Source: Escherichia phage vB_EcoM_PD328
Sequence record: ON922918
Direction: 5' to 3' (one strand)
Length of the DNA stretch: 59,156 nt
Shown: positions 1 to 59,156 of the stretch, in pieces
How the letters are laid out: each line of letters begins with the position of its first letter
Numbering within the stretch: position 1 is the stretch's first letter
Notes under the pieces: model-generated
Databases searched by the model: none
What the model was told of the DNA's origin: nothing
Seen by the model: only the letters and a program-made list of their open reading frames with translations
Made by a program: the position numbers and the translations under genes

Positions 1-2
1 AC

Positions 3-1394
3 ATGCAGAAGCTCCAGGACTTACCGTTCCCAGCGCATTGGGCGCTGTCCATAGAGCAGATTGCTATTGTGCGCTTCTACTGTATTAACGACCTTGATAC
101 AACAATGGCTCTGTTTAACTCACTGGAAGAGCAAATCCATCTACGTGAGATTATGAGTGAAGAGTATAAAGTAGATCTTCGCTCTAAATCTGATGCACAA
201 ATTGCAGAAGCTGTAATCCGTCATGAGATGAAGCAAATGCTGGGCTTTGTACCACAGAAAGGGATGGTGGAAGTCGGTAGAACCTTTAGATACAATCCTC
301 CAGTGTGGTTAGGTTTCCAGACGCCACTAATGAAGTCCGTATTTCAGGTGGTGCTTGACAGTTACTTCCGAGTTGCAGAAGATGGTAAAATTAAGCAACC
401 ATCCACAATGAACTCTCTGAAGTTTACAATCAACCAGACAACTTACAACATGGGTATCGGTGGTCTGCACTCGTGCGAAGAGTTAATGGAGATTGTACCA
501 TCTGAAGACGAAGAGATGTGGGATGCTGACGTAACATCGTACTACCCAATCTGTATCATTAACCAGCAACTGTATCCTGAACACCTGGGCCCGCGCTTTA
601 TAGATATCTTCGTTAAGATCGTAGAACGACGTATTGCAGCTAAGATGGCTCATGACGATAAGACTGCACAAACTCTTAAGATCGTTATTAACGGTTCTTA
701 TGGTAAGTTTGGTTCACCGTTCTCTATTCTGTATGCACCGCATCTTATTATTCAGACCACATTGACAGGTCAGTTAGCTCTACTTATGCTCATTGAAACA
801 CTGGAGCTTAACGGTATCCAGGTTGTTAGTGCTAACACAGATGGTATCGTTATTAAACCTTGCAAAGCTAAGAAGCAATTAATGACTGATATCATTAAGT
901 GGTGGGAAGCGACAACTGGCTTTGAAATGGAACTGAATCAGTACCTGCGCCTTAATTCTGCAAACGTTAACAACTACGTCGCAATTAAGGCGGATGGTAA
1001 AGCCAAGCGTAAAGGTTGGTTCGCAGAGACAGGCCTTGCTAAGAACGCGGAAGGTGAGATCATCATGGATGCTGTGGTTAATCTTCTCCGTGACGGTACG
1101 CCAATTGCTAAAACTATCACAGAGTGTCAGGACATTCGTAAGTTTGTTTGTATCAAGACAGCTAATGGTGGAGCTGCGTGGAATAGTGAGCCATTAGGTA
1201 AGGTTGTTCGCTGGTACTATACAAAAGAAGAAGTACCTGAAATACTGATAGTCAAGAGTGGGGGTCGTGTCGGTAAGACAGCAGGGGGTAAACCAATGAT
1301 GGAACTCACTGACCAGTTACCGCCAGATCTCAACCACGAAGTATACATAGCTAAAGCGGAAAAATTGCTGGAAAAACTCGCATACGCCGCTTAA
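3..1394 (+). CDS. DNA polymerase, 3' part (gene begins at 58452 and wraps across the window join)
   Basis: Family-B-like polymerase motifs in translation: DVTSYYPICII (motif A-like), KIVINGSYGKFG (motif B-like), SANTDGIVI (motif C-like), KADGKAKRKGWF (KxY-like). In frame with the ORF that starts at 58452 once the 125-nt terminal duplication is accounted for. Confidence 0.75.
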   Translation: MQKLQDLPFPAHWALSIEQIAIVRFYCINDLDTTMALFNSLEEQIHLREIMSEEYKVDLRSKSDAQIAEAVIRHEMKQMLGFVPQKGMVEVGRTFRYNPPVWLGFQTPLMKSVFQVVLDSYFRVAEDGKIKQPSTMNSLKFTINQTTYNMGIGGLHSCEELMEIVPSEDEEMWDADVTSYYPICIINQQLYPEHLGPRFIDIFVKIVERRIAAKMAHDDKTAQTLKIVINGSYGKFGSPFSILYAPHLIIQTTLTGQLALLMLIETLELNGIQVVSANTDGIVIKPCKAKKQLMTDIIKWWEATTGFEMELNQYLRLNSANVNNYVAIKADGKAKRKGWFAETGLAKNAEGEIIMDAVVNLLRDGTPIAKTITECQDIRKFVCIKTANGGAAWNSEPLGKVVRWYYTKEEVPEILIVKSGGRVGKTAGGKPMMELTDQLPPDLNHEVYIAKAEKLLEKLAYAA

Positions 1395-1395
1395 T

Positions 1396-1432
1396 AAAAA
1401 GTGGGCCAATACATTTGTACTGGCCCACAATA
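1396..1432. terminator. bidirectional hairpin between convergent polymerase and tail-fibre-assembly genes
   Basis: GTGGGCCA...TGGCCCAC inverted repeat flanked by an A-run upstream and AATAAAAT downstream; lies between convergent stop codons. Confidence 0.5.
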
Positions 1433-1464
1433 AAATGCCCTAAAATGCCGTACGTTGCCTGCGC

Positions 1465-2043
1465 TTATTCTGGAGACTCAGGCCAGATAATATTCTGTGG
1501 ATCATTTTCATTTATGCGGTTGACAAGTACACGAAACTTTCTCCACGAATCCAACATTGAACTTTCTTCGTCAGTAGCTAGATTATAAGTTACAGCATCT
1601 TGTAAAATACTGATTTTATAATCTGCTAAATTAAGAAGATCTGTTTTGTGTTGTGTTGCATCTGCAACCGACTTAGCATGTTGTGCGTCCGGATCGTTTA
1701 CCCACATATTGCCGTTCCACTTCATGTGTTCACCATCGGGAGCGATATAAGTTACATTATCCGGAAGCGACCCAATTGTGGTTATTACTAAAGGAAGTCC
1801 AGTATCTTTATCATATACAACTTTCCCTCGGTGGTCTTCAAGTAAGATCCATACTTGACTTTCTGGTCTAAATATTGCCACGTGATTTTCTGGAGCCACT
1901 GGAGGCTCCATGTCTGTGCAACCTGCTGGAAGACCTGTGTTGGCTACTACATACGCTTCACGGGTTCCCACATATTCGCCAGTATCGCTGGAGTAGTCGT
2001 ACACGGTTACAGTCTGGTCTTCATTACTCATTTCAAAAGACAT
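1465..2043 (-). CDS. tail fibre assembly protein (Tfa-like chaperone)
   Basis: 192 aa; C-terminal region (KFRVLVNRI...IWPESP) resembles the conserved Tfa C-terminal domain; sits immediately downstream of the tail fibre gene, with ATG overlapping the fibre stop. Confidence 0.65.
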   Translation of the reverse strand: MSFEMSNEDQTVTVYDYSSDTGEYVGTREAYVVANTGLPAGCTDMEPPVAPENHVAIFRPESQVWILLEDHRGKVVYDKDTGLPLVITTIGSLPDNVTYIAPDGEHMKWNGNMWVNDPDAQHAKSVADATQHKTDLLNLADYKISILQDAVTYNLATDEESSMLDSWRKFRVLVNRINENDPQNIIWPESPE

Positions 2044-5000
2044 TAAGCAGCCCTCACAATATAGTTGAATGCAACGTTCTTGACAGTGTTTTCTGTGTTG
2101 CCAGTTGCGTTAACTGTAACACCGTGGCTGTGTGAACCTAAAGCGACTGTGTGACTATGAGCACCAATACCAACTGTATGGGTATGAGCACCAATACCAA
2201 CAGTATGTGCGTGAGCGCCTGCGCTTGCAGCAGTACCAGATATAGAGTGCGAATGTGCCCCAGAAGAAGAAGTTCCAAGCGTATTACCACCACCGGCGGA
2301 TCCTCTTATAGCACCAATACCAGGAGCGTTGTTACTTCCCGCATAAAGAGCGCTTGTGTGGCTGTGCGCACCGGCGGTGTTTGTGGAACCGCTCAAACTA
2401 TGCGTATGCGCACCAGTATTATTACTCGTTTTAGTACCGTAATCGAAACTACTTGTCCCTTTAGTACCGTAATCAAAGCTAGAAGTCGTTTTACTTCCAA
2501 GATCGACAGATGCAGTAGACGCAGTGTGGGTATGCGATTTCACACCATCCGCTTCTGTAGAAAGTACGTCACGACCGCTTGCAGGCTTACCTTTGATAGT
2601 TTGACCACGCATGTCTGGCAGTACGCCCGACGGGTATGCAGCAGCCAATTGAGGGTATGCAGCTTTGTCGAATTCCTGCCCTTGCATCACGATGTATCCG
2701 GACGGAGGTGTATCCGTAGGCCACGGTAATGGGACACCTACAGGTAAACTTTCAGCTACAGGAGGTGGGTTCTTTTTAGTGTAAATTTGATCCCAGCCTT
2801 CTTCGAAACCGTGACCATCACGCGATGTACGATACCAAAGACCGCCATTCCTATACGTAGCTCTTATCTGCAAAGAAGGTGTTGAGGAGACAGCATTTTG
2901 ATAGTAATGCACTACAAGGTCCGAGCTGCCCTTTCTCGCATGCTTATAGACACCAGATATAGCGTTCCATGGAACACTGTTATTGTCTATATCACCTCCT
3001 ACAGTAATAATACCTGTTTGTCCTAACGCAAACGCATTCACGTTTCTAGGTGGAATCGATATATCTCCACTACCATCAAAAAGCACATTAGCAATCCTAC
3101 GTGCTGTCTGTAGTTTGGTGGCAGTTGCAGCGTTACCAGTTGTGTTCTGATTACCCTGAATGTTGACGCCTGGAAGATTGACGTCAGCAGTACCGTCGAA
3201 TGAGGCGCCACCAATTTTACGCGCAGTTTGTAGCTTCGTAGCACTGGACGCGTTACCATTCACACCTTGACCGGCGTTCAATTTAGTGCCAATAGTGAAC
3301 TCACCAGTAGCGTTATCAATCATAAATGGTCTTAGATTGTTCCAACCACCGTATTGATCGCCTTTAGCAGTGAATAAAAGATATGTCTTGGTGCCGTCAT
3401 TGCGCCATAATGCACCGTAGTCCCCACCAATCATACGGACCTGATTTCCACCGCGAGCTACAATTTCATCATTAGCGTAGATTTTACGACCACTAATATC
3501 TACATCCGTGATGAGTGCGTGCGAACTATAAAACCCTTTACCATTCGAGAAATCAAGTATAGTATCGGCCTCAATACATTCTGTTTTAGGGTTTGTGGCG
3601 CCCCATTTGTAAGTTGATTGCCCGATAACATAATCGGCAGATGGTACAACAACAGATAAGCCTTCTTCTACATATACAGCAATAGGAAACGCTTCACCTT
3701 CAACATAGAACACAGAACACAGATCATCCGCTTTGTTACCCATCATGATAGAATGAATAGCACGCTCATTTGCGCTATATGCGTGAAACATCCCATAAGC
3801 ATATTTTCCTCTGTCAGTCCAACCACCGGGCATGACAAATCCGTTGAACTCGCAGTTGTTTAGTCTATGGTCTCCTGTTCTTGAACGTGTACTTATCGTC
3901 ACCCTAGATGCTAATTCATCAACGAATCCAGCAGAACGACGAATGACCACAGGATAAAACTTACCTGCTTCAACTCCTGCGGGAGCATTCACTGTCGAAA
4001 ACTTCATTCCCCGTTTAGCGGCCATATCAGTCTTGCTGGCAGCATTAATGTTACTTAGAAAGCGACCCTTGTCCGGTATATCTGCACCGTTCTGATTCTT
4101 CTGCAATGCACCGAGAGCTAAGTTAACAGTCTCGCGTAAACCAACGTTATCAATGAACAGTTGCTTATTAGGAATGTCAGCACCGTTCTGGTCTTTGGCC
4201 AACTTACTGTTAATAAGTGTGGTTATAGTCGTTGCAAAGTTTGGATCATCACCAAGAGCGTCAGCTAACTCTTTCAGAGTGTTTAACGCATCTGGTGCAT
4301 CACCAATCAGTGCGCTTATAATTTGGTGCACAAACTGAGTTGTGGCAATCTGATTGTTATTAACTTCAGGTGCTGGAGTTGGTGCCGTTGGTACACCAGT
4401 TAGAACAGGACTACTTAACGGAGCTTTAGTATTAGCAACGTCCATGACTGCTTTAACAGCTTTCGGTGTAGCTGCCAGGTTCTCGGCGGTGCTGTTAGTA
4501 TCATTGCTAAGACGAACGATACCTTTAGTAGTCAAGGACGCATCTTCAAGACCAATTGCATCAGCAATCTCTTCCGCACGTTCAGCAGCAGCTTCTGAAC
4601 GCAAGGCGGCAGACTCAGATCTTCCAGCTGATGTACCAGCATTAGTTTCTGACGCTTTAGCGTTGGTTTCGCTCGCTTTAGCTGCGGTAGCACTAGCGGC
4701 AGACTCACCGGCTTTGTTAGTCGCAGTCTGAGCGGAAGCTGCCGCATTAGTTTCAGACGTAGACGCTGAAGCTGCCTTCTGTGTTGCAACCGTCTCACTT
4801 GCCTTAGCTGCATTAGCTGCGGTCTGCGATTTACCAGCAGAAGTAGCGGACTCAACTGCACTTGCTTCGGATGCGGCCTTTGCTGCCTCAGCAGCTACTT
4901 TCGCCTGATTAGCAGTGGTTGCACTTGCAGACGCTTCTTTTGCTTTAGTATCAGCCAAAGTCGCATTATTAGCAGATGCAGTTTCTGATACTTTAGCATT

Positions 5001-5660
5001 GTTAGCCGCAGTAGTTGCGGCATTTTTGAGAGCTGTTACTTCAGCGACGCCCTCTTCTTTAATATGCTGCGTGTCGGTTTTTAATTGCTGGACTTCAGCC
5101 TTGAGTCCTTGCACAGCAGTAAGAGCTTGTTGAGCTGATGTAGCAGAACCAGCCGCAGCGTTCTTGGATTGCAATGCGGAAGACGCACTAGCAGCAGATT
5201 CCTGTTTTGACAGCAGAGCTGACGCTGCGTCCGTTGCAGCAGAGTTTTTACTTGTCTCCGCATTAAGCTCACTCTTCTTAGCATTAGCAGCTGATTCAGA
5301 CGCTTGCAATGCAAATTGCTCAGAGTTAGCCACCAGTTGCTTTATCTCCTGAAGTATTTCAGGTGTGGTTTCTTCTGGAGCCCATTTAGTAAGATATGCG
5401 TTAAGTGAACCGTTCTGGCTATCCGCATAGATTACAATGTCACCCGCTTTATATGGTTCCTTACCTTCTGGCCCAATGATAACCACATAATGCCCGGTGT
5501 TCACTGTGACGTCGTAAGCACCTTGCGAATCGGTCTTAAATACCGCTTTACTTCCACCTAGGACTACAATAGTATTGCTTCGTGCAAGTAAGAAGACGTT
5601 TGCATTGACGATTGGTTTGTTCAATCCATCAACTAAAATACCATGTAAACGAATTGCCAT
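2043..5660 (-). CDS. tail fibre protein (long, L-shaped/side fibre type)
   Basis: 1205 aa; long Ala/Ser/Thr-rich coiled-coil shaft; internal repeats of the [11 protein letters not shown] type; Gly-rich C-terminus with multiple HxH repeats (GAHTHT, GAHSHT, GSHSHG). Confidence 0.8.
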
Positions 5661-5746
5661 GAGTTGTGCCCTTATATAAGATCGGGGTTTACATCTTAAA
5701 TTATATCCCTATATAGTTGTTACACACAAACATAAAGGAGTTTGAA

Positions 5747-6025
5747 ATGAAGACTTTAATCTGCGCCATTATCCTTTCTATGACTGCTACGTTTGCTTAT
5801 GCGTCTGGCTCTTCCGGTGGTACTGGTGGTCCAGGTAATGGTGGAGCTGGTGGTTCATCATTAGGTGGGCATACTGGTGGAGTAAGCAACATTGAGCACC
5901 AGACTGTCATCTACGAAGGTACTACAGCCGGTAAAGCTAAAGCTGAATGGATGAAAGGTAAAAAAGTTAAACCGGATTGCTCACCAGCTATGAACCGCGT
6001 TGGTTGGTCCGAAGGTTGTAAATAA
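5747..6025 (+). CDS. small secreted protein of unknown function (candidate receptor-masking or superinfection-exclusion factor)
   Basis: 92 aa from the internal ATG (residue 11 of the track ORF); AAGGAG RBS upstream; N-terminal signal peptide MKTLICAIILSMTATFAYA; Gly-rich mature part with two C-terminal Cys; opposite strand to the flanking tail genes. Confidence 0.5.
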   Translation: MKTLICAIILSMTATFAYASGSSGGTGGPGNGGAGGSSLGGHTGGVSNIEHQTVIYEGTTAGKAKAEWMKGKKVKPDCSPAMNRVGWSEGCK

Positions 6026-6030
6026 TAAAT

Positions 6031-6055
6031 AAGGGCCTTTCGGCCCTTATTTTAT
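6031..6055. terminator. bidirectional rho-independent terminator
   Basis: AAGGGCC-TTTC-GGCCCTT hairpin followed by a T-run; between convergent stops at 6025 (+) and 6052 (-). Confidence 0.7.
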
Positions 6056-9000
6056 GAGTAAGTAAAGGATCCTGAACCTCTTGTTACAATCATTGTTGGA
6101 CTTTTTAACCATCTTTTAGTAGCTCCCTGCTTAAATACGATTTTTGCAGTTACAGTTGACGCAGTAACACCTCTAAAAGTAGCCATAACTGTACCAGACG
6201 TGGCCAACATACCACCTTCTGGATCACGAACAGATGTGCCTGCGGCTGCGCTTTTTGTAACACCATTCACGATGATCTCTACCCCTAGTAACGCCCCTGG
6301 ATAGTTAGGGACACCAGAAAGGTTAGCCATGACTGTAATGGTCTTAGTTGTATTAGCTGTATCCTTATACGTGATTGTACGCGACATGTCATATGTACTA
6401 CCTTCGCCGTATAAATCGTCAGCAACACCCATGTTGCATACATCACCAATGAAACTAGTAGCTTCTACAGTCCCTTTGAACTTACCGCTTGTTGCTTGTA
6501 TCTCACCAGTGAATCTACCGCCATTAGCGTATACTATACCTCTGACAGTTACGTTGTTTAATTCAGCATCCCCAGCTTTATTTAACTTCCAACCAGCAGA
6601 ACCAGCTACATAGTTGTTAGATTGAATATAGTTACCGATCTTAGCATTATCAATAGAGCCGTTCTCAATGAACGTCGCCTTCATAAACACTTGACCGTTC
6701 TTAACTGCAAATGCTAAATCCGCTGTGCTGTTAGTTGGGTTATAGATAGCAAAGTTATTAGCGTTCACCATAAAGTAGGATTGGATAGCTCCACCGGAAC
6801 CTTCCATACCCAACTGAATACCAGCAACGTATTTCTGACCTTTACTATCTACCTGGATCTTAGCGCCCCACTGAGCGTTAACGTTACCTTCAAGGTCTAC
6901 AACAGACTTACTGACTTCCTGTACGGTAGCTTTGACCACATCAATCTGTTGGCCGTTTGTCTCGATCAACTTACCTTGAGCATCTATTAACTGCCCCTGT
7001 TCATTGATTGTGACGCCTTGTTGCTGCACTTTACCGTCAACAAGGACTACGGATTGTTGTACTGTGTCAATCGTCTGAGTTAAGCGGCCCTCGGACGTCT
7101 CGATTTGGTTGTCCACATAACTCTTGACACCATCGCTAACGTTTCCAATCTCAGCCATAAGTTCTCTATAGGTGTTAGTACCTTTGAACTCTGTGTCAAT
7201 TTGTGGAATAAGGCCAGCAGCGTCAGTAAAGCATCTTGCAGCCACCTCTACAAAAGAAGACGAACCGAAGGCGTTAATCGCTCGCACGTACCAGTAATAA
7301 GTGTGGTCATTGAGCAGTCCTTCTGAAGTCCACGTTGTACCCATACCGGCACGGGTAGCCTGTTTCTCTACCACATCTACAGCGGCAGATGGTAATCTTG
7401 TTTCACCGGACGTCCAGAAATCATATTGTGTACTAACGTTCGCTAAATCTGCAGATTTTGGTTTCAGTGTTACTGCAAAGTAACCTTGCGTTACTTCAAC
7501 AGATGTAGGAGCAGAAGGTGCCTGAATGTTAAATTCAAGATATGCTTCTGGGCTGGTTGCACCAGTATATGCTACAGCTTTCACATGTGCTGTATAAGCA
7601 CCGCGAATAAGCCCCGTAATTCGCGTGCTCTGGCCCGGTACTTGCACCGTCAATACGGTAACACCATCTTTCTTAATTATTACGTTGTTGTACGCTACAG
7701 CCATTATATTTTGCCACGACAGTACACCCTGTACCACGTCGCTAATCTGTAGGACCTCATATTGTAGGTTCTGAGGTTGCATAGCGCCACCAGTAGGTAG
7801 ATCCACTAAATCCGGTCGGTCTACAGGTTTACCAATCGCATCGTCCCACAAGTCCGGGAAGTCTTGACGCACAGTTACAGTGACACCGCCTTTCGGGTCA
7901 AACTGCCACTTAATGACTCGCATCTCTACCTTGTTCATTCCAATATTAGGAATGTCAACGTAAACGTACATACCTGGACGGAAACGATACCCGCGCATGT
8001 TGCACGGTATTTCAATAGAACGTCCAATGCGTTTGCGTTTCAATGTCAAGTTAGACAGACGTTGTGCCTGGTATGGGCTTGTCACAAAACGATAGTCCAC
8101 GTCTTGTGTAATTTCCTGTCCATCTTGTTTTATCCATTCCGCAACACTTACAGGAGGAAAGTCTGCTTCCTGATAGTTTTGTAGAGGATCAATGTAAGTA
8201 CCTGTGATTGTATTGGTGCGTTCTTTAAAAGCCGTTTCAGGTGTAATTTTAATGTCGCCAGCAATACAACTCGTGTCAAGTGTTAGTTCAGGAGGACCAT
8301 AATATGCACCGACAAGAATACCATGTTTACCGCCAATATAAGTTAACTCTCCGCCACAAGCGTCGAGCATATCCTCCAGAATCTTAGATGGAGCTTCGTC
8401 AATATCAAACTCACCATTTATGGTGTAACGAGGTTCGAATGTATTGTCTGCGTTCCTTACACTTTCATCACAGATATTAGCAGCTTCTTTGAACTGGTCC
8501 CAAAGAATTGCATCATCAGAACGCTTTAAGTATACTCGCAAATAATCTAGAATGACTAGAGCTGCGTTATTGCTAAATACCATCTTACCAGTTCTAGGAT
8601 CTAATACTTTACGACCTTTCTTAAGGCATTTAACGTTAGGTAGACCGGACGGGAATTTTTCAGAATCGAAAACAAGGTTTAATTGCATCCAGCAAATACC
8701 TTTACCAATCATGTCGCTCTTCCATGATGGGCAACGATTCAACATGTCCTGACTAACTTTAGTAGGATTGTTATGTATTACATATGACGCTTTATCACCA
8801 AAACTTTCGATAGCGTCATCACCTAACCACACTTGTCCTACAGCCGTTAGTTCGTGGCCTGCCAATGCAAGAACCAACGTCAGCTTTTCATGGTTCTCAC
8901 CGTGTTTGTCTGGTTCCTGTACTCCCGGTTCCTCTTCCGCAAATACAAGTACACCACTAGATACAGTTGACCCATAAACTACTGTCCTGGATGCAGCAGC

Positions 9001-9195
9001 AGCACGAATAACCTGCTTGCGCTCACTCTGAGATGTATAGGAGTCAAAGTTATAGCTCTGAGTCTTTGTAAGTAGACTACCAGCAGCACTGGCAGCAATC
9101 CCTATCACAAGAGCTACAGTGGCTGGGATTACACCGACAGCGGCACCGACAGCGGCACCGATAGCAACTACGGCTCCGATTATTGCTGGTGGCAT
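6052..9195 (-). CDS. tail tip / host-specificity protein (lambda J-like central fibre)
   Basis: 1047 aa; position after the minor tail proteins; fibronectin-III-like segment (YYWYVRAINAFGSSSF); hydrophobic Gly/Ala-rich N-terminus. Confidence 0.65.
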   Translation of the reverse strand: MPPAIIGAVVAIGAAVGAAVGVIPATVALVIGIAASAAGSLLTKTQSYNFDSYTSQSERKQVIRAAAASRTVVYGSTVSSGVLVFAEEEPGVQEPDKHGENHEKLTLVLALAGHELTAVGQVWLGDDAIESFGDKASYVIHNNPTKVSQDMLNRCPSWKSDMIGKGICWMQLNLVFDSEKFPSGLPNVKCLKKGRKVLDPRTGKMVFSNNAALVILDYLRVYLKRSDDAILWDQFKEAANICDESVRNADNTFEPRYTINGEFDIDEAPSKILEDMLDACGGELTYIGGKHGILVGAYYGPPELTLDTSCIAGDIKITPETAFKERTNTITGTYIDPLQNYQEADFPPVSVAEWIKQDGQEITQDVDYRFVTSPYQAQRLSNLTLKRKRIGRSIEIPCNMRGYRFRPGMYVYVDIPNIGMNKVEMRVIKWQFDPKGGVTVTVRQDFPDLWDDAIGKPVDRPDLVDLPTGGAMQPQNLQYEVLQISDVVQGVLSWQNIMAVAYNNVIIKKDGVTVLTVQVPGQSTRITGLIRGAYTAHVKAVAYTGATSPEAYLEFNIQAPSAPTSVEVTQGYFAVTLKPKSADLANVSTQYDFWTSGETRLPSAAVDVVEKQATRAGMGTTWTSEGLLNDHTYYWYVRAINAFGSSSFVEVAARCFTDAAGLIPQIDTEFKGTNTYRELMAEIGNVSDGVKSYVDNQIETSEGRLTQTIDTVQQSVVLVDGKVQQQGVTINEQGQLIDAQGKLIETNGQQIDVVKATVQEVSKSVVDLEGNVNAQWGAKIQVDSKGQKYVAGIQLGMEGSGGAIQSYFMVNANNFAIYNPTNSTADLAFAVKNGQVFMKATFIENGSIDNAKIGNYIQSNNYVAGSAGWKLNKAGDAELNNVTVRGIVYANGGRFTGEIQATSGKFKGTVEATSFIGDVCNMGVADDLYGEGSTYDMSRTITYKDTANTTKTITVMANLSGVPNYPGALLGVEIIVNGVTKSAAAGTSVRDPEGGMLATSGTVMATFRGVTASTVTAKIVFKQGATKRWLKSPTMIVTRGSGSFTYS

Positions 9196-9630
9196 TTACA
9201 CCCTCCACGCGTCTGTAATTTCGACGTCCGTTAGTTTAAAGGTAACAACACCATTCGGACCCATTGCCCAAATGCAACCAGTCCACAGTACCCCAGCAGT
9301 TAAGCCAAGATCACCGTTAAATGTCACTACGTCACCGCGTTGAGCAAACTTTTTGTCTACACGAACTGGTAAGAATGAGTCCAGAACCATTGCAAGAGAT
9401 GTGTCTTTAACTCGTTTCAGCATAAAGCGTTTGCAGCTAATCTCCGAGTCATATTGACCAATAACTTCATCTGCAATCTTTGTACCATATTGAGCATCAA
9501 TACACTTAGCCGCAAAGATGCAGCAATCGTTTTGGCCCCATTGGAAAGGTACTTCTTTGAGGGAGTTAACTGTGGTCAGCAATCTCATCTGCCAACCTGG
9601 AGTCTTACTCGTAACTGAATCCTGGTGCAT
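9196..9630 (-). CDS. tail assembly protein with NlpC/P60-like motif (lambda K-like); start uncertain
   Basis: WGQNDCCIFAAKCIDAQYG motif; track ORF extends to 9846 but overlaps the upstream gene by 240 nt, so the internal ATG at 9630 (residue 73) was chosen; ATGs at 9678 and 9723 are alternatives. Confidence 0.4.
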   Translation of the reverse strand: MHQDSVTSKTPGWQMRLLTTVNSLKEVPFQWGQNDCCIFAAKCIDAQYGTKIADEVIGQYDSEISCKRFMLKRVKDTSLAMVLDSFLPVRVDKKFAQRGDVVTFNGDLGLTAGVLWTGCIWAMGPNGVVTFKLTDVEITDAWRV

Positions 9631-10189
9631 CTTTTTTACTTCCCCAATAGATTGAACGCTCCGCCATTTGTGCAACATATCTAAAGAAGCGATCTCCTGG
9701 ATGTAATCGTTGTTGGCTTTCATCCGTGTAACGATCCGGTATACCGGAAGACCACTTTTCAAATATATTTGACACCGTATATGTGATAGCGTTTGTTGTG
9801 CCCGCTTGCATTGCAGTATCACTAATAAAACCTTCAAAAAGGACATTGGCGTTAGTCACCTGCCCTCTTTCATCCATAGTAGCGATATAACATTTCACAT
9901 CGCGTCCTACGCAGTTTTCATTGAGTGTCTGCCCAACAAGTGTCATATCAAGTCCACTTAATGTAAGAGACATTGTACTTGCACTGGTAGTGTTCTCTTC
10001 TGTGACACCACCTACATCACCAAGATTACCAACACCAACGAATGTCTGTCCATCAATAGATAATACACCAGTACCGGAGTGGACTCTTGTTGTTCCTGAA
10101 TCAAAATGAATTGCAACTGCAATTATCATCGTGACACTAGGTTGTTCCATGGAGTCCAATAAAGAGTCACTAAACGGACTAAATATCAT
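9605..10189 (-). CDS. minor tail protein
   Basis: 194 aa ORF between tape measure and tip genes in a tightly packed tail module; no specific motif recognised. Confidence 0.45.
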   Translation of the reverse strand: MIFSPFSDSLLDSMEQPSVTMIIAVAIHFDSGTTRVHSGTGVLSIDGQTFVGVGNLGDVGGVTEENTTSASTMSLTLSGLDMTLVGQTLNENCVGRDVKCYIATMDERGQVTNANVLFEGFISDTAMQAGTTNAITYTVSNIFEKWSSGIPDRYTDESQQRLHPGDRFFRYVAQMAERSIYWGSKKDAPGFSYE

Positions 10190-10780
10190 TTAAAAAGTCT
10201 CCTCAAACTCTAACGTGAACGAGTTATTGAATGCAGGTTGTCGGGATACACCATTTGTGTTATCGGATAAGCGAAACAACCCAAACGGGTTTTCAGTCTC
10301 TATCTTAGCTCCGTCAGGTGGAACATTTCTTAACATCGGTGCGAAGTATACCGTAGCAAGACCACTCGCATCACTCCATACATCTTCGGTAACAAGTTTG
10401 AGTTCATTGTTGACAGTAATATAATCACCTTCTTGCAAAACAAGACGTTTAGCGAGCCAACCTCTTGACTGTATCTGTGTTCCGGTATTACTTGCACCTT
10501 TGACCACAGGTGTCCCGATTGCCGGGCGTCCCCATCTACCGAAGTCGTGCAACTTAATCATGCCAACCATACCATCCAACTTAGCGATAAGGACTTCTAA
10601 CTTTCGGGATTCCCAATCGTCCAAGTTATTGAATTTAAGACTCGCCTTCCAACGCGATCCTGGATATCCTACAACCTGTGAAGCCCCGTTGAAGGGACTT
10701 GTAAATTTTACAGAGTTAGATACGAGATCCCAGTCCATCGTAGAAGGTCTTAAGGCTTCAGGCCAGGTTAATATCGCCAT
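10190..10780 (-). CDS. minor tail protein
   Basis: 196 aa ORF immediately downstream of the tape measure gene; position-based call. Confidence 0.45.
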   Translation of the reverse strand: MAILTWPEALRPSTMDWDLVSNSVKFTSPFNGASQVVGYPGSRWKASLKFNNLDDWESRKLEVLIAKLDGMVGMIKLHDFGRWGRPAIGTPVVKGASNTGTQIQSRGWLAKRLVLQEGDYITVNNELKLVTEDVWSDASGLATVYFAPMLRNVPPDGAKIETENPFGLFRLSDNTNGVSRQPAFNNSFTLEFEETF

Positions 10781-10782
10781 CT

Positions 10783-13700
10783 TTACCCCAACGCTAATTT
10801 TCTGATTGATCCACGGTTAGCAAAGTCTTGGAGTACCATGTTATAACCTTGCTGGGCGCCATCTCTCGCAGCTTGCTGAACTGCGCTTTTCAAAGCTGCA
10901 TCACCATTACCCTGGATATTAAAGTTTTGGTTAATGATAACACCCCCACCCGAATTATTGCCAGTATTTGATTGGCCCTTCATAAAGTTAGTAAAGTCTG
11001 CGTTCTGTTGGGGACTAAGAACTCGTTCACCTTTGTTCAGAAGCCATGTACCCTCTTCTGGAACGTTCGCTATACCATCGTGAGCCATACCAGTAAGAGC
11101 GACACTGGATAATGTCGAAATAATGTTAGCACCAGCGGCTGCAATGGTTGCGTAGTTGGCCATTTTCTGCATCGGTGTCAGTGCTGTCGGGTCAGCTAAC
11201 ACCTGTGACAGTGCGGTAGTGATACTTAACATCGACTGTGCAATACTGAACGATTTAGACAGTGCGAACATAACTCTGTAAGCACCACTCGCATCATCAC
11301 CAGCAGCCGCCATAATTGTGGTCATTGACCCAGCCATAGAGCTCAGACTTTCAATATAAGCCATTGCCGTCTGGTTCTGTGCGAGCATCTGTTTCTGAGC
11401 GTACTTCAACTGAATGTCATGTCGTATGCGCTCGTAGTTCTCTTTGATAGCTGTTAGTTGCTCTTCTTTACCAGCAGCCAATTCAATCGCTGTTTCATAC
11501 TGAGATTTAAGTGTTGCAAGTTCGGCAGCTTCTTGATCGGCAGCTTGTCCAGCAGGGTTCAACTCAGATTGCATCTGCGCACGTTTTGTATAATAATCTG
11601 CCTCCAGATTTAATCTGGCTGTATACGCCTGTTGATCTGTCAATAAACCAGCTTCAAGCAACTGGTTTATTTCTTGCTGGGCTTCTTTGTATGCACGAAC
11701 CATTGCAACGCCCGGCTTATACTGTTCCGCCAGTTCTGCACGTTTCAAATCATATTTACGCTGAATAGCAAGTAATGCGTTCTGTAATTCTTCTTCAGAT
11801 GCTTTAGCTCGTTCAGCTTTATCGCGAATAGCACGAACTTCCGCTTCTTGCTGTAAGTTAAGACGCTGTAAACCAGTAGCACCACGCGCTTCCACACGTT
11901 CATACGCCTTATCCCATTGTTCAGCATAGCGTGCGGCAGCTTTATTGTCTTTCTTATTCTGACGCTCTTTTTCTTGCTGTTCATGGATCTTCTTCTGAGC
12001 GTCGTAGTTCTTTCCGGATAAATTGAGAAGTTCAACTAGTCCTTGCTGCTCATCTGTTAATACAGCAGTTGCGTCAGCATGGCCGCTGATATAGTTCTTA
12101 ATGAACTTTTCGTTTTCTTTATACTTCTTACCGAGAGCTGTCTGAGCATCTTTGAGGATACTTGCTTGTCGTGCGTGTCCAGACATCTTCAATTGAGCAA
12201 CATCTAACTCATTATTTTGAGCCTGAATTGCACTCACTAATTCCTGCGAACGACCGGCAGCAGAGCTGATGTTAATACTCAACTGCTCGTTTTCTGCTTT
12301 GAGTGCATCAGTATGACCCATTACAGCAGCAGTTAAATTGTTCAGCACAGTTGTTAAGTTAGATTTGATCTGTTGTGCTTTTTGCTCAAGAGTAGATATT
12401 TCACCAATCTTGATAGCAACATCACCTTCTAATTCCTTACGGTCTTTAGTGAGTCTGTTATACTCACTTGTTCCTTCAGTTGCTTCAGCTTGATAGCGGG
12501 TTACTGTACTAAGACGGTTCTTTAATTCAGCCAGCTCTCTGTTTTCAGCAGCAATCTGTTCGTCCAACGTAATAGCGGCACGTTGCAACTGAACACTAAG
12601 AGCTCGTTGTTGTTCAAGAGTTGTTTCTTTTAACTTGTTCTTTAAATCTTCTTGAGAGGAAGCAAGGTTCTGTGCATCCTGGACAGCTTGTTTACTGTTT
12701 TGACTCCACATGAACCATGCGGCAGCAGCCAATGTGACCACACCTACAGGTCCACCCATCAGTCCCATTACAGTCCGCAAGCCAGTCATGGTAACAGTAA
12801 GCACACGGGACGCTACGGTCGCGGCAGCCATACGCGCCTGCATGGTAGTCTGGGCAATAGCAACCGCTTCCGTAGCTTCGCGCACCTGCCGCGTATTCTG
12901 CATGTATGCGTTGAGTGTCGCTATACCTTTATAATACGTCTGATTGGCTTGTAATGCTGCCTGAATCTTGGTGCGCTCGGCTGCAACCTGTGCTAACGTT
13001 GCTTGTGCTTCGTTATAACGAGCTACTGCGGATCGTGTGATACCATCAATAGTCTTAATGTTTATAGCTGAGCTACTTGCCTGTATTGCATTGAGCTTAA
13101 TGAATGCTGCGATTTGTGCGGACAGCGCAGTGATCATTCGACCGCCAATAATAGCAGCAACACCGATTGCTGTATTAGACAGCAAGGTGAGGTGATCTGT
13201 AGCAGTTTCGATCACAGCACCCATTGAATTGACCACAGTTTGTACTGAGGTTGACGTTCCCGCGAATTTAATTAAGTTATTGTTCGCAATCTCCATTCGT
13301 TGTGAGAACGTTGGTATCGTACGAGCAAACTCATCATTGATAGTTGATGCAGCTTTAGAAATGGAGTTAATAACAACGTCTGCGGTCAATTGTCCGGTGT
13401 TAGCCATCTGGCGAAGACCAGCAGTACCAACACCAAGACCATCTGCAATCATCTTACCAAGACGAGGAGCCTGTTCCATTACAGAACGGAATTCGTCCCC
13501 ACGTAACACACCAGATTGCAGACCCTGTGAGAACTGGATAATAGCAGCAGTGGATTCCGCAGTGGTCGCACCAGAAACAATCATCGCTTTGTTAATTGTT
13601 TCAGTGATCTGAGCGACCTGTTTACCAGTCACGCCATACTGGTTCAGCGAACGTTCCATACGAGCATAAAGAGTTGACGTAGCTTCTAGGCTCGTACGAG

Positions 13701-14043
13701 TCCTTTGAGCGATACCAAATACACGCTCTTGGATATCAACCATCCGCTCGTTTGCAGAGTTGGCGTTAGCCAGTTTGTTTGTAACGTCCAGCCACGCATC
13801 CGATAACTTAGCAAGCCCACCGACGTAGGTTGTCAGTGTGGTTACAGTCATTACCGTATAGATTGCACTAATGGCATGATGGAATGCGTCAGCACTTGTA
13901 GCCGCACGTTGAAAACCATTCTCCATACGCGAGCTGACAGTCTCAACTCTTACACCTGCCGCTTGCAAGCGTCGCAGTGCTGTTTCAGCATTCTGGATAC
14001 CTTCAGCACGGACTCTAATGACGATGTCAGCTGCATCAGCCAT
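10783..14043 (-). CDS. tail tape measure protein
   Basis: 1086 aa, largely alpha-helical coiled-coil composition with hydrophobic central segments; located between the tail chaperone genes and the minor tail genes. Confidence 0.85.
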   Translation of the reverse strand: MADAADIVIRVRAEGIQNAETALRRLQAAGVRVETVSSRMENGFQRAATSADAFHHAISAIYTVMTVTTLTTYVGGLAKLSDAWLDVTNKLANANSANERMVDIQERVFGIAQRTRTSLEATSTLYARMERSLNQYGVTGKQVAQITETINKAMIVSGATTAESTAAIIQFSQGLQSGVLRGDEFRSVMEQAPRLGKMIADGLGVGTAGLRQMANTGQLTADVVINSISKAASTINDEFARTIPTFSQRMEIANNNLIKFAGTSTSVQTVVNSMGAVIETATDHLTLLSNTAIGVAAIIGGRMITALSAQIAAFIKLNAIQASSSAINIKTIDGITRSAVARYNEAQATLAQVAAERTKIQAALQANQTYYKGIATLNAYMQNTRQVREATEAVAIAQTTMQARMAAATVASRVLTVTMTGLRTVMGLMGGPVGVVTLAAAAWFMWSQNSKQAVQDAQNLASSQEDLKNKLKETTLEQQRALSVQLQRAAITLDEQIAAENRELAELKNRLSTVTRYQAEATEGTSEYNRLTKDRKELEGDVAIKIGEISTLEQKAQQIKSNLTTVLNNLTAAVMGHTDALKAENEQLSINISSAAGRSQELVSAIQAQNNELDVAQLKMSGHARQASILKDAQTALGKKYKENEKFIKNYISGHADATAVLTDEQQGLVELLNLSGKNYDAQKKIHEQQEKERQNKKDNKAAARYAEQWDKAYERVEARGATGLQRLNLQQEAEVRAIRDKAERAKASEEELQNALLAIQRKYDLKRAELAEQYKPGVAMVRAYKEAQQEINQLLEAGLLTDQQAYTARLNLEADYYTKRAQMQSELNPAGQAADQEAAELATLKSQYETAIELAAGKEEQLTAIKENYERIRHDIQLKYAQKQMLAQNQTAMAYIESLSSMAGSMTTIMAAAGDDASGAYRVMFALSKSFSIAQSMLSITTALSQVLADPTALTPMQKMANYATIAAAGANIISTLSSVALTGMAHDGIANVPEEGTWLLNKGERVLSPQQNADFTNFMKGQSNTGNNSGGGVIINQNFNIQGNGDAALKSAVQQAARDGAQQGYNMVLQDFANRGSIRKLALG

Positions 14044-14381
14044 TATTTACCTCCTTTATTATTTGATTGAGCGTGTTCTATAAGTTCTTGTTGACGCCTA
14101 ATATCAAACGCTTGTCGTTCAAGACAAATCTGTCGAATTAGTTCACGCTCTCTAAAATCAAGTTCTACACCTATATAATCTTGCCAGGCGTTAAATTCGC
14201 TGTAACTGAATTTATCACCATTATAAAAGTCAAGAAATAGCTTGTAAATGTATCTGAGTTCGTGTGGTACGGAGCTGGATTCATACTTTGCTAGTAAGGA
14301 GGGAGTCTTACCAGTGACTTTTTTAACGTGCTGGAGATGTTTAATTGTCGGAGTCTTACTGCCCGCTGGGCAACTGTACAA
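14043..14381 (-). CDS. tail assembly chaperone, frameshift extension (lambda T-like; expressed as G-T fusion)
   Basis: By track coordinates this ORF is in the -1 frame relative to the upstream chaperone ORF and lacks its own convincing start; a T-run lies at the 3' end of the upstream ORF. Confidence 0.45.
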   Translation of the reverse strand: MYSCPAGSKTPTIKHLQHVKKVTGKTPSLLAKYESSSVPHELRYIYKLFLDFYNGDKFSYSEFNAWQDYIGVELDFRERELIRQICLERQAFDIRRQQELIEHAQSNNKGGK

Positions 14382-14425
14382 TTGCCATTCGAGCAGTAAG
14401 TGATCAATTAGCTTTTCGCGGGATC

Positions 14426-14854
14426 TTAGAAAAAAAGGGAATCTTGCGCTGCCAGACGATTAATGTCGTCATATGCAAACGGGTTGTTATTAAAGAACTC
14501 CATCAGGTTGTCTTCGTTACATTCTTCTTCGAAGCTCCACGAAGCAACCAGCTTACAGAACGCTCGCATATTAATATCATCGAGCATGTCTTTATCAATC
14601 TTTTCAAAAGATCCGTTAGCAACGACAAGCGCACTAATCTGACGTTGTGCTTTTAAATCCGCTTGACGGAATTCTTCGCTGTGGCGGTTACGAATTTTCA
14701 ACCAATGACCTGTATCGCCCTGTCCTGGAAAAACAAGCGGGTAATGCAGCAGCGGAGCATTTTCTAATTTCTTTTTCAGGTTAAAGTCACGGAAAGATGC
14801 ACTAACAGCTTTCTTTGCAACTTCGGTGGATACTTGTTTGTTTTCTGAAGACAT
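14426..14854 (-). CDS. tail assembly chaperone (lambda G-like)
   Basis: 142 aa acidic protein between the major tail protein and tape measure genes; ends in a poly-T slippery stretch. Confidence 0.5.
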   Translation of the reverse strand: MSSENKQVSTEVAKKAVSASFRDFNLKKKLENAPLLHYPLVFPGQGDTGHWLKIRNRHSEEFRQADLKAQRQISALVVANGSFEKIDKDMLDDINMRAFCKLVASWSFEEECNEDNLMEFFNNNPFAYDDINRLAAQDSLFF

Positions 14855-14861
14855 AATCGTT

Positions 14862-14890
14862 CCTTAATAAAACGGGGTTTGCACCCCGTT
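14862..14890 (-). terminator. rho-independent terminator/attenuator downstream of the major tail protein gene
   Basis: AACGGGGT-TTGC-ACCCCGTT hairpin followed on the minus strand by a U-rich stretch. Confidence 0.55.
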
Positions 14891-14897
14891 CCAATTA

Positions 14898-16076
14898 TTA
14901 ACCAGCATTGACAGCAACCAGGCAAGGTGTGCTCGGTATGGTACGACCGTGTGAATCTGTTACTTCACATACATACTGACCGGCATCCGCCTCTTGTGCG
15001 TTAGCTTTAGTGTATGTCGCTTGTTTAGCTTCCGGAATAACAACACCACCTTTCTTCCATACATAGGTATAAGGTTCTTCGCCACCTTTGACCACAACTG
15101 AAAGGGTCAGCGTCTGCCCTTTAGTGATAGTCTTGTTTGCGGTAAGATCGGTCGTGAAAGACATCGGAGGAAGTTTGGTAATGCGAATGCTGTAACCTTC
15201 GTCCTGATCCAACAGACCAGTATAACTCATGTTCAGCATGATATCGCCTTCACCATCGATTGGACGAGGAGCTTCCGTAATCTTGATACGAGGCATACTG
15301 AAACGATAGCCAGCACCAGTAGTTCCGTCCAGGATGTCGATAGTCAGGTCACTTTCCTGTTCGTTCAGGAATTTACTACGCAGTTTGTTATCTTCGTAGT
15401 AGGCGGTCAGTGTACCACTAATCTGACGACGTTTAGAGCTTGGCTTAATGGAGAACTTGGAACCAACAACGAAGCGAGGCTCGATGCCGTTTTCAAGGTT
15501 AATAGCCATCTCAGTAATAACATCAACGGACACATCGCCCATAGCCAGCTTACCAGAGAAGCCATCCATAGGTGGTGTAGTCGTACGAGTGCCTTTACTT
15601 AGACCAGACGGCAGGGTAGCAGCTTGCTCCATTGTACGACCAACAATACCGAATTCTACGCCGGTGATAGCTTCAGCACTCACAGTAATTGCAAGACTGT
15701 TAACTTCACAACCGCGATAGATGGTATATGGGAAGTCCGTAATATCTGCGTTATAGTCGATAAAAGTAAAGGATTGGCGCTCGATGCCTGCGGTCAGCAC
15801 TTCACCCGCAAACGTACCACGTAATGCACCACCCAACAGGTCATCAAATGTCTCATAAGACAGTTCACCAGTTGCTGTACCTTCTACGTGACGAGCGCCA
15901 AGACGGAAATCCGCCACTTCCGCGTCATCCCGAATTTCTTCAGATTGCAGAGTAGCGACTTTAATATCAAGACCCGATTTAGTAGCACGAAAGACCTTCA
16001 GAGTTCCGCTAGACGGAGTGACACCGGAGGTCTGTTCTTTGATGTAATAGCTACTATAACGTGAACCTTCAGCCAT
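14898..16076 (-). CDS. major tail (tube) protein with C-terminal Ig-like domain
   Basis: 392 aa; position directly upstream of the chaperone genes; C-terminal Ig-like segment (TLTLSVVVKGGEEPYTYVWKKGG...GQYVCEVTDSHG). Confidence 0.7.
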   Translation of the reverse strand: MAEGSRYSSYYIKEQTSGVTPSSGTLKVFRATKSGLDIKVATLQSEEIRDDAEVADFRLGARHVEGTATGELSYETFDDLLGGALRGTFAGEVLTAGIERQSFTFIDYNADITDFPYTIYRGCEVNSLAITVSAEAITGVEFGIVGRTMEQAATLPSGLSKGTRTTTPPMDGFSGKLAMGDVSVDVITEMAINLENGIEPRFVVGSKFSIKPSSKRRQISGTLTAYYEDNKLRSKFLNEQESDLTIDILDGTTGAGYRFSMPRIKITEAPRPIDGEGDIMLNMSYTGLLDQDEGYSIRITKLPPMSFTTDLTANKTITKGQTLTLSVVVKGGEEPYTYVWKKGGVVIPEAKQATYTKANAQEADAGQYVCEVTDSHGRTIPSTPCLVAVNAG

Positions 16077-16078
16077 CG

Positions 16079-16546
16079 TTATATCCTCTGTTTAGGCTCA
16101 CGTGCGAGCCAGTAGATTGTTACATATTGAGCGTCCCAAACACCTTCAACACCACCGCGAGTGAAGTCTGCAATTGACGTTTGTCCACCTTGAGAAAACG
16201 TCTTTCTTGTCAGTCTTAACATGCAGCCGTCCGGTGCCTGGAGCTGTCTTGGTACACTAAAGATTTTACTCACATGGCCAAGAACAGCATTAGATTCTTC
16301 AATACCAGTATTCAATTGTGAATATACACCAATCTGTAAAAACCCACGCATTTCATTATCGCCATAAGGGCCTAACGTTACAGGGTCTTCACTGGATGGG
16401 GTATTGATGATCTTTAACCACACTTTAAAGCCGCTGGCATCAAATGTCAAGTTCTTCCACGCCATAGCGTGTGACATTTCAGCATAGTTATTCACTAAAT
16501 GTGATTTCAGGGTATCTTCGACCCATTGAAACGGATACGGGATCAT
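16079..16546 (-). CDS. tail completion / tail terminator protein (putative)
   Basis: 155 aa ORF in the head-tail joining block upstream of the major tail protein; positional inference only. Confidence 0.35.
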   Translation of the reverse strand: MIPYPFQWVEDTLKSHLVNNYAEMSHAMAWKNLTFDASGFKVWLKIINTPSSEDPVTLGPYGDNEMRGFLQIGVYSQLNTGIEESNAVLGHVSKIFSVPRQLQAPDGCMLRLTRKTFSQGGQTSIADFTRGGVEGVWDAQYVTIYWLAREPKQRI

Positions 16547-16962
16547 TTATCAAAGCTCCCAAGTTTAAATCCACTGAATGCTTGTCCACCTCTTGCGATG
16601 TTTTTACGCAACATACCGTTCGGGGCCTGCTTACTGTAACCCTCATATTCAATCTTTTGAGCATAAGGTTTACCGTTACCAAAATAAATATCCCAATCTT
16701 GATGGATTGGGAGATATCTTATTTTAGTAAACAATCTTTGTTTCGTAGCAACTCCGGACGGGTCTTCTGGTAGATTGTCCTCAATAAGGTCGGGTGATTT
16801 CTGTATCTGCCAGCTTCCGCGTAATCCACCGTCCTTAACAGGAGTGTCATCAACAACAGCACTAACGAAGCCATAAAGTCTTTGTTTTACCTCACCTGCG
16901 GCTTTTTGCATAGCTCTTAATTGAGCACTGGTAAATTGATCACGGAAGCTCTTCTTAGCCAT
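16543..16962 (-). CDS. head-tail connector protein (putative)
   Basis: 139 aa; overlapping start/stop with neighbours; positional inference. Confidence 0.35.
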   Translation of the reverse strand: MAKKSFRDQFTSAQLRAMQKAAGEVKQRLYGFVSAVVDDTPVKDGGLRGSWQIQKSPDLIEDNLPEDPSGVATKQRLFTKIRYLPIHQDWDIYFGNGKPYAQKIEYEGYSKQAPNGMLRKNIARGGQAFSGFKLGSFDK

Positions 16963-17336
16963 TAGGAACCGACCTTAACGTAACTAATGATTGTAGTTCC
17001 ACCCGCACCGATGGGCTCGACCGCATTGACCGTAAACGAGCGGCCTTTGTGGTCAATAAATTTAAAACCAATGCAGTCTTCTAAACTAATACCGTCCGGT
17101 TCATAAGTGATAAAGACCTTTTCACCTTGAAGAATTATGCTACCGTTTACGTTAGTTTTTGACTGCTCATCATAGAACAAGCGCAGTGGTACTTCCTGCT
17201 CCTTGAAAGTCGGAGCCCAAGGCTTTGATTCACTTCCCTCTTCTTTTACTTTGACAATGAGTGTTCCATCAAAACCAATCTCTTGGTCATTCAGCATCTC
17301 GTGCGCCATCGCAATAAACTCTGAGGCAATTGTCAT
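16962..17336 (-). CDS. head-tail connector protein (putative)
   Basis: 124 aa; translationally coupled to neighbours; positional inference. Confidence 0.35.
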   Translation of the reverse strand: MTIASEFIAMAHEMLNDQEIGFDGTLIVKVKEEGSESKPWAPTFKEQEVPLRLFYDEQSKTNVNGSIILQGEKVFITYEPDGISLEDCIGFKFIDHKGRSFTVNAVEPIGAGGTTIISYVKVGS

Positions 17337-17842
17337 CGCATTACTCCTTGTGATCCAGAGCTTCGCAGATAGTCATTTATCAAAGCCCAGAAACGTGGAT
17401 GTGGTGTTGCACTTTCTAACATAGCACTCTGACCGACTGCGTATTCAAGTGTCAGTGGACCAAGAACACGCTTTTTCAGTGCATAGTTGGTACTGTTACT
17501 TAATAACGGCTTACCGCTCTGCACCGTATCCGCGACCAGTTGGGCCTGTGCCCGCTTAATTGCTACAGGTATGGTGTTACCTGGAATCTTTACACCGTCG
17601 CTGTATAAGCCGCTGCGCGGGAACTGTAGCTCCTGATCTTGGTTAGTGCGCTTACCCTTATAGCGGTTAAGGCTCTCCATAAAATCCATAGCATTGATAA
17701 GCATAGGTTTCAACTTATCCTCTGCAGGAACTTTAATTCCACGGTCTTCTAAATACTGCGTAGCATATTCAACATCAATATAGCTATTTGCGTTAGGCAC
17801 ACAAGACCCATCTTCAACAATGATAGTCACAGCCATATGCAC
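17333..17842 (-). CDS. head completion / adaptor protein (putative)
   Basis: 169 aa; positional inference. Confidence 0.35.
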   Translation of the reverse strand: MHMAVTIIVEDGSCVPNANSYIDVEYATQYLEDRGIKVPAEDKLKPMLINAMDFMESLNRYKGKRTNQDQELQFPRSGLYSDGVKIPGNTIPVAIKRAQAQLVADTVQSGKPLLSNSTNYALKKRVLGPLTLEYAVGQSAMLESATPHPRFWALINDYLRSSGSQGVMR

Positions 17843-17843
17843 C

Positions 17844-18173
17844 TCAGGCGATATCTATTGTAGCATTAAGAATCTGACCGTCTGCGCTTATAATTTTAAT
17901 ATCATATCTTGCAGAGGACGATTTGTTGATTGTAAAGGTCTGCAAGTCAAACTGGTTTTGTGAAACCAATTCTTTATCTTTGAAGACCTGTACAACGTAA
18001 GGCGTCTGGCCATTCTGCCACGTCATAACGTAATCAGTATCTACGACACCTGTCGACGGAGGTGGTGTTACCCACCCCAGGACACCGCTTACAGGGTTCA
18101 ACGTGGCATCTCGACGACGTCTGTTACGTTGCATCATATGAAACAAGAACTTTTTGTCTGTTCGAAATGCCAT
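17844..18173 (-). CDS. hypothetical structural protein
   Basis: 109 aa ORF within the structural operon. Confidence 0.3.
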   Translation of the reverse strand: MAFRTDKKFLFHMMQRNRRRRDATLNPVSGVLGWVTPPPSTGVVDTDYVMTWQNGQTPYVVQVFKDKELVSQNQFDLQTFTINKSSSARYDIKIISADGQILNATIDIA

Positions 18174-18181
18174 ATGTCACC

Positions 18182-18853
18182 TTAACGAGTGCGGATACCG
18201 TTACGAACAACCATACGAGGTTGATTGACCACATGTGGTACTTGTGCCATTTGGTCGCGGAAAGATGCTAACGTGTGAGCCAGCTCTGTCTTAGGTTTAC
18301 GGCGTTCAATTTCCGTGTTGACTTTTGCGTACAGTTTAGCACGAGCTTCGACAAGTTCGTTCATTGCAGATAACATCTGGTTGTCTGCGTTGACTTGTTC
18401 CGAAAGAACTTTTTCATATTCTTTAAGCTCTTCCACAGAAACAGTGTCAAAGTCAATATCTGGAATATCTTTGAGCATTGCTTTGACTGCATCGCTCACG
18501 TTGACTTCTAAAGCTAATCGCGTAGTGACAATCGATTTACCGTTAACAGTTTCCTTATCTGCTTCAGCCTTAGATAAGGACTCATATTGTGCATTGTCGG
18601 TATCTGCAACAATTTCCGTCTGTTTGGTTTCCTGCAATGAGGAAGTGTCATGCTTTTCTTCATGTTCGACGTCCTCAATTACAGGATTTGAACGAGTGAA
18701 CCCAGGCGCAACAGAATTGACATCTTCTCGCGTGACGGATGGGCCAACTGTAAACTTCAATGCTTCAATTTTAGGCAGGCCATCGGCAGTCCAATGATTG
18801 TCATTCTCAACGTTGAGTTTACGAAGCCCTTCAATGATCTTGTCTTTCATCAT
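18182..18853 (-). CDS. hypothetical acidic protein (structural module)
   Basis: 223 aa, strongly acidic, helix-rich; between the capsid-associated genes and connector genes. Confidence 0.35.
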   Translation of the reverse strand: MMKDKIIEGLRKLNVENDNHWTADGLPKIEALKFTVGPSVTREDVNSVAPGFTRSNPVIEDVEHEEKHDTSSLQETKQTEIVADTDNAQYESLSKAEADKETVNGKSIVTTRLALEVNVSDAVKAMLKDIPDIDFDTVSVEELKEYEKVLSEQVNADNQMLSAMNELVEARAKLYAKVNTEIERRKPKTELAHTLASFRDQMAQVPHVVNQPRMVVRNGIRTR

Positions 18854-18861
18854 TCATTCCT

Positions 18862-18898
18862 CAAAATAAAGGGTGTTACAAGCGAAGTGTAACACCCT
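18862..18898 (-). terminator. rho-independent terminator
   Basis: About 12-bp stem (AAGGGTGTTACA...TGTAACACCCTT) followed on the minus strand by TTTATTTTG. Confidence 0.6.
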
Positions 18899-18922
18899 TT
18901 AAAACATCTAGCAATTTAACGT

Positions 18923-19384
18923 TTATGCTGCGGGAGCTGCGGACCAGGCTTGCGTTAACGCAGTTCCCGTAACTTCTGTCCCATAACTGTCTTCAACTGT
19001 ACAGTTGACACTGAACGTTTTACTCAGCATACCTTCCGGAGCCGTACCAGAGATTTTTGCTTTGTTAACGCCCGTGTTTTGAAGGGACAGCGCATCGCCA
19101 GTTCCAGGAGCAATTTTGAACTTATAGATATAAGAACCATCATCCTCTGGATCTACTTCTTTAGCACGGATGTAGAAAGTCAGTGGTGTACTTACTTTCA
19201 TAAGACCTTCAGGGATTGTATCTTGCCAACCACTTTCACCATCAGCTGAATACTGAACTTTACCTACAGTCTTAATCTTTGCTTTAGGTGTTGCATCTGA
19301 ACCGTGACGTTCATGACGTACATAACGACGATGTCTTGAATGACGTTGATAACGCATGTTTCCTCCTAACAAAAAAGGGACCAT
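18923..19384 (-). CDS. Ig-like domain protein (possible capsid decoration protein); start uncertain
   Basis: 153 aa; Arg/His-rich N-terminus then beta-rich Ig-like body; directly downstream of the major capsid gene; ATG at residue 10 (19357) is an alternative start. Confidence 0.4.
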   Translation of the reverse strand: MVPFLLGGNMRYQRHSRHRRYVRHERHGSDATPKAKIKTVGKVQYSADGESGWQDTIPEGLMKVSTPLTFYIRAKEVDPEDDGSYIYKFKIAPGTGDALSLQNTGVNKAKISGTAPEGMLSKTFSVNCTVEDSYGTEVTGTALTQAWSAAPAA

Positions 19385-19405
19385 ATAGGCCCCTTTAATT
19401 ACATG
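19373..19405 (-). terminator. rho-independent terminator after the major capsid gene
   Basis: AAAGGGGCC...GGTCCCTTT stem followed by a T-run on the minus strand. Confidence 0.5.
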
Positions 19406-19414
19406 GCTAAAGCA

Positions 19415-20518
19415 TTAAGCGTGTTCGCGAGTGATCAGGCGAGCAATCTTAATCTGTTTACGCTCAGGGAATACACGAGCCCAGTTGGTAGCAGTCTTCA
19501 GAGCGGCGTTATCCGGACCACCTTCAGCAGCAGTACCAACCCATGCGTGACCGACAGGGTGAATGATGTTTTCCCAGCGGTGGAACAGGATTTCAGAACC
19601 ACCACCTTTGTAGGATGCAGGTTTACGTTCAGTTTCAACAGGAACTTTCGGTGAACCAACACCTAACTGGAATGCACCACGACCGACCAGCCAAGTTTCG
19701 TACTTACCGCTGTCGTGAGGCATCATATCATCAACGATAACTTCACGGCCCATATAAGTCGGGATCATGACTTCAGCACGAGCATCCGGGATGAAGTCGA
19801 TCAGGTTCATCAGCTGCATACGCTGGTAGACCACACTGTGTACCATCATCATGGACAGGTCGTTCAGGGAGTCACCCATAGTACCAGCAGCCAGGATAAC
19901 ACCAGCCGGGTTGAAGTTAGTTACACCGTCAGTGAAAGTTGAACCAGAGATGTCATGGGTCATATCGTTCTGAACGTGAGTAGACTTCTTATCACCGGAA
20001 CCAGCCGGAGCAGCGGCGTTCATAGCAAACACACCACTTACAGTCGCAACGAATGCACGTTGCAGACGGCTCTGACGGTAGCTTGCCACCAGATTGATGA
20101 TAGCATCCAGCGGGTCAGGAGAGATCAAGCTGTCCAGCAGGTCTGCAGAACCCCAGGAATGGTTACGGGACAGACGGATCTGAATTTCACGCCCAGATTT
20201 GATACCACCAGGAGTAGAATCAGTTGAATCGCTTGCGCTTGAAACGTTTTCTTCGTCACGATCCAGGTCTTTGAAGAAACGCTGGTTAAAGGTAGTACCT
20301 TCACCCATCAATGCAGCGTTCAGACGTTCAGAGATCTCAATGGCACCAGACTGAATCAGTCGGGACTTTTCAGTTGTGCGGTTCTGCACATACGGTACGA
20401 AGATTTCTGGAACGATAACATCTGCAAGTTCAGTGATCGCACCACGACGAACAGCAGACAGAAGAATTGAATTAGTAGCTCGCAAATTAAGCATCGGAGC
20501 TGACAGAATTTTAGACAT
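19415..20518 (-). CDS. major capsid protein
   Basis: 367 aa from the internal ATG (residue 45 of the track ORF), which is preceded by a GGAGA RBS; position after scaffold and portal genes; followed by a terminator. Confidence 0.7.
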   Translation of the reverse strand: MSKILSAPMLNLRATNSILLSAVRRGAITELADVIVPEIFVPYVQNRTTEKSRLIQSGAIEISERLNAALMGEGTTFNQRFFKDLDRDEENVSSASDSTDSTPGGIKSGREIQIRLSRNHSWGSADLLDSLISPDPLDAIINLVASYRQSRLQRAFVATVSGVFAMNAAAPAGSGDKKSTHVQNDMTHDISGSTFTDGVTNFNPAGVILAAGTMGDSLNDLSMMMVHSVVYQRMQLMNLIDFIPDARAEVMIPTYMGREVIVDDMMPHDSGKYETWLVGRGAFQLGVGSPKVPVETERKPASYKGGGSEILFHRWENIIHPVGHAWVGTAAEGGPDNAALKTATNWARVFPERKQIKIARLITREHA

Positions 20519-20656
20519 GGTAGTCTCCGCAAAGTTAATCGATTTACTTTGGAACTCTACCGCCGTGGGAGGCTCCAATAATCCTTGATTGATCGGAGCC
20601 CGTGCTCCGGTTGATGTAAAACTAGCACCAACCGGAGGGAGTGTCAACAAATTTTA

Positions 20657-21535
20657 TTATTTTTTAACTGGACGTACTGGACGCTTCAAGTCTACGCCAA
20701 CCATGGCTGCAAGACGGCCTGCTTTTTCAGGGTTTTCACGCAGAATTTTACCCTGCTCAGTAAGGTTCCAACCTTCAGCACTCCACGGGTTCTTACCAGC
20801 GACGCCAGGAGTACGGGAGCCACCAGCACCACCGCCAACGTTTCCAGGGAACCAGTGTGGCTTCTTATCCTGGATATCCTGTAACCACATTTCTGGAGTG
20901 ATACCTGGCGTTACACCCACGCCGTCGCGAGTAACAACCTGACCGTCTTCGGTGAGCTCAAACAAACGAGAACCAATCAGCTCAACGTCGTCAATAGCTT
21001 CTGTGATCACTTTAGCAGACATCGCAGCCTTGCTCAGTGCGCTCTTAACGATGCGGTTCTTCTCTTTTGTGGTCAACTCTTCTACTTGCTTCTCATAAGT
21101 AGAAAGTTTGTTTTTCAGCTCGTCACGTTCACGCTCAAGCGGAGTCAACTTGTTACGAATACGCACGTTAATGATTTGTTCCAGCTTTTCATCATCAACT
21201 TTATCCGCACGCAATTTAAGCTCTTCGTATTCAGCGTCGCGCTGTAAAAGCTCATCAATATCACGTCCGTTCAGCTTACTTAGCTTACTCTTGACTGCTT
21301 TATGATCGTTACGTTCTTTTTCAAGTGCAGATTGCAACCTGTCAATATTCTGCTTACCGCCACCTTTTACGCCAGTGAGGATCCACTTATCACCTTCTTG
21401 GGAATAATACTCACGCGCGTTTTCCGGGATTTCGTCTTCAGAATTATATTCAAGTTCCAATGCACCAAAACGAGGCATGGACTGGAAGAAGCCAGCGGAA
21501 TAAGCTACCGCTAGATGAATGTGATACTTGTTCAT
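20657..21535 (-). CDS. scaffolding protein (putative)
   Basis: Helical, charged coiled-coil protein (ERNDHKAVKSKLSKL, LERERDELKNKLSTYEKQVEEL) between portal and capsid genes; start taken at residue 10 of the track ORF. Confidence 0.5.
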   Translation of the reverse strand: MNKYHIHLAVAYSAGFFQSMPRFGALELEYNSEDEIPENAREYYSQEGDKWILTGVKGGGKQNIDRLQSALEKERNDHKAVKSKLSKLNGRDIDELLQRDAEYEELKLRADKVDDEKLEQIINVRIRNKLTPLERERDELKNKLSTYEKQVEELTTKEKNRIVKSALSKAAMSAKVITEAIDDVELIGSRLFELTEDGQVVTRDGVGVTPGITPEMWLQDIQDKKPHWFPGNVGGGAGGSRTPGVAGKNPWSAEGWNLTEQGKILRENPEKAGRLAAMVGVDLKRPVRPVKK

Positions 21536-21645
21536 AAAATTCTCCATTGTGGACCGTTCCACTAAAAAGCGCGATAGACCGTTCTACCGCGCTATAAAGA
21601 CTAATACATCATTAAGAATGAAGCAACTATTTTTTACTCAAACCT

Positions 21646-23172
21646 TTATTTATTGGCGTTTTCATTCCCCGTTTGTTCTCCAGTTGTTTGCTGGATTTGG
21701 TTCTGGTCATTCTTAACTTGAGGTAGAAGGAATGGATATTCTTCACGTTCTTTCTCAAGTCGTTCCATCTCTTCTTCAAACGTCAAAGAGGTCATTCCCT
21801 TATCCTGCAACCAGTTGTGCATAGACTCAGCACACAACGGAGCACCAAGATTCTTAGCAGTCTGTACCTGCACCAGTTCCTGACCTTCGATGTTAGCTTT
21901 GCTGAAGTCAAGGTTAGGTGTAACTTTAACTTCTTCAGGATCAAGACCCATCCATATAGCACAGATACGAAGGATTTTTTCTAATGCAGCAGCACCAGTC
22001 TTAGCGATACCGACCAGTGAAGCAGTCTTGGTAATAAGACGTGTTTCCAGTGCATCGCCAGACTCTTGAGCAGCACTCTCTGAACTGGTCAAATGTCCAG
22101 AGCGGGCCTGAGCGTCTTTATGATCAGCTTCAAGTGCTTTACGTTGTTCCGGTAAACCTTGTGAGTTAGTGCCGATGTATTTAGCATCGCCATCTGGAGA
22201 TACATCAATACGAGCTCCAGCACCAACACGAACAGGCGCTTTATCATCAATTGCGTCACTATTCGTAATACCACCACGAACAACCAGCGTATCCTGGCTC
22301 TGCATAAACAAAGCCTGTCGATAATCAGCTTCACCCTGATAGATGGAAATACATCTGTTTGCTAATGCAAGTAGCGGTGGCTTATCTGGTTCTGGCACTA
22401 AGTCCATAGCGTTACAGAATACGAAAGGTATCTGCTCAAGTGGAGTACCTTTATATTGAGGGACTACAACATCAGAGCTTACTTCTTCTGGTTCGTCATC
22501 CTCACCAGGAAGCAATTCTGTCATGTACTGCCCGTACACGTAACCGCTATCCGATGGTTCATCTACAGTGGCACTTCCAAGAACAAGAACTCGGTATTGA
22601 ACTTTATAAGTCCAATCAAATGAAGTCTTGTCCATTACATCTTTAGACTCATCTAATACGACTAGGTTAAGATTAACTGAACCAAGATCGTCTTCACCAT
22701 CATCCCAGTTTCGTATACTTAACGCTTCGTATACCGCGATGTACGGCAGCGTGTCGCGGGTACTTCCCGCTGGCAGCTCCAACAGAAGGCCAAGACGACC
22801 ATCGCGTAGCTGTAGCTCGTTTATGCGGCGTAGCAACTGGTCTAAACTTTCGCGCTTGCTGGTAGCAGCCTGACGAAGTGGTTCCATTGCTGAAGGCAAC
22901 TGGATAATAGCTGCCTTACTATGCAACATACCACCGTGGTTGATTACGGCATCCGCCACATATTCCGGGAACACCGCACGTTCTTTATAATCATTATAAC
23001 GAGTATAGCCATCTTCGCCTGGTTTCATACCGTCATAACGCATAGCAGGTGTCGGTGGAAGATACAAAGTACCTTGAGCCTTAATGTGGTCAGCTCCAAG
23101 GAAACAGTCTCGCATCTTCAACCATAATGCACTAAACTGTAAATATTTAGGATGAACCGAAGAAATGGCCAT
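21646..23172 (-). CDS. portal protein
   Basis: 508 aa ORF immediately downstream of the large terminase gene; size and position typical of a portal. Confidence 0.6.
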   Translation of the reverse strand: MAISSVHPKYLQFSALWLKMRDCFLGADHIKAQGTLYLPPTPAMRYDGMKPGEDGYTRYNDYKERAVFPEYVADAVINHGGMLHSKAAIIQLPSAMEPLRQAATSKRESLDQLLRRINELQLRDGRLGLLLELPAGSTRDTLPYIAVYEALSIRNWDDGEDDLGSVNLNLVVLDESKDVMDKTSFDWTYKVQYRVLVLGSATVDEPSDSGYVYGQYMTELLPGEDDEPEEVSSDVVVPQYKGTPLEQIPFVFCNAMDLVPEPDKPPLLALANRCISIYQGEADYRQALFMQSQDTLVVRGGITNSDAIDDKAPVRVGAGARIDVSPDGDAKYIGTNSQGLPEQRKALEADHKDAQARSGHLTSSESAAQESGDALETRLITKTASLVGIAKTGAAALEKILRICAIWMGLDPEEVKVTPNLDFSKANIEGQELVQVQTAKNLGAPLCAESMHNWLQDKGMTSLTFEEEMERLEKEREEYPFLLPQVKNDQNQIQQTTGEQTGNENANK

Positions 23173-23184
23173 CTGTTGAACTCC

Positions 23185-24783
23185 TTATGTCCCCACAGTC
23201 TTACCGACACTACCGCCACGTGCTTCGTTGGCTATACGATAACGAGCTTCGTCAGCAATGTGGTCTTCAGAATCAGTATCGATATCATCAAGATCATCTT
23301 CGTCTCTAGCAAGAGTTGGAACAAGATCTATAAAGTGATGACAGTTGTCAAAAATAAACATAGAAGGTCTTTCACGTAGAGCGGCAACCTTAGGATCCGG
23401 AATTGAAGCAGCTAAATATTCCCGCATTCGTTTCCAACCTGCTTTACGTGATCCAGGAGATTTATCACTTCGAATCCACTGTACACCAGGATAAGACCGA
23501 CCATTGATAGTTATTGGCTTAGACATTGTTGCTGCGGTACTGTTACCGTCTTTAACGTCCCAAATGCTGTTATCAGCAGGTCCTGGAACTACGCGACCGT
23601 ATAAACCAGCTTCAATTTCCCTGACGATGATACCACGAGCAATTTCAGAATCCAATAATCTTAAACCTTCGTTCGGTTTCCCGTTAGTACCATACCACTC
23701 CATGATCCTAAACAAGTCACCTCGTACAGTTCGTACACGACGCCCATTCGGATACACGATATCACTACCATCACTTCTTGCCCACCAACCGACAGAGAAT
23801 GGTTTACTTGAGCCCCAGTCAAATGATCTATCAATTCTCCAAGAGTGAGGTATTGGGAATGGTTTGACCACATGTATATTCTGGCGCCACAGGTCATCGA
23901 ACATACCACCGGACGTGATATCCCAGCTACCACCGAGCCACGCCATGCGGAGGTTAGGATCGTCAATGTTTACAAGCTGTGCAACATACTCAGGTGTTAA
24001 GTTTCGGTTCTCTCTGTATGAACCAAATATATGGCAGCGAGTACGAACTACGTCTTCCCGTTTCTGTGTACGCGGGTTGAATACGTTCGTTACTTCCTTC
24101 TTCATTGACCCAAGCGGGCAAGAGTTAATAAAATACTTCTTGACCCAGTTATGTCCAACTCCAAATGGGTTAGTCGTAGAAAAGATCTGCAACGGCAAAG
24201 GTGGCAGTATGAACTGCATTGCGTATTCGTGGTCAGGTTGAACGAGGACAAGACGCCCAGTTCGTTGATACACATCACCGTCAATAATTATTGGGTTTTC
24301 TTCCGCAACAAAGGATGTACGGTTACAGGACTTCATCGCTTCATAAAGCCCACTGTCTGGATATTTAGTTAATTCGTTCCATCCAATAAATGGAAATTCC
24401 TGACCGTGGTACAGCCAGTAATCCTTAGGCTTTTTAGCAACACGGAACATTAGTTCTTCACCGCTAGGCCATACCCATTTATAATCTGACTTGGAAGATA
24501 AGAACTTACAACCGTCATTAAATTCAGGAAACCAACGTTGTGACTTTGCTACTAAGTCATCTAAGTTTTTGTATTCTCGGTCAAAAATGATACCGCGCCA
24601 GTGTTTCCCGTACCCCATGCCAACATAACGACGAAAACGCATCAACTGCGCATCAGTCTTTCCAGGACCACGAGTACCGTGATAAAGGATCTCATCGGCT
24701 GGGCAACTCAGTGCCAGCACCTGAGATCCTGGATGTGGTTTCCATACTACCTTAGTGGACGGTGTCTGAATCATTGAGTCCAT
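23185..24783 (-). CDS. terminase large subunit
   Basis: 532 aa; N-terminal Walker A (HGTRGPGKT); followed by the portal gene. Confidence 0.8.
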   Translation of the reverse strand: MDSMIQTPSTKVVWKPHPGSQVLALSCPADEILYHGTRGPGKTDAQLMRFRRYVGMGYGKHWRGIIFDREYKNLDDLVAKSQRWFPEFNDGCKFLSSKSDYKWVWPSGEELMFRVAKKPKDYWLYHGQEFPFIGWNELTKYPDSGLYEAMKSCNRTSFVAEENPIIIDGDVYQRTGRLVLVQPDHEYAMQFILPPLPLQIFSTTNPFGVGHNWVKKYFINSCPLGSMKKEVTNVFNPRTQKREDVVRTRCHIFGSYRENRNLTPEYVAQLVNIDDPNLRMAWLGGSWDITSGGMFDDLWRQNIHVVKPFPIPHSWRIDRSFDWGSSKPFSVGWWARSDGSDIVYPNGRRVRTVRGDLFRIMEWYGTNGKPNEGLRLLDSEIARGIIVREIEAGLYGRVVPGPADNSIWDVKDGNSTAATMSKPITINGRSYPGVQWIRSDKSPGSRKAGWKRMREYLAASIPDPKVAALRERPSMFIFDNCHHFIDLVPTLARDEDDLDDIDTDSEDHIADEARYRIANEARGGSVGKTVGT

Positions 24784-25303
24784 TTAAAGTATCCTCTTGC
24801 AGCTTAGTCTGAGACTCCCCAGCAACCCTTTCCCAATCGTCCATAGAACCGACCATAGGAACCAGCATAACACCAGTAGATACACCAACATCCATCTTCT
24901 GTTGCTTAGGAGCTTCAAATCCAAAGATGCTACATAATTGTTTATATGCAGCAACACGAGCAGCTTGAGAAGATCCAGGACCACGATAAGTGGATTCAAA
25001 TCTAAGACCTTCAATGATGCGCTGGCGCTCTTGTTCTATTTCATATTTGCGGTCACGTTCAGCACTTCTTGCTTTCTGCTGTTGAAGTTCTTTGATTCGT
25101 CTTTGGCAATAGCTATCATCCTGAAAACGTTTGGCATAATCAAACGCCATTGCGGAGCTCATACCAACACGTTTACACGCATTAACCCAATCATAATCGA
25201 ACAGATATTCTTCAACGACAGAGTCACGTATAGCCATCTCTTCTTTAGTGAGATCGGCTTCGTATTCGATGCTACGTGTCCAAGGTAGAATAGGCTTTAC
25301 CAT
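24752..25303 (-). CDS. terminase small subunit (putative)
   Basis: 183 aa from the ATG at residue 20 of the track ORF (AGGAG RBS upstream); overlaps the start of the large terminase gene. Confidence 0.5.
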   Translation of the reverse strand: MVKPILPWTRSIEYEADLTKEEMAIRDSVVEEYLFDYDWVNACKRVGMSSAMAFDYAKRFQDDSYCQRRIKELQQQKARSAERDRKYEIEQERQRIIEGLRFESTYRGPGSSQAARVAAYKQLCSIFGFEAPKQQKMDVGVSTGVMLVPMVGSMDDWERVAGESQTKLQEDTLNGLNDSDTVH

Positions 25304-25383
25304 AACGTTACTCCTGTCGATTCTTGACACGAATATAAGCGGTGGATTAATTAATTGCAAGGGTTATAGTAAATGTCAATAAA

Positions 25384-25423
25384 AAGCCCGCTCGATATAA
25401 ATTCAAGGAGCGGGCTTTACTTA
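25384..25423 (-). terminator. rho-independent terminator between lysis genes and terminase genes
   Basis: AAAGCCCGCTC...GAGCGGGCTTT stem followed on the minus strand by TTTTATTG. Confidence 0.55.
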
Positions 25424-25432
25424 TAAACCAAT

Positions 25433-25675
25433 CTACATCTCTGTTTTAGGAATGTACATTATCTCCTGGATGTCTTGTCTCATTTGTTCGACCTTATTGA
25501 CCACATATACAGGTGGTGTTGAAGGTTGCAAATTTACCCTGTGTCTCTTGTGCATCTGATCAATGGCGATAGCACTGACTCCGATTTGTGTAAGTCCAAT
25601 CATCATATAGATGAAAAGCAGTCGTGGTTTCTTACACAATATAAGAAGATCATTGATGAAATGACGCATAATCAA
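25433..25675 (-). CDS. small membrane protein (lysis-associated, possible holin/antiholin)
   Basis: 80 aa with one predicted transmembrane segment (LLFIYMMIGLTQIGVSAIAI); adjacent to the lysis cassette. Confidence 0.3.
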   Translation of the reverse strand: MIMRHFINDLLILCKKPRLLFIYMMIGLTQIGVSAIAIDQMHKRHRVNLQPSTPPVYVVNKVEQMRQDIQEIMYIPKTEM

Positions 25676-25980
25676 CCTCTTTCCTTTTCTCGGTCATATG
25701 CTTGCGTTTTTCTCTGTAGAAACTTTAGCATGGTTCTTGAACCTGACCAAGATAACACGCCTATGAACGCCCCACTGAGCCCAAGTGGGACACCATGTTC
25801 CACGTTAATTACACCTATCAAGAAACCAAAGAATGCAGAAAAAGCACCCTCTTGAATGAAGGAGCTGAGTCTGAACCTTTCTTTAGCATCATGGGTTCTT
25901 GCAGCGTAGCCAAGGGAACCCCCTACCATCGCAATGGCAGTGAGAATAAAGACTATATTCCAATCCCAGTTCGGCGACAC
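25672..25980 (-). CDS. holin (putative)
   Basis: 102 aa with two to three hydrophobic transmembrane segments and a charged C-terminus; directly downstream of the endolysin gene. Confidence 0.45.
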   Translation of the reverse strand: MSPNWDWNIVFILTAIAMVGGSLGYAARTHDAKERFRLSSFIQEGAFSAFFGFLIGVINVEHGVPLGLSGAFIGVLSWSGSRTMLKFLQRKTQAYDREKERG

Positions 25981-25993
25981 TTATAACCCCTTA

Positions 25994-26428
25994 CTATGCC
26001 ATATGGATACCCGCGAGCAAGACTTCATCAGAATAAGGTTGCACACCGTTCTCATGTTTGATAATCGCCTTCACGATCGCAAGCATGAGCTTATCATCGG
26101 TCAATGAAATCGGCTGTTCTGCACCAACACCACAAGCCTTAGACACGGATTGAATATAGGCTTCAGTGTTATTTTCATTCGGCGGAGCCCAGCGTGAAAT
26201 AATTTCCCGTACAGTGTCAATCCCTTTATTACCGACGCGCTTCATCCCTTCGCGGTTCCGGTAGTTTAGTAGAATGCGCGCAATGGCGCGAATACCGTAT
26301 TTTACATCGATAAATTGACAGAAAGAACGATCAGTTCGTTTGTCTTCTGGAACAAGACCTTTCCAGTTATCACCCCAACGAATATTTCCCGGATTGTTAT
26401 TCCGGATACCTCGTGGTTGCACAGTCAT
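25994..26428 (-). CDS. endolysin (putative peptidoglycan hydrolase)
   Basis: 144 aa soluble protein between spanin and holin candidates; NNPGNIRW motif; function inferred mainly from cassette context. Confidence 0.45.
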   Translation of the reverse strand: MTVQPRGIRNNNPGNIRWGDNWKGLVPEDKRTDRSFCQFIDVKYGIRAIARILLNYRNREGMKRVGNKGIDTVREIISRWAPPNENNTEAYIQSVSKACGVGAEQPISLTDDKLMLAIVKAIIKHENGVQPYSDEVLLAGIHMA

Positions 26429-26519
26429 AAAAAAGCTCCATTCAGTTAAACCGAATAGAGCATAGTTGAATTATCACACGCACACAATCAATTATGTGCA
26501 ATTAGGATGGAACGTTTAG

Positions 26520-26864
26520 TTACGCAATCCGGCAAGGACTTTGCAGTTTATCACCGTTCTTTACGCGGATTTCGCATTGCATCATACTGTAGTTCGCACT
26601 GCTCGCCGGCAAGACGATACTTTTCAGCCTCTTCTGCCATTTGTCTGTATTCTGTGACGCTTTCTGAATACAGTTCGGTGAGCACACGGGCGATCTGGGC
26701 GGTTGTCTTGCTGTCGGGCTGAGGGCCGGTAGCGTCACCGAGGTACTTACGGATGGTTGTGATTTCGTTGTGCAACCTGTCATTAGTAGCACGATAATCA
26801 TTAAGATCGGCAACCAAAGACTCAATGCGAGATTGGTACTGGCGTTCGATAACGTCTTTCTCAT
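26520..26864 (-). CDS. o-spanin (Rz1-like outer-membrane lipoprotein), embedded in the i-spanin gene
   Basis: Alternative frame inside the i-spanin ORF; signal peptide ending in lipobox LMTGC; Pro-rich mature part with a C-terminal Cys. Confidence 0.6.
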   Translation of the reverse strand: MRKTLSNASTNLALSLWLPILMIIVLLMTGCTTKSQPSVSTSVTLPALSPTARQPPRSPVCSPNCIQKASQNTDKWQKRLKSIVLPASSANYSMMQCEIRVKNGDKLQSPCRIA

Positions 26865-27051
26865 ACGCTCTTCTTTTCTCCTCCTCGAAATCAATCGCTT
26901 TCTGAGTTTCTTTTTGGTACGACACACCGGCATCGAAACCCTCCTTTCTAGCTGTTTCTATGGCATTGTCATAAGCCCAGTTGGCTAGAATAACAATTAG
27001 GACAAGTGGTATCCAAGGTGCAACCAAACCGATTATTTTTCTAAGGAGCAT
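26551..27051 (-). CDS. i-spanin (Rz-like)
   Basis: 166 aa; N-terminal transmembrane segment (IIGLVAPWIPLVLIVILANW) followed by a charged coiled-coil periplasmic domain. Confidence 0.6.
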   Translation of the reverse strand: MLLRKIIGLVAPWIPLVLIVILANWAYDNAIETARKEGFDAGVSYQKETQKAIDFEEEKRRAYEKDVIERQYQSRIESLVADLNDYRATNDRLHNEITTIRKYLGDATGPQPDSKTTAQIARVLTELYSESVTEYRQMAEEAEKYRLAGEQCELQYDAMRNPRKER

Positions 27052-27260
27052 ACCTTCTCACCAATTCCCATAGACAAGTATTGAATCGCAAGAAGAAATG
27101 CTATAGCTTCCTTCGTATCCCCTAAGTCTTTAAGGGTCTTGAACGTATCTTCAAGTTGCTGCACGTACTTCTCGAATTGTGGTAAGGCATCAATCTCAGC
27201 AGCAGCTCCGCGCATATACACTCTTGCAGCCGCTAATTGTGCGTCAGAAGTATCACTCAT
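27033..27260 (-). CDS. hypothetical protein
   Basis: 75 aa ORF in the minus-strand early block. Confidence 0.3.
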   Translation of the reverse strand: MSDTSDAQLAAARVYMRGAAAEIDALPQFEKYVQQLEDTFKTLKDLGDTKEAIAFLLAIQYLSMGIGEKVCSLEK

Positions 27261-27472
27261 GATATTCTCCAGATTACACTATTTCGAATTTCATCATTCC
27301 AAACGTATTTCCCCTTCTCGCCATTTTTATAGGATGGAACAGAAAAAACGGAGGAACTTGGATATAGATCTGATGTTGTTAAGCGTATACGCTTACCGTC
27401 AAAAGGTCCACCAACACAAAGGAACAGACCAGTCTTAGGTTTCTTCAAAATGGTTCCTCCTCGTCTGTACAC
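27257..27472 (-). CDS. hypothetical protein
   Basis: 71 aa ORF overlapping its neighbours by 4 nt. Confidence 0.3.
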   Translation of the reverse strand: MYRRGGTILKKPKTGLFLCVGGPFDGKRIRLTTSDLYPSSSVFSVPSYKNGEKGKYVWNDEIRNSVIWRIS

Positions 27473-27939
27473 TGAGCCATTTTAAGAGTATAAGCTACGT
27501 CATAGAAGTCAACACCCTGACCACAGCTATCGCAGTAATGGCAGGCCAATCTCACAGCTTCTTCTGCGCCGCAACCTGCCGCCATTGTACCCATCAAGAA
27601 CTCAAACGCACTACCCTCGGCAATAAATTCGTTAGTGTCTGGTAGACCCAATTTACCATCGCCGTAGATAGGATACACGACAAGTTCCTGCGTCACTGCA
27701 ATACCATAACGGGAATCTGGATTCATATCCGAGAAAGGTTCTTTACGTCCACGAACCGTAGTTTTCAGATGTTCTACAATGTCATTTACAGGACGTAGTT
27801 TACCAGACATTGCAACAAGACACAGTCCAACCCCTGGAATATTGACAGTATGAACTTTATTCGTAGTTGTTGCAATATTACCCCATGTGACCTGACGATC
27901 CACAGCCAGTATACCATCACGATAAGCAATTGCGGTCAT
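27445..27939 (-). CDS. HslV/proteasome-beta-like Ntn-hydrolase peptidase (putative)
   Basis: Starts MT-AIAYRDGILAVDRQVTWGN, paralleling the HslV N-terminus (MTTIVSVRRNG...GDGQATLGN) with Thr as residue 2; later GSAFEF...GxGVDFY resembles the HslV GSGG region. Confidence 0.5.
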   Translation of the reverse strand: MTAIAYRDGILAVDRQVTWGNIATTTNKVHTVNIPGVGLCLVAMSGKLRPVNDIVEHLKTTVRGRKEPFSDMNPDSRYGIAVTQELVVYPIYGDGKLGLPDTNEFIAEGSAFEFLMGTMAAGCGAEEAVRLACHYCDSCGQGVDFYDVAYTLKMAQCTDEEEPF

Positions 27940-28289
27940 ATTAAACGCCCATATATGTGATAAATTTTATAAGCAGTGGAAAGACCAATATTGAATTCTC
28001 TCGCTGCAACCTGAAATCTATTCTCTTTACCAGTGTAATTTCTGAGAAATTGATAAATTTCCTCTTTATCCATGTGTCTGTTTCGCACAAGTGTTGGCGA
28101 CCAAAGCCGGCGCATTTCGAGCGTAGCCGCGAATCTTCGCTTGATCTGAGCTACTGTACCAACGTACCAATACTTTGCCCCATTTTGCCCAATAGCCGCG
28201 TGGACGCACCGCGGCGTACCTGTTTTAGCGAACTTGCGCTTTGCAAATTCACACGCGAGTTCCGCATTGTCAAAACGTTGCAAGCCCAT
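27936..28289 (-). CDS. hypothetical protein (possible DNA-binding)
   Basis: 117 aa basic protein; C-terminal segment (GLSTAYKIYHIYG) could form a helix-turn-helix. Confidence 0.3.
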   Translation of the reverse strand: MGLQRFDNAELACEFAKRKFAKTGTPRCVHAAIGQNGAKYWYVGTVAQIKRRFAATLEMRRLWSPTLVRNRHMDKEEIYQFLRNYTGKENRFQVAAREFNIGLSTAYKIYHIYGRLI

Positions 28290-28292
28290 AAA

Positions 28293-28733
28293 TCACCCCG
28301 GCAATATAATTTCGTAATCAATCAGGAAAGACCGCAGAGGATACGCCAGATCGTTACCCTCTGCAACGTGGTCATAGGAATAGTATTGTTTCCCTTGCAG
28401 ACCTTTACATGGGTCATATACCTTAACATCACCGAAGCGAGCGTCAATAATGATCTGATGGAAAAGTCCAGGTAGCTGCAAAGAGGGTACAGTCGCAAGA
28501 TACAAGCGCCCAGGTCGAATCTGGTGCATACCAGCAGTGATATGCGGCTGTGCAAAGACACCATGCTTATACAGATAGTTCGACACGTCAGTAAAACCAT
28601 GAATATAATCATTTGTGAACTCGTCATACACCTGCTCAGGGTCTTTGTCAAGAAGCATAGCAAGGCAGGTAGGGATGCAAGCCATTATGCTTTTCTGAGT
28701 TTTATGCTTGATTGGGTCATTGATAGTAATCAT
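28293..28733 (-). CDS. papain-like cysteine peptidase, C39-like (putative)
   Basis: N-terminal QKSIMACIPTCLAMLL resembles the C39 peptidase Q...C...CLAM active-site region; downstream His (HQIIIDARFGD) and Asp candidates. Confidence 0.4.
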   Translation of the reverse strand: MITINDPIKHKTQKSIMACIPTCLAMLLDKDPEQVYDEFTNDYIHGFTDVSNYLYKHGVFAQPHITAGMHQIRPGRLYLATVPSLQLPGLFHQIIIDARFGDVKVYDPCKGLQGKQYYSYDHVAEGNDLAYPLRSFLIDYEIILPG

Positions 28734-29071
28734 TAGAACACTTCCTTAAACAAATCAAATTTAACATGCTCGTAGATTTTATTCAGCTGAGTCAGCTTAC
28801 GAATAAATTCTTTACTGGTATTCTCGTCAATTGCACAGGTATCCGTCTGGATCTTCCATGTGTCGGAACGCAAGCGAAGCAGGAACGAACCGTTCGGGTA
28901 AACCGTCTTCGCTTCTGGCATATAGTGCAGAATACAGGATATCGTCCCTTCAGGTGGTATAAGAACAATATAAGTATCATTCACGTCGCTGTGACTAATA
29001 ATCCAACCGCTCTGCAACAAAGCATCCCGGAGCTGGCAATACATTTTCGGAATAACGATATCTTTGGCCAT
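28733..29071 (-). CDS. hypothetical protein
   Basis: 112 aa ORF, translationally coupled to neighbours. Confidence 0.3.
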   Translation of the reverse strand: MAKDIVIPKMYCQLRDALLQSGWIISHSDVNDTYIVLIPPEGTISCILHYMPEAKTVYPNGSFLLRLRSDTWKIQTDTCAIDENTSKEFIRKLTQLNKIYEHVKFDLFKEVF

Positions 29072-29436
29072 TATTGTACTTCCACAATTAATAATTCACC
29101 ATGACGTACACGAGCAAGTTCGTATAAATCTTGTTTCTGCGCAATGTCCAATTGGCAATCAAGGATTGCAATATCACAATGGAAGCCACTCGTACGAATG
29201 ACAGTGTCTTCATATGAGGCTTTGTGATAAGAAACCAAACGAATGTGGAAACGATCAAACTGTACTACGGACGACTCACGCGACAGTTGCACACAGCGAA
29301 CGAATTCAGGATCTTCACGCAACACTTCTTCGAGCTGGCGGCGATAATCATTATTCGGACACAAAGTAAAAGCGATGCGATCGTCTTTCAACTGTGGCCT
29401 CAACATAGACCAGGCTTTAACTATATTCTCGTTCAT
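29071..29436 (-). CDS. hypothetical protein (first gene of the minus-strand early operon)
   Basis: 121 aa ORF adjacent to the divergent control region. Confidence 0.3.
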   Translation of the reverse strand: MNENIVKAWSMLRPQLKDDRIAFTLCPNNDYRRQLEEVLREDPEFVRCVQLSRESSVVQFDRFHIRLVSYHKASYEDTVIRTSGFHCDIAILDCQLDIAQKQDLYELARVRHGELLIVEVQ

Positions 29437-29941
29437 ATAACCCCCTTTAACGTTAACGGAATAACTATAGCAGGATACGCAAGTTGATTAACATACGTGA
29501 TCGCAACAATTAATAACCACAGTTAGTCGTCTCGTGTGCTTTAATTCATGATGCCGCAAATCAGCTACGCATACCGGCAAACCGAATATTGTAATCGTCT
29601 CTCGAGTATTTACATACGGAACTAGCTTCATACGAACAATATAGGACAGGTGAGGTGGGGATACAAAGTGTCTAGTGACGAGATAATCTACAAACGATGA
29701 ATCCTTGGCAGAGATCTAAGAGCCGCCCCGCGGCGTTACTATAACGTCCCGTGATCGTCAGTGAGGTGATTGTTACGTCATGTGACTGTCGCGCGCTCTA
29801 TTGTAACGTTGTTTATTATTACACGCGTTATTATTTTTTATTTGATTAGTGTGCTATCTATCGCATGACTATATTATACCGTCCAGTATAATTACATCTG
29901 TTACTATCTACCTGCCCACTATGTGCTGTCTATGTATGTGC

Positions 29942-30008
29942 TACCTGGTATTTCCTGCGCGTGCTGTTACCTGGTATTTTCGACACGCTCGCGCTACCTG
30001 GTATTTCC
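29942..30008. repeat. three direct repeats of TACCTGGTATTTYC in the divergent intergenic region
   Basis: Copies at about 29942, 29968 and 29995 with 26-27 bp periodicity, each preceded by GTGCT. Confidence 0.6.
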
Positions 30009-30089
30009 GGCACACCGTCTACCGTATAGTCCCGGATGTTATTATTATGAAACACAACTAAAAAAGTTCTAAAATAATGCAGATAATAG

Positions 30090-30118
30090 TTGCATCTGAT
30101 ACCCTGCTGTCATATTAT
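30090..30118 (+). promoter_or_regulatory. sigma70-type early promoter (TTGCAT-17 bp-TATTAT)
   Basis: Near-consensus -35 and -10 hexamers with a 17-bp spacer, about 75 nt upstream of the first plus-strand gene. Confidence 0.55.
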
Positions 30119-30193
30119 AAACGCGTGGGGTAAAGGGGGTTTTCAAGCGGGACACGGGTTCCGCGCCCGCTTCACCCGAAGGGAGATTGCATT

Positions 30194-30499
30194 ATGTCCA
30201 TTATCTACTTACCGCGTTCTATGTCCCAGTCCATGATCACCAAACGTATTATCGGCAAGCGCCTGCACCAACTGGGCCTTACTGCGGAAAAGGTTAACGG
30301 GGATTGGGATTTCGACGAGTATCTGGTAATGCTCCCGGGCAACGAAAAATATTCCAGCACCGCGTTGTATATTCGCATTAACGAGGACGGCACTGTCAGC
30401 TCTTATAGCGTAATGTATGGTAGACCAGTATGTCAAGCGAATAGCCTTTGGTCTGTGTTCTGCTTTATTACAATGATAGCGAAAGCTATCCAACAATAA
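30194..30499 (+). CDS. hypothetical early protein (paralogue of the 32116 gene)
   Basis: 101 aa; shares SQSMITKRIIGKR with the 32116 protein (NQSMITRRIIGKR) and a conserved Y...DG.V...GR.V segment. Confidence 0.5.
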   Translation: MSIIYLPRSMSQSMITKRIIGKRLHQLGLTAEKVNGDWDFDEYLVMLPGNEKYSSTALYIRINEDGTVSSYSVMYGRPVCQANSLWSVFCFITMIAKAIQQ

Positions 30500-30575
30500 T
30501 AGCGTGCTAATGGTTGCCCATTGTTACAGTGGGCTCCCACTAGCAATCCGCTAGATCAACATGGAGATAATCACA

Positions 30576-31055
30576 ATGGTTACTATCACCCGCGTAGCAA
30601 AAGACGCTCGCTTTTTCACCAACATGTCTAACGCTCGCCGCGCCTTAAAAAAGGTTCTGGATGTAGACACTGCGACAGCTAATAGCTTTATTCACCAGGA
30701 ACCGCACGAGGACGGTGGCCGCTACTGGTTCAGCGAAAGCGCGGTTAATAAGGCAGCTAACGATCTGGTTGAAGCTGATAAAGCGACTGTCGTGGAAGTG
30801 ACCACACAACAAGCTCCAACCGCTCCCGTTAAAAGTAAAACGCGCAGCGAAACGCGCAACGGGGTCCGCCGGCCCATTAAAGGTAAATGCGCAGACGTTT
30901 GGAACGCTCTGGATAATATGTTGCCTAATGGTGTGCCAACTATTGGTAACGTCCGTGACCTTGCGAAAGCTAATGGTTGGAATATTAATAATGCAACGAT
31001 TGAATTCTACGCATGGCGTAAATTCCACGGGCTCAATAATAAAGGGGGTAACTAA
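30576..31055 (+). CDS. hypothetical protein
   Basis: 160 aa from the second ATG (GGAGA RBS); no recognised motif. Confidence 0.4.
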   Translation: MVTITRVAKDARFFTNMSNARRALKKVLDVDTATANSFIHQEPHEDGGRYWFSESAVNKAANDLVEADKATVVEVTTQQAPTAPVKSKTRSETRNGVRRPIKGKCADVWNALDNMLPNGVPTIGNVRDLAKANGWNINNATIEFYAWRKFHGLNNKGGN

Positions 31056-31133
31056 TTATGTTCTACTTATTAGCGTTCTTGGTATTCGGTGCTCCAATAG
31101 TTGCGGGTCTGTATTATACGGAGGGCAAATAAT

Positions 31134-31319
31134 ATGGAAACTATAGTTCTGAATTGCTGGGTTGACCTGGACGAACACGAATATTGCGTGAATATTAACA
31201 ACGGACCAGTCCCGGACGTGACTTTCGCATCCTATGACGAAATGGATGCGTATGTAAAAGGTTTCCGCGAGTGCGCTCGCATTGCAAATATTAACGTGAC
31301 TGTAATTTTACCGGAGTGA
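31134..31319 (+). CDS. hypothetical protein
   Basis: 61 aa from the ATG after a GAGG RBS. Confidence 0.3.
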   Translation: METIVLNCWVDLDEHEYCVNINNGPVPDVTFASYDEMDAYVKGFRECARIANINVTVILPE

Positions 31320-31324
31320 TTATC

Positions 31325-31591
31325 ATGCGTAAAGCTAACAAGAATTCTTTCGTTGAAATGGCTCGTGTTGTTCTCAACCGTCAGTCCTTCTACCTGTACC
31401 ACCGTCACGAATTTGATCTGTGGACTGAAGAGGAAACGTGCTGCCAGTACGAGATCCATACACGGAATGGTGTAATATTCACTTCCAGTAATTATCCGGA
31501 AGTTAAAGAATACTGGGACAAGCTGATCGCTGAAGCGTATGCTGAATTCCAGAAGCAAACTATTTACCCGATGGGCCTTCGCGCTGAGTAA
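31325..31591 (+). CDS. hypothetical protein
   Basis: 88 aa ORF, tightly packed. Confidence 0.35.
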   Translation: MRKANKNSFVEMARVVLNRQSFYLYHRHEFDLWTEEETCCQYEIHTRNGVIFTSSNYPEVKEYWDKLIAEAYAEFQKQTIYPMGLRAE

Positions 31592-31626
31592 TTATTAACG
31601 TCAACATAATTTAAGGAGTGACTATC

Positions 31627-31872
31627 ATGGCCCAAGCTATTATCACAAAATTCGTGAACCCAACTGCCGCTCGTGCTCCGCGCGTAAAAGCAACCGGCTG
31701 GAGCGGTTCTGTAACTATCACATGGCGTGACGATCTGGGCGTTTACGGCAACCACCGCGCAGCAGCGGAGGAGCTGATAAATAAGTTTAACGTTAAAGCG
31801 GGCGTTGAATTTGGGATCCTTGCTGGTGGTGAGCTCCCGGATCAAAGTGGTTACGCGTTTATCGTTCAATAA
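31627..31872 (+). CDS. hypothetical early protein (paralogue of the 32403 gene)
   Basis: 81 aa; AAGGAG RBS; shares a ...AAAEEL...N...ILAGGELPD pattern with the 32403 protein (AAAQELL...ILGVGTLPD). Confidence 0.45.
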   Translation: MAQAIITKFVNPTAARAPRVKATGWSGSVTITWRDDLGVYGNHRAAAEELINKFNVKAGVEFGILAGGELPDQSGYAFIVQ

Positions 31873-31882
31873 GGGGATAATC

Positions 31883-32047
31883 ATGGAACGCAACTATTTC
31901 CAGCTTATTTATCGCGGTCGTTGCTATCACATCCGCAACAAGTTTCGCAACCTGACCCGCGATCAACTTGAGTACGCTATTAATCTGGTTGGTGATGGTC
32001 ACTTCGCTACACTATCAGAAGCGTTAGAATATGTGTCCGCTGAGTGA
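31883..32047 (+). CDS. hypothetical small protein
   Basis: 54 aa from the ATG after an AAGGGG RBS. Confidence 0.3.
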   Translation: MERNYFQLIYRGRCYHIRNKFRNLTRDQLEYAINLVGDGHFATLSEALEYVSAE

Positions 32048-32115
32048 CATATACATTGCCCATAGTAACAGTGGGCAATAATATGCACTTCGCATAGTTA
32101 ACTGAGGAAACTATT

Positions 32116-32373
32116 ATGTCTACAATATTAAACCAGTCCATGATCACTCGTCGCATTATTGGAAAACGTATAGCTAATCTTGCGACTATCACCGCAGAGC
32201 TGGAAACTTTCGGTAATAACGCGCGCAAATATCGCGTCCGTTGCAATGGTCTTAACGTTTATTTAACAGTGTTCAACGACGGTAGAGTTCACGCGGAACT
32301 GCATACTATGGGCCGCCTGGTTGCAACCGCGTCCACGCTGGTGGGCTTCATCAACCTGTTAAAAAGCTGCTAA
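32116..32373 (+). CDS. hypothetical early protein (paralogue of the 30194 gene)
   Basis: 85 aa; N-terminal motif NQSMITRRIIGKR shared with the 30194 protein. Confidence 0.5.
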   Translation: MSTILNQSMITRRIIGKRIANLATITAELETFGNNARKYRVRCNGLNVYLTVFNDGRVHAELHTMGRLVATASTLVGFINLLKSC

Positions 32374-32402
32374 CTTTTAAAATTGTAACGGAGGTAAATA
32401 AT

Positions 32403-32651
32403 ATGAACGCTATCCATGTCAAAGCACTAGCACCGACTCAATCCAAAGGTATGCGCTTCAAAGCGGTCGGCCTCGGTATGTGCGCAGTAACTGCAAACGA
32501 CTACAACCTCAACGGTGAAGCGAACGCGGCTGCCGCTGCCCAGGAGTTACTGGACAACTACAATATGCAGAACCAGTCGCTTCAACTTAAAATACTTGGA
32601 GTTGGTACGCTTCCAGATAATACCTGGGCGGTACTATTAACCTGTAAATAA
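32403..32651 (+). CDS. hypothetical early protein (paralogue of the 31627 gene)
   Basis: 82 aa; conserved pattern shared with the 31627 protein. Confidence 0.45.
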   Translation: MNAIHVKALAPTQSKGMRFKAVGLGMCAVTANDYNLNGEANAAAAAQELLDNYNMQNQSLQLKILGVGTLPDNTWAVLLTCK

Positions 32652-33689
32652 CTTCTAACTGCATTATATAATCCGCGCCCTGTTGAAGTCCAACGGGGCG
32701 CTTTCGTTTTTGTACCCGCACCACCTCCCCGCGCTACCCTGCTGACCACATGTTACTCACCCATAACTCCACCATTCGCGCTCTAAGAGCGTAAACCCTT
32801 CCTCCGTATATTACCATTGACACAAATATAGTCGCCTTATACGCGCTTACAGCGATCCACTCCCTGCATCCCTGTACGCGATTTGGGGGCATTTTCACCC
32901 CTCGCTGCCACCCTTACACCGATCCAACCGCTTTATCGCGCTACGTGCCCCGTTTTCGCGGCTATTTTCGCTTTATGGGCGACCCGCTACACCGATCTCA
33001 GCCACCCAACCTCACCGAAAAGCCACCTTTCACCGAAAAATCCGGCATTTATACCATAAAATAGAATCGTTTTCGGGCTACAAAATTTCAAACTCAAAAA
33101 TCCGATTCGCTCCGAGAGTCACTTCAACAAAAATCGCTTGCAATCCAATTTTATTTTGTGTTAGACGCACGGGCACGCATTATGCGCAGGCGCCAGGCTC
33201 TGCCCTGTCTACTGACGAGCCAAATTTATAAAGTTCATAAATTCGTATATTTTCGCGTAATATACGAAATGAAAGGAGGTAAGTGCATGAAAAATAAGGT
33301 AAAAATGTGTATATGTGTGTATTTATATAAATTTTATAAAGATTTTTTGTTTTTTGAGTTGTCTACTGACGACCCTACGAGACCCCTTTATAAAATTTAT
33401 AAATTCACACGTTCCCCCCAACCCTCAAAATTTTCCCTTGTTTTTCATACACTTCGCTTCGCCGTTTCGTATATTGCTGGGTCTTTATAAATTGTGCATT
33501 TTTTCACCGATCTTTATAAATGTACAATTTCTCACCTTCAGACTGTTGTAATTTTTGCAAAAGCAAAAACTTTGCATATACAAAACACCGCAAAACATCA
33601 CAGTTGCAAATAGCAAAAACTTTGCATAAATTAAAACTTGGCAACTGAATTTCAAAATCAGTCGATTTATTATTATCAAGGGTGAGGTT
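32652..33689. repeat. about 1 kb non-coding repeat-rich region (candidate replication origin or regulatory/ncRNA locus)
   Basis: No credible ORF on either strand; GC-rich left part with repeated ACACCGATC and CACCGAAAA motifs; AT-rich right part with at least 7 copies of TTTATAAA-type palindromes and two copies of GCAAAAACTTTGCATA. Confidence 0.5.
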
Positions 33690-34310
33690 ATGCGCAATCG
33701 TAAAATTGAAATAACACACGCACACGTACAAGAAATGTTCGGTTACGACGAAGTGATGTACGCCAAAGCGGTAGCTATATTAGAGCAACATAATGATAGC
33801 CTAAGTAATGTGGTCAAAGCATGGAAGGAGGCTGGCCTCGTGTTGCGGCCGAATGCGGTCAAGACGCTGGACGACGGGCGGAAGTATATGTGCTGGTCGG
33901 CTCCGGTGTTGGGGATGATGTTCACTATCGACATCTACTTCGCATACTGGTTGTTAGAGGTGGATTGTGTGATTCCGCTCGACAAGTATATGCGCAGTAA
34001 AGGGTTCAATAGTTGCTTTGATGTTTGCTCTGACACGGAAGGTAACGGTGTTATGATCCTGGGCTTTAAGTGGGTGGATGATAAGTGTGAAATAAGGCCG
34101 CTGCGATATCCACGTGGTAAAGCGCGTCGTGCATATATCGAAGACGGTATTGTTCATTGGTGCAATGTAACGAAGCGTCGAATTAGCACTAACCACATTG
34201 CTCATATCAAAGAGTGCCTCGTTAGACTTCAGACGAATAATAGTGGTAATGTGCAGTTACAGAAAGAATTGCAAGAACTCATTGAGTACATTGATCAGTT
34301 CGGAGCGTGA
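33690..34310 (+). CDS. hypothetical protein
   Basis: 206 aa ORF, Cys-rich, no recognised motif. Confidence 0.45.
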   Translation: MRNRKIEITHAHVQEMFGYDEVMYAKAVAILEQHNDSLSNVVKAWKEAGLVLRPNAVKTLDDGRKYMCWSAPVLGMMFTIDIYFAYWLLEVDCVIPLDKYMRSKGFNSCFDVCSDTEGNGVMILGFKWVDDKCEIRPLRYPRGKARRAYIEDGIVHWCNVTKRRISTNHIAHIKECLVRLQTNNSGNVQLQKELQELIEYIDQFGA

Positions 34311-34311
34311 G

Positions 34312-34581
34312 ATGGCTGACAAACAAGATCTGCTTCCTAAGTGGTATCCAGATTATCGTAAGTCGGATACTTTGATGCGTATTCAGTTTATCTTGGATCA
34401 CCAGACTGACTTTTCATTGCATTTAAGGGAAGAGCTCAAAGAAACGGATGTGAAGAACCTGTGGGCCATTAAGAAACGTCTTCGTTTACGGAAACATCTT
34501 GATGACCTGCATAAAGTTATGCAGAAACTTATACGGTACATAATCCGTATTGAACAATCGCGTGAGATTTGGAGGAAGTGA
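34312..34581 (+). CDS. hypothetical protein
   Basis: 89 aa from the ATG after a GGAG RBS. Confidence 0.35.
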   Translation: MADKQDLLPKWYPDYRKSDTLMRIQFILDHQTDFSLHLREELKETDVKNLWAIKKRLRLRKHLDDLHKVMQKLIRYIIRIEQSREIWRK

Positions 34582-34586
34582 CGAGA

Positions 34587-34919
34587 ATGATTAAGTTAAA
34601 ATGGTACGTGGATCCTGAGCCGACAGGGCCATACAGGTCTTTCCAACGTAGAGGATGGCCGACTTGTTACAATGGTAATCCTGATAAAGAAGATTGCGAT
34701 GTGCTTGCAACCATTGTTAGTCTTAACCGTGATGGGTATGAAGGTTATTACGCAAGGGCGACTGACTTACGTCTGAAAGTCCGTATATACTTCAAGGTTG
34801 GCGGAGAACACCGCACGGGACTCTCTAAAGAAGAGTTCAGTAGCATTGCTGAAGCAAAGGCGTGGCTTAAAACCTTCTACAAGAATAACCCTCAATACTA
34901 TCCATTTAAGGAGAAGTAA
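34587..34919 (+). CDS. hypothetical protein
   Basis: 110 aa from the ATG after a GGAGG RBS. Confidence 0.4.
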   Translation: MIKLKWYVDPEPTGPYRSFQRRGWPTCYNGNPDKEDCDVLATIVSLNRDGYEGYYARATDLRLKVRIYFKVGGEHRTGLSKEEFSSIAEAKAWLKTFYKNNPQYYPFKEK

Positions 34920-35269
34920 TGGAAACGGTAAGCAATTCACCTTTATATAAAGCAAAGGTGCGACTCCTTGAACAAGCTAAACAAGCAAGCCTGCATACAA
35001 ATCCTGATTTACTTGACGCTATTGTGAATGCGATGGAAGTTATGGACGCGGCGGACTTCCTGCTGCATCGTGTGTCGCACGTCGCCAAGGCTTTAGGTTA
35101 CACGGGTAATGTCGAAGATTTTCAAAGTGCGTTCGAATACCTTATGCGTAACCGCGAGAAGGCGCTGGTGGTGGATCGTCAATATCAACTTATCAAAAAT
35201 AAATCGAAGGTCGAACGTCTACTTCGTGAGACTTTGGAAATAGTAACGGGAGGTGAAGATGCAAATTAA
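34919..35269 (+). CDS. hypothetical protein
   Basis: 116 aa ORF with overlapping stop/start to its neighbour. Confidence 0.4.
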   Translation: METVSNSPLYKAKVRLLEQAKQASLHTNPDLLDAIVNAMEVMDAADFLLHRVSHVAKALGYTGNVEDFQSAFEYLMRNREKALVVDRQYQLIKNKSKVERLLRETLEIVTGGEDAN

Positions 35270-35645
35270 TCTTACTCAGAAGGCTGTGCGATACTTCGGT
35301 GAAGTGTTCTTTGTTCCAGTGTGGGCGAAATACCTTGCGGTAGACGAGGACGGTACTTTAACTGCATTTGAGAATGAACCTCAGTGGTGTGAGTGTATTG
35401 ACGGCGATGGTTTTTGGGTATTGACCGAGCCAGGTATTGAAATCGACATCTGCTATAACGTAGATCTTGAAGGCATGGACTTCAAAGAAACGTGTGTTAA
35501 TATAGACTATAAAGTAAGCGACAATCCTCATGACCACACTGAATGGTTCGAGCGTATGCGCAAAGGTGAATATAAGCGCGAATTCCTTGGAGAATGTACA
35601 TCAGAATGTGGTCAACTGAATAAAGAAGGTGATAAGGATGAGTAA
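35259..35645 (+). CDS. hypothetical protein
   Basis: 128 aa from the ATG after a GGGAGG RBS. Confidence 0.4.
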   Translation: MQINLTQKAVRYFGEVFFVPVWAKYLAVDEDGTLTAFENEPQWCECIDGDGFWVLTEPGIEIDICYNVDLEGMDFKETCVNIDYKVSDNPHDHTEWFERMRKGEYKREFLGECTSECGQLNKEGDKDE

Positions 35646-35853
35646 AGAACTCCAGACTCCGTTAACCCAAGAAGAAATCGATATTCTTCAGACCGACATC
35701 CTTACTTTATGCAAGCGTATTAAAGACGCGTATGAAGAAGGATTATTTGATAAGCAATGGAACCAGGAAGTTCAGACAGATGAACAACTGTGGAACGCGT
35801 CTACTGCGAAACTTATCCATGACGCATTGATCAAACAAGCTATGGAGCAATAA
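35638..35853 (+). CDS. hypothetical protein
   Basis: 71 aa from the ATG at residue 4 of the track ORF. Confidence 0.35.
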   Translation: MSKELQTPLTQEEIDILQTDILTLCKRIKDAYEEGLFDKQWNQEVQTDEQLWNASTAKLIHDALIKQAMEQ

Positions 35854-35855
35854 TT

Positions 35856-36125
35856 ATGATTACAGCACAAGAAGCTCGTACAAATAGTGAAAACTTGGAT
35901 ACCAGTGCATATCTTGATGATTTGGATAAATGGATTACTAAAGCGTCTCTAGATGGCAGGGATCATATTAAATTATTTAAAAAGCCATATAGTGAAATTG
36001 GTAGTCCTAATGCACGTCCTGTAATGAGAAAGGTGACTGAACAACTGGTATCATTTGGATATACGATCTCATATAAGCAACCATTGAGTCAGATGGATAC
36101 TGAAAGTGTAGAAATTTTATGGTAA
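35856..36125 (+). CDS. hypothetical protein
   Basis: 89 aa ORF. Confidence 0.35.
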   Translation: MITAQEARTNSENLDTSAYLDDLDKWITKASLDGRDHIKLFKKPYSEIGSPNARPVMRKVTEQLVSFGYTISYKQPLSQMDTESVEILW

Positions 36126-36140
36126 TTGTGAAGGTAATAT

Positions 36141-36539
36141 ATGCTAGTCAAACTCGTTGTTGATGTTAAATTTGAAGAACCAATTAAAGGTCAAAATATC
36201 CATACTTTGGAAATTGGCTCTTTTAATACCGATAAATTAATCAAAGGGAAGCTACCTGCTTTAGACTTACCGTGTGATATTGACCACAGACTACCAGCTG
36301 AGTCAACCGCTAAAGTCCGTGGAAATGGGCGTATCCTGTCTTTTGCTGATTCTATGAAAGATTGGGAAGATTTAAAATTTATTGTTAGCGCACGTATATT
36401 AAAGACCGAATATAAAGTAGCTTCTGATAATTATATGAAACACTTTTATCCGAGAATAATTTTTAAAGATCGTATAAATATCTCTAAAGAAGAGATAACG
36501 TGCCAACCTATCGCTTGTCGCTGGGTCTTAGTACCATAA
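36141..36539 (+). CDS. hypothetical protein
   Basis: 132 aa ORF. Confidence 0.35.
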   Translation: MLVKLVVDVKFEEPIKGQNIHTLEIGSFNTDKLIKGKLPALDLPCDIDHRLPAESTAKVRGNGRILSFADSMKDWEDLKFIVSARILKTEYKVASDNYMKHFYPRIIFKDRINISKEEITCQPIACRWVLVP

Positions 36540-36612
36540 TCTGCAGGGGGTTAACCCCCTGCGATCCATCAGTATATACTATGTGTGTCCTAATGGATCG
36601 TAGGAGAATAAC

Positions 36613-36849
36613 ATGTCAGATTTAATTACCGTTCACTATTATGGTTCAGATGTAGAAGTACCAAAAGACACAAGATATATTGCAACAGATTCTGATGGTT
36701 GCGTGTACGCATTTAATAATGACAAGCCCGTCTTTAATGAAAAGGTCGGTACATGGTGTGTTTACACGAATTCTTTTAAGCTGGTAGATGTTAACTTTGA
36801 TGTTGTACCATCCCGTTCGTTATTTGAAATTAATCCCGCTACGTTTTAA
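36613..36849 (+). CDS. hypothetical protein
   Basis: 78 aa ORF. Confidence 0.35.
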   Translation: MSDLITVHYYGSDVEVPKDTRYIATDSDGCVYAFNNDKPVFNEKVGTWCVYTNSFKLVDVNFDVVPSRSLFEINPATF

Positions 36850-36858
36850 GGTAATAAC

Positions 36859-39408
36859 ATGCTGGAACTTTTTCCTCAAGAAATTAAACAATACGAACAG
36901 TGGGCTGTCTGCGGTTTTCATCCAGGTACATCATCAGAAAAACAACCTTATGTATGGGACGATGATTTAGGGGATATGGTCCCACTTCGTAAAGACGGCA
37001 ACGATAAAAAACCGTCTAACTTGCATTTACTAATGTCCTTTGAAGATGCGGAACGTTGTATTCGTTACTATAACGAAATCGGTCATAATCTGCGTCTAGG
37101 TTTCTATCTACTTCCAAGTGATCCGTTCTGTTGTATAGACATGGATATTAAAGACACCATGTCTGAAATGGAAAAGAAAGTTGCTGGCGAGCGATATAAG
37201 AAGATTGTTGAATCGTTCCACAGTTATACGGAAATTTCCAGAAGCGGTGATGGGTTGCATACATGGATTTATTCCATCCCTCAAGCTGGTAAGCGCCGTG
37301 ATGGTGTAGAGGTATATTCGCAGTATCGCTTTATTATCTGTACAGGTGATCACTGGGATGTTACTCCGCGTACTGTGTCCGGTGCTCCAGGTAGTGAAAG
37401 CGAAGGATATATTGCTAATCTCATTCATCAACTTATGTCAGAGATGAGTGAAATTAATGAATCCGATGGCTTCCAAATGTTGGAACTTACTGAAGAAGAT
37501 TTCAGTAATGATCCATATGCAATGGAGGATCAGGATGTTTATATCCAGTTATGCGAACAAGAAAACGGAACGTTGTTTAAACAGCTATGGGAAGGTCGTT
37601 GGAGAGCTGAAGAAGTTGATACTTCTATCGGTGAACGCTGTTTCCCTTCTCAGTCTGAAGCAGAATTTGCATTAATTGACTTTCTTTGCTTTAAGAGTAA
37701 GTACAATTTCCAGGTAAGACGTCTATTCATGTATTCACCAATGAGTAGTCGTTACGATGATTCACGTCGTATGCCTGGTGAAAAAATTAAGCGTCCGTAC
37801 CACCTGGATAGAATGATTCGCAACTATCGCTACGATGCCCATGTTAAATCTATGGGACTTATGCAGATAGTTCAGAATAACGTTAATGCAGCTATAGAGC
37901 GCACGGAGAAACTGCGTCAGGCAACTACACCAGAACGCCCACCTGAAGAGGTGTTGACCACAGATGGTAATTACACTGAAGAACAGGCAGACGGTTTAGC
38001 TTGGCCTCCAGGATTTATGGGCGAGGTTGCTCGTAATATGTATAAAGCGAGCTTGTTGCCTATTAAAGACATTAGTATTCTGTCTGCTCTTGCTTTATTT
38101 AGTGGTATGTGCGGTAAGGCGTGGAACACAGTTACACGAAGCGGTCTGAACAACTACTTTGTATTAATTGCACGTTCTGGTATTGGTAAAGAAGCGTTTC
38201 GCTCTAACATTGAAACCATTCTTTCTCAGGTGTCCAATTATGGCGGTCAGGACGGCCAGCAGATATTCGGTATTGAACGTGTTTTAGATACTAGTACCTA
38301 TGCGTCTGATGCTGCATTGCGCAAAGACGTCATTATGGATACATCGGTTATGTCTTGTGGCTCATCCATTAACTATAAGACTGAAGTCGGCGCGTTTTTC
38401 CGTAACGGTAAGATGGAAGTCGGTAAAGCTAAAGATATTATGGATGAAATGCTTTCCCTTTACGATAAGGGGCATTTCTATGCTTTCTCTGGTGGTTCAA
38501 AGCACTCTAGCAAAGATAATACAACCGCTGGTGGTAAGGTCAAGGCATATAGTTTTGCAGGTGAAACTACACCGGATGAATTTTACGGGAACGTTGATGA
38601 CCGCATGATGTCGAGTGGTTTTATGTCTCGTATTATTGCATGGGAATGTACAGCTAACAGGCCACTAATGAATAAGAGTATGCTCCTGGAATATCCAGAA
38701 GCAATTCTGCGCACTATTGGAGCTATCTATAAACAAGCTGTGCGTATTATGTCAGGGACTGCTCCATGTTATGTTGAAATGGAAGCAGAGGTACACGAAG
38801 CGTTTGATAACCTTGATAATGTTGTTGCGAAGTTCCTGAATAGCGGTAATGACGGTGAACAGGTACAGGATGAAGTAATTCGTCAGATGTACACAAGAAA
38901 GGCGTTGAAGGTATTGCGTATCGCCTCCCTTCTTGCTGTAGCGGATAACAGTGAGCGTCCTATTGTTACTATGGAACATTATCGTTGGGCTGAGTCATTT
39001 ATTGATCAGGGTAACGAGCGTTTCTTAGAGAAGCGTAATAGTGGGCAGATTGGCTCTACAGATAGTACCAGTCGTGAGAAAATAATGCTCAACTCTATCA
39101 AGAAGTTCTTGGATGGGGAAGTTAAAGCTGGCGTGTATAAACGGTTCCCGATGTTCAAGGGTGCGTTTATTGTTGCACGGAGTGACTTATGTACTTATTG
39201 TAGACAATTTAAAGCGTTCAAGCAGACAAGAAATGACAACATCCTGCAAGTCATAGACAATACAATCTATGGTTTAATGTCTATGGAAGTTCTTACTGAG
39301 ATGAGGCCAATGGACTTTTCAAGTTTCTTCGGTGCTGAGTTTACACCACCGAGAATGAAATGTTATTTGGTAGACATTGAAAGAATGAACGAGATTATTA
39401 AGTTATAA
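36859..39408 (+). CDS. DNA primase, AEP/PrimPol-like, with large C-terminal domain (putative primase-helicase)
   Basis: 849 aa; N-terminal region has a DxD-type motif (FCCIDMDIKD) typical of archaeo-eukaryotic primase folds; central degenerate P-loop-like ARSGIGKE; largest protein of the replication block. Confidence 0.45.
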   Translation: MLELFPQEIKQYEQWAVCGFHPGTSSEKQPYVWDDDLGDMVPLRKDGNDKKPSNLHLLMSFEDAERCIRYYNEIGHNLRLGFYLLPSDPFCCIDMDIKDTMSEMEKKVAGERYKKIVESFHSYTEISRSGDGLHTWIYSIPQAGKRRDGVEVYSQYRFIICTGDHWDVTPRTVSGAPGSESEGYIANLIHQLMSEMSEINESDGFQMLELTEEDFSNDPYAMEDQDVYIQLCEQENGTLFKQLWEGRWRAEEVDTSIGERCFPSQSEAEFALIDFLCFKSKYNFQVRRLFMYSPMSSRYDDSRRMPGEKIKRPYHLDRMIRNYRYDAHVKSMGLMQIVQNNVNAAIERTEKLRQATTPERPPEEVLTTDGNYTEEQADGLAWPPGFMGEVARNMYKASLLPIKDISILSALALFSGMCGKAWNTVTRSGLNNYFVLIARSGIGKEAFRSNIETILSQVSNYGGQDGQQIFGIERVLDTSTYASDAALRKDVIMDTSVMSCGSSINYKTEVGAFFRNGKMEVGKAKDIMDEMLSLYDKGHFYAFSGGSKHSSKDNTTAGGKVKAYSFAGETTPDEFYGNVDDRMMSSGFMSRIIAWECTANRPLMNKSMLLEYPEAILRTIGAIYKQAVRIMSGTAPCYVEMEAEVHEAFDNLDNVVAKFLNSGNDGEQVQDEVIRQMYTRKALKVLRIASLLAVADNSERPIVTMEHYRWAESFIDQGNERFLEKRNSGQIGSTDSTSREKIMLNSIKKFLDGEVKAGVYKRFPMFKGAFIVARSDLCTYCRQFKAFKQTRNDNILQVIDNTIYGLMSMEVLTEMRPMDFSSFFGAEFTPPRMKCYLVDIERMNEIIKL

Positions 39409-39445
39409 AAAAAAAATGGGCGCTATATGCGCCCATTATATTATT
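39407..39445. terminator. bidirectional rho-independent terminator
   Basis: A10 run, TGGGCGC-TATAT-GCGCCCA hairpin, then T/A-rich tail; between convergent stops at 39408 (+) and 39441 (-). Confidence 0.65.
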
Positions 39446-39671
39446 CATGCAATTCTAAGAAACCGCATACGACATATTCAAACATTTCATCATAATCCGG
39501 TGTTGAAAAGTCTCCAACGTGATACTCACCTTTCTCAAACGTAACCACAGTTGAAGAGTTCATGTATGTGTACTTAATCTTGTGAGTTCCGTCTATGCAG
39601 TTGTGTGAGAATTCCTCTGACTTGTTCATTGCATTTCTGATGTTTCTTTTTACAAGATCTTGGTGAGTCAT
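39441..39671 (-). CDS. hypothetical protein (isolated minus-strand gene within the plus-strand block)
   Basis: 76 aa ORF ending at the bidirectional terminator. Confidence 0.35.
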   Translation of the reverse strand: MTHQDLVKRNIRNAMNKSEEFSHNCIDGTHKIKYTYMNSSTVVTFEKGEYHVGDFSTPDYDEMFEYVVCGFLELHE

Positions 39672-39769
39672 TTTGTGTTCCTCCGCTTACAAACTGTATA
39701 ATACATACTATAGAGCATTTCCTTAGGAATGCAATAGGTATCAAGAATTATTTTACGTCCGAGGGTCAA

Positions 39770-40048
39770 ATGTCCAGTTACAATCTAGCAGCTATTAAAA
39801 TTGTGTACGGCGCTCTATACCAGGATGAAGAATTCCCAGGCATTGAGCAGGCAATTAAAAGAATCAAGTCCAATCGTGTTGACTCGGAACAACTGTTCGC
39901 CTATGCTTTAGCCATAAGTAAGAACGAGGTCCGTCCTTACTATGAAACGCTGTCACGCCAGTTACGAAGTGTAATAGAAGAACGTGACTTAATGCGGCAC
40001 TGTGGATACACCTTCTTAACCGGTAGAGCCATACGTGTCAGCAAATAA
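39770..40048 (+). CDS. hypothetical protein
   Basis: 92 aa ORF. Confidence 0.35.
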   Translation: MSSYNLAAIKIVYGALYQDEEFPGIEQAIKRIKSNRVDSEQLFAYALAISKNEVRPYYETLSRQLRSVIEERDLMRHCGYTFLTGRAIRVSK

Positions 40049-40065
40049 ATGAAAGGAGTTAAAAC

Positions 40066-40263
40066 ATGCAAAAGCATCAACCTCTATATAAAGTCCGTCG
40101 TCTTGGTGGTGGTCTCTACGCAGTAGAGCGCAATAAACGTTCTATTACAATCGTCAGTGTTAAAGTGGGATTACGTAAATTCTACAGCGTTCCTAATTGT
40201 TCGCCCTTGTTACCAACACTGCGCGACGCTGTGTTGTATGTACTTACTGGTGCGTTCTTTTAA
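40066..40263 (+). CDS. hypothetical protein
   Basis: 65 aa ORF with RBS. Confidence 0.3.
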   Translation: MQKHQPLYKVRRLGGGLYAVERNKRSITIVSVKVGLRKFYSVPNCSPLLPTLRDAVLYVLTGAFF

Positions 40264-40299
40264 CTTCCAGTTTGTCATTAAAGATTTAAGGAGTGGGCG

Positions 40300-40521
40300 A
40301 TGGGTAAATTAAAAACGACAATTTATACTAAAAAATCTCTTGAGGGATTCATGCAACATCTGGCTGAGTTGGGTCTGAGTGTGTATGGGCCTTGTATGAA
40401 GGATGAGGTCGAGTACCCTTCCTTGATGGACTACAATGTCGAAGATATTATTAATCGACGTAAACGTATCCAGGACGATAGCTTATTTTTTGTGGATGAT
40501 ATCACATTAATTGATGATTAG
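40300..40521 (+). CDS. hypothetical protein
   Basis: 73 aa ORF with GGAG RBS. Confidence 0.35.
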   Translation: MGKLKTTIYTKKSLEGFMQHLAELGLSVYGPCMKDEVEYPSLMDYNVEDIINRRKRIQDDSLFFVDDITLIDD

Positions 40522-40537
40522 GACACTGGAGAAATAA

Positions 40538-40747
40538 ATGGCCTTTATATACTGCGATGAGTGCGAAGCTGGTATGGATCGACCTTCTCAGAGGGAAGTG
40601 TTAACTAACCAGTACATCTGTCCGAATTGCGGTTCTAATCAATCACATCGTATAGATGAAGACACTAAGTCCGAGTATATTGATAGATTATTGACACGAA
40701 TTGAAATAATTGAAGATAAACTAGGTATAATTTCTGATAAATATTGA
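40538..40747 (+). CDS. zinc-ribbon protein (putative)
   Basis: 69 aa with CxxC...CxxC (CDEC...CPNC). Confidence 0.4.
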   Translation: MAFIYCDECEAGMDRPSQREVLTNQYICPNCGSNQSHRIDEDTKSEYIDRLLTRIEIIEDKLGIISDKY

Positions 40748-40758
40748 GGAGAAATAAT

Positions 40759-40983
40759 ATGTGTGATAAATTTGAAGAAATGATGACTATGATAGACGAG
40801 AGAATGTTAGTGTCTCTGGCAATCATTGAAGCAGCGCAGAATTCCTTCATTGAAGCCTATCGTTTATGTAAACCAGAATCCTCGTTAGATGAAATTGAGA
40901 AAGCCTGGCAGAAATCAAATACATGTAGCATGTTGGGGCATCTTATGATGGGCGAAGAACAACCTAAAGAGAATCTACACTAA
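40759..40983 (+). CDS. hypothetical protein
   Basis: 74 aa from the ATG at residue 6 of the track ORF. Confidence 0.3.
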   Translation: MCDKFEEMMTMIDERMLVSLAIIEAAQNSFIEAYRLCKPESSLDEIEKAWQKSNTCSMLGHLMMGEEQPKENLH

Positions 40984-41291
40984 TGCCCAGCAGAATATAC
41001 AAAGTGTTAGGATGGAAGCCTTATACTTTTCGCTCAAACTACAACAAGGAAATGAAGTGTATACGATGCCCAAAGTGTGGTCACACTGAGTTTACAGAGA
41101 CTGTTGTAGCTCAAGTTGATGGTTACTATTCTCCTGTGTGCGAGTCACAGATTAATTGTAATCATTGTGGGCAAGAGGTAAACTATTGGGCATATGGTTA
41201 CTACGAACCGCATCATATGGTTGCAGATCGTAGCATGTCCATGTTAATTAATCGTATTGAAGCTAAATTAAGGAGAATTAGTTTACCATGA
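40983..41291 (+). CDS. zinc-finger protein (putative)
   Basis: 102 aa with CxxC pairs (CIRCPKC ... CNHC). Confidence 0.4.
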   Translation: MPSRIYKVLGWKPYTFRSNYNKEMKCIRCPKCGHTEFTETVVAQVDGYYSPVCESQINCNHCGQEVNYWAYGYYEPHHMVADRSMSMLINRIEAKLRRISLP

Positions 41292-41467
41292 GTAAGAAAA
41301 CCGATATCCGCAATCGCAATGCCGCTATTACTGCTTATCGTATGCGGGAGAAAGGTTTTACTTATAACCACATTGCTGAACATCTTGGCAAGAAGCCACA
41401 TCAAATTAAATCGCTCATTCTGTTAGGTGAGCGCCTGGAATCTTTAAATGAGGAGACGACACAATGA
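41288..41467 (+). CDS. small helix-turn-helix protein (putative)
   Basis: 59 aa ORF not in the track (below its length cutoff), read by eye: MSKKTDIRNRNAAITAYRMREKGFTYNHIAEHLGKK...; HTH-like FTYNHIAEHLG; start and stop overlap neighbours. Confidence 0.3.
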   Translation: MSKKTDIRNRNAAITAYRMREKGFTYNHIAEHLGKKPHQIKSLILLGERLESLNEETTQ

Positions 41468-41739
41468 ATGTAACTGTACGCCAGCCTAATAAGAAAGAAA
41501 TGGACATGATGATTGGCTTTACTATGCCTGCGCCACTTGTACATATCGGAGCGTTATTACGCTGCACAAACGCGAACACGCGGCGCTTTACGCATAACTC
41601 CGTGTATAAAGTTCACCGCACGGTACACAATGCCCGTAGCGGCCTACCTTTGCCTGTGGTACGCGATGATGACGGGCTGGAAGTTGTTTGCACTTCGCTG
41701 TCATTTTCTATGGGCCATTGGCAAAAATGTACGGTATGA
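41464..41739 (+). CDS. hypothetical protein
   Basis: 91 aa ORF. Confidence 0.3.
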   Translation: MNVTVRQPNKKEMDMMIGFTMPAPLVHIGALLRCTNANTRRFTHNSVYKVHRTVHNARSGLPLPVVRDDDGLEVVCTSLSFSMGHWQKCTV

Positions 41740-41880
41740 CCTGTGAATTCTGACGAATTCGTGTATTGTAATCAAACACGTAAACAGGTTAACATTATTT
41801 GCGAGAGTGGTTGGTAGATTACCCCTTTTCGAAGGCTGTCTCTCGCTGACATGTTATTATCTATTATATGCTTCGCTTTC

Positions 41881-41908
41881 GGGGGTACTTGTGTACCCCC
41901 TATTTTTT
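41881..41908 (+). terminator. rho-independent terminator
   Basis: GGGGGTAC-TTGT-GTACCCCC hairpin followed by TATTTTTT. Confidence 0.65.
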
Positions 41909-41925
41909 AGATGGAGATTTATAAC

Positions 41926-42387
41926 ATGGGAGCTAATCCTCGTACTAAAGGTCAGACAGGCGAGCGTGAGATTTGTAAATTCTTTAATGATATCTACGAA
42001 GAAGTTTACGCCGCTCTTGGAATGACTTATCCAGAAAAGCCCATAGCACAGCGTAACCAGAATCAGAGTGCCGTAGGTGGTTGCGATATCACAAATACCT
42101 GTTTCTATGCGGTGGAAGTTAAACGCCAGGAACAGTTATCAATTAACACATGGTGGGCACAGTGTGTTAAGAGTGCATTAGAAGCAGACAAGTTTCCAGT
42201 TCTTATGTACCGTCAGAATAAAAAGCCCTGGCGCGTAGTCCTGTATATGAACCCTATCATGCTTTTCGCTGATGAAGCGAGACATCACCCCGAAGATCCG
42301 CCGAGATGTGAAATATCCCTGGAAGATTTTCGGATAATCTTTAAATCACACGCTTATGAATATATTAAGAGGAACGGTCATGCCTAA
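41926..42387 (+). CDS. PD-(D/E)xK nuclease, VRR-NUC/Hjc-like (putative)
   Basis: 153 aa; GGCDI ... FYAVEVKRQ fits a D...E-x-K nuclease core. Confidence 0.4.
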   Translation: MGANPRTKGQTGEREICKFFNDIYEEVYAALGMTYPEKPIAQRNQNQSAVGGCDITNTCFYAVEVKRQEQLSINTWWAQCVKSALEADKFPVLMYRQNKKPWRVVLYMNPIMLFADEARHHPEDPPRCEISLEDFRIIFKSHAYEYIKRNGHA

Positions 42388-42904
42388 GAAAGACGATATG
42401 TCTAATGTTATTAAAGATGCAACTGTCAAAGGTACTATTGCAGTCGAAGACGGTGCTGTGAAAGGTATCACTGTGGAACAGCTAATTGTGGAGCTTCTTA
42501 CTGACACTGCTCAAATGCCACGATTTGCTACTCCTGGTTCTATGTGCTTCGACATCTACGCGGATGAACCTGAACCTGTGACAATCTATGCTGGTCGTGC
42601 GTACACGTTCAACACGGGTATTAAGTTGCAGATCCCTCATGGTTATGGCATGGAAGTCTATTCACGTAGCGGTCATGGGTTTAAACACGGGATTCGTTTA
42701 GGTAACTGTATTGGTATCATTGATCACGATTACCGTGATGAGTTGAAAATACGTCTGCACAACGACTCTTATGCACCTTACACGGTCCAGGTTGGCGAAC
42801 GTATTGCACAGGCGCGTCTTGTGGAGCTGGTTCGTATGCGTATTGTTTCTGGTGTAGTAGAAGAAACAAATCGCGGTGGTTTTGGTTCTACTGGTAAGTT
42901 GTAA
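42380..42904 (+). CDS. dut: dUTP diphosphatase (dUTPase)
   Basis: Conserved dUTPase motifs: RSGHGFKHGIRLGNCIGIIDHDYRDE and C-terminal RGGFGSTG. Confidence 0.75.
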   Translation: MPKKDDMSNVIKDATVKGTIAVEDGAVKGITVEQLIVELLTDTAQMPRFATPGSMCFDIYADEPEPVTIYAGRAYTFNTGIKLQIPHGYGMEVYSRSGHGFKHGIRLGNCIGIIDHDYRDELKIRLHNDSYAPYTVQVGERIAQARLVELVRMRIVSGVVEETNRGGFGSTGKL

Positions 42905-42979
42905 TCATACTTAGGGGTATTTACAAGGAATTTAATTCTAAGTATTATACCCCTACTAGCAAACAACGAGGGCGATAAC

Positions 42980-43405
42980 ATGGTCCAGTTACCAGAAATG
43001 AACTTAACTGAAGAGCAGAAATACGAACTTCTTTATAAGTGGTATTCTAAGAAAGAAGAATTAGCCAAGGTGCAAGCGCAAGAACGCGCACTGCGTCAAA
43101 GTGTAGTTAGCGTCTTCTTTCCTGATGGTCTTAACGAAAATACTAATAAGATCAAACTTGATACAGGTGACGATCTTGTTGTTACTCAACCTTATACGCG
43201 TAAAGTCGATAAGGCGATCTTTAGTCAAATCTTACCAGATCTTATTGAAGCTGGTGTGGATGTCAACGAAGTTACTGAAACTAAAGTGGAACTCCGTGTG
43301 GCTGCATATCGTAAGCTGACAGCTGAACAGTTGGCGATCTTTGACGAATGCGTGACCACAACTCCAGGTTCTCCACAAGTTAAGATCGCTGTTAAGAAGG
43401 GTTGA
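42980..43405 (+). CDS. hypothetical protein
   Basis: 141 aa ORF. Confidence 0.4.
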   Translation: MVQLPEMNLTEEQKYELLYKWYSKKEELAKVQAQERALRQSVVSVFFPDGLNENTNKIKLDTGDDLVVTQPYTRKVDKAIFSQILPDLIEAGVDVNEVTETKVELRVAAYRKLTAEQLAIFDECVTTTPGSPQVKIAVKKG

Positions 43406-43996
43406 ATGCTCATCACGATAATATCGGATGCGTCGTTCTGTCACCGTACTAAATGTGGAGGCTATGGAATTTGGGTAGCCTCCAAACGGGGTAAGAAGGC
43501 TTTTGGTGGCCCTGCACATGGTCACACGGATAATACCGTAGTTGAATGTATTGCAGTAGCTAACGGTTTATATCACGGTATAGAGGCTGGACTTATCTAC
43601 ACAAACGACGTTATATTGTTTCAGACGGATTGCAAAGCAGCTATCCACATGTTCGAAGGTAAACGTCCACCAAGAGGAGAAGAGCAACAGATTTATAAAT
43701 GGTTCATGGATACTATTGTTGAGAATAGGCTTAGTTTCCAGTTCCGTCATGTTAAAGGTCATTCAGGTAGGATGGATTCCCGTAGCCTTGCACAAGACAA
43801 GTGCGATGAAATTGCGGGTATGCACATGCGAACAGGTAGACGTCGCATGGACTACGATAAATTGAAAGTAGATACAGCAAAATCCGTTATTCCTAAACCG
43901 AAGAAAGTTAACATTGAGAAACAGCAATCTTGGGTTAGGAAGTTAAAACTTCTTGTTCGGGAACACACAAAGGTAAATTTCAATGGCTCGATTTAA
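43406..43996 (+). CDS. ribonuclease H
   Basis: RNase HI-like catalytic residues in order: ISDASF (Asp), VVECIAV (Glu), FQTDCKA (Asp), HVKGHSG, DKCDEIA. Confidence 0.65.
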   Translation: MLITIISDASFCHRTKCGGYGIWVASKRGKKAFGGPAHGHTDNTVVECIAVANGLYHGIEAGLIYTNDVILFQTDCKAAIHMFEGKRPPRGEEQQIYKWFMDTIVENRLSFQFRHVKGHSGRMDSRSLAQDKCDEIAGMHMRTGRRRMDYDKLKVDTAKSVIPKPKKVNIEKQQSWVRKLKLLVREHTKVNFNGSI

Positions 43997-44927
43997 ACCT
44001 TATCTAGCAACAGATTGGGATTCAGCTAAACAGAAATATCCCGTAGGCGTCATGCCTAAAATTGACGGAGTTCGTGGGATGAAACCGTTTGGGGAGCTTG
44101 TTGGGCGAAGTCTTAAATCTTTTGCAAATAAGCAGGTCGCAAAGGTATTTGGATCTTCCATTTACGATGGCATGGACGGTGAGCTTGCCGTTGGAGAAGA
44201 AACGGACTTTGACTTATGTCGTAAGACAAGTAGTGCAACATCTAAAATTGAAGGTGAATACGTTTGGACGTGGCATGTATTTGATTTGTGTGAACCAAGC
44301 GTTGCACATCTGCCGTACAAAGAGCGGTACGACATGCTTAAGAAGTATGTGGACGAATGCCATGCTAACGGTGAGTTGATGGACGTGAAGGTTGTGCCGT
44401 TGTATGTGGTCAACAACGAACAAGAACTCCTGGAGTGGGAAAATATTTGGCTTGATATGGGGTACGAAGGTGTAATCATTCGTGACCTTGAAGCAAAATA
44501 TAAATGGGGTCGTAGTACGCAGCGTGAAGGCGGTTATCTCCGCATTAAACGTTTCACTGATGGTGAAGGTGAGATCATTCGTATCATCGAAGGTTGCACC
44601 AATGCAAATGAGGCTCAGATTAACGAATTAGGACAGACGTTCCGTTCATCCCATCAGGAAAATATGATTCCAAATGGTATGGTTGGCTCATTTGATGTAC
44701 GTGTGCTTACAGTACCAGAAGGACTCGAAGATCTTATTGAAGTCGGGCAAGAGATGCGTGTAGGTGCTGGTCGTCTTACGCACGAAGAACGTAAATATTA
44801 CTTTGAGCATCCTGATGAATTTATTGGGAAGATTTCTAAATGGAAATTCTTTGCTCACGGTATGAAGGACAAATTGCGTATTCCTACGCATCAAAGTTTC
44901 CGTGATCCAACGGATATTAGTGAATAA
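43983..44927 (+). CDS. ATP-dependent DNA ligase
   Basis: Motif I KIDGVRG (active-site Lys), DGELAV, EGVIIR and LRIKR motifs in canonical order. Confidence 0.8.
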   Translation: MARFKPYLATDWDSAKQKYPVGVMPKIDGVRGMKPFGELVGRSLKSFANKQVAKVFGSSIYDGMDGELAVGEETDFDLCRKTSSATSKIEGEYVWTWHVFDLCEPSVAHLPYKERYDMLKKYVDECHANGELMDVKVVPLYVVNNEQELLEWENIWLDMGYEGVIIRDLEAKYKWGRSTQREGGYLRIKRFTDGEGEIIRIIEGCTNANEAQINELGQTFRSSHQENMIPNGMVGSFDVRVLTVPEGLEDLIEVGQEMRVGAGRLTHEERKYYFEHPDEFIGKISKWKFFAHGMKDKLRIPTHQSFRDPTDISE

Positions 44928-44991
44928 TCACGTTTGCATTCAGGGTAATTGGGTCCTAGTATTGCAGCCGTAACCACACAAGAGGTAACTT

Positions 44992-45738
44992 ATGCAATTT
45001 ACAACTACCGCTCAAGCAGTTCTGGACACTGGTGTTAAGATGCTTGTGTATGGTGAATCTGGTATGGGTAAGACCATGCTTACAGCAACTCTTCCAAGAC
45101 CGTTGCTGATTTCTGCGGAGTCTGGGCTTTTATCTTTAACACCGAATAACATTGCTCGTGTATTTGGTGAAAACAGACCAGATATCTGCTACGATATTCC
45201 AACCATCACGGTTGAAAATATCCAGGATGTAGAGCAGGCTTATGTTTGGGCGACTAACCCTGCAAACAATCCTGTAGGTGAAGATGGTTTACCGCGCTTT
45301 CAGTCTCTTGCGCTGGATTCACTTACTGAGATTGCTGAAAAGTGCCTTAACAATGCGAAGCGTACTGTGAAAGATCCGCGTCAGGCTTATGGGGATCTTA
45401 TTGAGAAGATGCAAACTTTAGTTCGCGCTTTTCGAGATATCCCTGGACTTAACGTGTACATGGCAGCTAAAATGTCCCGTAACAAGGACGAGTTGACAGG
45501 TATTACGTCTTACGGTCCTTCTATGCCTGGTGCAAAATTAGGTCCAGAATTACCATACTTTTTTGACGAAGTGTTCAAAATTAGTGTTGGTAAAGACCAA
45601 AATACTCAAGCAGATTTTCGTTATCTGCTGACCAGACCAGATCTGTCAAATGTATGTAAAGATCGTTCTGGTTCGTTAGAACAGATGGAATATCCACATC
45701 TTGGTGCAATCATTAACAAAATCAAAGGGGTACAATAA
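44992..45738 (+). CDS. RecA-like AAA ATPase (Sak4-like recombination protein, putative)
   Basis: 248 aa; Walker A GESGMGKT near the N-terminus; Walker B-like LALD; size typical of phage Sak4-type ATPases. Confidence 0.5.
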   Translation: MQFTTTAQAVLDTGVKMLVYGESGMGKTMLTATLPRPLLISAESGLLSLTPNNIARVFGENRPDICYDIPTITVENIQDVEQAYVWATNPANNPVGEDGLPRFQSLALDSLTEIAEKCLNNAKRTVKDPRQAYGDLIEKMQTLVRAFRDIPGLNVYMAAKMSRNKDELTGITSYGPSMPGAKLGPELPYFFDEVFKISVGKDQNTQADFRYLLTRPDLSNVCKDRSGSLEQMEYPHLGAIINKIKGVQ

Positions 45739-46664
45739 TGGCCGGTTTAGGAATGCAATTTAACGCTGGACAACACGCAGAGCGTCAACACAATAGCTTG
45801 ATGCCCGCTGGTTGGTATGTTGTTCAGATTGTAAACTCTGAAATCAAACCGACTAAAACTCCAGGCGGTGCGCGTCTGAATCTTCAGTTTAAGATTATGC
45901 AGGGTGATTTTGCTGGTCGTGTAATGTTTGGCGGTTACAACGTCAAGAACGCGAACCCTGTCGCTGTACAGATTGCAATGGAAGAACTGGCAGAGCTGTC
46001 CCGTGCTGTTAAAGTTCCAGTTTGGAACGATACCGAACAACTGCACGGTATTCCGTTCAACCTGAAAGTGAAAGTTCGTCAGCAACCTGGCTATGAGCCA
46101 AACAACGAACCTCAGATTTATCAAGCAATTGATAATATGGAAGGTGTTGTATACGCAACTAAGGCGGACATGGCTAACCTGCCTAAATCAACTCCGGCAG
46201 CGGCAGCACAGTCTCCAGCATTTGGTGGTGGTGCGTTCGGTGGTACTCAGCAGCCACAGCAGCAACCGCAGCAGGGTTTCCCTGGTGCATTTGGGCAGCA
46301 GCCGCAGCAACAGCAGCAGCAGCAGCAACCTCAGACTCAGGGGTTCCAGCAGCAAGTACAGCAACAACAGCCGCAGCAGCCGGTACACCAACAGCAGCAA
46401 CCGCAGCAGTCTGGAACAGTTGATTTTAACAGTGCGGCACAATCTCAACCGTGGGTTAATGGTGCTCAGCAGCAGACTCAGCAGCAACCTAACTGGGCAA
46501 CTCAGCAGGTACAGCCTGGAGCAGAGCAACCACAAACTCAAGCTCAGAATACTGGTACTGCTAACCATGCAGAACCTGAAGTCCAGGATGATATCGCTAA
46601 AGCAGCTCAGACCAAGACTCCACCATGGAAACGTTCCACTGAAGGCGATGACGCTGCACAGTAA
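45738..46664 (+). CDS. hypothetical protein with Gln/Pro-rich low-complexity linker (possible ssDNA-binding protein)
   Basis: Folded N-terminal domain of about 150 aa, then a Gly/Gln/Pro linker encoded by CAG/CAA repeats (46250-46420), then an acidic C-terminus; architecture resembles bacterial SSB but lacks a DIPF tip. Confidence 0.4.
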   Translation: MAGLGMQFNAGQHAERQHNSLMPAGWYVVQIVNSEIKPTKTPGGARLNLQFKIMQGDFAGRVMFGGYNVKNANPVAVQIAMEELAELSRAVKVPVWNDTEQLHGIPFNLKVKVRQQPGYEPNNEPQIYQAIDNMEGVVYATKADMANLPKSTPAAAAQSPAFGGGAFGGTQQPQQQPQQGFPGAFGQQPQQQQQQQQPQTQGFQQQVQQQQPQQPVHQQQQPQQSGTVDFNSAAQSQPWVNGAQQQTQQQPNWATQQVQPGAEQPQTQAQNTGTANHAEPEVQDDIAKAAQTKTPPWKRSTEGDDAAQ

Positions 46665-46683
46665 TTAAAAATCATGTTATAAT

Positions 46684-46710
46684 AAAGCTCCTCCGGGAGC
46701 TTTATTTTTC
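46684..46710 (+). terminator. rho-independent terminator
   Basis: AAAGCTCC-TCCG-GGAGCTTT hairpin followed by ATTTTTC. Confidence 0.65.
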
Positions 46711-46726
46711 TATATAGGGTTATGAT

Positions 46727-47677
46727 ATGCCACATTTTTATCCTGCTACTAAGACAATGGAGTTATTCAATGACTGTATTGAACGAGATCAAGGATCCGC
46801 TTACAGAGTATGGCTCGGAAAAGTATTACCGCATATTGAAGACGCATATCGAGAGGGAGATGGCGGATTCCGTTCGCATCTTGGGATTAGTCTTATCGGG
46901 CAAGAATGTAGTAGAGCAATCTTCTACGGATGGAGATGGGCAACTAAACCACACTTTAACGGTAAAACCTTACGTCTATTCAATCGCGGGCATCTTGAAG
47001 AAGGTCGTTTCGTGGCCTTACTACTTACCGCCGGTATGCAAGTCATCCAACAAGACGAAAATGGCAGCCAGTATCGAGTCAGCTATCTCAACGGGCACTT
47101 TGGATCTGCAATAGATGGTATTGTCATTGGTTGCCCTGACATGCCACAACCTTCTACACCAATCTTGACGGAAATGAAAACGCACAATAACGATTCGTTC
47201 AAGAAACTTGTCGTTAATGGTGTGATGGAATCCAAATGGGAGCACTATGTTCAGATGCAGGAATACATGTTGTATTATGGACTCCCAGCCGCTCTTTATA
47301 TTGCAGTTAATAAGAACACGGATGAGATTTGGGCAGAGCTTGTACCGTTTGATAAAGAAACCGCAGAACGCTACAAAGACCGTGGATTTGTAATTGCACT
47401 AGCAGAATGCCCACCACCTAAGATCAATGAAAGTAAATCCTACTATAAATGCAAATGGTGTGACCACAAGGCGGTGTGCCATAACAACAAAATGCCTGAA
47501 GTTAACTGCCGTACATGTAAACACTCATACCCGCTTGAAGATGGAACCTGGAGATGTGCAATTAAGGTAGCTTCCGCTACTGCATACATCACCGATGGAA
47601 CAGAAGGTGTGTTAACGAAGGAAGATCAGATGGCAGCATGTGGTCAATACGAAGCAGCAGATTATTACGGTGAGTAA
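46727..47677 (+). CDS. PD-(D/E)xK exonuclease, Cas4/RecB-like with predicted Fe-S cysteine cluster
   Basis: IDGIV ... TEMKTH fits D...E-x-K; Cys at GQECSRA plus C-terminal CKWCDHKAVC (C-x2-C-x5-C) matches the four-cysteine arrangement of Cas4/AddB-type nucleases. Confidence 0.5.
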   Translation: MPHFYPATKTMELFNDCIERDQGSAYRVWLGKVLPHIEDAYREGDGGFRSHLGISLIGQECSRAIFYGWRWATKPHFNGKTLRLFNRGHLEEGRFVALLLTAGMQVIQQDENGSQYRVSYLNGHFGSAIDGIVIGCPDMPQPSTPILTEMKTHNNDSFKKLVVNGVMESKWEHYVQMQEYMLYYGLPAALYIAVNKNTDEIWAELVPFDKETAERYKDRGFVIALAECPPPKINESKSYYKCKWCDHKAVCHNNKMPEVNCRTCKHSYPLEDGTWRCAIKVASATAYITDGTEGVLTKEDQMAACGQYEAADYYGE

Positions 47678-49681
47678 ATGTTCAAACTACGTGATTATCA
47701 GCAAGAAGCTGTAAATAGTACATTGCGCTATTTTATCAAGCATGGTGAAAAGTCAGGAAATCCTGTTATCTTGTTGCCTACAGGGACTGGTAAGTCCCTT
47801 GTAATTGCTGGTCTATTAAAGACAATTCATGATAATTGGGGTAGTACCCGCATGATGGTAATTACTCACGTAAAAGAATTGATAGACCAGAACCACGATA
47901 AGTTCAAGAAGTTATGGCCTGAAGCACCGACTGGTATTTATAGTGCTGGTATGGGTCGCAAGGATAAGAACGCAATGATAACGTTCGCAGGTATTCAGTC
48001 TGTTGCAAAACAAGCTAAATACTTTGAGGACGTTGATATTATTATAGTGGACGAATGTGACCTTATTAGTCCAAATCAGCAAACAAGTTATCAGAAGTTC
48101 TTTGCACATATCCGTGAAAAGAACCCATATCTAAAGATTATCGGTCTTACTGCTACAAGCTGGCGTCTTGGTTTTGGTTCTATTATCAAAGATGACTATG
48201 CTCCTAATGCTCTATTTGATGAAATCGTATTTAACGCGTGTACTGTAGAGTGCTTCAACTGGTTTATTGATGAAGGTTATCTGGTTCCATTAGTACCACG
48301 TAAAACAAAGAAAGAGTATGATGTAAGTGGTGTTCATACTCGAGGCGGTGAGTTCATTGAAAGTGAACTTCAGAAGGTTGTAAACGACCCTGATGTAACA
48401 CGCCATTTGTTAGATGATGCGATTAGTATTGCGGAAGAAGAGGGCAGAATGAGTTGGCTTATCTTTTGTGCTGGTGTAGACCATGCAAAAGATGTAAAAG
48501 ACTATCTCAATGAACGCGGTATTAGTTGCGAAGTTGTAACTGGTGATACACCGAAAGCCTTGCGTGACCAGTACCTCATTGACTTTAAAGCTGGTCGTTT
48601 GCAGGCAATAGCGAACAACAACGTATTGACCACAGGCTTTGACCATCCTGGTCTTGACTTGATAATTGGTATGCGCCCGTCCCAATCTTCCCGCTTATGG
48701 GTTCAGATGCTTGGACGTGGTACTCGACCTGATTATGCTGATGGTTTTGATTTGACCACAACGGAAGGTCGTTTGCAAGCTATCTCCGCTTCGCATAAAC
48801 AGAACTGTCTTGTACTAGACTATGCGGGTAATACAAGACGTCTTGGACCTATTAACGACCCTGTAATTCCTAAGCGTCCAGGGCAGAAAGGAAAGTCCGC
48901 TGCACCTGTTAAAGAATGCCCGGTATGTAAAACCTGGAACCATGCGTCGGTTCGCTATTGTGGTGGGTTAAAACCATTCGATACAAGCAGTATGTCCCAT
49001 GAAGAAATACTCTATCTTCAAGGATTAGGGTATACCATTACAAATAATAAAGCGTGTCGTGCTGGTTATTGCGGTCATGAGTTTACTTTTGAGAAGAAAC
49101 TGATGGCGAGTGCTAGTACGAAAGCTATTATCAAGAATGATTTACCAGTCACTGAGGTATTGAAAGTTGATATGGTGAGTTACTATCGTCATGAGAACAG
49201 GGGTGACCGTTCTAAGCCACCAACACTTCGTGTCGATTATCTTTGTGGCTCACAAACTATTCAACAATATATTTGTCTGTTCCATACTGGCTTTGCAGGC
49301 AAGAAAGCGCGTAACTGGTGGCGCGAGCATTGCAGCTTGGCAATCCCAGCCAACATTGACGAAGCTCTTAATGTGGTCAGCCAACTCCGTGTACCGACGC
49401 ACATCTATGTCAACTTGAAGGGTAAGTTCCCTGAAGTGTTGAATAGTTGTTATGACGGTAGTGAGTTTGGTAAGAAAGAAGCAACTAATGAACGTCCGGT
49501 TGTACAAATCGCGGCAATGAATGGCTTGTCCCAGTTTGGTGGAAGTTATACGAATAAGTTTGATGAAGACGAGCAGACTGATTCTCGTACGACAGTGTTG
49601 CATTCTACGTCTAATCAACCTATTCTTACTGGTAACGGTAAAGAGCTACCACCAGATTTTGATGACGACATTCCATTTTGA
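47678..49681 (+). CDS. SF2 DEAD/DEAH-box-type helicase with SSB-like C-terminal tail
   Basis: Walker A LPTGTGKS, motif II VDECDL, helicase C-domain motifs; protein ends ...LPPDFDDDIPF, identical to the conserved C-terminal tip of E. coli SSB. Confidence 0.7.
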   Translation: MFKLRDYQQEAVNSTLRYFIKHGEKSGNPVILLPTGTGKSLVIAGLLKTIHDNWGSTRMMVITHVKELIDQNHDKFKKLWPEAPTGIYSAGMGRKDKNAMITFAGIQSVAKQAKYFEDVDIIIVDECDLISPNQQTSYQKFFAHIREKNPYLKIIGLTATSWRLGFGSIIKDDYAPNALFDEIVFNACTVECFNWFIDEGYLVPLVPRKTKKEYDVSGVHTRGGEFIESELQKVVNDPDVTRHLLDDAISIAEEEGRMSWLIFCAGVDHAKDVKDYLNERGISCEVVTGDTPKALRDQYLIDFKAGRLQAIANNNVLTTGFDHPGLDLIIGMRPSQSSRLWVQMLGRGTRPDYADGFDLTTTEGRLQAISASHKQNCLVLDYAGNTRRLGPINDPVIPKRPGQKGKSAAPVKECPVCKTWNHASVRYCGGLKPFDTSSMSHEEILYLQGLGYTITNNKACRAGYCGHEFTFEKKLMASASTKAIIKNDLPVTEVLKVDMVSYYRHENRGDRSKPPTLRVDYLCGSQTIQQYICLFHTGFAGKKARNWWREHCSLAIPANIDEALNVVSQLRVPTHIYVNLKGKFPEVLNSCYDGSEFGKKEATNERPVVQIAAMNGLSQFGGSYTNKFDEDEQTDSRTTVLHSTSNQPILTGNGKELPPDFDDDIPF

Positions 49682-49688
49682 GGCTTAT

Positions 49689-49928
49689 ATGGCAAAAATG
49701 ACTTTTAGGAGTAATGACCATTTACCAGAAGAAGGTGAATGGAAGACTTTTAAAGAGTGGGAAGAGTTAGGCTATGGTGTAATTAAAGGTGAAAGAGCTA
49801 AACGGTTTATTCACGGTGTTGCAGTTTTTCACGAAAGTCAAGTAATCAATATTGAAGACGAGTTCGAAAAATATAAACGTGAAGAACTGCAAGGAATGTA
49901 TTGCGGACCAGAATGGTGGAAGGATTAA
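49689..49928 (+). CDS. hypothetical protein
   Basis: 79 aa from the ATG at residue 57 of the track ORF. Confidence 0.35.
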   Translation: MAKMTFRSNDHLPEEGEWKTFKEWEELGYGVIKGERAKRFIHGVAVFHESQVINIEDEFEKYKREELQGMYCGPEWWKD

Positions 49929-50651
49929 ATGTATATCTTAGTTGATTATGATCGGATGCAGGTATTAGCCAAACATCCAAACTTCCAACGTCTTCATGAG
50001 TATGGAATTCTGTGTTGTAGCGAAAGCTCTGTAGTCCTTCCGTTGGAAGTTGAAGAACTGTATAAAGAGTTTGATGATGTGCAAATGCAACTCTTGTACA
50101 TCAACTTAACGGGTAACAAGCAAGGTGCTTTATATCCAAAGAAAATGATCAGTAAGATCATTCATTATTTTTTAAATGAGATACCGGAGACAGTAATAGA
50201 TGCGGATGTGGCTGAACAAGCGGACTGGGCAATTGCTAGTAATAAAGAGGGTGAGTGCATGTACCGCGAAGGCAGCTCTGTTCCAGATTTGGGGGAGGAG
50301 CCTAATATTCAAGTACGGAATGATAGTTCATTGGAATCCACCATCATTGACGGCCCAACCGTACAAACAAACATGGGCATACAACGGGCATGGACACCGA
50401 CAAAAGAGCGGCAAGGTACTAGCACACCGGCAACCGAAAAACGTGCCGCAACGTCGCGTACAGCCGGCACTCGCGATATTATTTTCGCTATTGCTGACGA
50501 AATGTGGAAAGAAGCTGGTGAACCTCGTGACAAGAAGGAAATCCTTCAGCTTAGAAAACAAATGATGGATCGTTTAGAGGCACAAGGTGTGAAGCGTAAT
50601 ACATCAAGTAATACATTAGGGGTCTGGGTAAAAGAACGTGGCTTAAATTAA
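49929..50651 (+). CDS. hypothetical protein
   Basis: 240 aa ORF; basic C-terminal region. Confidence 0.4.
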   Translation: MYILVDYDRMQVLAKHPNFQRLHEYGILCCSESSVVLPLEVEELYKEFDDVQMQLLYINLTGNKQGALYPKKMISKIIHYFLNEIPETVIDADVAEQADWAIASNKEGECMYREGSSVPDLGEEPNIQVRNDSSLESTIIDGPTVQTNMGIQRAWTPTKERQGTSTPATEKRAATSRTAGTRDIIFAIADEMWKEAGEPRDKKEILQLRKQMMDRLEAQGVKRNTSSNTLGVWVKERGLN

Positions 50652-50663
50652 TTAACTAAAATA

Positions 50664-50692
50664 TTGCATAGTTCTTTTAGAGGGGTTATAGT
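50664..50692 (+). promoter_or_regulatory. sigma70-type promoter (TTGCAT-17 bp-TATAGT)
   Basis: Near-consensus hexamers with a 17-bp spacer, about 55 nt upstream of the 50748 gene. Confidence 0.55.
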
Positions 50693-50747
50693 GCAACCAC
50701 TTAGAACGTAGTTCACAACCAATAACCACACTGTGAGGATTTAAATC

Positions 50748-51572
50748 ATGGCTAAAGAGAAAACTCCAGAGCAACTGGAAGCAGAAGAAGCAGCAAAGAA
50801 AGCAGCAAAAGAAGCTGAAGCAAAGAAAAAACGTGAAGCTGAAGAAAAAGCAGCACGTGAATTGCAGGCTAAAGTTGATGCCGCAATGAACGAAGCCACT
50901 GCCGGTTACAATGTGATCGAAGGTGTTGTGTCCGCTGTTAAAGAACAGTTTGACACTCTGCACGAAGGTTCGTTGCTGGACGAAGTTAAAGCAGTTGAAG
51001 GCGTAGTTACCGCTCAACTGAAGACCGCTAAAGAAGGTCTGAAAGCTGTTAAAGCAGCAGCACGTAAAGTTAAAGACAACGATCAACTGAAAACTGCCGT
51101 TGCAGCATCTGAAGATCTGGTTTCCGGTGTTGAAGCCACTCTGAAAGATGTTAAAGGCCGTGTATCCGCTGCCCGCGAAGCCACTAAAGCCGCTGAAAAA
51201 GCGAAACGTGACGCTGAACGCGCTGAGAAGAAACGTCTGCAAGACGAAGAGCGCGCTCGTAAAGCAGCAGAACGCGAAGCTAAGAAAGAGCCGGAACAGA
51301 ACGGTATTCGTAAGCCTGGTGTTGGTACTCTGTGCCGTGCTGCATGGGACATCTTTGATGCTGTTACCCTGGAGCTGGGCCAGACTGCACCGATCAGCTA
51401 CGTTCTGCCGGTTGCACTGGACAAAGGCCTGAACGAAGCGAACGTCAAAGCAGAATACGCTCGCTGGAAGAAATACATGGGCATTACTGGTCGCGTATCA
51501 GTTCCAGTACCTGCTAATATTGCACAGGCGGCCGCTAACGTAGAAATTCCGTCTCAGAAATCTGCAGAGTAA
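50748..51572 (+). CDS. Lys/Ala/Glu-rich coiled-coil protein of unknown function
   Basis: 274 aa; highly charged helical N-terminal two-thirds, distinct C-terminal domain of about 90 aa; own promoter and terminator; codon usage typical of highly expressed genes. Confidence 0.45.
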   Translation: MAKEKTPEQLEAEEAAKKAAKEAEAKKKREAEEKAARELQAKVDAAMNEATAGYNVIEGVVSAVKEQFDTLHEGSLLDEVKAVEGVVTAQLKTAKEGLKAVKAAARKVKDNDQLKTAVAASEDLVSGVEATLKDVKGRVSAAREATKAAEKAKRDAERAEKKRLQDEERARKAAEREAKKEPEQNGIRKPGVGTLCRAAWDIFDAVTLELGQTAPISYVLPVALDKGLNEANVKAEYARWKKYMGITGRVSVPVPANIAQAAANVEIPSQKSAE

Positions 51573-51596
51573 TCTGTAGACACTTCGGAAACTCAG

Positions 51597-51622
51597 AAGG
51601 GGCATTTACTGCCCCTTTGTTA
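51597..51622 (+). terminator. rho-independent terminator
   Basis: AAGGGGCA-TTTAC-TGCCCCTT hairpin followed by TGTTATC. Confidence 0.5.
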
Positions 51623-51640
51623 TCTTACCCCGAGGTTCAA

Positions 51641-52405
51641 ATGTTTGCACAAGCCATTATCGCCCACCACTGGGCTCAAGCCAAATTTGGAAATCATATG
51701 AAAATTATTAATACTCAGGAACCTGAGAAGTTAGTTCGTGAACGTGGTATTCTTGACGTACATTCCATTTTTCATACCATTCAAGGCGAAGGCCCATTTT
51801 GTGGTCAACCTGCCGTATTCGTTCGATTAGCTGGTTGTAACCTGCAATGCCCAGGTTGCGATACAAACTATACGTCCAATCGTAAGAAAATGAGTCACAG
51901 TGATATTTGGCAAGAAATTGTTCGTGTCACTGGTGAAGCCAAGACTAAATTAGTTGTCATTACTGGTGGCGAACCTTTCCGTCAACCTGAAGTTGCTAAT
52001 TTTATCAACTACCTTATTGATATGAAAGGATATCGTGTGCAGGTTGAAACTAACGGAACTATGCCTATCCCGCGTGAACTCAACTATAACTGTGTGGTAG
52101 TATGTAGTCCTAAGGCAGCAAAGATTCACCCTAGCGTTTCCGCTCGAGCAAATGCTTTCAAATATGTAATGAAAAGCGGAAACGTCAACGAGGAAGATGG
52201 ATTACCGTTGCAGGCACTGGATCACCGTGCAACACCATTTATCGCACGTCCGCCTGTACACTTTAAAGGTAATATTTATCTTCAGCCTATGGATGAACAG
52301 GACGACGATGCTAATAAAGCAAACGCTCAAGCTGTCGTTAAATACGCAATGAAACATAATTATATCGTGCAATTGCAAGTTCATAAGTATTTAGGGGTTG
52401 AGTGA
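51641..52405 (+). CDS. queE: 7-carboxy-7-deazaguanine synthase (QueE, radical SAM)
   Basis: N-terminal HTIQGEGPFCGQPAVFVRLAGCNLQCPGCDT (QueE-type cysteine cluster) and VVITGGEPF; start taken at the ATG at residue 9 of the track ORF. Confidence 0.75.
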   Translation: MFAQAIIAHHWAQAKFGNHMKIINTQEPEKLVRERGILDVHSIFHTIQGEGPFCGQPAVFVRLAGCNLQCPGCDTNYTSNRKKMSHSDIWQEIVRVTGEAKTKLVVITGGEPFRQPEVANFINYLIDMKGYRVQVETNGTMPIPRELNYNCVVVCSPKAAKIHPSVSARANAFKYVMKSGNVNEEDGLPLQALDHRATPFIARPPVHFKGNIYLQPMDEQDDDANKANAQAVVKYAMKHNYIVQLQVHKYLGVE

Positions 52406-52656
52406 TGCGTGTAAAAGCTCTGTTTAAGACTACTAAAGTTATTGAGTTTCATGGTATTAAATTGACAGTTCCAAATTGGGTCACCTATCTTGCTTGTGAT
52501 AAAAACGGAACTCTGATGGGTTATGAAGGCGGGCCAATACATTGTAATGTGGAATATGGTCGTTGGGTTCCTGATATTGATGTTGGTTATTACGAGAAGA
52601 TTGCAAAAGTTGATCTTGAAGGGTTAGATTGGACTCGAACGTTGATTAAGGTATAG
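52402..52656 (+). CDS. hypothetical protein
   Basis: 84 aa ORF, start overlaps the QueE stop. Confidence 0.35.
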   Translation: MMRVKALFKTTKVIEFHGIKLTVPNWVTYLACDKNGTLMGYEGGPIHCNVEYGRWVPDIDVGYYEKIAKVDLEGLDWTRTLIKV

Positions 52657-52773
52657 AATGAAGTTATACGTTTTTGAAAACGCGTGGATGATCCCTGCCG
52701 CTAATGATCATTATGCGGGCGACGGTCAGCGTGCTAAAAGATACAATGTGTTCAACTAATAAGGTAAATTATT

Positions 52774-53526
52774 ATGATCAAATATGTCCAATTACTTGGT
52801 GAGATTGTTCCAGAAGATGTATTGAATAAGTGTCTGTTCGATGAAGACGGATTTGTAAAACATTATGTAGATACACCTTCACAGTTTGCATCTCACTCGG
52901 CTCTTGGATTTGTAATTCGAGCTGGATATGCAGTGGATGTGTTGAACGACATGAGTCCTACAGTCACTGTTTTTGTTGAAGGTATGGACGTACATGATCT
53001 TATGAATTTAAAGACCGTTTATAATACTCACGTCACGCCACCACGTAATGCACTTTACAAATGGCGTATCAATACTTCTGTTAGCAGAAGCCAGAAAGCA
53101 GCAGAAGAGAATGCCAAGAAGTATACGACATCTACTCAGAAATTAGCTTGTATGATGGACGATCTACTTAAAAACGCCTTTAAAGTTGAGCGGGACAAAG
53201 AAGGTGAGCCAGAAGTATTCATTAATGAAGCATTAATTAAAAAGGATCGTATCCAGGAGATTAAAGCTCCGCGTCCGAATAAATATATGCGCAAAATTAA
53301 AACTTTTGAATCGCATGATATTAACGGTAGCCCGATTGAAATTGATGTATGGGTTGACGTGTACGACGTAATTAAAGCATTCAATGTAACCAGTGGGCCC
53401 ATGCAACATACACTGAAGAAAGTGCTGTGTGCTGGTGAGCGCGGTCATAAAGACTTGCTGCAAGACCTCAACGACATTATTGCATCCGTTGAGCGTGAAA
53501 TTGAAATGGTTAAGGAAGGTAATTAA
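52774..53526 (+). CDS. hypothetical protein
   Basis: 250 aa ORF between queE and the Gat-QueC gene; no recognised motif. Confidence 0.4.
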   Translation: MIKYVQLLGEIVPEDVLNKCLFDEDGFVKHYVDTPSQFASHSALGFVIRAGYAVDVLNDMSPTVTVFVEGMDVHDLMNLKTVYNTHVTPPRNALYKWRINTSVSRSQKAAEENAKKYTTSTQKLACMMDDLLKNAFKVERDKEGEPEVFINEALIKKDRIQEIKAPRPNKYMRKIKTFESHDINGSPIEIDVWVDVYDVIKAFNVTSGPMQHTLKKVLCAGERGHKDLLQDLNDIIASVEREIEMVKEGN

Positions 53527-53527
53527 T

Positions 53528-54943
53528 ATGTGCTCTATCTTTGGTGTTATTACTAACGGTCAACCTGAAAGTCTTATCATTCGTAACGATATCAATGATC
53601 TTATTAAGGCTAGTATCAACCGTGGTCGTGACGGTCTTGGTGTACGCTTTACGCATGGTGACCACAGTATGCACCCGCAACGTATCGTCAGTGTCGGTAA
53701 GCAAACATCGCTGGAACGTCTTGTTAAAGTCGGGCGCATTACATCTCACGCTGGAGCTATTGGTAGCTTCACAATGATTGGTAACGCTCGCGCCGAACCG
53801 ACTACAGAGTGGGTTATTGACAAGAATGAGTGGGACCAGCAACCGTATCATATGGATGGTTGGACTATTGTTCATAACGGTACTATTGCGAACGATAAAG
53901 ACCTTCGTACCTATGCACTACAGACTAAAATTGATAGTGCTGCCATTGTTGAACAGTTAGCAGAATGTACACTTTCAGCGGATGAAATGTGTTTGTCTGA
54001 CTTTAATTACCTGTACAGTGTATTTCATGAAGTTATTCGTAAATTGAAAGGTAGCTTCGCAATCCTTGCAACACATGATTCCTTTCCGGGATGTGTGTTT
54101 ACAGCATGTAATTATCGTCCAATCTGGATCGGTAAGACTGATACTGGTATGTATTTCGCCAGCCAGGAAGACATGCTACCAACCCGTGCGATTAAGCAGA
54201 TGCTGAAACCTTATTCATGTAATGTGGTTACATCTACTGATGTATGCAATGAAGTTGATCTTATTCCAAATAAACAGACTCAACGCGCGTTAGTTGTCGC
54301 CAGTGGTGGCATGGACAGCACGGTGGCAGCTCAGATGTGCAAGTCCAATGGTCTGGAAGTCACTCTGATTAACTTCCAGTATGGTTGTCGTGCAGAAACT
54401 AATGAGTTAAAGGCTATTCGTAAGATTGCGGAAGTGATGGAAGTTCCGTTAGTTGAGTTCCCAATTCCAATCTACGATAAGAAAGACAGCCCGTTATTTG
54501 ATCAAGATGCTGCAATTGCTGGTGGCGAAGAAGGTGCTGAGTTTGCCCACGAATGGGTTCCAGCTCGTAACCTTGTGATGCTTTCTGTTGCTACTGCATA
54601 CGCAGAAGCTAACGGTTTCGACTATATTGTTCTTGGTAACAACCTAGAAGAAGCTGGAGCCTATCCGGACAACGAGCCTGAGTTTATTAACCGCTTTAAT
54701 CAGGTGCTACCATTCGCTGTAGGCGACGGTAAGCGCGTTGAAGTGCTCATGCCTGTAGGTAACTTAATGAAGCATGAAATTGTCGCTACAGGCCTGCGTT
54801 TAGGGGCCCCGCTTGAGCACACCTGGAGCTGTTACCGTAACGGGGATTTGCATTGTGGTACTTGCGGCCCTTGCATGATGCGTCGGACTGCGTTTAATAT
54901 TAATAACGCACAAGAAGTTATTAAATACGAAAGCGAGGCGTAA
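53528..54943 (+). CDS. queC: glutamine amidotransferase-QueC fusion protein (Gat-QueC)
   Basis: Starts MCSIFGV (N-terminal Cys nucleophile of class II amidotransferases); C-terminal half has the QueC PP-loop VVASGGMDST and zinc-binding CYRNGDLHCGTCGPC. Confidence 0.75.
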   Translation: MCSIFGVITNGQPESLIIRNDINDLIKASINRGRDGLGVRFTHGDHSMHPQRIVSVGKQTSLERLVKVGRITSHAGAIGSFTMIGNARAEPTTEWVIDKNEWDQQPYHMDGWTIVHNGTIANDKDLRTYALQTKIDSAAIVEQLAECTLSADEMCLSDFNYLYSVFHEVIRKLKGSFAILATHDSFPGCVFTACNYRPIWIGKTDTGMYFASQEDMLPTRAIKQMLKPYSCNVVTSTDVCNEVDLIPNKQTQRALVVASGGMDSTVAAQMCKSNGLEVTLINFQYGCRAETNELKAIRKIAEVMEVPLVEFPIPIYDKKDSPLFDQDAAIAGGEEGAEFAHEWVPARNLVMLSVATAYAEANGFDYIVLGNNLEEAGAYPDNEPEFINRFNQVLPFAVGDGKRVEVLMPVGNLMKHEIVATGLRLGAPLEHTWSCYRNGDLHCGTCGPCMMRRTAFNINNAQEVIKYESEA

Positions 54944-55267
54944 ATGAATAAATTGAGCAGCTTGGCAAGGATGGGTATAGCCCACAAGTGTTTCGGTAAT
55001 CCAATTCCTCAACAGGCTTATGATTTAATCGAAGCCGTTGAAGAAGCTATTTTGGACTTCAATCCTCAGTTGAAAGTGAATAAAGAAATTTACAAAGGAC
55101 ATAAATCACTTGAAGACATGATTAAAAGTCACATATCCGTATGGCGAGATGCGTTAGAAAAACTACATGAAGAGTCAACAGAACCGGATGATATAAGTTA
55201 TTATGCTCATGAACTTAGAGCACTCGCAGAGATTGAAGCAGCAGTTAAAGCAAAGTTAGGAGAATAA
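54944..55267 (+). CDS. hypothetical protein
   Basis: 107 aa ORF between the queC and queD homologues. Confidence 0.35.
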   Translation: MNKLSSLARMGIAHKCFGNPIPQQAYDLIEAVEEAILDFNPQLKVNKEIYKGHKSLEDMIKSHISVWRDALEKLHEESTEPDDISYYAHELRALAEIEAAVKAKLGE

Positions 55268-55268
55268 A

Positions 55269-55790
55269 ATGGGTTACACTGTTATTCGTTCACATGAGAT
55301 TTGCGCTGGTCATCGTGTTGTAGGGCATGAAAGTAAATGTCGCCACCTTCACGGTCACAACTATAAGTTCCATTTTAAAGTTGCGCCGAAGAAGACATTG
55401 TCGGAAGGTTACGTTAAGTCTGTAAGTGGATTTGCTCTAGAAGGATCCTTGGACGATGTAGGTCGCGTTATCGACTTTAGTGTGGTTAAAACTACACTCT
55501 GCCAATGGTTGGAAGATAACTGGGATCATAAGTTCCTGCATTGGAATCGTGATAATTTGATTGACGCTTTAAAAATTGCAGCAAGTCGCCCGAGTTGCCC
55601 TCTGGAACATGAAGACCATGAGCATTTCTTAAACTCGTTGGTAGCTTTACCATTCAACCCAACTGCGGAAAACTTAGCTGCATATATGGTTGACGTAATT
55701 GGTCCTCAACTGCTTGACCAATATGGTGTTGAATTGGTAGAATGCACCATTGAAGAAACGTCCAAATGTCATGTTAACTATTGCAAATAA
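55269..55790 (+). CDS. queD: 6-carboxy-5,6,7,8-tetrahydropterin synthase (QueD-like)
   Basis: CAGHRVVGHESKCRHLHGHNY zinc-binding Cys/His pattern typical of QueD/PTPS. Confidence 0.7.
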   Translation: MGYTVIRSHEICAGHRVVGHESKCRHLHGHNYKFHFKVAPKKTLSEGYVKSVSGFALEGSLDDVGRVIDFSVVKTTLCQWLEDNWDHKFLHWNRDNLIDALKIAASRPSCPLEHEDHEHFLNSLVALPFNPTAENLAAYMVDVIGPQLLDQYGVELVECTIEETSKCHVNYCK

Positions 55791-55816
55791 TTGACCACAC
55801 AAGGAAACTGCAAACC

Positions 55817-56431
55817 ATGAATGAATTTACAAAGATGACAAACCGAGCAGAAATTTCGCACAGTATTGAAAAGATTTTAAAGTTGATTGAAGGTGGCGAT
55901 GACTTGCGTGAAGGTTTAGTTGAAACTCCATTGCGCGTCGCTAAAGCATTTGAGACGTGGTTCGGGGGTTATTCTGTCGATATCGCATCCCTGTTCAAGA
56001 CATTTGAAGATGGTGGGGAAAACTGCGATGAAATGGTCATCGTCCGTGATATCCCTGTCTACAGTCATTGTGAGCATCATATGGCTCCTATTATTGGTCA
56101 TGCTGTGGTCGGGTATGTCCCGAATGGAAAAATTGTTGGCCTAAGTAAGTTATCTCGTGTGGTTGATGCTTTTAGCCGTCGTTTGCAAGTTCAGGAGCGT
56201 CTGACTAACCAGATTGCGGATGCTATCGTGGAACACTTAGACCCAAAAGCTGTGTGTGTTTACATTGATGCAAAACATATGTGTATGGAGTCGCGCGGTG
56301 TTAAACAAGTGTGTGGAAGCTCAACCATTACTAAAGCATTCCGTGGGCGTACTGCATTGGGCGATGGTGTATTACCTGATGTGACGGGTGACACATGGCG
56401 TCGGGAATTTCTTGAAGCGTGTAAAAAGTAA
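55817..56431 (+). CDS. folE: GTP cyclohydrolase I (FolE)
   Basis: Conserved SHCEHHMAP active-site motif and GTP cyclohydrolase I-like flanking regions; start at the ATG at residue 13 of the track ORF. Confidence 0.75.
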   Translation: MNEFTKMTNRAEISHSIEKILKLIEGGDDLREGLVETPLRVAKAFETWFGGYSVDIASLFKTFEDGGENCDEMVIVRDIPVYSHCEHHMAPIIGHAVVGYVPNGKIVGLSKLSRVVDAFSRRLQVQERLTNQIADAIVEHLDPKAVCVYIDAKHMCMESRGVKQVCGSSTITKAFRGRTALGDGVLPDVTGDTWRREFLEACKK

Positions 56432-56466
56432 CTGATTTGCGAATCATACATTATCTTTAATATAAT

Positions 56467-56491
56467 AAGCGCCTACGGGCGCTTATTTGTT
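56467..56491 (+). terminator. rho-independent terminator between folE and the DpdA-like gene
   Basis: AAGCGCC-TACG-GGCGCTT hairpin followed by ATTTGTT. Confidence 0.6.
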
Positions 56492-56500
56492 AGGTGAACA

Positions 56501-57454
56501 ATGCACAGAGAAGACATCAACTATACCTTTCAGATTTATATGGCTGCCGTGTATACGAACAGCTATAAACCGGGAATGAACCGCTATGTTAAACTCAACG
56601 AACAAGAAAAACGTGTTGTCGAAAATATTCCAAACATTCTTGAATCCTGGCACTACGTTGGAAAGCAATCATATGTTGATGCCATGCGTGCCGATGGGGC
56701 CAAGATATTCCTCGACTCCGGAGCGTTCTCAGCTTACACTTTGGGAGTTACGTTATCAGTTAAAGAATACTGCGATTATATCCAACGAAACATAGATATC
56801 ATTCGTGTAGAGGATGGTTCACTTATGGCTTCTGTACTCGATGGTATCGGAGATCCACTTCAAACGTGGCGCAACCAGGAAGAGATGGAAGCCAGGGGTG
56901 TAAGACCTTTACCATGCTTCCACGCGGGTGAACCTTTTGAATACCTGGACCATTATGTGCGAAATTATGAATACATCACTCTTGGTGGTCTTGTTGGAGC
57001 GAGTACACAACAACTCCAGGTATGGTTGGACAGGGTATGGGATAAACACCTTGTGGACGGTAGTGGGCGCGCGAAGATTAAAGTTCACGGATTTGGTATT
57101 ACGTCCCGTCCACTTATGGAGCGTTACCCGTGGTACTCTTGTGACTCATCCTCCTGGATCCAATCTGCAGCGTTCGGTGCTATTGAAACGCCTAAATGGG
57201 GGCCAATGCAGGTATCAGAAAAGTCTCCGTCACGTCACTATCAAGGGCAGCATATTTGTAACCTTTCAGAAATAGAACAGAATAACGTTCTACGCTACTT
57301 AGAGGAGTCAGGTTTCACATACGAGCGACTTTCAACGATATACGAATCACGCGCTGCATATAATTTATGGGCGTATGGTGTGGTCAACGCTATGATTCTT
57401 GCTAACCACAATGGGAAGTTCAACGAACGTCTCCAGGATTTATTTGACGAGTAA
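56501..57454 (+). CDS. dpdA: DpdA-like 7-deazaguanine DNA transglycosylase (TGT superfamily)
   Basis: TGT-fold-like motifs IFLDSGAFSA and VHGFG; immediately downstream of the preQ0 biosynthesis genes. Confidence 0.6.
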   Translation: MHREDINYTFQIYMAAVYTNSYKPGMNRYVKLNEQEKRVVENIPNILESWHYVGKQSYVDAMRADGAKIFLDSGAFSAYTLGVTLSVKEYCDYIQRNIDIIRVEDGSLMASVLDGIGDPLQTWRNQEEMEARGVRPLPCFHAGEPFEYLDHYVRNYEYITLGGLVGASTQQLQVWLDRVWDKHLVDGSGRAKIKVHGFGITSRPLMERYPWYSCDSSSWIQSAAFGAIETPKWGPMQVSEKSPSRHYQGQHICNLSEIEQNNVLRYLEESGFTYERLSTIYESRAAYNLWAYGVVNAMILANHNGKFNERLQDLFDE

Positions 57455-57462
57455 GGTTACTT

Positions 57463-58455
57463 ATGGATTTACTTGATGCTTTAAAGTTTGTTCAGGGTTC
57501 TGTAGCTAAGAAAGAACTCCAGGAAGGTTTAACTCACTTCCGTATTGTTGATGGTACTGTTCGCGGGTTCAACGGAACTATTTCATTGTGTAGCCCAGTA
57601 CCTTTGAACATTGACTGTACACCGAAAGCTGAACCAATGCTCAAGGCTATTGCAGCATGTGACGAAGCTGTACAGATGACAATGTTAGCGAACGGTAAGT
57701 TGAGCATTAAGTCTGGTGGCTTTAAGGTTAGTGTAGATACTCTTCAGAAACCAACTGCACACGTAGAGCCAGAAGGAACGATTCACGAAATAGACGGTCA
57801 GCTTTTTCTTAACGGTTTAAGCCGCGTAACGCCGTTTATAAGCGACGATGCTTCCCGCCCGTGGTCTTGTGGCGTGCTGGTAAAACAGGGCAGCATGTAC
57901 GCGACCAACAACGCTAGTATTATACAATATTGGTTCGGTGCTGTGTTCCCTGTTGATTGTGTTGTACCACGTATGGCCATCAAAGAATTATTGCGCATTA
58001 AAAAGCCACCAGTAAGAATTCAATGTACAGATACCAGTATGACATTTCACTACGAAGACGGTTGCTGGTTGCGTACCCAATTGCTGGAATTAAAGTGGCC
58101 CAACATTGACAAGATAATTGAGCGTACAGAAAAGGGGTCTGACGTCTATACGCTTGATACTGAACTTTTTAACTGCTTAGAGAAAATAAAACCGTTCTGT
58201 GAACGTGATGGGCGTATTTATATGGAAAATGGCGTCGTGCGTACCCATTACAACGAGCTGGACGGTGCTAGTGCAATGTTCCGTGAATCCAAGTCAATTG
58301 GCGTGTATAATATAGATCTTATTATGCAGTTGAAAGGACTTGCAACGGATTGGGACGCTTCTCGTTTCAATGAAAAGGACGAAAGGGGTCTTTCAACTCC
58401 TATTATTTTTTATGGTGAAAATCTACGTGGGGTAATTGTAGGATTTCGTCTATGA
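57463..58455 (+). CDS. DNA polymerase sliding clamp, beta-clamp (DnaN)-like (putative)
   Basis: 330 aa; pattern similarity to bacterial beta clamp over three repeated domains; directly upstream of, and overlapping by 4 nt, the DNA polymerase gene. Confidence 0.45.
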   Translation: MDLLDALKFVQGSVAKKELQEGLTHFRIVDGTVRGFNGTISLCSPVPLNIDCTPKAEPMLKAIAACDEAVQMTMLANGKLSIKSGGFKVSVDTLQKPTAHVEPEGTIHEIDGQLFLNGLSRVTPFISDDASRPWSCGVLVKQGSMYATNNASIIQYWFGAVFPVDCVVPRMAIKELLRIKKPPVRIQCTDTSMTFHYEDGCWLRTQLLELKWPNIDKIIERTEKGSDVYTLDTELFNCLEKIKPFCERDGRIYMENGVVRTHYNELDGASAMFRESKSIGVYNIDLIMQLKGLATDWDASRFNEKDERGLSTPIIFYGENLRGVIVGFRL

Positions 58456-59156
58456 GAAAAGATGCTATTGGTTTCTTTTGGGAGGATTTACCTCCCGCTA
58501 AGAAAGAGAAGAAACAGAAAGTAAAACGTCAACCAGTTGAAAGGGTATGGGAGCGCCCAGACTACCTTCCAGGTCTTGATGCAGCAATGCGTTTTGCAGC
58601 TAACGATCCGCGTATGACAGACGGTGAGTTAGTGGAGATGTATTTTGCACAAGAAACGTTCGTATACGATATCGAATGCTATAAGAACTATTTTCTTGTA
58701 GCGTTTAAAGGGGTTAAGTTCGGTAAGGTTTATTATCTAGAAATGACTGCCGGTCAGACACTTGACACGGAAAAGTATGAATGGATAATGAAGAACTTTC
58801 GTACCGTTGGTTTCAACTCAAGAAACTACGATAATACGATGACATTCCTTGCCATTGCGGGTCTGACTGTTGACAAGCTGAAAGAAGCAAGTGACAGGAT
58901 GATCCAGGAAGAGTGGGCCCCGTGGGACGTTCTCAACAGTTTTGGTGTGGAGCAGTTTTGGATTGACCACATTGACGTTCAAGAAGTAGCGCCTGGCTTC
59001 GGTTCACTGAAGCTGTATGGTGGCCGTATGCACATGCAGAAGCTCCAGGACTTACCGTTCCCAGCGCATTGGGCGCTGTCCATAGAGCAGATTGCTATTG
59101 TGCGCTTCTACTGTATTAACGACCTTGATACAACAATGGCTCTGTTTAACTCACTG
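58452..59156 (+). CDS. DNA polymerase, 5' part (continues at position 3 across the window join)
   Basis: ORF runs to the window end with no stop; contains an exonuclease-I-like FVYDIE motif; last 125 nt identical to the first 125 nt and in frame with the 3..1394 ORF. Confidence 0.7.
   Translation, partial: MRKDAIGFFWEDLPPAKKEKKQKVKRQPVERVWERPDYLPGLDAAMRFAANDPRMTDGELVEMYFAQETFVYDIECYKNYFLVAFKGVKFGKVYYLEMTAGQTLDTEKYEWIMKNFRTVGFNSRNYDNTMTFLAIAGLTVDKLKEASDRMIQEEWAPWDVLNSFGVEQFWIDHIDVQEVAPGFGSLKLYGGRMHMQKLQDLPFPAHWALSIEQIAIVRFYCINDLDTTMALFNSL

Follow-up and report, generated by a model that had tools for sequence, protein, structure and literature searches.

The open reading frame at positions 5747–6025 (plus strand) of the window analysed here, a 59,156-nucleotide stretch of DNA from Escherichia phage vB_EcoM_PD328 (ON922918), encodes, by every indication in its sequence, a real and strongly conserved exported mini-protein. 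Its gene is positioned like those of the exclusion proteins Cor, Llp and Rtp45, but sequence comparison places it outside those families. The best reading of the product, reached by analogy, is a soluble periplasmic entry blocker that forms part of a host-recognition cassette. Blocking of a receptor from the periplasm appears to be the most likely mechanism, and a block after adsorption, of the kind exerted by the T4 protein Spackle, is its main rival. The original prediction of a receptor blocker or exclusion factor is partly supported; its analogy to the lipoprotein blockers fails on their defining feature, the lipid anchor.

Genomic setting and expression signals

Between positions 4500 and 7500 the window has 88–93% DNA identity to the Nonagvirus genomes JenK1, HdK1, HdSG1, 9g and ESCO3, and on this evidence it is assigned to Nonagvirus (9g/JenK1-like; subfamily Queuovirinae). 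The small gene lies between two large genes of the minus strand. One encodes a gpJ-like tail-tip (central fibre) protein of 1047 amino acids (6052–9195; phrog_31, E = 1.6e-180). The other encodes the lateral tail fibre, of 1205 amino acids (2043–5660; phrog_295, E = 3.7e-214), and is followed on the same strand by the gene for the fibre's assembly protein (1465–2043). The junction at which a DNA polymerase frame (3–1394, plus strand) converges on this assembly gene forms the other border of the 28-kb minus-strand structural block. The polymerase frame matches positions 185–653 of the 663 in the phrog_1252 profile, and its true start may precede the window. Upstream of gpJ, two minus-strand frames overlap (9196–9846 and 9605–10189). 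In JenK1 the counterpart of the first is annotated with 144 amino acids, and in ESCO3 it is called a 'lipoprotein'; the true start of the frame is therefore probably internal.

The small frame runs from an ATG at 5747 to a TAA at 6023–6025 and specifies 92 amino acids, identical to the sequence quoted in the original prediction. The ribosome-binding site attributed to it, a Shine–Dalgarno sequence AAGGAG, is read at 5735–5740 (plus strand), 6 nt 5' of the start codon. That this is the only plus-strand gene in about 28 kb agrees with the ORF map of the window and with the RefSeq annotation of JenK1, where the homologue gp21 is the sole opposite-strand CDS among gp01–gp28. A candidate sigma-70-like promoter (TTTACA-18 nt-TATAGT; 5688–5717, plus strand) has 10 of 12 matches and is well placed. 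Its region is kept in JenK1, ESCO3 and the prophage copies of the cassette described below. The same scan found no promoter in the L007 and Gifsy-2 copies, and promoter-like sites are no more numerous here than expected from shuffled sequence. The candidate promoter is the weakest item of the observation. The bidirectional terminator that had been proposed is a convincing candidate: a hairpin with an 11-bp stem (6027–6052) occupies the entire 26-nt gap separating the convergent stop codons of the small frame and gpJ. It is predicted to be stable on either strand (-16.3 and -17.7 kcal/mol; z of -3.5 and -6.2), and equivalent hairpins are present in L007 and L027. A search of Rfam over the region returned a single sub-threshold chance match.

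The reverse orientation is not peculiar to this gene. In Queuovirinae, all alleles seen between gpJ and the lateral fibre gene, at what Maffei et al. name the RBP locus, are carried on the opposite strand. These include proteins that are not secreted: a 321-amino acid protein of Bas20 and proteins of 93 and 204 amino acids in JenP1. The corresponding allele coordinates are L018:2346–3311 (Bas20) and L020:2441–3339 (JenP1). Since non-secreted alleles are reversed as well, orientation is uninformative about early or independent expression. Late virion components encoded on the opposite strand at the RBP locus would be transcribed convergently to the remaining tail operon.

A conserved family of predicted exported proteins

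The protein is a member of PHROG 2243. Its residues 1–92 align with positions 3–86 of the 87 in the profile (E = 8.5e-29), and relatives from Gifsy-2 (E = 8.4e-41), Klebsiella and Enterobacter phages match the same model. More than 120 homologous clusters were found. Selection is strongly purifying, with pN/pS values of 0.06–0.2 across the comparisons of the small protein. Within the conserved domain, the window and JenK1 differ at nine synonymous and two non-synonymous positions, and the domain is 98% identical at the protein level. Against the T1-like copies, pS is about 0.8–0.9 (saturated) and pN/pS is 0.12–0.17. Codon comparison found the loop CSPAMNRVGWSEGC to be invariant apart from a conservative S79T in L010. 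The profile match, the number of clusters and the low pN/pS together indicate that the small frame is more than a chance occurrence.

The family is narrow: only 14 representatives, none of them an annotated distant relative, emerged when 1.84 billion representative proteins were searched exhaustively with HMMER. All but one are about 43–112 amino acids long; the odd match, an 803-amino acid protein (E = 5e-4), covers profile positions 24–52 only. Scans of the small protein against Pfam, NCBIfam and PADLOC gave nothing meaningful. A profile search against all PDB chains found no match at E up to 10, the solved structures of Spackle included (PDB 6X6O is the structure named in the Spackle paper). 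Two AlphaFold models, of moderate confidence (mean pLDDT 60 and 70), had no Foldseek match in the PDB and one weak match in BFVD, to an 83-amino acid protein (42% identity, E = 0.047) that is possibly a family member. The 9g genome paper contains nothing on this frame, and a search of the Salmonella literature through the neighbouring locus tags STM1049 and STM2589 yielded no paper on the Gifsy genes.

Features were counted across 115 full-length family members. The classical Sec signal peptide of the original prediction is borne out by rule, the only basis on which it was assessed: the N-terminus, MKTLICAIILSMTATFAYA, carries a single Lys and a hydrophobic core, whose Kyte–Doolittle 10-residue mean reaches 2.6, as well as a small-x-small site (TFA/AYA) at which cleavage is predicted after TFA17 or AYA19. 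The signal, residues 1–19 (5747–5803, plus strand), is of the Sec/signal peptidase I (SPase I) type. A hydrophobic core is found in all 115 members, Lys or Arg within the first eight residues in 114 of 115, and Ala at the -1 position of the site in 103 of 112. The lipobox [LVI][ASTVI][GAS]C is absent from the window protein and from every one of the 115.

Removal of this signal would leave a mature protein of 73 amino acids with 19 Gly. A Gly-rich mature part of about 70 residues had been described; the length stands, but the enrichment in Gly is limited to a 25-residue Gly/Ser-rich linker at residues 20–44 (5804–5878, plus strand), which holds 13 of the Gly. AlphaFold predicts disorder there, with pLDDT below 50 for residues 17–44. 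The linker is 6–14 amino acids long in most family members and 19–31 in the group formed by E. coli Nonagvirus and prophage copies, and the Gly/Ser-rich stretch is missing in most relatives. Variation occurs by in-frame, GGx-rich insertions and deletions, giving proteins of 92, 93, 96 and 101 amino acids (homologues in L002, L003, L005, L006 and L026). Tandem Repeats Finder detected no array in the Gly-rich stretch.

Conservation is confined to the last 48 residues of the protein, GVSNIEHQTVIYEGTTAGKAKAEWMKGKKVKPDCSPAMNRVGWSEGCK (5879–6022, plus strand). The conserved pattern of this domain is GVSNIExQTxIYExTxxGKxxAEWxKGKxVKPDCSPAMNRVGWSEGCK, and the motif G-V-S-N-I-E...Y-E-x-T-x-x-G-K...E-W-x-K-G occurs in 111 of the 115 members. 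The two C-terminal Cys noted originally are C78 and C91, which enclose a 12-residue loop; at least two Cys are present in the mature part of 103 of the 115. AlphaFold places helices at 48–58, 60–69 and 80–84, with a pLDDT of about 70–84 in the domain. The domain is thus predicted to be a two-helix hairpin with a short helix within the loop closed by C78 and C91. The window protein conforms to the architecture shared across PHROG 2243: signal peptide, short linker, motif and then a Cys-closed C-terminal loop. We infer that the Gly-rich part is a dispensable tether and the small C-terminal domain the functional unit.

Exchange together with the gpJ receptor-binding domain

All contexts examined have the PHROG 2243 gene just past the 3' terminus of gpJ or of the terminal tail-fibre gene. 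When it is convergent with gpJ, the gap between the two is usually about 26–35 nt. Carriers are Nonagvirus isolates, T1-like contigs of about 50 kb (gpJ of 1275–1335 amino acids), a 44-kb Dhillonvirus-like contig, a 58-kb Queuovirinae-like contig, Klebsiella siphophages of about 48 kb, Enterobacter phage N5822 and E. coli lambdoid prophages (three of 5426 complete E. coli genomes). In the Salmonella prophages Gifsy-1 and Gifsy-2 the genes STM2589.1n and STM1049.2n are co-directional between J and the side tail fibre gene. The Gifsy-2 gene (L014:4883–5201) is flanked by terminator-like hairpins, after a J pseudogene and before stf; Gifsy-2 J is annotated as two CDS. That strictly virulent phages carry the gene speaks for a role of use to the phage itself.

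The gpJ proteins of these loci end in a variable receptor-binding domain, the last 115–134 residues after an F[IVL]GD motif, and no separate receptor-binding gene is found in the loci. In the window this domain is the last 133 residues after FIGD (6055–6453, minus strand). It is 88% identical to those of lambdoid prophages of E. coli ET245 and 21AR0133. This allele is absent from the isolated phages of the collection, among which its best tblastn match is about 35%, and it is only 34% identical to the first 71 residues of the Gifsy domain. Assignment of a receptor from gpJ-domain similarity was dropped on account of these low and partial matches.

Several comparisons show that the domain and the small gene form one exchangeable unit. 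Over 1.1 kb (5574–6672) the window has 93.6% DNA identity to the ET245 lambdoid prophage, and this cassette comprises the 29 first codons of the lateral fibre gene, the candidate promoter, the small frame, the hairpin and the end of gpJ. In the ET245 prophage (L025:8640–9001), a Nonagvirus-type fibre remnant of 29 codons is fused out of frame to a C-terminal fragment of DUF6453. This remnant looks like the scar of a cassette transfer between virulent and temperate phages. The CUPF06 prophage likewise carries the small gene next to a domain of the JenK1/ESCO3 type (97% identity in the domain). T1-like and Dhillonvirus-like contigs (L023/L027) share a distinct domain class together with a distinct small-protein subtype and Cys pattern; their receptor-binding domains are 39% identical, their small proteins 75% and their gpJ cores 34%. 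Domain and small gene have thus travelled jointly among virulent and temperate phages, though not in strict coupling.

The exception is provided by the window and JenK1. Their receptor-binding domains are 20–21% identical, despite near-identical small proteins (98% in the conserved domain; over all such pairings, small proteins 98–100% identical in this domain accompany receptor-binding domains 20–22% identical), and the recombination breakpoint falls exactly at the stop codon of the small gene, a clean domain swap. Strict co-variation of the small frame with the receptor-binding domain was rejected on the strength of this breakpoint. One small protein combined with domains about 21% identical implies either that these domains bind one receptor or that the small protein is not receptor-specific. 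Every comparison shows the small protein to be much better conserved than the receptor-binding domain beside it. Similarity among the small proteins does not track gpJ-core lineage, and their Cys-closed loop is not the same in phages isolated with E. coli, Klebsiella, Enterobacter or Salmonella as host.

Candidate functions and mechanism

The setting corresponds to the hypervariable locus of small siphophages to which Maffei et al. ascribe receptor binding and superinfection exclusion. Downstream of gpJ, this locus encodes the exclusion proteins Cor, Llp and Rtp45 in T1-like, T5-like and RTP-like phages, and the exclusion proteins known at such loci are periplasmic lipoproteins of about 6 kDa. 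Llp binds the periplasmic face of FhuA. Rtp45, in which an intramolecular disulfide (Cys30–Cys38) has been solved, binds the periplasmic face of LptDE. Like Cor (T1, phi80, N15, HK022), Llp (T5) and Rtp45 (RTP), the small protein has its gene next to that for a tail-tip or receptor-binding protein, at a hypervariable locus subject to horizontal exchange, and is predicted to reach the periplasm. It also resembles Rtp45 in size (about 6 kDa there, a conserved domain of 48 amino acids here) and in having one intramolecular disulfide, solved there and inferred here. The difference lies in membrane attachment: those proteins have a lipobox and an N-terminal lipid anchor in the outer membrane, whereas PHROG 2243 proteins have an SPase I-type signal. 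PDB searches, which for the fold used the moderate-confidence models, detected no sequence or fold similarity of the small protein to Llp or Rtp45. The characterized receptor blockers at this locus are all lipoproteins, and a free periplasmic domain of 5 kDa is without precedent there.

A lipoprotein also occurs in the same slot within sister Queuovirinae. Phages 9g (L001:4243–4476) and Bas21 (L019:2860–3093) encode nearly the same 77-amino acid lipobox lipoprotein (PHROG 12984), whose gene sits between gpJ and the lateral fibre gene in the place and direction that the small gene has in the window. It likewise has two C-terminal Cys, and it is conserved though the adjoining gpJ receptor-binding domains are 23% identical. 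It differs from the small protein in its unrelated sequence and its classical lipobox, LTAC. The positional analogy drawn in the original prediction therefore proves stronger than could then be seen: the locus is a hypervariable host-recognition locus, a lipoprotein fills the slot in 9g and Bas21, and the gene is exchanged with the gpJ domain. The wider analogy to receptor blockers and exclusion factors is upheld for the place beside gpJ, but not for the nature of the protein, as the precedents cited are lipid-anchored, a lipobox occurs in 0 of 115 members and there is no homology.

The following sequence of events is proposed. (i) Transcription would proceed convergently to gpJ, probably from the gene's own sigma-70-like promoter, and is predicted to end at the shared hairpin. 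(ii) Translation would begin at the strong ribosome-binding site seen in the sequence. (iii) The product is predicted by rule to be exported by the Sec system, with signal peptidase I cleaving it near residue 19; the signal is universal in the family. (iv) In the periplasm, C78 and C91 would close the 12-residue loop on the two-helix hairpin. (v) The Gly-rich N-terminal stretch would remain a floppy, dispensable extension. (vi) The 48-residue domain would bind the periplasmic side of the receptor, so that the infected cell, the lysogen or cell debris refuses phages of the same receptor class. The outcome would be exclusion as exerted by Cor, Llp and Rtp45, achieved without a lipid anchor. That the domain attaches on the periplasmic side to whichever outer-membrane protein the adjoining gpJ domain uses, and thereby brings about superinfection exclusion and protection of progeny, is a serious possibility by analogy, held at somewhat less than even confidence. 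OmpC is the first candidate for the receptor. Gifsy-1 and Gifsy-2 use OmpC and are the only family carriers with a published receptor, so that the link comes from these phages alone. In the BASEL study of Maffei et al. the JenK1/HdK1/HdSG1 module was matched to no receptor, and in the literature searched a receptor for JenK1 is not reported. A strictly receptor-specific blocker fits less easily with the sharing of one small protein by domains about 21% identical.

The main rival is a protein that acts after adsorption. It would bind a part of the arriving tail tip, or a host factor of the periplasm or inner membrane that DNA passage requires, so that ejection is stopped while adsorption is kept. 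The model is Spackle of T4, a proven superinfection-exclusion factor that is Sec-exported, soluble and helical, has a mature length of about 75 amino acids and one disulfide, and inhibits the gp5 tail lysozyme. With its predicted soluble export, mature length of 73 amino acids, predicted helices and two Cys, the small protein is by analogy nearer in architecture to Spackle than to the lipoprotein blockers. Decoupling from the sequence of the gpJ domain would be expected if the target were not the receptor. A lambda-type J/K/I/L tail tip is common to all carriers, and siphophage groups need periplasmic or inner-membrane factors, of which a preprint lists DcrB, SdaC and MetQ. Against this stand the lack of homology to Spackle in the PDB profile search and the behaviour of the family across lineages. 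A conserved virion target is hard to reconcile with small-protein similarity that does not track gpJ-core lineage, and in the L023/L027 pair the subtypes follow the class of the receptor-binding domain. A block after adsorption is accordingly considered unlikely, yet well worth keeping in view, and receptor blocking from the periplasm is preferred.

The gene might instead be a lysogenic-conversion moron of the Lom or Bor type, one that benefits the host in envelope stress, serum resistance or host interaction and hitch-hikes at the J–stf junction. In keeping with this, family members are found in E. coli and Salmonella prophages, they occupy the J–stf slot in Gifsy-1 and Gifsy-2, and the Gifsy-2 copy sits between terminator-like hairpins. 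Lambda carries lom in this very slot. The Lom protein, a beta-barrel of the outer membrane with roughly 200 amino acids, benefits the lysogen, whereas the small protein is a predicted helical mini-protein found mostly in virulent phages. As an independently transcribed insert in a late operon, a moron would be flanked by a promoter and a terminator of its own; here the hairpin is convincing, but the candidate promoter does not stand out from shuffled sequence. A host-benefit moron is made less likely by the fact that most carriers (Nonagvirus, T1-like, Klebsiella and Enterobacter siphophages) are obligately virulent. A gene for host fitness would have no pay-off in them, and strong purifying selection is upheld in these lineages. 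The probability of this explanation is put low, clearly below that of a block after adsorption.

Two further identities, a Gly-rich secreted toxin or peptide of microcin type and a protein assisting lysis, such as a spanin, were rejected as highly improbable: class II microcins such as colicin V do combine a Gly-rich stretch with a C-terminal Cys pair, but the likeness is superficial, since the leader here is a classical Sec signal instead of a double-glycine leader, the Gly-rich stretch is missing in most family members and the neighbours are only tail fibre and gpJ genes, with no immunity or export genes nearby, while a spanin is contradicted by the lack of both lipobox and transmembrane segment and by a location outside the lysis cassette. 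A role as virion component was also rejected, because an exported protein cannot assemble into virions in the cytoplasm.

Exclusion proteins whose genes adjoin receptor-binding genes determine which phages may infect one cell together and whether progeny are lost to cell debris, and receptor specificity is predicted from their presence in genomes. If the function of the small protein is not exclusion, this is an ordinary conserved hypothetical gene. In its broadest form, the entry-blocking interpretation would make PHROG 2243 an unrecognized, lipid-free class of entry blockers in temperate and virulent siphophages, directed at a conserved envelope target shared by domains about 20% identical and marking an unassigned entry route with OmpC as the lead; this extended version is speculative and rather doubtful. 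Should blocking from the periplasm prove true, an anchor-free soluble family present in at least five phage lineages and in Salmonella and E. coli prophages would extend the repertoire of exclusion proteins. It would offer a 48-residue, disulfide-stabilized scaffold for binding a target in the envelope from the periplasmic side. It would also provide a genomic marker for the sole host-recognition module of Nonagvirus left unassigned in the BASEL study.

Follow-up and report, generated by a model that had tools for sequence, protein, structure and literature searches.

The gene at 27445..27939 on the minus strand of the window, that is, of the whole stretch of 59,156 nucleotides of Escherichia phage vB_EcoM_PD328 (ON922918) considered here, encodes a small relative of the proteasome and HslV threonine proteases which, judged by family profiles and a structural model, is a member of the PPH family. 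The product is likely to be an N-terminal-threonine peptidase that matures by loss of its initiator methionine, works independently of HslU and cleaves specific proteins. The identification as PPH is correct but already known, since the family has been published and its orthologues are labelled in RefSeq: those of SE1, JenP1, JenK1, JenP2 and 9g are called "peptidase HslV family", and further records use the labels "proteasome subunit alpha type-2", "putative protease" and "ATP-dependent protease HslV". What is new here concerns the size of the family, its synteny in Nonagvirus and Seuratvirus, its proximity to head and packaging genes and an acidic tip in the Nonagvirus copies. A literature search returned passing mentions of PPH or phage "HslV" genes and no experimental study of them.

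Gene coordinates and translation start

The open reading frame lies exactly at the positions of the original prediction, on the minus strand, which had been left unstated, and ends in a stop codon at 27445..27447. Its 164-residue translation (MTAIAYRDGILAVDRQVTWGN...AEGSAFEF...CTDEEEPF) opens with M-T-A-I-A-Y-R-D-G, as had been claimed. Translation can begin no earlier than at the ATG at 27939..27937, the first possible start codon 3' of the upstream in-frame stop. The codon of Thr2, the predicted nucleophile, follows directly (both codons together, 27934..27939, minus strand), so that a propeptide has no room in the frame. An MT start is likewise found in 168 of the 182 relatives fetched, and the family profile begins at residue 1 in nearly all of them; taken together, these starts show a propeptide to be absent, as in the published description of PPH. 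The start codon overlaps the stop of the upstream frame by 4 nt (ATGA); that frame (27936..28289, minus strand) encodes 117 residues with a match to phrog_17085 and no Pfam match. The 3' end of the PPH gene is in turn overlapped by the downstream frame, and the gene therefore sits in a tightly packed operon, which spans 29436..27033.

Family assignment and fold

The relationship to the proteasome and HslV is exposed only by family profiles and by structure, because searches with the single sequence come back empty. A phmmer search of the protein against the PDB found nothing, the NCBIfam HslV models do not match it, and Pfam, even at E <= 10, offers no proteasome or HslV match, its sole match being irrelevant (E = 0.18); a precomputed Pfam domain is present in none of 36 homologues. 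The PHROG profile phrog_1040, "peptidase HslV family", matches the protein with E = 7e-35. A profile built from 21 homologues retrieved from the PDB almost only proteasome beta subunits, HslV, BPH and Anbu, each match being weak, and a profile of 138 diverse relatives gave 140 matches at E <= 0.01, the best 60 of which are all HslV, 20S beta or BPH, with HslV at the top of the matches listed (E = 3.6e-7, nearly full length). Alignment of the PPH profile with E. coli HslV by hhalign has a probability of 95.4%, and the AlphaFold (AF2) model of the protein is confident (pLDDT 92.5, pTM 0.87), HslV being its top solved relative both by sequence profile and by fold. Profile matches, profile alignment and model together assign the protein a T1 Ntn-hydrolase fold.

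The proposal of a proteasome-beta/HslV-type Ntn hydrolase is thus borne out by the PHROG match, the profiles, the hhalign alignment and the fold. The HMM search that had been suggested as a check gave a divided answer, positive for family profiles and PHROG and silent for the curated Pfam and NCBIfam proteasome/HslV models, and the suggested structure prediction delivered a confident T1 Ntn fold. Lack of significant similarity to Ntn hydrolases and of Thr2 conservation had been named as grounds for abandoning the idea; the similarity is significant and Thr2 is conserved, and the agreement as a whole goes far beyond chance.

Membership in PPH was judged from the features in the published description, whose representative is WP_042125023.1. 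Fuchs et al. 2021 describe PPH as proteins of ~140 residues from Caudovirales and prophages that form group I together with HslV and BPH, carry a Thr1/Asp17/Lys33/Gly47 core without a propeptide, and radiate from BPH in sequence clustering; absence of helix H2 is unique to PPH and its relative RPC, and group I homologues are devoid of the C-terminal S12/H5 elements. Shared with this family are the proteasome-like single-domain S1-S11 beta core of about 140-160 residues, the Thr1/Ser1-Asp17-Lys33 and Gly47 set with neither propeptide nor H2, the occurrence in tailed phages and prophages of Proteobacteria, and the closeness to HslV and BPH. The Nonagvirus-clade protein differs in its length of 164 aa, its extra C-terminal helix (148-160) and its acidic ...EEEPF tip. 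RPC has an extra C-terminal domain, which the Nonagvirus protein does not have, and the latter is therefore not an RPC. Longer RPC-like relatives (209-397 aa) carry C-terminal extensions in which no Pfam domain, and hence no functional hint, was found.

A profile search recovered 8,844 cluster representatives (50% identity) at E <= 1e-3 and 4,534 at E <= 1e-10, far above the 324 nr90 PPH sequences of Fuchs et al. 2021, which makes the phage-encoded proteasome homologues a very large family with thousands of clusters. The relatives come from phages of Queuovirinae, Aeromonas, Erwinia, Caulobacter and Sinorhizobium and from genomes of Alphaproteobacteria and Pseudomonas.

Catalytic residues and conserved signature

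Conservation was counted over 138 aligned homologues, down to about 25% identity, and HslV positions in the hhalign alignment are given in mature numbering. Residue 2 is Thr in 134 of the 138 and Ser in the other 4. Invariant throughout are Asp14 (27898..27900, minus strand), which corresponds to Asp17 of HslV and of the 20S beta subunit, Lys28 (27856..27858, minus strand), aligned to HslV K33, and Gly46 (27802..27804, minus strand), aligned to HslV G48; Gly9 and Gly122 are invariant as well. Gly48 of HslV we take to be the counterpart of the oxyanion-hole Gly47 of the 20S beta subunit, on the strength of the G-G-x-A-D motif. By alignment, the catalytic residues Thr1, Asp17, Lys33 and Gly47 have their counterparts in Thr2, Asp14, Lys28 and Gly46, and the original choice of the Thr after Met as nucleophile agrees with the retention of Thr or Ser at this place in every homologue and with the three invariant partners. 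The HslV-like motif that had been noted near the N-terminus is also present, as D14-x-Q16-x-T18-x-G20-N21, and aligns with D17-G-Q-A-T-L-G-N of E. coli HslV.

The "GSG-like region" of the original prediction stands only in part: it does align to I-G123-S124-G of HslV, but the actual letters are A-E-G109-S110-A and only the Gly is invariant. Gly109-Ser110 (27610..27615, minus strand) are, according to hhalign, the equivalents of HslV Gly123-Ser124 and 20S Gly128-Ser129. Position 110 is Ser in 71 of the 138 homologues, Ala in 33 and Cys in 12, and this poor conservation of the Ser129/Ser124 equivalent, which is Ser in only 51% of members, counts against the view of an active peptidase.

The most conserved signature of the family comprises residues 117-129, G-T-M-A-A-G-C-G-A-E-E-A-V (27553..27591, minus strand; consensus GAMAAGASAEEAV), in which G117, A118, G122, A123, A125, A128 and V129 are each conserved in at least 92%. 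It lies within helices 112-120 and 125-135 of the AF2 model, that is, H3 and H4.

Loss of helix H2 and the relationship to HslU

Comparison with HslV (ClpQ) shows the N-terminal Thr and the equivalents of Asp17, Lys33 and Gly-Ser124 to be shared, at an identity of only ~18-20% and with a 9-residue deletion between H3 and H4 on the PPH side. A further difference concerns the helices that face HslU. HslV, a dodecamer of two hexameric rings, has both flanking helices H1 and H2. The AF2 model of the PPH protein has a helix at 48-58, after strand S4, followed by a loop at 59-76 and a strand at 77-83 (block pLDDT 89-95), and hhalign places a 14-residue gap in PPH opposite HslV residues 67-80. Model and alignment thus agree that H2 of HslV and the proteasome is missing, its place being taken by the loop (27712..27765, minus strand).

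The residues through which HslV communicates with HslU fare no better. The C-terminal tail of HslU is seated in inter-subunit pockets of HslV formed by Phe54, Phe57 and Gln114, and contacts Ala79 and Lys80 (PMC6429459); Arg86, Arg89 and Lys90 line the pore that responds to HslU (PMC5777263). According to hhalign, whose register is less certain at ~20% identity, the PPH protein has N52, V55 and L99 in place of Phe54, Phe57 and Gln114, deletions in place of Ala79 and Lys80, and, with the same reservation about register, M72, D75 and S76 in place of Arg86, Arg89 and Lys90. Annotation shows no HslU-like ATPase near the gene in the window, nor in 50 kb of phage SE1, which is ~94% identical. The loss of H2, the replaced interface residues and the missing partner gene in SE1 make pairing with HslU disfavoured, as far as sequence and model can tell. 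The suggestion that the protein pairs with host HslU thus finds H2 gone and none of the documented pocket or pore residues kept. For genome annotation this has a consequence: a PPH protein devoid of the HslU interface should not be assumed to depend on ATP, and to call it "peptidase HslV family / ATP-dependent protease HslV" is to claim more than is known.

A precedent for HslU independence, by analogy, is provided by BPH (PDB 5ovs, 5ovu), a cellular protein of about 185-200 aa which keeps H1 and H2, has a long acidic pore loop and was solved as a heptameric double ring. BPH is an HslV descendant in which the HslU-contact residues are lost and which has no ATPase partner (PMC5777263). As the nearest characterised ATPase-independent relative of PPH, BPH is inert on standard substrates (PMC5777263), which speaks against an active PPH peptidase and is a warning that PPH activity, too, may need a specific substrate or cofactor.

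The C-terminal acidic tip

Helix 148-160 is followed by the acidic tip D-E-E-E-P-F (27448..27465, minus strand), a feature specific to the Nonagvirus clade, in which the terminal E-E-[EK]-P-F is conserved; residues 161-164 have a pLDDT < 50 in the AF2 model. Typical PPHs of 145 aa have neither the tip nor the extra C-terminal helix. Seuratvirus copies keep the tip only partly, and P-F or P-W recurs at the end of four diverged sublineages.

The PPH tip D-E-E-E-P-F resembles DDDIPF, the tip of SSB. The SSB tip serves as a docking motif for many proteins of DNA metabolism. The sole other frame in the window that ends in Pro-Phe lies at 47678..49681 and encodes a helicase of 667 aa. This helicase ends in the eight residues DFDDDIPF, an exact match to the C-terminal tip of E. 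coli SSB; the SSB-like protein of the phage itself was found to be devoid of the tip. As the helicase ends in the SSB tip, the phage does use the SSB-tip docking code, and on sequence grounds the acidic Pro-Phe end of the Nonagvirus-clade PPH may be a candidate docking motif, or address label, of the same kind. Extension of this idea beyond the Nonagvirus clade was considered and is unsupported, given the partial retention in Seuratvirus.

Genomic context in this phage and its close relatives

The window belongs to a Nonagvirus (9g-like, Queuovirinae), and this region is ~94% identical to Salmonella phage SE1. Its genes form two divergent arms. The plus-strand arm, from ~30.2 kb, holds replication genes and genes of queuosine/archaeosine type, and the minus-strand arm consists, in order, of five small genes (29436 to 27936), PPH, two small genes, spanin, endolysin and holin, continuing with TerS, TerL, portal, scaffold, capsid and tail genes. 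PPH is thus co-directional with and upstream of the lysis, terminase, portal, scaffold and capsid genes, at ~1.5 kb from the divergent control region. The location in an "early block", as originally proposed, is doubtful: the gene is part of a long minus-strand arm, and since the authors of phage 9g call the whole corresponding arm the late region, an early location has not been established. Between the spanin and endolysin genes lies a strong hairpin with a T-run, at 26435..26461, and promoter and terminator counts in a scan of 25.3-30.3 kb are at chance level, for which reason the scan does not decide between early and late expression of PPH.

The head module of the window is recognizable by its portal (phrog_145), scaffold (phrog_206) and major capsid protein (MCP; phrog_247), and no canonical prohead protease was found in it, in line with the earlier remark that none lies near the scaffold gene. 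The scaffold gene is ~6 kb away from PPH, with lysis and packaging genes in between.

PPH shows synteny across the Nonagvirus and Seuratvirus records that were examined: it belongs to a packed operon that immediately precedes the lysis cassette and the genes for packaging. Seuratvirus-type phages, whose PPH has an identity of about 32%, keep this gene order, which suggests that PPH is conserved across the subfamily. Two genes upstream of it, at 28293..28733 on the minus strand, lies a second putative peptidase of 146 aa that appears papain-like, with an invariant Q13-x5-C19, H92 and D97/D107 and an AF2 pLDDT of 93.3; its top Foldseek matches all belong to the papain clan (Josephin, AvrPphB, C39 domains, staphopain) and are weak, with E about 3e-3. 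The family of this neighbour is narrow; it occurs only on contigs of Queuovirinae size and is confined to the Queuovirinae-like clade. The PADLOC library of defence systems gave no meaningful match for any gene of the PPH operon.

Genomic context across the wider family

The analysis covered 84 PPH loci from viral contigs, genomes and assemblies. When 1,514 neighbour proteins were clustered by BLAST, none of the families turned out to be a general companion of PPH; among the large neighbours, the most frequent are genes for the large terminase, portal, major head/capsid, scaffold and adaptor proteins. De-replication at 60% identity left 54 informative loci, from which the following counts are lower bounds. 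TerL, portal or MCP is found within 3 genes of PPH in 19 of the 54, against an expected share of 11-15% under a crude null (p about 2e-6 to 2e-4), and within about 7 kb in 31; a head or packaging gene was not seen nearby in about 40% of loci. Proximity of PPH to terminase, portal and capsid genes is therefore commoner than the rough null predicts, and not universal.

Several arrangements recur. PPH stands between TerL and portal in the curated phage phiM5 and the contigs L047 and L048, or, in a second recurring arrangement, just upstream of TerL; T7-like contigs L071 and L064 have the order connector-scaffold-PPH-capsid, and L062 has capsid-PPH-adaptor. Other placements include PEi21, in whose tail region PPH belongs to a small-gene cassette of reverse orientation, and one relative that adjoins an Acb2/Tad1-like gene. 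The notes on the virion proteome of phiM5 name portal, scaffold and capsid, the scaffold being present in the particles and thus not removed, and PPH is not among the proteins of this one virion proteome. The label "head maturation protease" among the neighbours goes back to weak matches to phrog_595, and the one examined proved to be an SPP1-gp7-like head-morphogenesis protein rather than a protease.

Possible functions

How might such a protein act? Host methionine aminopeptidase would remove Met1, so that Thr is free to act as nucleophile in the manner of E. coli HslV, yielding a threonine peptidase that would be active without HslU. The protein would probably form a homo-oligomer through the highly conserved H3/H4 surface. 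Its cleavage would be specific for a single phage or host protein, or for a few, and it would not serve as a machine for bulk degradation; the flexible acidic ...EEEPF terminus of the Nonagvirus-clade protein could act as a docking tip. Four other explanations compete with this specific, HslU-independent peptidase, and are named here in descending likelihood: a protease linked to the head or to packaging, a host-directed protease addressed by its tip, a non-proteolytic or inert protein, and an HslU-dependent core.

It is unlikely that PPH is a head-maturation or scaffold-removal protease acting late, in or beside assembling proheads, in phages without a canonical prohead protease, even if several features of its context point that way: the terminase, portal, head, scaffold and adaptor genes that recur around the 84 loci, the counts for TerL, portal and MCP within 3 genes or 7 kb, the insertions between scaffold and capsid, capsid and adaptor, or TerL and portal, and, in the window itself, a head module that has no protease and whose strand PPH shares. 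Canonical prohead proteases such as HK97 gp4/T4 gp21 or those of ClpP/S49 type are likewise small phage peptidases, and their slot between portal or scaffold and capsid is the one that some PPHs occupy, but they use serine catalysis on folds unrelated to PPH (herpesvirus-protease-like or ClpP/S49, as opposed to Ntn T1), and the placement of PPH is variable; to our knowledge, all known prohead proteases have folds other than that of PPH. Against the head-maturation role also speak the ~6 kb of lysis and packaging genes that separate PPH from the scaffold gene in the window, the phiM5 virion, in which PPH is not noted and scaffold stays, the reverse-oriented tail-region cassette of PEi21, and the roughly 40% of loci without a head or packaging gene nearby, measured against a rough null. 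As far as we know, T7-like and LUZ24-like phages generally assemble their heads without a protease, so that PPH looks accessory there, which again counts against such a role. Slightly less probable still is the broader proposition that PPH represents a fourth, Ntn-type class of phage morphogenetic protease, acting in packaging or head assembly where a canonical prohead protease is missing, for example by trimming or removing scaffold, portal-associated or terminase-associated proteins; if true, this would explain why PPH, in phage architectures unrelated to one another, is repeatedly found between TerL and portal and between scaffold and capsid. A host-directed or takeover protease, expressed from a leftward operon by the divergent control region and aimed by its SSB-tip-like C-terminus at, for example, binders of SSB-type tails or a host defence or stress factor, is improbable. 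It would make sense of the conserved, disordered tip and the P-F or P-W ends of diverged lineages, of the helicase with an authentic SSB tip, of a neighbourhood of small genes, with the second putative peptidase close by and the divergent intergenic region ~1.5 kb away, and of the relative beside an Acb2/Tad1-like gene; yet the tip is absent from typical 145-aa PPHs and not cleanly kept in Seuratvirus, DEEEPF differs from DDDIPF, the protein bears no likeness to known defence components, and much of the wider family resides in late structural modules.

PPH could in practice not be a protease at all, but a connectase-like transpeptidase or ligase, an amidase whose substrate is not a protein, or a protein that merely keeps the fold for a structural or regulatory role. 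Connectase shows that sequence-specific ligase activity is possible on a proteasome-like fold, and the inertness of BPH on standard substrates, the poorly conserved Ser129 equivalent, the unusually small size and an H2 loss that may be incompatible with classical rings fit this picture, which we regard as decidedly improbable. Very improbable indeed is an alternative proteolytic core for host HslU, in which rings of PPH would dock on the HslU of E. coli and give its ATP-dependent proteolysis a new direction. In its favour are the rank of HslV as top solved relative, the likeness of the D-x-Q-x-T-x-G-N stretch to HslV and the presence of hslVU in the host, but H2 is deleted, all eight documented contact and pore residues (F54, F57, Q114, A79, K80, R86, R89, K90) are replaced or deleted, the Pfam proteasome and NCBIfam HslV models are silent, and PPH radiates, in the clustering of Fuchs et al., from BPH, which has itself lost HslU dependence.

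Several close relatives of the phage included in this analysis were isolated on E. coli K-12. Since Nonagvirus phages grow on this host, the Nonagvirus copy is probably the most tractable system for learning the role of PPH.

A second putative peptidase in the PPH operon

Two genes upstream of the gene for the phage proteasome homologue (PPH), and in the same operon, lies a gene on the minus strand (28293..28733) whose 146-aa product is a putative papain-like peptidase. Its structure was modelled with confidence, the top matches, weak ones (E about 3e-3), all being papain-clan cysteine peptidases, and Q13-x5-C19, H92 and D97/D107 are invariant in the protein. The operon may thus encode a second peptidase besides PPH. 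The family of the 146-aa protein is confined to contigs of ~60 kb, which is the size of Queuovirinae genomes. Another protease label occurs in the replication arm, where a 92-aa ORF (39770..40048, plus strand) matches phrog_17339 (E = 5e-63), whose database label is “protease”.

Possible control elements and the lysis cassette

Where the two arms of the genome diverge, the intergenic region contains three 19-nt direct repeats (GCTACCTGGTATTTCC-GC; 29940..30011, plus strand) with a pitch of 26-27 nt, the exact core of which, TACCTGGTATTTYC, is found only there. These repeats are candidate operator or iteron sites for control of the PPH-containing operon. At 26435..26461 on the minus strand, between the spanin and endolysin genes, a hairpin with a 12-bp stem is followed by TTTTTT and may mark the end of a leftward transcription unit that includes PPH, the overall terminator count in this region being no more than chance level.

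A full lysis cassette is recognisable at 25672..27051 on the minus strand. According to the 2014 paper on phage 9g, a Nonagvirus relative, no complete lysis module could be recognised. The cassette comprises a holin (25672..25980; PF16083), an endolysin (25994..26428; phrog_873) and an Rz-like i-spanin (26551..27051), the gene of which is overlapped out of frame by an ORF (26520..26933) that contains a lipobox-like LLMTGC and is a likely o-spanin.

A helicase with an SSB-like C-terminus

The 667-aa ORF at 47678..49681 (plus strand), named “DNA helicase” after the annotation of Salmonella phage SE1, ends in ...LPPDFDDDIPF, its final eight residues (codons 49655..49678, plus strand) being identical to those of the E. 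coli SSB C-terminal tip (...PPMDFDDDIPF). No such tip is present on the SSB-like protein that the phage itself encodes (45738..46664), and the helicase looks like a mimic of the SSB docking motif.

The PPH/RPC family and other loci

With 8,844 cluster representatives (50% identity clusters, E <= 1e-3), the family formed by PPH and its longer relative RPC is much bigger than the 324 nr90 sequences published in 2021. Several members carry C-terminal extensions of 60-250 residues without a Pfam match.

In one metagenomic phage contig (L010, 7432..8435), a gene with the Acb2/Tad1 hairpin domain of an anti-CBASS/anti-Thoeris sponge family (PF24729) is found two genes upstream of the PPH gene. Product names in the Escherichia phage CSP1C record (L107, PQ202980.1, 5819..6726) seem to be unreliable or shifted: “hypothetical protein” is the name given to the true PPH ORF (6001..6465), “ATP-dependent protease subunit HslV” sits on the 86-aa neighbour downstream of it, and “cysteine protease” on a 61-aa ORF upstream.

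Follow-up and report, generated by a model that had tools for sequence, protein, structure and literature searches.

A stand-alone C39-like cysteine peptidase clade of phages, prophages and satellites, predicted from a Nonagvirus gene

We find that a gene of Escherichia phage vB_EcoM_PD328, located at 28293..28733 on the minus strand, encodes a 146-residue protein which, judged by its sequence and a structural model, is predicted to be a C39-like enzyme of the papain fold whose active site is intact, rather than an inactive domain of the HlyB type. Its family, which occurs only in phages, prophages and satellites, is best regarded as a separate, stand-alone clade beside C39. The protein is probably a soluble, cytoplasmic and catalytically competent endopeptidase, cleaving a protein of the host, of a competing element or of a defence system. 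The window, i.e. the whole stretch of 59,156 nucleotides that was analysed (ON922918), represents nearly all of the genome of a 9g-like siphophage (Nonagvirus, Queuovirinae). In the 3 kb that were compared, it shows 89-94% identity to BRET, SE1, FritzHoffmann, JenK1 and 9g.

The original prediction placed an open reading frame at these coordinates without giving a strand, and the frame is present exactly there. It is the ortholog of gp42 of phage 9g, annotated "hypothetical protein", and of ESCO3_00050, which its depositors labelled "papain-like cysteine protease AvrRpt2". The frame is a real gene, as the protein matches PHROG 4049 (unknown function) with an E-value of 4e-54, orthologs are present in 17 Nonagvirus records, the dN/dS is 0.08-0.22 in comparison with 9g and ESCO3, i.e. 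the gene is under strong purifying selection, and no hydrophobic segment was found in the 146 residues. A Shine-Dalgarno-like AAGGAAG (28741..28747, minus strand) is located about 8 nt upstream of the ATG. The ATG shares the sequence TAATG with the stop codon of the upstream gene, suggesting translational coupling with that gene.

The predicted active site starts in the segment QKSIMACIPTCLAMLL, residues 13-28 of the protein, and all its codons are on the minus strand. Gln13 (28695..28697), the predicted oxyanion-hole residue, aligns with Q11 of ComA and its spacing matches Q21 of LahT, while Cys19 (28677..28679), the predicted nucleophile, aligns with ComA C17. The His and Asp candidates that had been proposed downstream can be identified as His92 (28458..28460), the predicted general base, aligned with ComA H96, and Asp107 (28413..28415), the predicted third member of the triad, found in an invariant D-P-x-x-G motif and aligned with ComA D112; D97 is variable in distant homologs. 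According to the alignment of the window protein with 168 homologs (169 sequences), Q13 and C19 are each kept in 166/167, H92 in 169/169 and D107-P108 in 168/168, and three further positions are conserved in the same alignment: G111 (155/165), S84 (165/169) and Y118 (161/168). An independent second homolog set repeats the conservation of the tetrad (83-89 of 89), again with a variable D97. The conservation of the tetrad in the family is far beyond chance. A spacing between Cys and His that does not fit a papain-like fold would have spoken against the original prediction, however the Q-C, C-H and H-D distances are 6/73/15 here, compared with 6/74/16 in LahT, whose active site is Q21/C27/H101/D117, and 6/79/16 in ComA.

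To model the protein, AlphaFold2 was given an alignment built from 19 close homolog clusters (A1), and the resulting model has a mean pLDDT of 93.2 and a pTM of 0.90. In the model, C19 starts the helix 19-28, H92 is within the strand 91-100 and D107 follows the strand 102-106, a placement which agrees with the published description of LahT. The fold is papain-like alpha+beta and the nearest structural neighbours are C39 domains. Josephin and UfSP are also among the neighbours, and the C39 domains outscore every DUB. Foldseek gives weaker support, with a best E-value of 3e-3. A second cysteine, Cys23 (28665-28667, minus strand), forms a C19-x3-C23 pattern, is kept in about 90% of the family (151/168 and 85/89) and has no counterpart in ComA; it may have a structural or redox-regulatory role. 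Auto-processing of the toxin StbD-CT is redox-regulated.

The original prediction also called for a profile search, and here the direct and the deeper comparisons differ. The Pfam search with the single window protein gave no match at E up to 10, and no match was found in NCBIfam or PADLOC, nor any significant one among the PDB sequences searched with narrow and broad family HMMs. However, when 149 members of the family were searched individually, nine of them matched Peptidase_C39 (PF03412) at E <=0.01, the best with 2.4e-6, and no other protease family recurred among their Pfam matches. In P0016, the one member inspected for its match, the PF03412 match spans the Gln...Cys segment with 17.4 bits, below the gathering cut-off of 22 bits, so that neither this member nor the window protein reaches the curated threshold. 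For the alignment with ComA, we used a ComA peptidase sequence as bait, which the PDB search found to be 100% identical to residues 1-140 of 8hf7. Aligned with hhalign to this single sequence the family obtains a probability of 29.6%, and to an 84-sequence ComA-type alignment a probability of 81.5% with an E-value of 1.1e-5 over 107 columns; both alignments match Q13/C19/H92/D107-P108 to Q11/C17/H96/D112-P113 of ComA. The simplest check is thus negative for the window protein, and the deeper comparisons, together with the spacing, the conservation and the model, support the C39-like papain-fold reading.

The exhaustive profile search identified 674 clusters (at 50% identity) with E <=1e-3 and 326 with E <=1e-10, and nearly all of the 150 family matches listed are stand-alone proteins of 135-160 residues. 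According to tblastn, the family is present in about 170-196 phage records, nearly always annotated as "hypothetical". The neighbours of the protein in BFVD are "uncharacterized", and ten diverse members checked for their source were all metagenomic. The member in phage SeF6a is annotated as "ABC-type bacteriocin transporter peptidase domain".

In the related siphophages (Queuovirinae, Vid5, PMBT14) the gene is found a few genes from the lysis cassette; these carriers include the window phage, ESCO3, 9g, CAjan, a Klebsiella phage and 58-kb Vibrio phages. The neighbours they share are a holin in five lineages, an HslV-family peptidase in four and LysB/spanin genes in three. Two subfamilies of the Ackermannviridae carry a homolog, in Kuttervirus Marshall (L004, 3992-4441) and Agtrevirus AG3 (L007, 3492-3938), and in both it sits between the gene for the topoisomerase II large subunit and a gp52-like topoisomerase II gene, and the stop and start codons overlap there. 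In Vequintavirinae, SM1 and phiVC8 the homolog is located inside arrays of small hypothetical genes. For many phages that carry the family, hypermodified DNA is known or suspected: 7-deazaguanines in Queuovirinae and Vid5, a modified thymidine in ViI-like Ackermannviridae and 2-aminoadenine in phiVC8. A correlation of the family with such DNA may only mirror the sampling of lytic phages of Gammaproteobacteria.

Copies on enterobacterial chromosomes were also found by the large protein search. In Raoultella, Citrobacter, Enterobacter and Serratia they belong to lambdoid or Rac-like prophages, where they occupy the accessory stretch from the recombination genes (RecE/RecT or Gam-RecT-YqaJ, sometimes joined by a Dam-type methylase) to xis/int. 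The Salmonella copy (L024, L025 7001-7411) is the terminal cargo of a P4-like satellite with an epsilon-type derepression protein, an alpha-type primase and Ogr/Delta, which the homolog adjoins. The Salmonella homolog is adjacent to the chromosomal aceBAK. Cargo positions of P4-like elements often hold defence genes, and a role of the satellite homolog in the conflict between mobile elements is possible. All the chromosomal prophage and satellite copies keep the tetrad. None of the neighbours of the window gene recurs beside them, and no conserved partner gene was found across the lytic, temperate and satellite contexts. In the absence of a fixed neighbour, the C39-like gene is best seen as an autonomous single-gene module.

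In the window, the minus-strand genes from about 1.5 to 29.4 kb encode the virion, the terminase and lysis, followed by a block of small genes, and the plus-strand genes from 30.2 kb encode replication and 7-deazaguanine modification. The C39-like gene belongs to a leftward block (26435..29436, minus strand) which begins at the divergent intergenic region 29437-30193 and contains gp40-like, gp41-like, C39-like, gp43-like and HslV-family peptidase genes, two small ORFs and the spanin. It ends at a strong terminator-like hairpin with a 12-bp stem and a T-run (26435-26461, minus strand), located between the spanin and endolysin genes, which on paper would divide the lysis genes into two transcription units. 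The small genes around the C39-like gene, gp43-like (27936-28289, minus strand) with its HTH-like C-terminus and gp40-like (29071-29436, minus strand), whose 9g ortholog carries the note "potential sigma factor", may be regulators. Pfam gave no support for such a role of either gene, and the match of the gp43-like protein to the "late transcriptional activator" of a Klebsiella relative (E 0.033) is too weak to use.

Two genes downstream of the C39-like gene is the HslV-family (Ntn-hydrolase, proteasome-like) peptidase gene (27445-27939, minus strand; PHROG 1040, E 7e-35). Its product begins Met-Thr, and the Thr could be the N-terminal nucleophile, to judge from the sequence; an HslU-like partner was not seen. 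ESCO3, CAjan, the Klebsiella Queuovirinae phage and Vid5 likewise carry the gene close to the C39-like one, and in 9g it is split into two ORFs. We reject the HslV-like peptidase as an obligate partner, since it is found only in related siphophages and is split in one of them. Elsewhere in the window, a 92-residue ORF (39770-40048, plus strand) is 97% identical to ESCO3_00030, a "putative cysteine protease". This label looks unsupported, as there is no significant Pfam match and only one Cys.

The original prediction described the peptidase as lying among early genes, a timing that the window did not establish: a sigma-70 promoter scan of the divergent region did not exceed the shuffled expectation, and no expression data for Queuovirinae were found in the literature. 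An early or accessory status has indirect support from the relatives, since the prophage copies sit in the region equivalent to the early-left (PL) operon of lambda, its counterpart in the lambdoid genome organisation, and the Vequintavirinae copies in arrays of small genes. The divergent region also holds a perfect leftward TATAAT near 29871-29876 and, at 29940-30011, three 19-nt direct repeats (GCTACCTGGTATTTCC...) spaced 26-27 nt, which may be regulator-binding sites or iterons.

The known C39 peptidases (ComA-PEP, LahT150, PCAT1) are N-terminal domains of PCAT/AMS ABC transporters, whereas the phage protein stands alone and is encoded by phages, prophages and satellites. No ABC transporter was found among the window ORFs or in the annotation of a relative, and a regex scan of the arm-strand ORFs of the window gave no strict double-glycine leader. 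The phage family also has motifs of its own: VPSLN, the second Cys at +4 and Tyr118. The antibacterial toxins Cpe1 (T6SS) and StbD-CT/CdiA-CT (PDB 8ssm, 8ssk) share the C39-like catalytic domain with the phage protein, which has neither of their delivery parts, i.e. PAAR, or CdiA with a YajC-dependent entry domain. The toxins have a cognate immunity gene, which the phage protein lacks, and no neighbour is conserved across the contexts of the phage family. A link between the family and these toxins was not detectable with sequence profiles, and in the structure comparison the phage clade is not closer to the toxins than to the transporter domains. The word "phage" does not occur in the Cpe1 paper or in the StbD sections consulted, and neither paper connects the family with phages. 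Peptidase C70 (AvrRpt2) has the papain-like fold and the triad in common with the phage protein; the "AvrRpt2/C70" label in ESCO3 is nevertheless rejected, as the closest match is C39-like rather than C70.

As for the mechanism, Cys19, activated by His92 and Asp107, would attack a peptide or isopeptide bond beside small residues. A Gly-Gly-type site is expected because all characterised C39 enzymes cut in this way; in LahT the narrow C39-type cleft takes small residues at P1 and P2. The enzyme would act in the cytoplasm as a thiol endopeptidase with such a cleft, and cleavage of its substrate after infection or induction would favour the phage. Since the gene hops into satellites and among phages whose virion and lysis modules are unrelated, we infer that the substrate is a protein common to the hosts, or one of competing elements or defences. 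The position in the early-left accessory region of lambdoid prophages points in the same direction, and a lineage-specific phage protein is less likely as the substrate.

As a hypothesis only, the leading specific candidate is a host protein, the ATPase subunit of gyrase or topoisomerase IV: the family would inactivate the type II topoisomerases of the host through cleavage of GyrB/ParE in the conserved HAGGK ATP-lid. The candidate rests on analogy with the C39-type toxins Cpe1 and StbD-CT, which cleave GyrB/ParE at HAGGK, on the embedding of the gene between phage topoisomerase II genes in Ackermannviridae, where YAGSNF of the phage ATPase subunit corresponds to HAGGKF in GyrB, and on gyrase being a known phage target, via Igy and Gip. 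In Ackermannviridae the peptidase would be coupled genetically to a phage topoisomerase II without the Gly-Gly site, which would replace the host enzymes, and in prophages it would act as a host-shutoff gene at the time of induction. We nevertheless consider this target unlikely. The Nonagviruses have no topoisomerase gene of their own, the clade does not lie closer to the toxins than to the transporters, and gene order can be accidental. Furthermore, single Gly-to-Ser substitutions gave GyrB no protection from StbD-CT. The HAGGK site may have diverged in T4-type and eukaryotic-type topoisomerase II in general. Our scan of the window phage proteome for double-glycine leaders and HAGGK-like motifs found nothing apart from the transmembrane helix of the holin.

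Several other explanations of the family were weighed. The Josephin and UfSP among the fold neighbours and the location of the gene in accessory regions would fit a deconjugase or DUB-like anti-defence enzyme, stripping a conjugate of a ubiquitin-like or C-terminal-glycine protein (Bil-type Ubl, CBASS Cap2-type) or clipping such a protein. Phage DUBs may act against conjugation systems of the Bil and CBASS type. However, the higher scores of C39 domains and the lack of a link to a defence system (PADLOC was negative) make this activity improbable. It is quite improbable that the enzyme processes a phage protein in connection with lysis, either tuning the lysis timing by a cut at the Gly-Gly of the cytoplasmic end of holin TMD1 or maturing the HslV-family peptidase. 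The recurrence of both neighbours within a few genes in the siphophages is consistent with such a role. So is the N-terminal transmembrane helix of the holin (25672-25980, minus strand), the one sequence of the window proteome that loosely fits a double-glycine leader; the helix ends in a GGxLGY invariant in all five siphophage lineages (window, L003, L011, L012, L013). However, Ackermannviridae, Vequintavirinae, SM1, phiVC8, lambdoid prophages and P4-like satellites lack such neighbours, conserved glycines are common in transmembrane helices, and a leader-like hydrophobic pattern is trivial inside such a segment. Moreover, the HslV-like protein, starting with Met-Thr, needs no propeptide removal, and its gene is not intact in 9g.

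By analogy with PeiW, PeiP and PeiR, the protein could be a cell-wall isopeptidase or amidase aiding lysis, which is very unlikely. These pseudomurein endoisopeptidases (family C71, methanogen phages) are larger, have wall-binding repeats and act on archaeal pseudomurein, and their sequence match to the phage family is not significant (E 0.78). It is extremely unlikely that we are dealing with a spurious ORF or with a C39-like binding domain without catalytic activity, like that of HlyB. The C39-like domain (CLD) of HlyB lost its catalytic cysteine, whereas Cys19 is kept in 166/167 and 83/83 of the aligned phage sequences and the whole tetrad in essentially every homolog; the low dN/dS and the hundreds of clusters in the family likewise argue against both. 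The preferred reading is still the active cytoplasmic endopeptidase directed at a host, competitor or defence protein.

The recognition of the fold itself is not new, as annotators saw it twice, in ESCO3 and SeF6a. In the databases and literature searched, how large and how autonomous the family is, its spread over lytic phages, the early-left region of prophages and satellites, the placement beside topoisomerase genes in Ackermannviridae and the link to the toxin work of 2025-2026 appear to be unreported. The same searches gave no recorded function for the phage C39-like family, and nothing relevant on phage C39 peptidases or on a phage protease acting on GyrB. The characterised C39 peptidases are leader peptidases bound to transporters and, since 2025, also delivered antibacterial toxins, and the phage family is a third setting: a free-standing single mobile gene found in lytic phages of several families, in the early accessory region of lambdoid prophages and in P4-like satellites. 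Genes of such a distribution usually manipulate the host or counter defence. If gyrase or topoisomerase IV were the target, this would be, within the literature searched, the first viral proteolytic inactivation of host topoisomerases, and would link phage takeover mechanistically with interbacterial toxins. A narrow Gly-Gly-type specificity would imply one or few precise targets, easily found by N-terminomics. Experiments are straightforward, as the protein of FritzHoffmann, a publicly available BASEL phage, is 97.9% identical to the C39-like protein of the window.

Follow-up and report, generated by a model that had tools for sequence, protein, structure and literature searches.

The control region between the early and late genes of a 9g-like coliphage: predicted virion DNA end, candidate divergent promoters and a variable repeat array

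The locus studied here has a published counterpart in coliphage 9g, where a region with predicted Pl and Pr promoters was described together with the genome end (Kulikov et al. 2014, PMC4276943). In the 9g assembly, 91 read starts were piled up at position 28,243, and the authors took this pile-up as the physical left end of a DNA with a terminal repeat, 473 bp from the first early gene (PMC4276943). They drew a parallel to the divergent switches of temperate phages; the size of the direct terminal repeat (DTR) was not determined in that paper, and a repeat family, its occurrence across genera and motifs flanking the boundary were not described (PMC4276943). The homologous locus of the phage analyzed here shares about 92% identity with that of 9g; the terminus base, the predicted promoter positions and the divergent arrangement of early and late blocks agree between the two, but a 95-aa ORF of 9g, 9g_00039, is missing from it. 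Coliphage T5 is a more distant point of comparison, with a DTR of about 10 kb that carries the pre-early genes. A T5-like terminal repeat size is also found in PMC6563267. Our locus resembles T5 in having a defined, non-permuted end and a DTR that holds promoters, small early genes and a terminator and is present at both DNA ends. It differs in the length of the DTR (about 3.5 kb versus 10 kb), in its unrelated terminase and virion genes, and in that nothing suggests a two-step DNA transfer and no nicks are known; the resemblance, drawn by analogy, is one of layout and not of membership. As in the lambda OR and P2/186 pR-pL regions, early and late-direction units diverge here from a short region with repeated sites. 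Unlike in those phages, there is no repressor or integrase gene, and the sites lie off the promoter hexamers and are dispensable in natural isolates. Short repeated motifs near a terminase cut also recall lambda cosB R and the pac sites of SPP1 and P1, but the CCTGGT repeats described below do not track the cut across genera.

We analyzed a stretch of 59,156 nucleotides from Escherichia phage vB_EcoM_PD328 (ON922918), hereafter the window, and in it the region 29437-30193, which sits between the late (leftward) and early (rightward) genome halves. The window is the genome of a phage of the genus Nonagvirus (9g-like, Queuovirinae). The best explanation of our results, probable when taken as a whole, is that the region is the meeting point of the genome terminus and divergent early and late promoters of a DTR-packaging siphovirus, and that its repeats are accessory regulator-binding sites. 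It is an ordinary, largely described control region, and most of the findings are already published; what is new here is a cross-genus, copy-number-variable repeat family and some of the motifs flanking the terminus, which are small additions. Nucleotide identity of the window to BRET, ESCO3, 9g and JenK1 is 91-94%. A segment of 1.1 kb around the region matched 17 phage records, all Nonagvirus, at 89-94% identity; these include BRET, ESCO3, 9g, JenK1/P1/P2, SE1, HdK1, HdSG1 and the BASEL phages ChristophMerian and FritzHoffmann. The region was aligned with 12 GenBank and 4 metagenomic relatives, and column counts are given over 17 sequences. Hallmarks of the genus are encoded in the plus-strand block (Gat-QueC, a radical-SAM QueE-like protein, an AEP primase-helicase, ligase, RNase H and dUTPase), a helicase domain being also among the replication and nucleotide-metabolism domains found in the genome, while portal, TerL, lysis and structural genes make up the minus-strand block. 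Since the proteins flanking the region (121 aa at 29071-29436 on the minus strand, with its ATG at 29436, and 101 aa on the plus strand, with its ATG at 30194) are confined to Nonagvirus, distant comparisons were anchored on TerL.

The region had been read from the sequence alone as non-coding, and this was borne out: it is bounded by the two ATGs at 29436 (minus strand) and 30194 (plus strand), and the ORFs inside it are not coding. In the 70-aa GTG ORF at 29849-30061, which is annotated in ChristophMerian, variable columns are distributed over the codon positions as 14/11/16, compared with 9/7/34 and 10/4/21 in the flanking genes; this ORF is frameshifted by a 53-nt deletion in the metagenomic relative L020 and destroyed in JenP1. 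A 32-aa ORF contains in-frame stops in JenK1 and L023, and a 47-aa ORF is not kept in relatives. Also probably spurious are the small ORFs annotated within the region in relatives, bas19_0078/0079 of ChristophMerian (L004 1173-1483) and AJT60556 of CAjan (L024 2827-3036), each overlapping the terminus block or the repeat array. A search of Rfam with E<=10 over 29300-30400 returned no match.

Next to the late block, the 5' leader and Shine-Dalgarno sequence (AAAGGGGGTTAT-ATG) of the 121-aa late-direction gene (29437-29495, minus strand) are nearly invariant in the 17 sequences, whatever lies upstream. The adjoining variable segment (29496-29600) appears in the alignment as an insertion hot spot that is empty in the window. 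A block of about 220 bp with the 95-aa minus-strand ORF 9g_00039 (no Pfam match) lies between about 29530 and 29577 in 12/17 sequences, and an HNH homing endonuclease gene occupies this place in HdK1; neither is present in the window, BRET, ESCO3, JenP1 or L018. Inserts at the hot spot have the coordinates L001 2723-3010 and L010 698-1177 in relatives. The 11-mer TAAAGGGGGTT is found as an inverted pair, at 29439-29449 (minus strand) and 30131-30141 (plus strand); the minus-strand copy is the Shine-Dalgarno sequence of the 121-aa late-direction gene, and the plus-strand copy is part of the early leader and is not followed by a start codon.

The dominant constrained element of the region, missed by the sequence-only reading, is the DNA terminus. 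Exact transfer from three relatives places the left physical end of the virion DNA, which is also the DTR boundary, between 29719 and 29720 (TCTAA followed by GAGCCGCCCC). The GenBank record of 9g keeps the coordinates of the paper, and its position 28,243 maps to 29720 in the window. Independently of these read starts, the records of HdSG1 and HdK1 (63.6 and 64.1 kb) contain exact terminal redundancies of 3363 and 3367 bp, respectively, and the inner DTR boundary of both falls on the same base as the 9g end (TCTAA followed by GAGCCGCCCCGCGG). The 9g read starts, the two DTRs and the alignment thus meet in a single block (29700-29776), in which all 40 columns of 29700-29739 are invariant in 17/17 sequences, as are 34 of the next 40; bins in the flanking coding sequence differ on average at about 10-19% of sequence-by-column cells. 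Over the alignment of 17 sequences this is the strongest constraint in the region, above that on the promoter and much above that on the repeats. In HdK1, where the HNH gene replaces the sequence left of the cut, divergence is complete until about 20 bp before the cut and gives way to identity thereafter. An invariant terminus target agrees with the conservation of TerL, which is at least 99% identical across all 17 Nonagvirus records; the TerL of CAjan (Seuratvirus) is 67% identical. Folding of the terminus block as single-strand DNA was no better than that of shuffles (z = -0.27). A cluster of palindromic GTTAC/GTAACG motifs had also been pointed out here. The motifs exist (CGTTAC at 29734, GTTACG at 29772, GTAACG at 29803), but their density does not exceed the genome background, three GTWAC within 80 bp occurring at four places in the genome, and they are conserved because they lie inside the invariant block.

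Boundaries transferred from HdSG1 and HdK1 give a DTR of about 3.67 kb, from 29720 to about 33394; the right boundary maps to about 33391-33394, where the two relatives differ by 3 nt. We predict that the virion DNA of this phage starts at 29720 and repeats 29720 to about 33394 at its right end. The terminase would cut concatemeric DNA between 29719 and 29720, and the segment would be present at both virion DNA ends. DTRs of other relatives measure 3695 bp (exact) in the Seuratvirus ECP2304, 3424 bp (exact) in the Seuratvirus yong3 and 1091 bp in Iggy, a more distant member of the Queuovirinae (PMC10484667). A literature search on the termini of Seuratvirus and CAjan yielded nothing usable.

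Motifs are found close to the boundaries. The first, CAGGTGAGGTGGGG (29647-29660, plus strand), lies about 60 bp (59 bp) outside the left cut and is a candidate terminase recognition element; in the Seuratviruses ECP2304 and yong3, (A/C)AGGTAGGTGGGGT is found 64-67 bp outside their own DTR boundary. GTGAGGTGR has three copies in the genome, two of which (29650 and 29761) flank the cut 111 bp apart, and in ECP2304 two copies of TAGGTGGGGTC, 113 bp apart, likewise flank the cut. The second motif, a 13-mer (TGTCTAGTGACGA, 29669-29681, plus strand), occurs only near the two DTR boundaries. As TGTCTASTGACGA, it has exactly three matches in 59 kb, all on the plus strand: at 29669, 39 bp before the left cut; at 33360, 22 bp before the right boundary; and at 33206, 154 bp upstream of 33360. 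In ECP2304, no equivalent of a 13-mer common to both boundaries was found. The invariant block 29700-29776, CAGGTGAGGTGGGG at 29647 and TGTCTAGTGACGA at 29669 are likely the recognition and cleavage signals of the terminase, and the motifs at 29647-29681 with the invariant block are better candidates for a cosB- or pac-type role than the CCTGGT repeats. The right DTR boundary lies within about 1 kb of non-coding DNA (32712-33690) rich in TTTATAAA-type repeats, in which 33206-33245 is a near-duplicate of the boundary context at 33360-33405, and two copies of AAAAACTTTGCATA (about 33565 and 33615) are found just before the next early operon.

The DTR is a self-contained early transcription unit, found at both DNA ends, in which promoters serve eight small ORFs closed by a terminator. 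Read rightward from the cut, it begins with the invariant block and continues with promoter-like sites, the array of three repeats, A+T-rich DNA, promoters with a conserved 70-nt leader, the eight small ORFs, an intrinsic terminator and about 680 bp of repeat-rich non-coding DNA. The terminator (32675-32711, plus strand), which closes the early operon inside the DTR, is also annotated in HdSG1 and HdK1. Two paralogous pairs are encoded in the operon (30194-32651), one of 101 aa and 85 aa (phrog_13865) and one of 84 aa and 82 aa (phrog_3199). Among the early genes of Seuratvirus there are weak homologues (about 28-53% identity) of the phrog_3199 family, of a 164-aa protein and of an 80-aa protein. 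Pfam and PHROGs searches with ten neighbouring small proteins revealed no DNA-binding protein. In the 9g record, 9g_00036 (window 31618-31872) is called a "TetR family transcription regulator". The AF2 model of this 84-aa protein (pLDDT 88) has a beta3-alpha-beta2 fold devoid of a helix-turn-helix, with no significant PDB match, and judging by this model the label looks unfounded.

Consensus matching over 29000-30700 returned eight promoter-like sites, versus 3.6 expected. One promoter had been singled out from the sequence alone, TTGCAT-17-TATTAT, 75 nt before the ATG at 30194. It is present at 30090-30118 (plus strand; candidate rightward promoter P_R2), but "near-consensus" overstates it, because only 8/12 consensus positions match, which is below the threshold of the scan. 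The pattern occurs only twice in the genome. JenP1 keeps both hexamers and the 17-nt spacing despite a changed spacer sequence and different upstream DNA, which supports P_R2 as a real promoter. A second candidate rightward promoter, P_R1 (ATGAAA-17-TAAAAT, 30047-30075, plus strand), was detected by consensus match and contains TTCTAAAATA, among the few strings common to Seuratvirus intergenic regions, where TTCACT-16-TAAAAT is readable. In the leftward, late direction, the candidate P_L is TAGACA-18-GATAGT (29932-29903, minus strand), also a consensus match; each of the five Seuratviruses examined has TAGACA-17-TACTAT in the corresponding position, ahead of its first late-direction gene. P_R2, P_R1 and P_L have comparative support from relatives, the promoter calls themselves being consensus matches. 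Two further sites are consensus matches only: ATGACT-16-TATAAT (10/12; 29865-29892, plus strand), which overlaps the BPROM "Pr" of the 9g record and whose -10 hexamer is mostly kept in relatives and damaged in SP8, and the weak TTTAGA-18-CATAAT (30044-30073, minus strand), which is the BPROM "Pl" of that record. The BPROM sites of the 9g record are equivalent to 29842-29876 (plus strand) and 30042-30073 (minus strand), and the sites at 29865-29892 and 30044-30073 would make the promoters face-to-face, not back-to-back. A literature search for transcription start data in Nonagvirus gave nothing usable. We infer which of the promoter-like sites fire as follows: host sigma-70 promoters would sit inside the DTR, one or two of them rightward (30047-30075, 30090-30118) and driving the leader and eight small early genes up to the terminator at 32675, and the leftward candidate (29932-29903) would read across the DTR boundary towards the late block.

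The 5' leader of the early operon (30124-30193, plus strand) forms a stable hairpin (AAGCGGG...CCCGCTT) followed by a GGGAG Shine-Dalgarno sequence before the ATG at 30194. Its folding energy is -32.3 kcal/mol (z = -2.5), and 35 of the 40 columns of 30140-30179 are invariant; variation is too low for covariation analysis, and the one frequent change, T>C at 30171, is uncompensated. In FritzHoffmann (L012 1912-2085), the first early gene differs, and the promoter and the structured leader are kept up to the Shine-Dalgarno sequence, so that the leader behaves as a unit independent of the downstream gene.

The three evenly spaced copies of TACCTGGTATTTYC that had been noticed are confirmed at exactly 29942, 29968 and 29995, with spacings of 26 and 27 bp. 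TACCWGGTA occurs only at these three places in 59 kb, where 0.38 occurrences are expected. Extended to their full length, the copies, all on the plus strand, are gctaCCTGGTatttcCTGCGC (29940-29960), gttaCCTGGTattttCGACAC (29966-29986) and gctaCCTGGTatttcCGGCACAC (29993-30015), the third being closest to the consensus. They form a bipartite motif, CCTGGT-N5-YCGGCRC, with half-sites one helical turn apart. Within Nonagvirus the core CTACCTGGTAT hardly varies, and drift is seen in the 3' part, around YCGGCRC. CAjan has CCTGGT-N5-YCGGCRC four times in its homologous divergent region, always oriented the same way with respect to the gene blocks; one of these copies is 19/19 identical to copy 3 of the window, in intergenic DNA that is otherwise unalignable. 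In the CAjan copies the N5 spacer varies (ATTTC, AGGCT, CAATT, CGATC) and the half-sites are kept, a signature of a selected bipartite binding site.

The repeats are conserved in related genomes: they are kept in 15/17 Nonagvirus sequences and recur in the sister genus Seuratvirus. Copy number is three in these 15, one in L020 and zero in JenP1; among Seuratviruses it is four in CAjan, three in SLUR25, one in SeppeHuegi and ECP2304, and zero in Skure and yong3. The single copy of L020 is a hybrid of copies 1 and 3, which indicates an inter-repeat deletion. In JenP1 (L011 1240-1790), a moron-like cassette replaces the segment equivalent to window 29925-30060, including the three repeats, and the motif was absent elsewhere in the 14.5 kb of JenP1 searched. 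This cassette brings a strong promoter-like site of its own along with hairpins, a 102-aa ORF that has no Pfam match and the same AAGGGGGTTTT Shine-Dalgarno sequence; an inverted repeat of 10 bp (TGTTGGATGC/GCATCCAACA) extends over the retained TTGCAT -35 hexamer in part or whole. In ECP2304, about 1 kb with three genes separates the array region from the DTR boundary, and the array region keeps its place between the divergent blocks; yong3, whose exact DTR was mapped, has no repeat. A scan of viral contigs with a degenerate two-copy pattern gave only scattered single chance matches and was not used. In CAjan, a stretch that covers the first late-direction gene of 87 aa (L024 about 3047-3312) is about 82% identical at the nucleotide level to ECML-117/Wifcevirus-type myoviruses, which suggests recent horizontal exchange between unrelated coliphage groups.

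The array thus travels with the divergent promoters and not with the terminus, and it is dispensable, which argues against an essential origin or packaging signal and favours accessory regulatory sites. We infer that the repeats are most likely accessory binding sites for a putative regulator, not required for replication or packaging. Located between back-to-back promoters, they would most likely be bound by a protein, of the phage or of the host, that adjusts early and/or late transcription. The proposal that this is an early regulatory switch stands insofar as the region is a divergent early/late control region, like Pl/Pr of 9g, with comparative support for the plus-strand promoter, but it differs from a repressor-operator system in two respects. 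The repeats (29940-30015) overlap no -35 or -10 hexamer, the nearest being 29927-29932 and 30047-30052, and no adjacent repressor gene was detected by Pfam and PHROGs among the ten flanking proteins. The spacing of 26-27 bp places adjacent sites on opposite helix faces, which is unusual for cooperative operators. Two more specific identities of the motif were considered and set aside. Every repeat contains CCTGG, but a Dcm/EcoRII target is not indicated, CCWGG not being avoided in the genome (112 observed versus 77-86 expected) and the palindromic TACCWGGTA core not being kept in Seuratvirus; a sigma-54 promoter would need its GG and GC elements 2 bp farther apart.

A wider reading, speculative and offered as a possibility, is that the array is a portable element of zero to four copies in E. 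coli Queuovirinae, bound by a conserved phage or host factor that sets the early/late balance and so tunes the "pseudolysogenic" carrier state of 9g, and that, separately, CAGGTRRGGTGGGG (about 60-67 bp outside the cut) and TGTCTASTGACGA may define a terminase signal of the subfamily.

The main rival to accessory regulatory sites is that the repeats have no function in themselves and are a neutral, unstable tandem duplication or what is left of a mobile cassette. The copy number of zero to four is what one would expect of such an element, and recombination between repeats would give exactly the deletion seen in L020. The cassette also lies on opposite sides of a shared TATGTATGTG string in the two genera, suggesting gain and loss by recombination. 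Yet between copies and between genera the half-sites CCTGGT and CGGCRC do not change, unlike the diverging spacer and flanks, and the 19/19 identity of one copy across genera stands in otherwise unalignable DNA, a pattern that indicates selection on a binding site and makes a neutral origin unlikely.

We consider it quite improbable that the repeats are iterons of a replication origin, bound by an initiator such as the 849-aa AEP primase-helicase, with the A+T-rich segment at about 30035-30090 melting. Three regularly spaced direct repeats do adjoin this segment, their motif is conserved across two genera, and the genome encodes a primase-helicase (AEP-type primase domain and DUF3987, a domain of unknown function); phage P4 alpha is an example of a primase-helicase that recognises repeats at an origin. 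The typical iteron spacing is about 22 bp, unlike the 26/27 bp found here, and no O/Rep/DnaA-type initiator was found, only the AEP primase-helicase being detected. Against an origin, natural isolates with no copy (JenP1, Skure, yong3) already argue for normal replication without the repeats, and a single copy is present in L020, SeppeHuegi and ECP2304. With isolates of zero or one copy and no iteron-type initiator gene detected, the earlier suggestion of iterons or a replication origin is not supported. The GC-skew check proposed for it does show a cumulative minimum at about 29-33 kb, but this is uninformative for an origin, since it coincides with the switch in coding strand and transcription direction.

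That the repeats are sites of the small terminase subunit, directing the cut between 29719 and 29720 as lambda cosB R or SPP1 pac would, is very unlikely: three repeated sites near a cut resemble cosB, and the repeats, all oriented alike, are 220-290 bp inward of the mapped end, but the array is about 1 kb and three genes from the DTR boundary in ECP2304, yong3 has an exact DTR and no repeat, JenP1 keeps the invariant terminus block without repeats, and constraint is much stronger at 29700-29776 than over the array.

These findings leave the general view of how phages work unchanged but have two practical consequences. This assembly, like others of Nonagvirus, is a circularly collapsed form; virion DNA proper would start at 29720 and measure about 62.8 kb, and records should be oriented and annotated accordingly. 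Several of the small ORFs that records of relatives show in this region are probably spurious. Phage collections and therapy cocktails make use of Queuovirinae, and a known packaging end, an early promoter block and a dispensable repeat cassette show where the genome can be engineered. If it is true that the repeat array controls the balance between early and late genes, it would offer a way to act on the stable carrier state that was reported in 9g.

Follow-up and report, generated by a model that had tools for sequence, protein, structure and literature searches.

The terminal repeat of phage T7 is flanked by the short-repeat arrays SRL and SRR, and at the primary origin of the same phage tandem promoters adjoin the origin. 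The T7 concatemer junction carries a 160-bp terminal repeat, and its duplication proceeds through a hairpin intermediate in the model summarised in PMC4281155. In the Nonagvirus group, the described system is the pac site of phage 9g. Read pile-up and run-off sequencing, each independently, placed the terminase cut of 9g at nt 28243 (PMC4276943, PMC5567051). Among known systems, Repeat Region 3 of phage T5, which is untranslated, comes closest in layout to the locus considered here.

The locus belongs to the Nonagvirus (9g-like) phage vB_EcoM_PD328 (record ON922918), of which a stretch of 59,156 nucleotides, referred to as the window, was analysed. The gap extends over 32652-33689, exactly as the first-pass annotation placed it: the preceding gene stops at 32651 and the ATG of the following gene lies at 33690. 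That annotation described a single interruption of a densely packed genome. The interruption is real, but it is not the sole large one, as a second untranslated region is present at ~29500-30193. Of the two physical ends of the packaged chromosome, the second most likely falls in the gap, where a direct terminal repeat (DTR) of ~3.7 kb has its inner edge. As a whole, the gap can be read with fair confidence as an untranslated junction, situated where the long Nonagvirus DTR borders on the early genes at its inner edge. From left to right, such a junction would comprise an intrinsic terminator that closes the operon of small genes in the DTR, a conserved C-rich block of 450 bp, and a 174-nt palindrome with TGTCTACTGACGAC at its centre, inverted CTTTATAAA arrays and the right chromosome end at TTTATAAA (33387-33394). 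The last ~300 bp would be unique DNA, in which a tandem pair of promoter-like repeats precedes the first early gene and its ribosome-binding site. The features are as follows.

29669..29682, + strand: TGTCTAGTGACGAG, left copy of a 14-mer common to both DTR boundaries (exact-copy search)
29720..33391, + strand: predicted direct terminal repeat, 3,672 bp in PD328 (homology to the HdK1 and HdSG1 ends)
29724..29756, + strand: two pac repeats CGYCCCGYGRYS directly within the left end of the DTR (2 matches, 0.10 expected)
32675..32711, + strand: intrinsic terminator closing the DTR operon (11-pair stem with 8 GC pairs, then TTTCGTTTTT)
32712..33165, unstranded: conserved C-rich block (C 39%, G 16%; 93% pairwise identity)
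33166..33240, unstranded: variable cassette with three alleles among relatives (alignment columns 517-600; 64% identity)
33225..33520, unstranded: array of the CTTTATAAA 9-mer with inverted symmetry about the palindrome centre (invariant in relatives)
33281..33454, unstranded: imperfect palindrome of 174 nt across the DTR boundary (inverted repeats and DNA fold)
33360..33373, + strand: TGTCTACTGACGAC core motif in the loop or centre of the palindrome (invariant in 13/13 aligned phages)
33387..33394, unstranded: TTTATAAA palindrome likely to house the right virion DNA end (HdK1 and HdSG1 ends; 9g DraI pattern)
33555..33632, + strand: two tandem sigma-70-like promoter candidates on the repeat GCAAAAACTTTGCATA (sequence reading, repeat family)
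33640..33660, + strand: GGCAACTGAATTTCAAAATCA, an invariant 21-mer, 8 nt past the second -10 box

The gap is found in all 17 related records (17/17) at 85-95% identity. Among 12 relatives, the identity across it is 92-94%, compared with 72-82% at the third codon positions of the flanking genes, which supports the earlier suggestion that the region is probably functional. It is conserved to the same degree as codon positions 1-2 in the genes on either side, and more strongly than position 3; the gap is therefore under purifying selection. A sensitive blastn search of phages, E. coli genomes and plasmids returned no matches beyond the 17 Nonagvirus records, and the first early protein, considered as a bridge to other genera, is confined to Nonagvirus. 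In JenP1, an HNH gene takes the place of the first ~225 bp of the C-rich block. The gap is real, strongly conserved DNA, and its reading is a useful correction for this phage group rather than the description of a new kind of element.

Such conservation, together with a long hairpin-forming stretch and the small ORFs annotated in the gap of five relatives, would suit a gene for a non-coding RNA, or else a protein gene that has decayed or been overlooked, yet this explanation is barely credible in view of the coding and folding evidence. The 136-codon stop-free frame at 32821-33228 contains zero start codons, and its variable columns are distributed 25/25/30 by codon position, i.e., with no periodicity. 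This frame is a by-product of C-richness. The ATG at 33287 is preceded by the Shine-Dalgarno (SD)-like AAAGGAGGT, but indels downstream shift the frame in relatives, and in SE1, which is 95% identical, the frame ends after about 14 codons. The ORFs annotated in the five relatives lie at differing, non-homologous positions. No ORF conserved across 13 phages was found in six frames, so that the absence of a credible ORF reported in the first pass holds. The regulatory RNA proposed at the same time is not supported either. The whole window matches no Rfam family at the gathering threshold, and the gap searched at E ≤ 1 yields nothing real, the weak miRNA-precursor-like matches (E-values 0.45-0.6) being due to the long hairpin. 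The search for tRNA and tmRNA gave zero hits. Consensus RNA folds of the palindrome and the C-rich block show compensatory changes in 0/60 and 1/78 pairs, the pairs being invariant, so the check by covariance that had been suggested speaks against an RNA. The terminator scan found no terminator of its own for a putative RNA within the gap, and the E. coli genomes and plasmids contain zero matches to the region.

The position of the chromosome end derives from relatives with read-defined ends. Korf et al. placed the ends of their records where most reads stopped abruptly, and two such records, HdK1 and HdSG1, carry exact DTRs of ~3.37 kb. The HdK1 repeat is 3,367 bp long, 100% identical, and maps to 29720..33391 of the window; that of HdSG1 is 3,363 bp long, likewise 100% identical, and maps to 29720..33394. 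The boundaries agree exactly at 29720 and within 3 nt at 33391/33394, and the latter difference may mean that the cut is ragged or was imprecisely called. HdK1 begins with ATAAAGGGGTCTCG and HdSG1 with TTTATAAAGGGGTCTCG, the reverse complements of the window sequence CGAGACCCCTTTAT followed by AAA, with one end on each side of AAA. The left end, at 29719/29720, corresponds to the 9g terminase cut at nt 28243 with nucleotide precision, and a BglII site lies 2 bp off, as in PMC5567051. As homology to these relatives shows, every virion DNA would start at this pac cut and end ~3.1-3.7 kb beyond the next pac copy. With the virion end at the right DTR boundary, each virion would carry the left 740 bp of the gap twice and would terminate with them on the right. 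The first-pass suggestion of a packaging site is right insofar as one physical DNA end most likely falls in the gap, but the pac repeats and the mapped cut are 3.7 kb to the left, at 29720-29756. The predicted DTR of PD328 holds about 8 small genes in addition to these 740 bp; their products have no Pfam matches, and the PHROGs that they match are all of unknown function.

Phage 9g offers a comparison with published gels. The homologous end in 9g falls at nt 25160-25163, which corresponds to a DTR of 3,081-3,084 bp and to predicted terminal DraI fragments of 8,362 and 8,239 bp. The published gel shows a ~8.4-kb DraI doublet, lacks the 5.2-kb and 13.5-kb bands, and gave a redundancy estimate of 3.0-3.2 kb (PMC5567051). 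A fixed end in the gap reproduces both the pattern and the estimate. The run-off signal at 28243 falls by 33-50% (PMC5567051), as predicted if each molecule of a DTR genome has the site once as a cut end and once internally. The results were interpreted by Tsai et al. 2017 (PMC5567051) as headful packaging from pac, in which case the right end is not specified by sequence and the gap is unrelated to the ends; the Ion Torrent analysis also reported one read-end hot spot, at 28243, and none at the homologue of 33391 (PMC4276943). This interpretation is very unlikely. The pac-spanning 13.5-kb fragment is wholly missing, and the fragment from the right end runs as a discrete band, from which it follows that the genomes are neither permuted nor diffuse at that end. 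Repeats of 3.08, 3.36 and 3.37 kb belong to genomes with 56.7, 60.2 and 60.7 kb of unique sequence, so that the redundancy stays near-constant, at ~3.1-3.4 kb, despite a 4-kb difference in genome size. The redundancy does not grow as the genome shrinks, and the end is therefore set by sequence rather than by headful measurement; the agreement of the HdK1 and HdSG1 ends within 3 nt also stands against headful termination. A fixed end accounts for the DraI pattern, and the authors' own gel data thus argue against the published headful and permutation interpretation. In the relatives, the DTR boundary appears as a sharp repeat at both ends, as discrete fragments and as a position independent of length. 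Nanopore-defined DTRs are also present in iggy, a phage of the same TerL clade. The IMG/VR collection contains 8 homologous contigs, 0 of which end at the terminus, and so provides no independent evidence on the ends.

The two parts of the gap differ in composition, and counts confirm the description of a GC-rich left part with repeats and an AT-rich right part with palindromes. The left part (32652-33040) has 53.5% GC, compared with 43.8% in the whole window, and it is more exactly C that is abundant there (37%, with G at 16.5%); in the right part (33041-33689), GC falls to 34.8%. Several motifs have all of their window copies inside the gap: ACACCGATC (two, at 32916 and 32989, with two further one-mismatch copies), CACCGAAAA (two, at 33013 and 33031), GCAAAAACTTTGCATA (two, at 33563 and 33613) and the CTTTATAAA 9-mer (five). 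For TTTATAAA, 1.75 copies are expected in 59 kb and 7 are present, six of them within 33225-33520, and its variant TTTATATAAA is located at 33322. Pairwise identity is 94% at the terminator on the left edge, which the HdK1, HdSG1 and SP8 records annotate as such. The C-rich block that follows contains three copies of ACMSCGATC, the two of CACCGAAAA and five of CGAAAA/TTTTCG (a sixth lies at 33250). Its core (33051-33090) has 97% invariant columns, and the block contains neither an ORF nor RNA covariation. GATC is not enriched genome-wide, and the four copies in the gap are part of the ACMSCGATC repeat. Zero chi sites lie inside the gap. Chi sites sit just outside it.

The predicted end is embedded in a structured part of the gap. 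The large palindrome is built of two inverted repeats, I1 with 29-nt arms (83% complementary) and I2 with 25-nt arms (84%). Its DNA fold reaches -27 kcal/mol, compared with -11.7±2.8 for shuffled sequences (z = -5.5; 0/200 shuffles equally stable). The pairs are retained in 12 relatives and are all invariant, i.e., there is zero covariation. The outer arm includes the SD-like AAAGGAGGT with its ATG, which mimics a gene start. The TGTCTACTGACGAC core stops 17-20 nt short of the terminus, and the terminus module is invariant in 13 phages. The CTTTATAAA copies at 33225 and 33333 have one orientation and those at 33386, 33483 and 33512 the opposite one, with an extra TTTATAAA at 33396. The cassette allele shared by PD328, SE1 and SP8 contains a second terminus module, composed of TGTCTACTGACGAG (33206-33219) and TTTATAAA (33225-33232). 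The 14-mer TGTCTASTGACGAS is found exactly three times in the 59 kb, each time on the + strand. Two of these copies adjoin the DTR boundaries, and the third, at 33206, belongs to the second terminus module, ~170 nt to the left of the right end. The left copy ends 37 nt outside the left DTR end and is conserved in SE1, SP8, 9g and HdSG1. HdK1 has a degenerate copy (AGTCTAGTGGCGAT) at equal distance, which weakens the claim that the 14-mer is strictly needed for the left cut.

The AT-rich composition and the inverted symmetry also bring to mind a replication origin, at which the phage primase-helicase and polymerase would start, with the nearby genome end being secondary or produced by replication. 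An origin of this kind, rather unlikely on balance, would be compatible with the junction described above. The segment 33241-33545 has 32.5% GC against 43.8% in the whole window and holds the five inverted-symmetry 9-mers and the large palindrome. It is adjoined by tandem promoter-like repeats, as at the T7 primary origin, and the sequence is strongly conserved. The sharpest switch of GC skew in the window lies at ~33600-33700, with the cumulative minimum at 33-34 kb, but the G-rich early operon begins at the same place, so the switch is confounded by transcription, that is, by gene orientation. DnaA boxes are absent from the gap and number 1 in the window against 8.2 expected. P4-like TTCACC iterons were considered and rejected: YTCACC is common genome-wide, follows gene orientation and is not specific to the gap, being explained by strand composition. 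The search for an initiator was negative; the primase combines AEP and DUF3987, with no known origin specificity.

Another explanation concerns transcription. The two candidate promoters are TTGCAA-16-TATACA (33555-33582) and TTGCAA-17-TAAATT (33604-33632), the -35 boxes of which are conserved. Both match 8/12 positions against a scan threshold of 9/12, and TATACA is without the required final T. The tandem repeats are candidate early promoters that would drive the early operon. The 21-mer GGCAACTGAATTTCAAAATCA has its only other window copy at 33076-33096, 8 nt past a TAGAAT hexamer, and the pair possibly represents a shared transcription-start region. The promoter cluster suggested in the first-pass annotation is plausible for the last ~140 bp only, where the two TTGCAA-N16/17-TAnAnn repeats lie; TTTATAAA is not a genome-wide promoter motif, because a single copy occurs elsewhere. 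As candidates for such a motif, TTTATAAA and the 21-mer GGCWAC..AATTTCAAA were both discarded, with zero other copies upstream of operons.

The gap could accordingly be a purely transcriptional control region between the DTR operon and the early operon, formed by the terminator, a Rho-loading C-rich spacer, TTTATAAA/TGTCTACTGACGA operators for a repressor or activator and the early promoters, with the genome end being incidental. This is possible though doubtful. It agrees with the strong terminator, the rut-like composition downstream of it on the transcribed strand (C 39%, G 16%), the promoter-like tandem repeats and the placement of the 21-mer pair in the manner of transcription-start regions, as well as with the 14-mer in the other promoter region at 29669 and the TetR-like regulator gene annotated in the 9g DTR. 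However, composition is what a rut site requires, and 93% identity in sequence goes beyond that. Two independent phages end in one 8-bp palindrome and a Seuratvirus phage in an analogous one, which makes an incidental end unlikely.

If the gap is the junction at the inner DTR edge, the right end would be made by a sequence-directed cut or nick and not by head filling. The repeat would be copied from a single concatemer copy through nicking and strand-displacement or hairpin-primed synthesis, as proposed for T7, and the 14-mer beside both boundaries would serve as a recognition element. In a more far-reaching version, which is quite improbable, the untranslated block would do more than offer a cut site: in this small siphovirus, it would control in cis how the DNA enters or how the repeat is duplicated. 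First, it could act as a T5-like pause, with the 3.7-kb repeat, which has its own promoter, terminator and eight tiny genes, entering and being expressed ahead of the remaining genome. Second, it could act as an origin or hairpin, with replication from the palindrome making the second repeat copy; here a two-site terminase system would recognise the 14-mer common to both boundaries.

With such a junction, the Nonagvirus phages (9g, SE1, JenK1, BASEL Bas19/20 and others) gain a defined structure of fixed ends and a gene-carrying repeat of 3.1-3.7 kb. Most deposited Nonagvirus genomes would therefore be collapsed and arbitrarily opened, and the virions would hold ~3-4 kb more DNA than the records state. 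Rebooting or engineering of these 7-deazaguanine-modified phages would need correct rebuilding of the ends and repeats. For annotation, the gap has repeatedly attracted calls of spurious small ORFs. A compact, conserved candidate signal for end formation is provided by the TGTCTACTGACGAC core together with the CTTTATAAA array and the palindrome of 174 nt, and a 450-bp conserved block is delimited within the gap.

The comparison with known systems begins within the genus. The 9g pac site belongs to the same repeat, of which the cut at 28243 is the left boundary. It differs from the end in the gap in lying 3.7 kb away and in its motifs, two 21-bp repeats with the CGYCCCGYGRYS core, and where its authors proposed headful termination and circular permutation (PMC5567051), a fixed second end is indicated here. 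In T7, the motifs are unrelated, the Nonagvirus repeat is 20 times longer and carries genes, and Nonagvirus is a siphovirus using the host RNA polymerase; a hairpin intermediate in PD328 is an analogy drawn from its sequence. Both systems share fixed ends, a DTR requiring duplication from a single concatemer copy, short-repeat arrays by the boundary, and a hairpin or palindrome implicated in processing.

Equivalent gaps occur in Seuratvirus, at 49315-49842 in KurtStettler and at 59507-60337 in ECP2304. They have no nucleotide similarity to the Nonagvirus gap, their motifs are of the AGTTTATA and GGAATAATTTATTCC types, a long C-rich block is absent, and the DTR has its other end past the divergence point. 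The map order is the same, with the divergence point, small genes, an AT-rich gap of 0.5-0.8 kb, then early genes and primase. A terminator stands at the left edge of the gap, short A/T-rich palindromes are present in both orientations, and the 3,695-bp DTR of the ECP2304 record ends in the gap at one such palindrome.

The likeness to T5 goes furthest, although there is no sequence similarity. The Nonagvirus repeat is 3.1-3.7 kb long, compared with 10 kb in T5, and the DnaA boxes (TTWTNCACA) that are the proposed key feature of the T5 region are lacking in the PD328 gap. Two-step DNA transfer and single-strand nicks are features of T5, and the likeness of PD328 concerns its sequence layout. 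In PD328, the terminus lies in a short palindrome nested in a large one. In both phages, ~1.0-1.2 kb of untranslated DNA full of nested direct repeats, inverted repeats and palindromes straddles the inner edge of a long terminal repeat. The T5 region lies mostly inside the repeat with a 270-bp overrun into unique DNA, and that of PD328 has 740 bp inside and 298 bp outside. Both regions are conserved among relatives above the ORFs of the repeat, both have received HNH endonuclease genes in some relatives, and both adjoin a repeat that holds small early genes of unknown function.

A gene of 82 codons has its stop codon directly before the gene-free stretch at 32652-33689, and one of 206 codons has its ATG directly after it. 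The genome belongs to Nonagvirus (9g-like, Queuovirinae), with Salmonella phage SE1 as its nearest relative. The region is kept in 17 of 17 Nonagvirus records at 85-95% identity, and a sensitive blastn search against phages, E. coli genomes and plasmids gave no match outside this genus. Among 12 phages, the mean pairwise identity is 0.94 for the terminator, 0.93 for the C-rich block and 0.92 for the AT-rich block, compared with 0.84-0.93 at codon positions 1-2 and 0.72-0.82 at codon position 3 of the flanking genes. Because the values of 0.92-0.94 exceed those of the flanking third positions, the DNA of the region is under purifying selection. A 75-bp cassette at 33166-33240, for which there are three alleles, is an exception, as is a portion of the promoter-proximal segment. 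The first-pass annotation had called the stretch probably functional and proposed conservation in related phages as a check, and both expectations are borne out: the region is real, under selection and a composite of cis-acting elements.

A recount over the whole window reproduced the motif counts of that annotation. ACACCGATC, CACCGAAAA and GCAAAAACTTTGCATA occur twice each, always within 32652-33689, and TTTATAAA is found seven times in 59 kb, where 1.75 copies are expected, and six of the seven lie inside 33225-33520. The left part of the region is C-rich (C 37-39%, G 16%), and the GC content of the right part is 33-35% versus 43.8% window-wide. The region is composed of the following elements:

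32675-32711: intrinsic terminator
32712-33165: C-rich block that contains several families of short repeats and, at 33051-33090, a core with almost no variation
33166-33240: variable cassette, in this lineage a second copy of the terminus module, TGTCTACTGACGAG with TTTATAAA
33281-33454: imperfect palindrome of 174 nt, DNA fold z = -5.5
33555-33632: two tandem TTGCAA-N16/17-TATACA/TAAATT promoter-like repeats, followed by an invariant 21-mer

The centre of the palindrome carries the invariant TGTCTACTGACGAC, and the terminus lies 17-20 nt rightward of this motif. Around the centre stand five CTTTATAAA 9-mers, which are all of the window's copies, two on the left and three on the right in opposite orientation; one arm is an SD-like sequence resembling a gene start. 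We infer that the last 300 bp hold early promoters. The 21-mer (GGCWAC..AATTTCAAA..TCA) has two invariant copies, 33076-33096 and 33640-33660, and no others in the window, each preceded at a distance of 8 nt by a -10-like hexamer (TAGAAT and TAAATT, respectively). If the first copy is a transcription start, a promoter inside the repeat would read across the terminus.

A decayed gene is disfavoured as an explanation of the region. The 136-codon open frame of the C-rich block has neither a start codon nor codon periodicity, run-length differences in relatives shift the frame downstream of the ATG at 33287, which is preceded by AAAGGAGGT, and the small ORFs annotated in the region in five relatives lie at non-homologous positions; the earlier judgement that it holds no credible ORF stands. 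The regulatory ncRNA suggested at the same time is disfavoured as well, with no match in Rfam and tRNA searches, only 0 and 1 compensatory pairs in the consensus folds and no internal terminator found in the region.

The position of the genome ends gives the region its best-supported role. HdK1 (64,059 bp) and HdSG1 (63,595 bp) were deposited as linear genomes opened at the site where the majority of reads came to an abrupt end, and their termini are 100% identical over 3,367 and 3,363 bp, respectively. In window coordinates, this terminal repeat spans 29720-33391 by HdK1 and 29720-33394 by HdSG1, with the right ends 3 nt apart and falling within TTTATAAA at 33387-33394. The left boundary, which has a BglII site 2 bp away and two adjoining CGYCCCGYGRYS repeats, coincides exactly with nt 28243 of 9g, where read pile-up (PMC4276943) and run-off sequencing (PMC5567051) placed the terminase cut. 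This agreement with an independently mapped cut validates the deposited ends. Packaged molecules are thus shown by homology to start at 29720 and to stop at about 33391 after one full genome, from which it follows that the left 740 bp of the region would form the extreme right end of virion DNA and occur twice per virion. Of the functions proposed earlier, a packaging site comes closest: the region most likely contains the right genome end, with the mapped terminase cut lying at 29720. The region is best read as the place where the Nonagvirus terminal repeat has its inner junction and right end, and it also carries a terminator and, probably, early promoters.

An HNH homing-endonuclease gene of JenP1 (297-770 of its stretch L014) stands in place of the terminator and of the ~225 bp with which the region begins. 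Some relatives carry such genes at or beside the terminal repeat's untranslated junctions, namely JenP1, HdK1 (3536-4015 of its stretch L004, just outside the left repeat end) and ECP2304 (250-774 of its stretch L053).

Headful packaging, in which the right end is not set by sequence, could draw on the 9g Ion Torrent study, where only a single hot spot was seen, but is disfavoured by several observations. In the recomputed 9g DraI map, pac lies 8,362 bp from the left and 5,155 bp from the right DraI site, and a fixed end at the homologous TTTATAAA gives a 3,084-bp repeat and an 8,239-bp right terminal fragment. This model matches the published ~8.4-kb doublet, the absence of bands at 5.2 and 13.5 kb and the published redundancy of 3.0-3.2 kb. 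The 33-50% run-off drop in 9g is the prediction for a terminally repeated, non-permuted genome, and the repeat length stays at ~3.1-3.4 kb throughout a 4-kb range of genome sizes, unlike the headful expectation. The 9g paper also describes read coverage that is ~1.5-fold higher throughout the early-gene half and breaks off sharply at the pac cut (KJ419279 nt 28243 = window 29719/29720). This excess does not come from the 3-kb repeat, since it amounts to roughly 14 kb per genome, and resembles a bias introduced by the library or by base modification.

Exact matches to the 14-mer TGTCTASTGACGAS number three in the window, all of them + strand, against an estimated ~0.002 expected by chance. One stops 37 nt before the repeat begins on the left (this copy is degenerate in HdK1), another ends within the repeat at 17-20 nt from its right end, and the third belongs to the duplicated module. 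The second end would arise from a sequence-directed cut or nick within the palindromic array, and the repeat would be copied from the concatemer's single copy by strand-displacement or hairpin-primed synthesis, as in the T7 model, with the 14-mer common to both boundaries directing both events. A replication origin would fit the AT-rich palindrome, the repeat arrays and a skew switch at about 33.6 kb, although this switch falls at the start of the early operon and the region has no DnaA boxes. A purely regulatory region of terminator, rut-like spacer, operators and promoters explains part of the anatomy but leaves unaccounted for the ends of three phages in such palindromes.

Chi sites (GCTGGTGG) are ~10-fold enriched in the window, with 8 against 0.84 expected and 0 of 100 shuffles reaching 8 (5846, 9185, 20820 on the - strand, 31822, 32337, 35164, 38527 and 54518; 7 of 8 on the + strand); two + strand sites fall where that strand is C-rich. 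The terminal repeat holds two of the sites, at 1.05-1.57 kb from its right end and in the orientation readable by RecBCD entering there. In each of HdK1, HdSG1, SP8, SE1 and 9g, a + strand Chi is present at a distance of 1.05-1.28 kb from the terminus, the opposite orientation being absent nearby. DnaA boxes (TTWTNCACA) are depleted window-wide (1 versus 8.2±2.5 expected; at least 1 in 100 of 100 shuffles). TACCTGGTATTT has three copies at 29942-30006 in the other untranslated region, just within the repeat's left end and flanked by the pac repeats and the start of the operon; these copies, 26-27 bp apart and found nowhere else in the window, may be operator or iteron sites. The repeat also holds two paralogous small-gene pairs without a Pfam domain (phrog_13865 twice and phrog_3199 twice, at 30194-30499 / 32116-32373 and 31618-31872 / 32403-32651).

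Seuratvirus, without nucleotide similarity to the region, has the same map: the early/late divergence point, small genes spanning ~1.5 kb, an untranslated AT-rich gap of 0.5-0.8 kb, and early genes with primase. The gap opens with a terminator-like hairpin and holds inverted short repeats (KurtStettler, 5316-5843 of its stretch L051; ECP2304, L053 1508-2338). The ECP2304 record has an exact terminal repeat of 3,695 bp, one end of which lies in the gap at the palindrome GGAATAATTTATTCC, recurring there in both orientations. In iggy, of the same TerL clade, terminal repeats were defined by Nanopore. The T7 concatemer junction is the mechanistic analogue, while the closest match overall is T5 Repeat Region 3, which is likewise untranslated (1.2 kb) and built of nested repeats and palindromes. 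Most of it lies inside the terminal repeat, which it overruns by 270 bp; it is better conserved than the ORFs of the repeat, and in some relatives HNH genes have been inserted into it. The DnaA boxes that define it, however, are missing from the Nonagvirus region, which resembles it in layout but is not assignable as a member.
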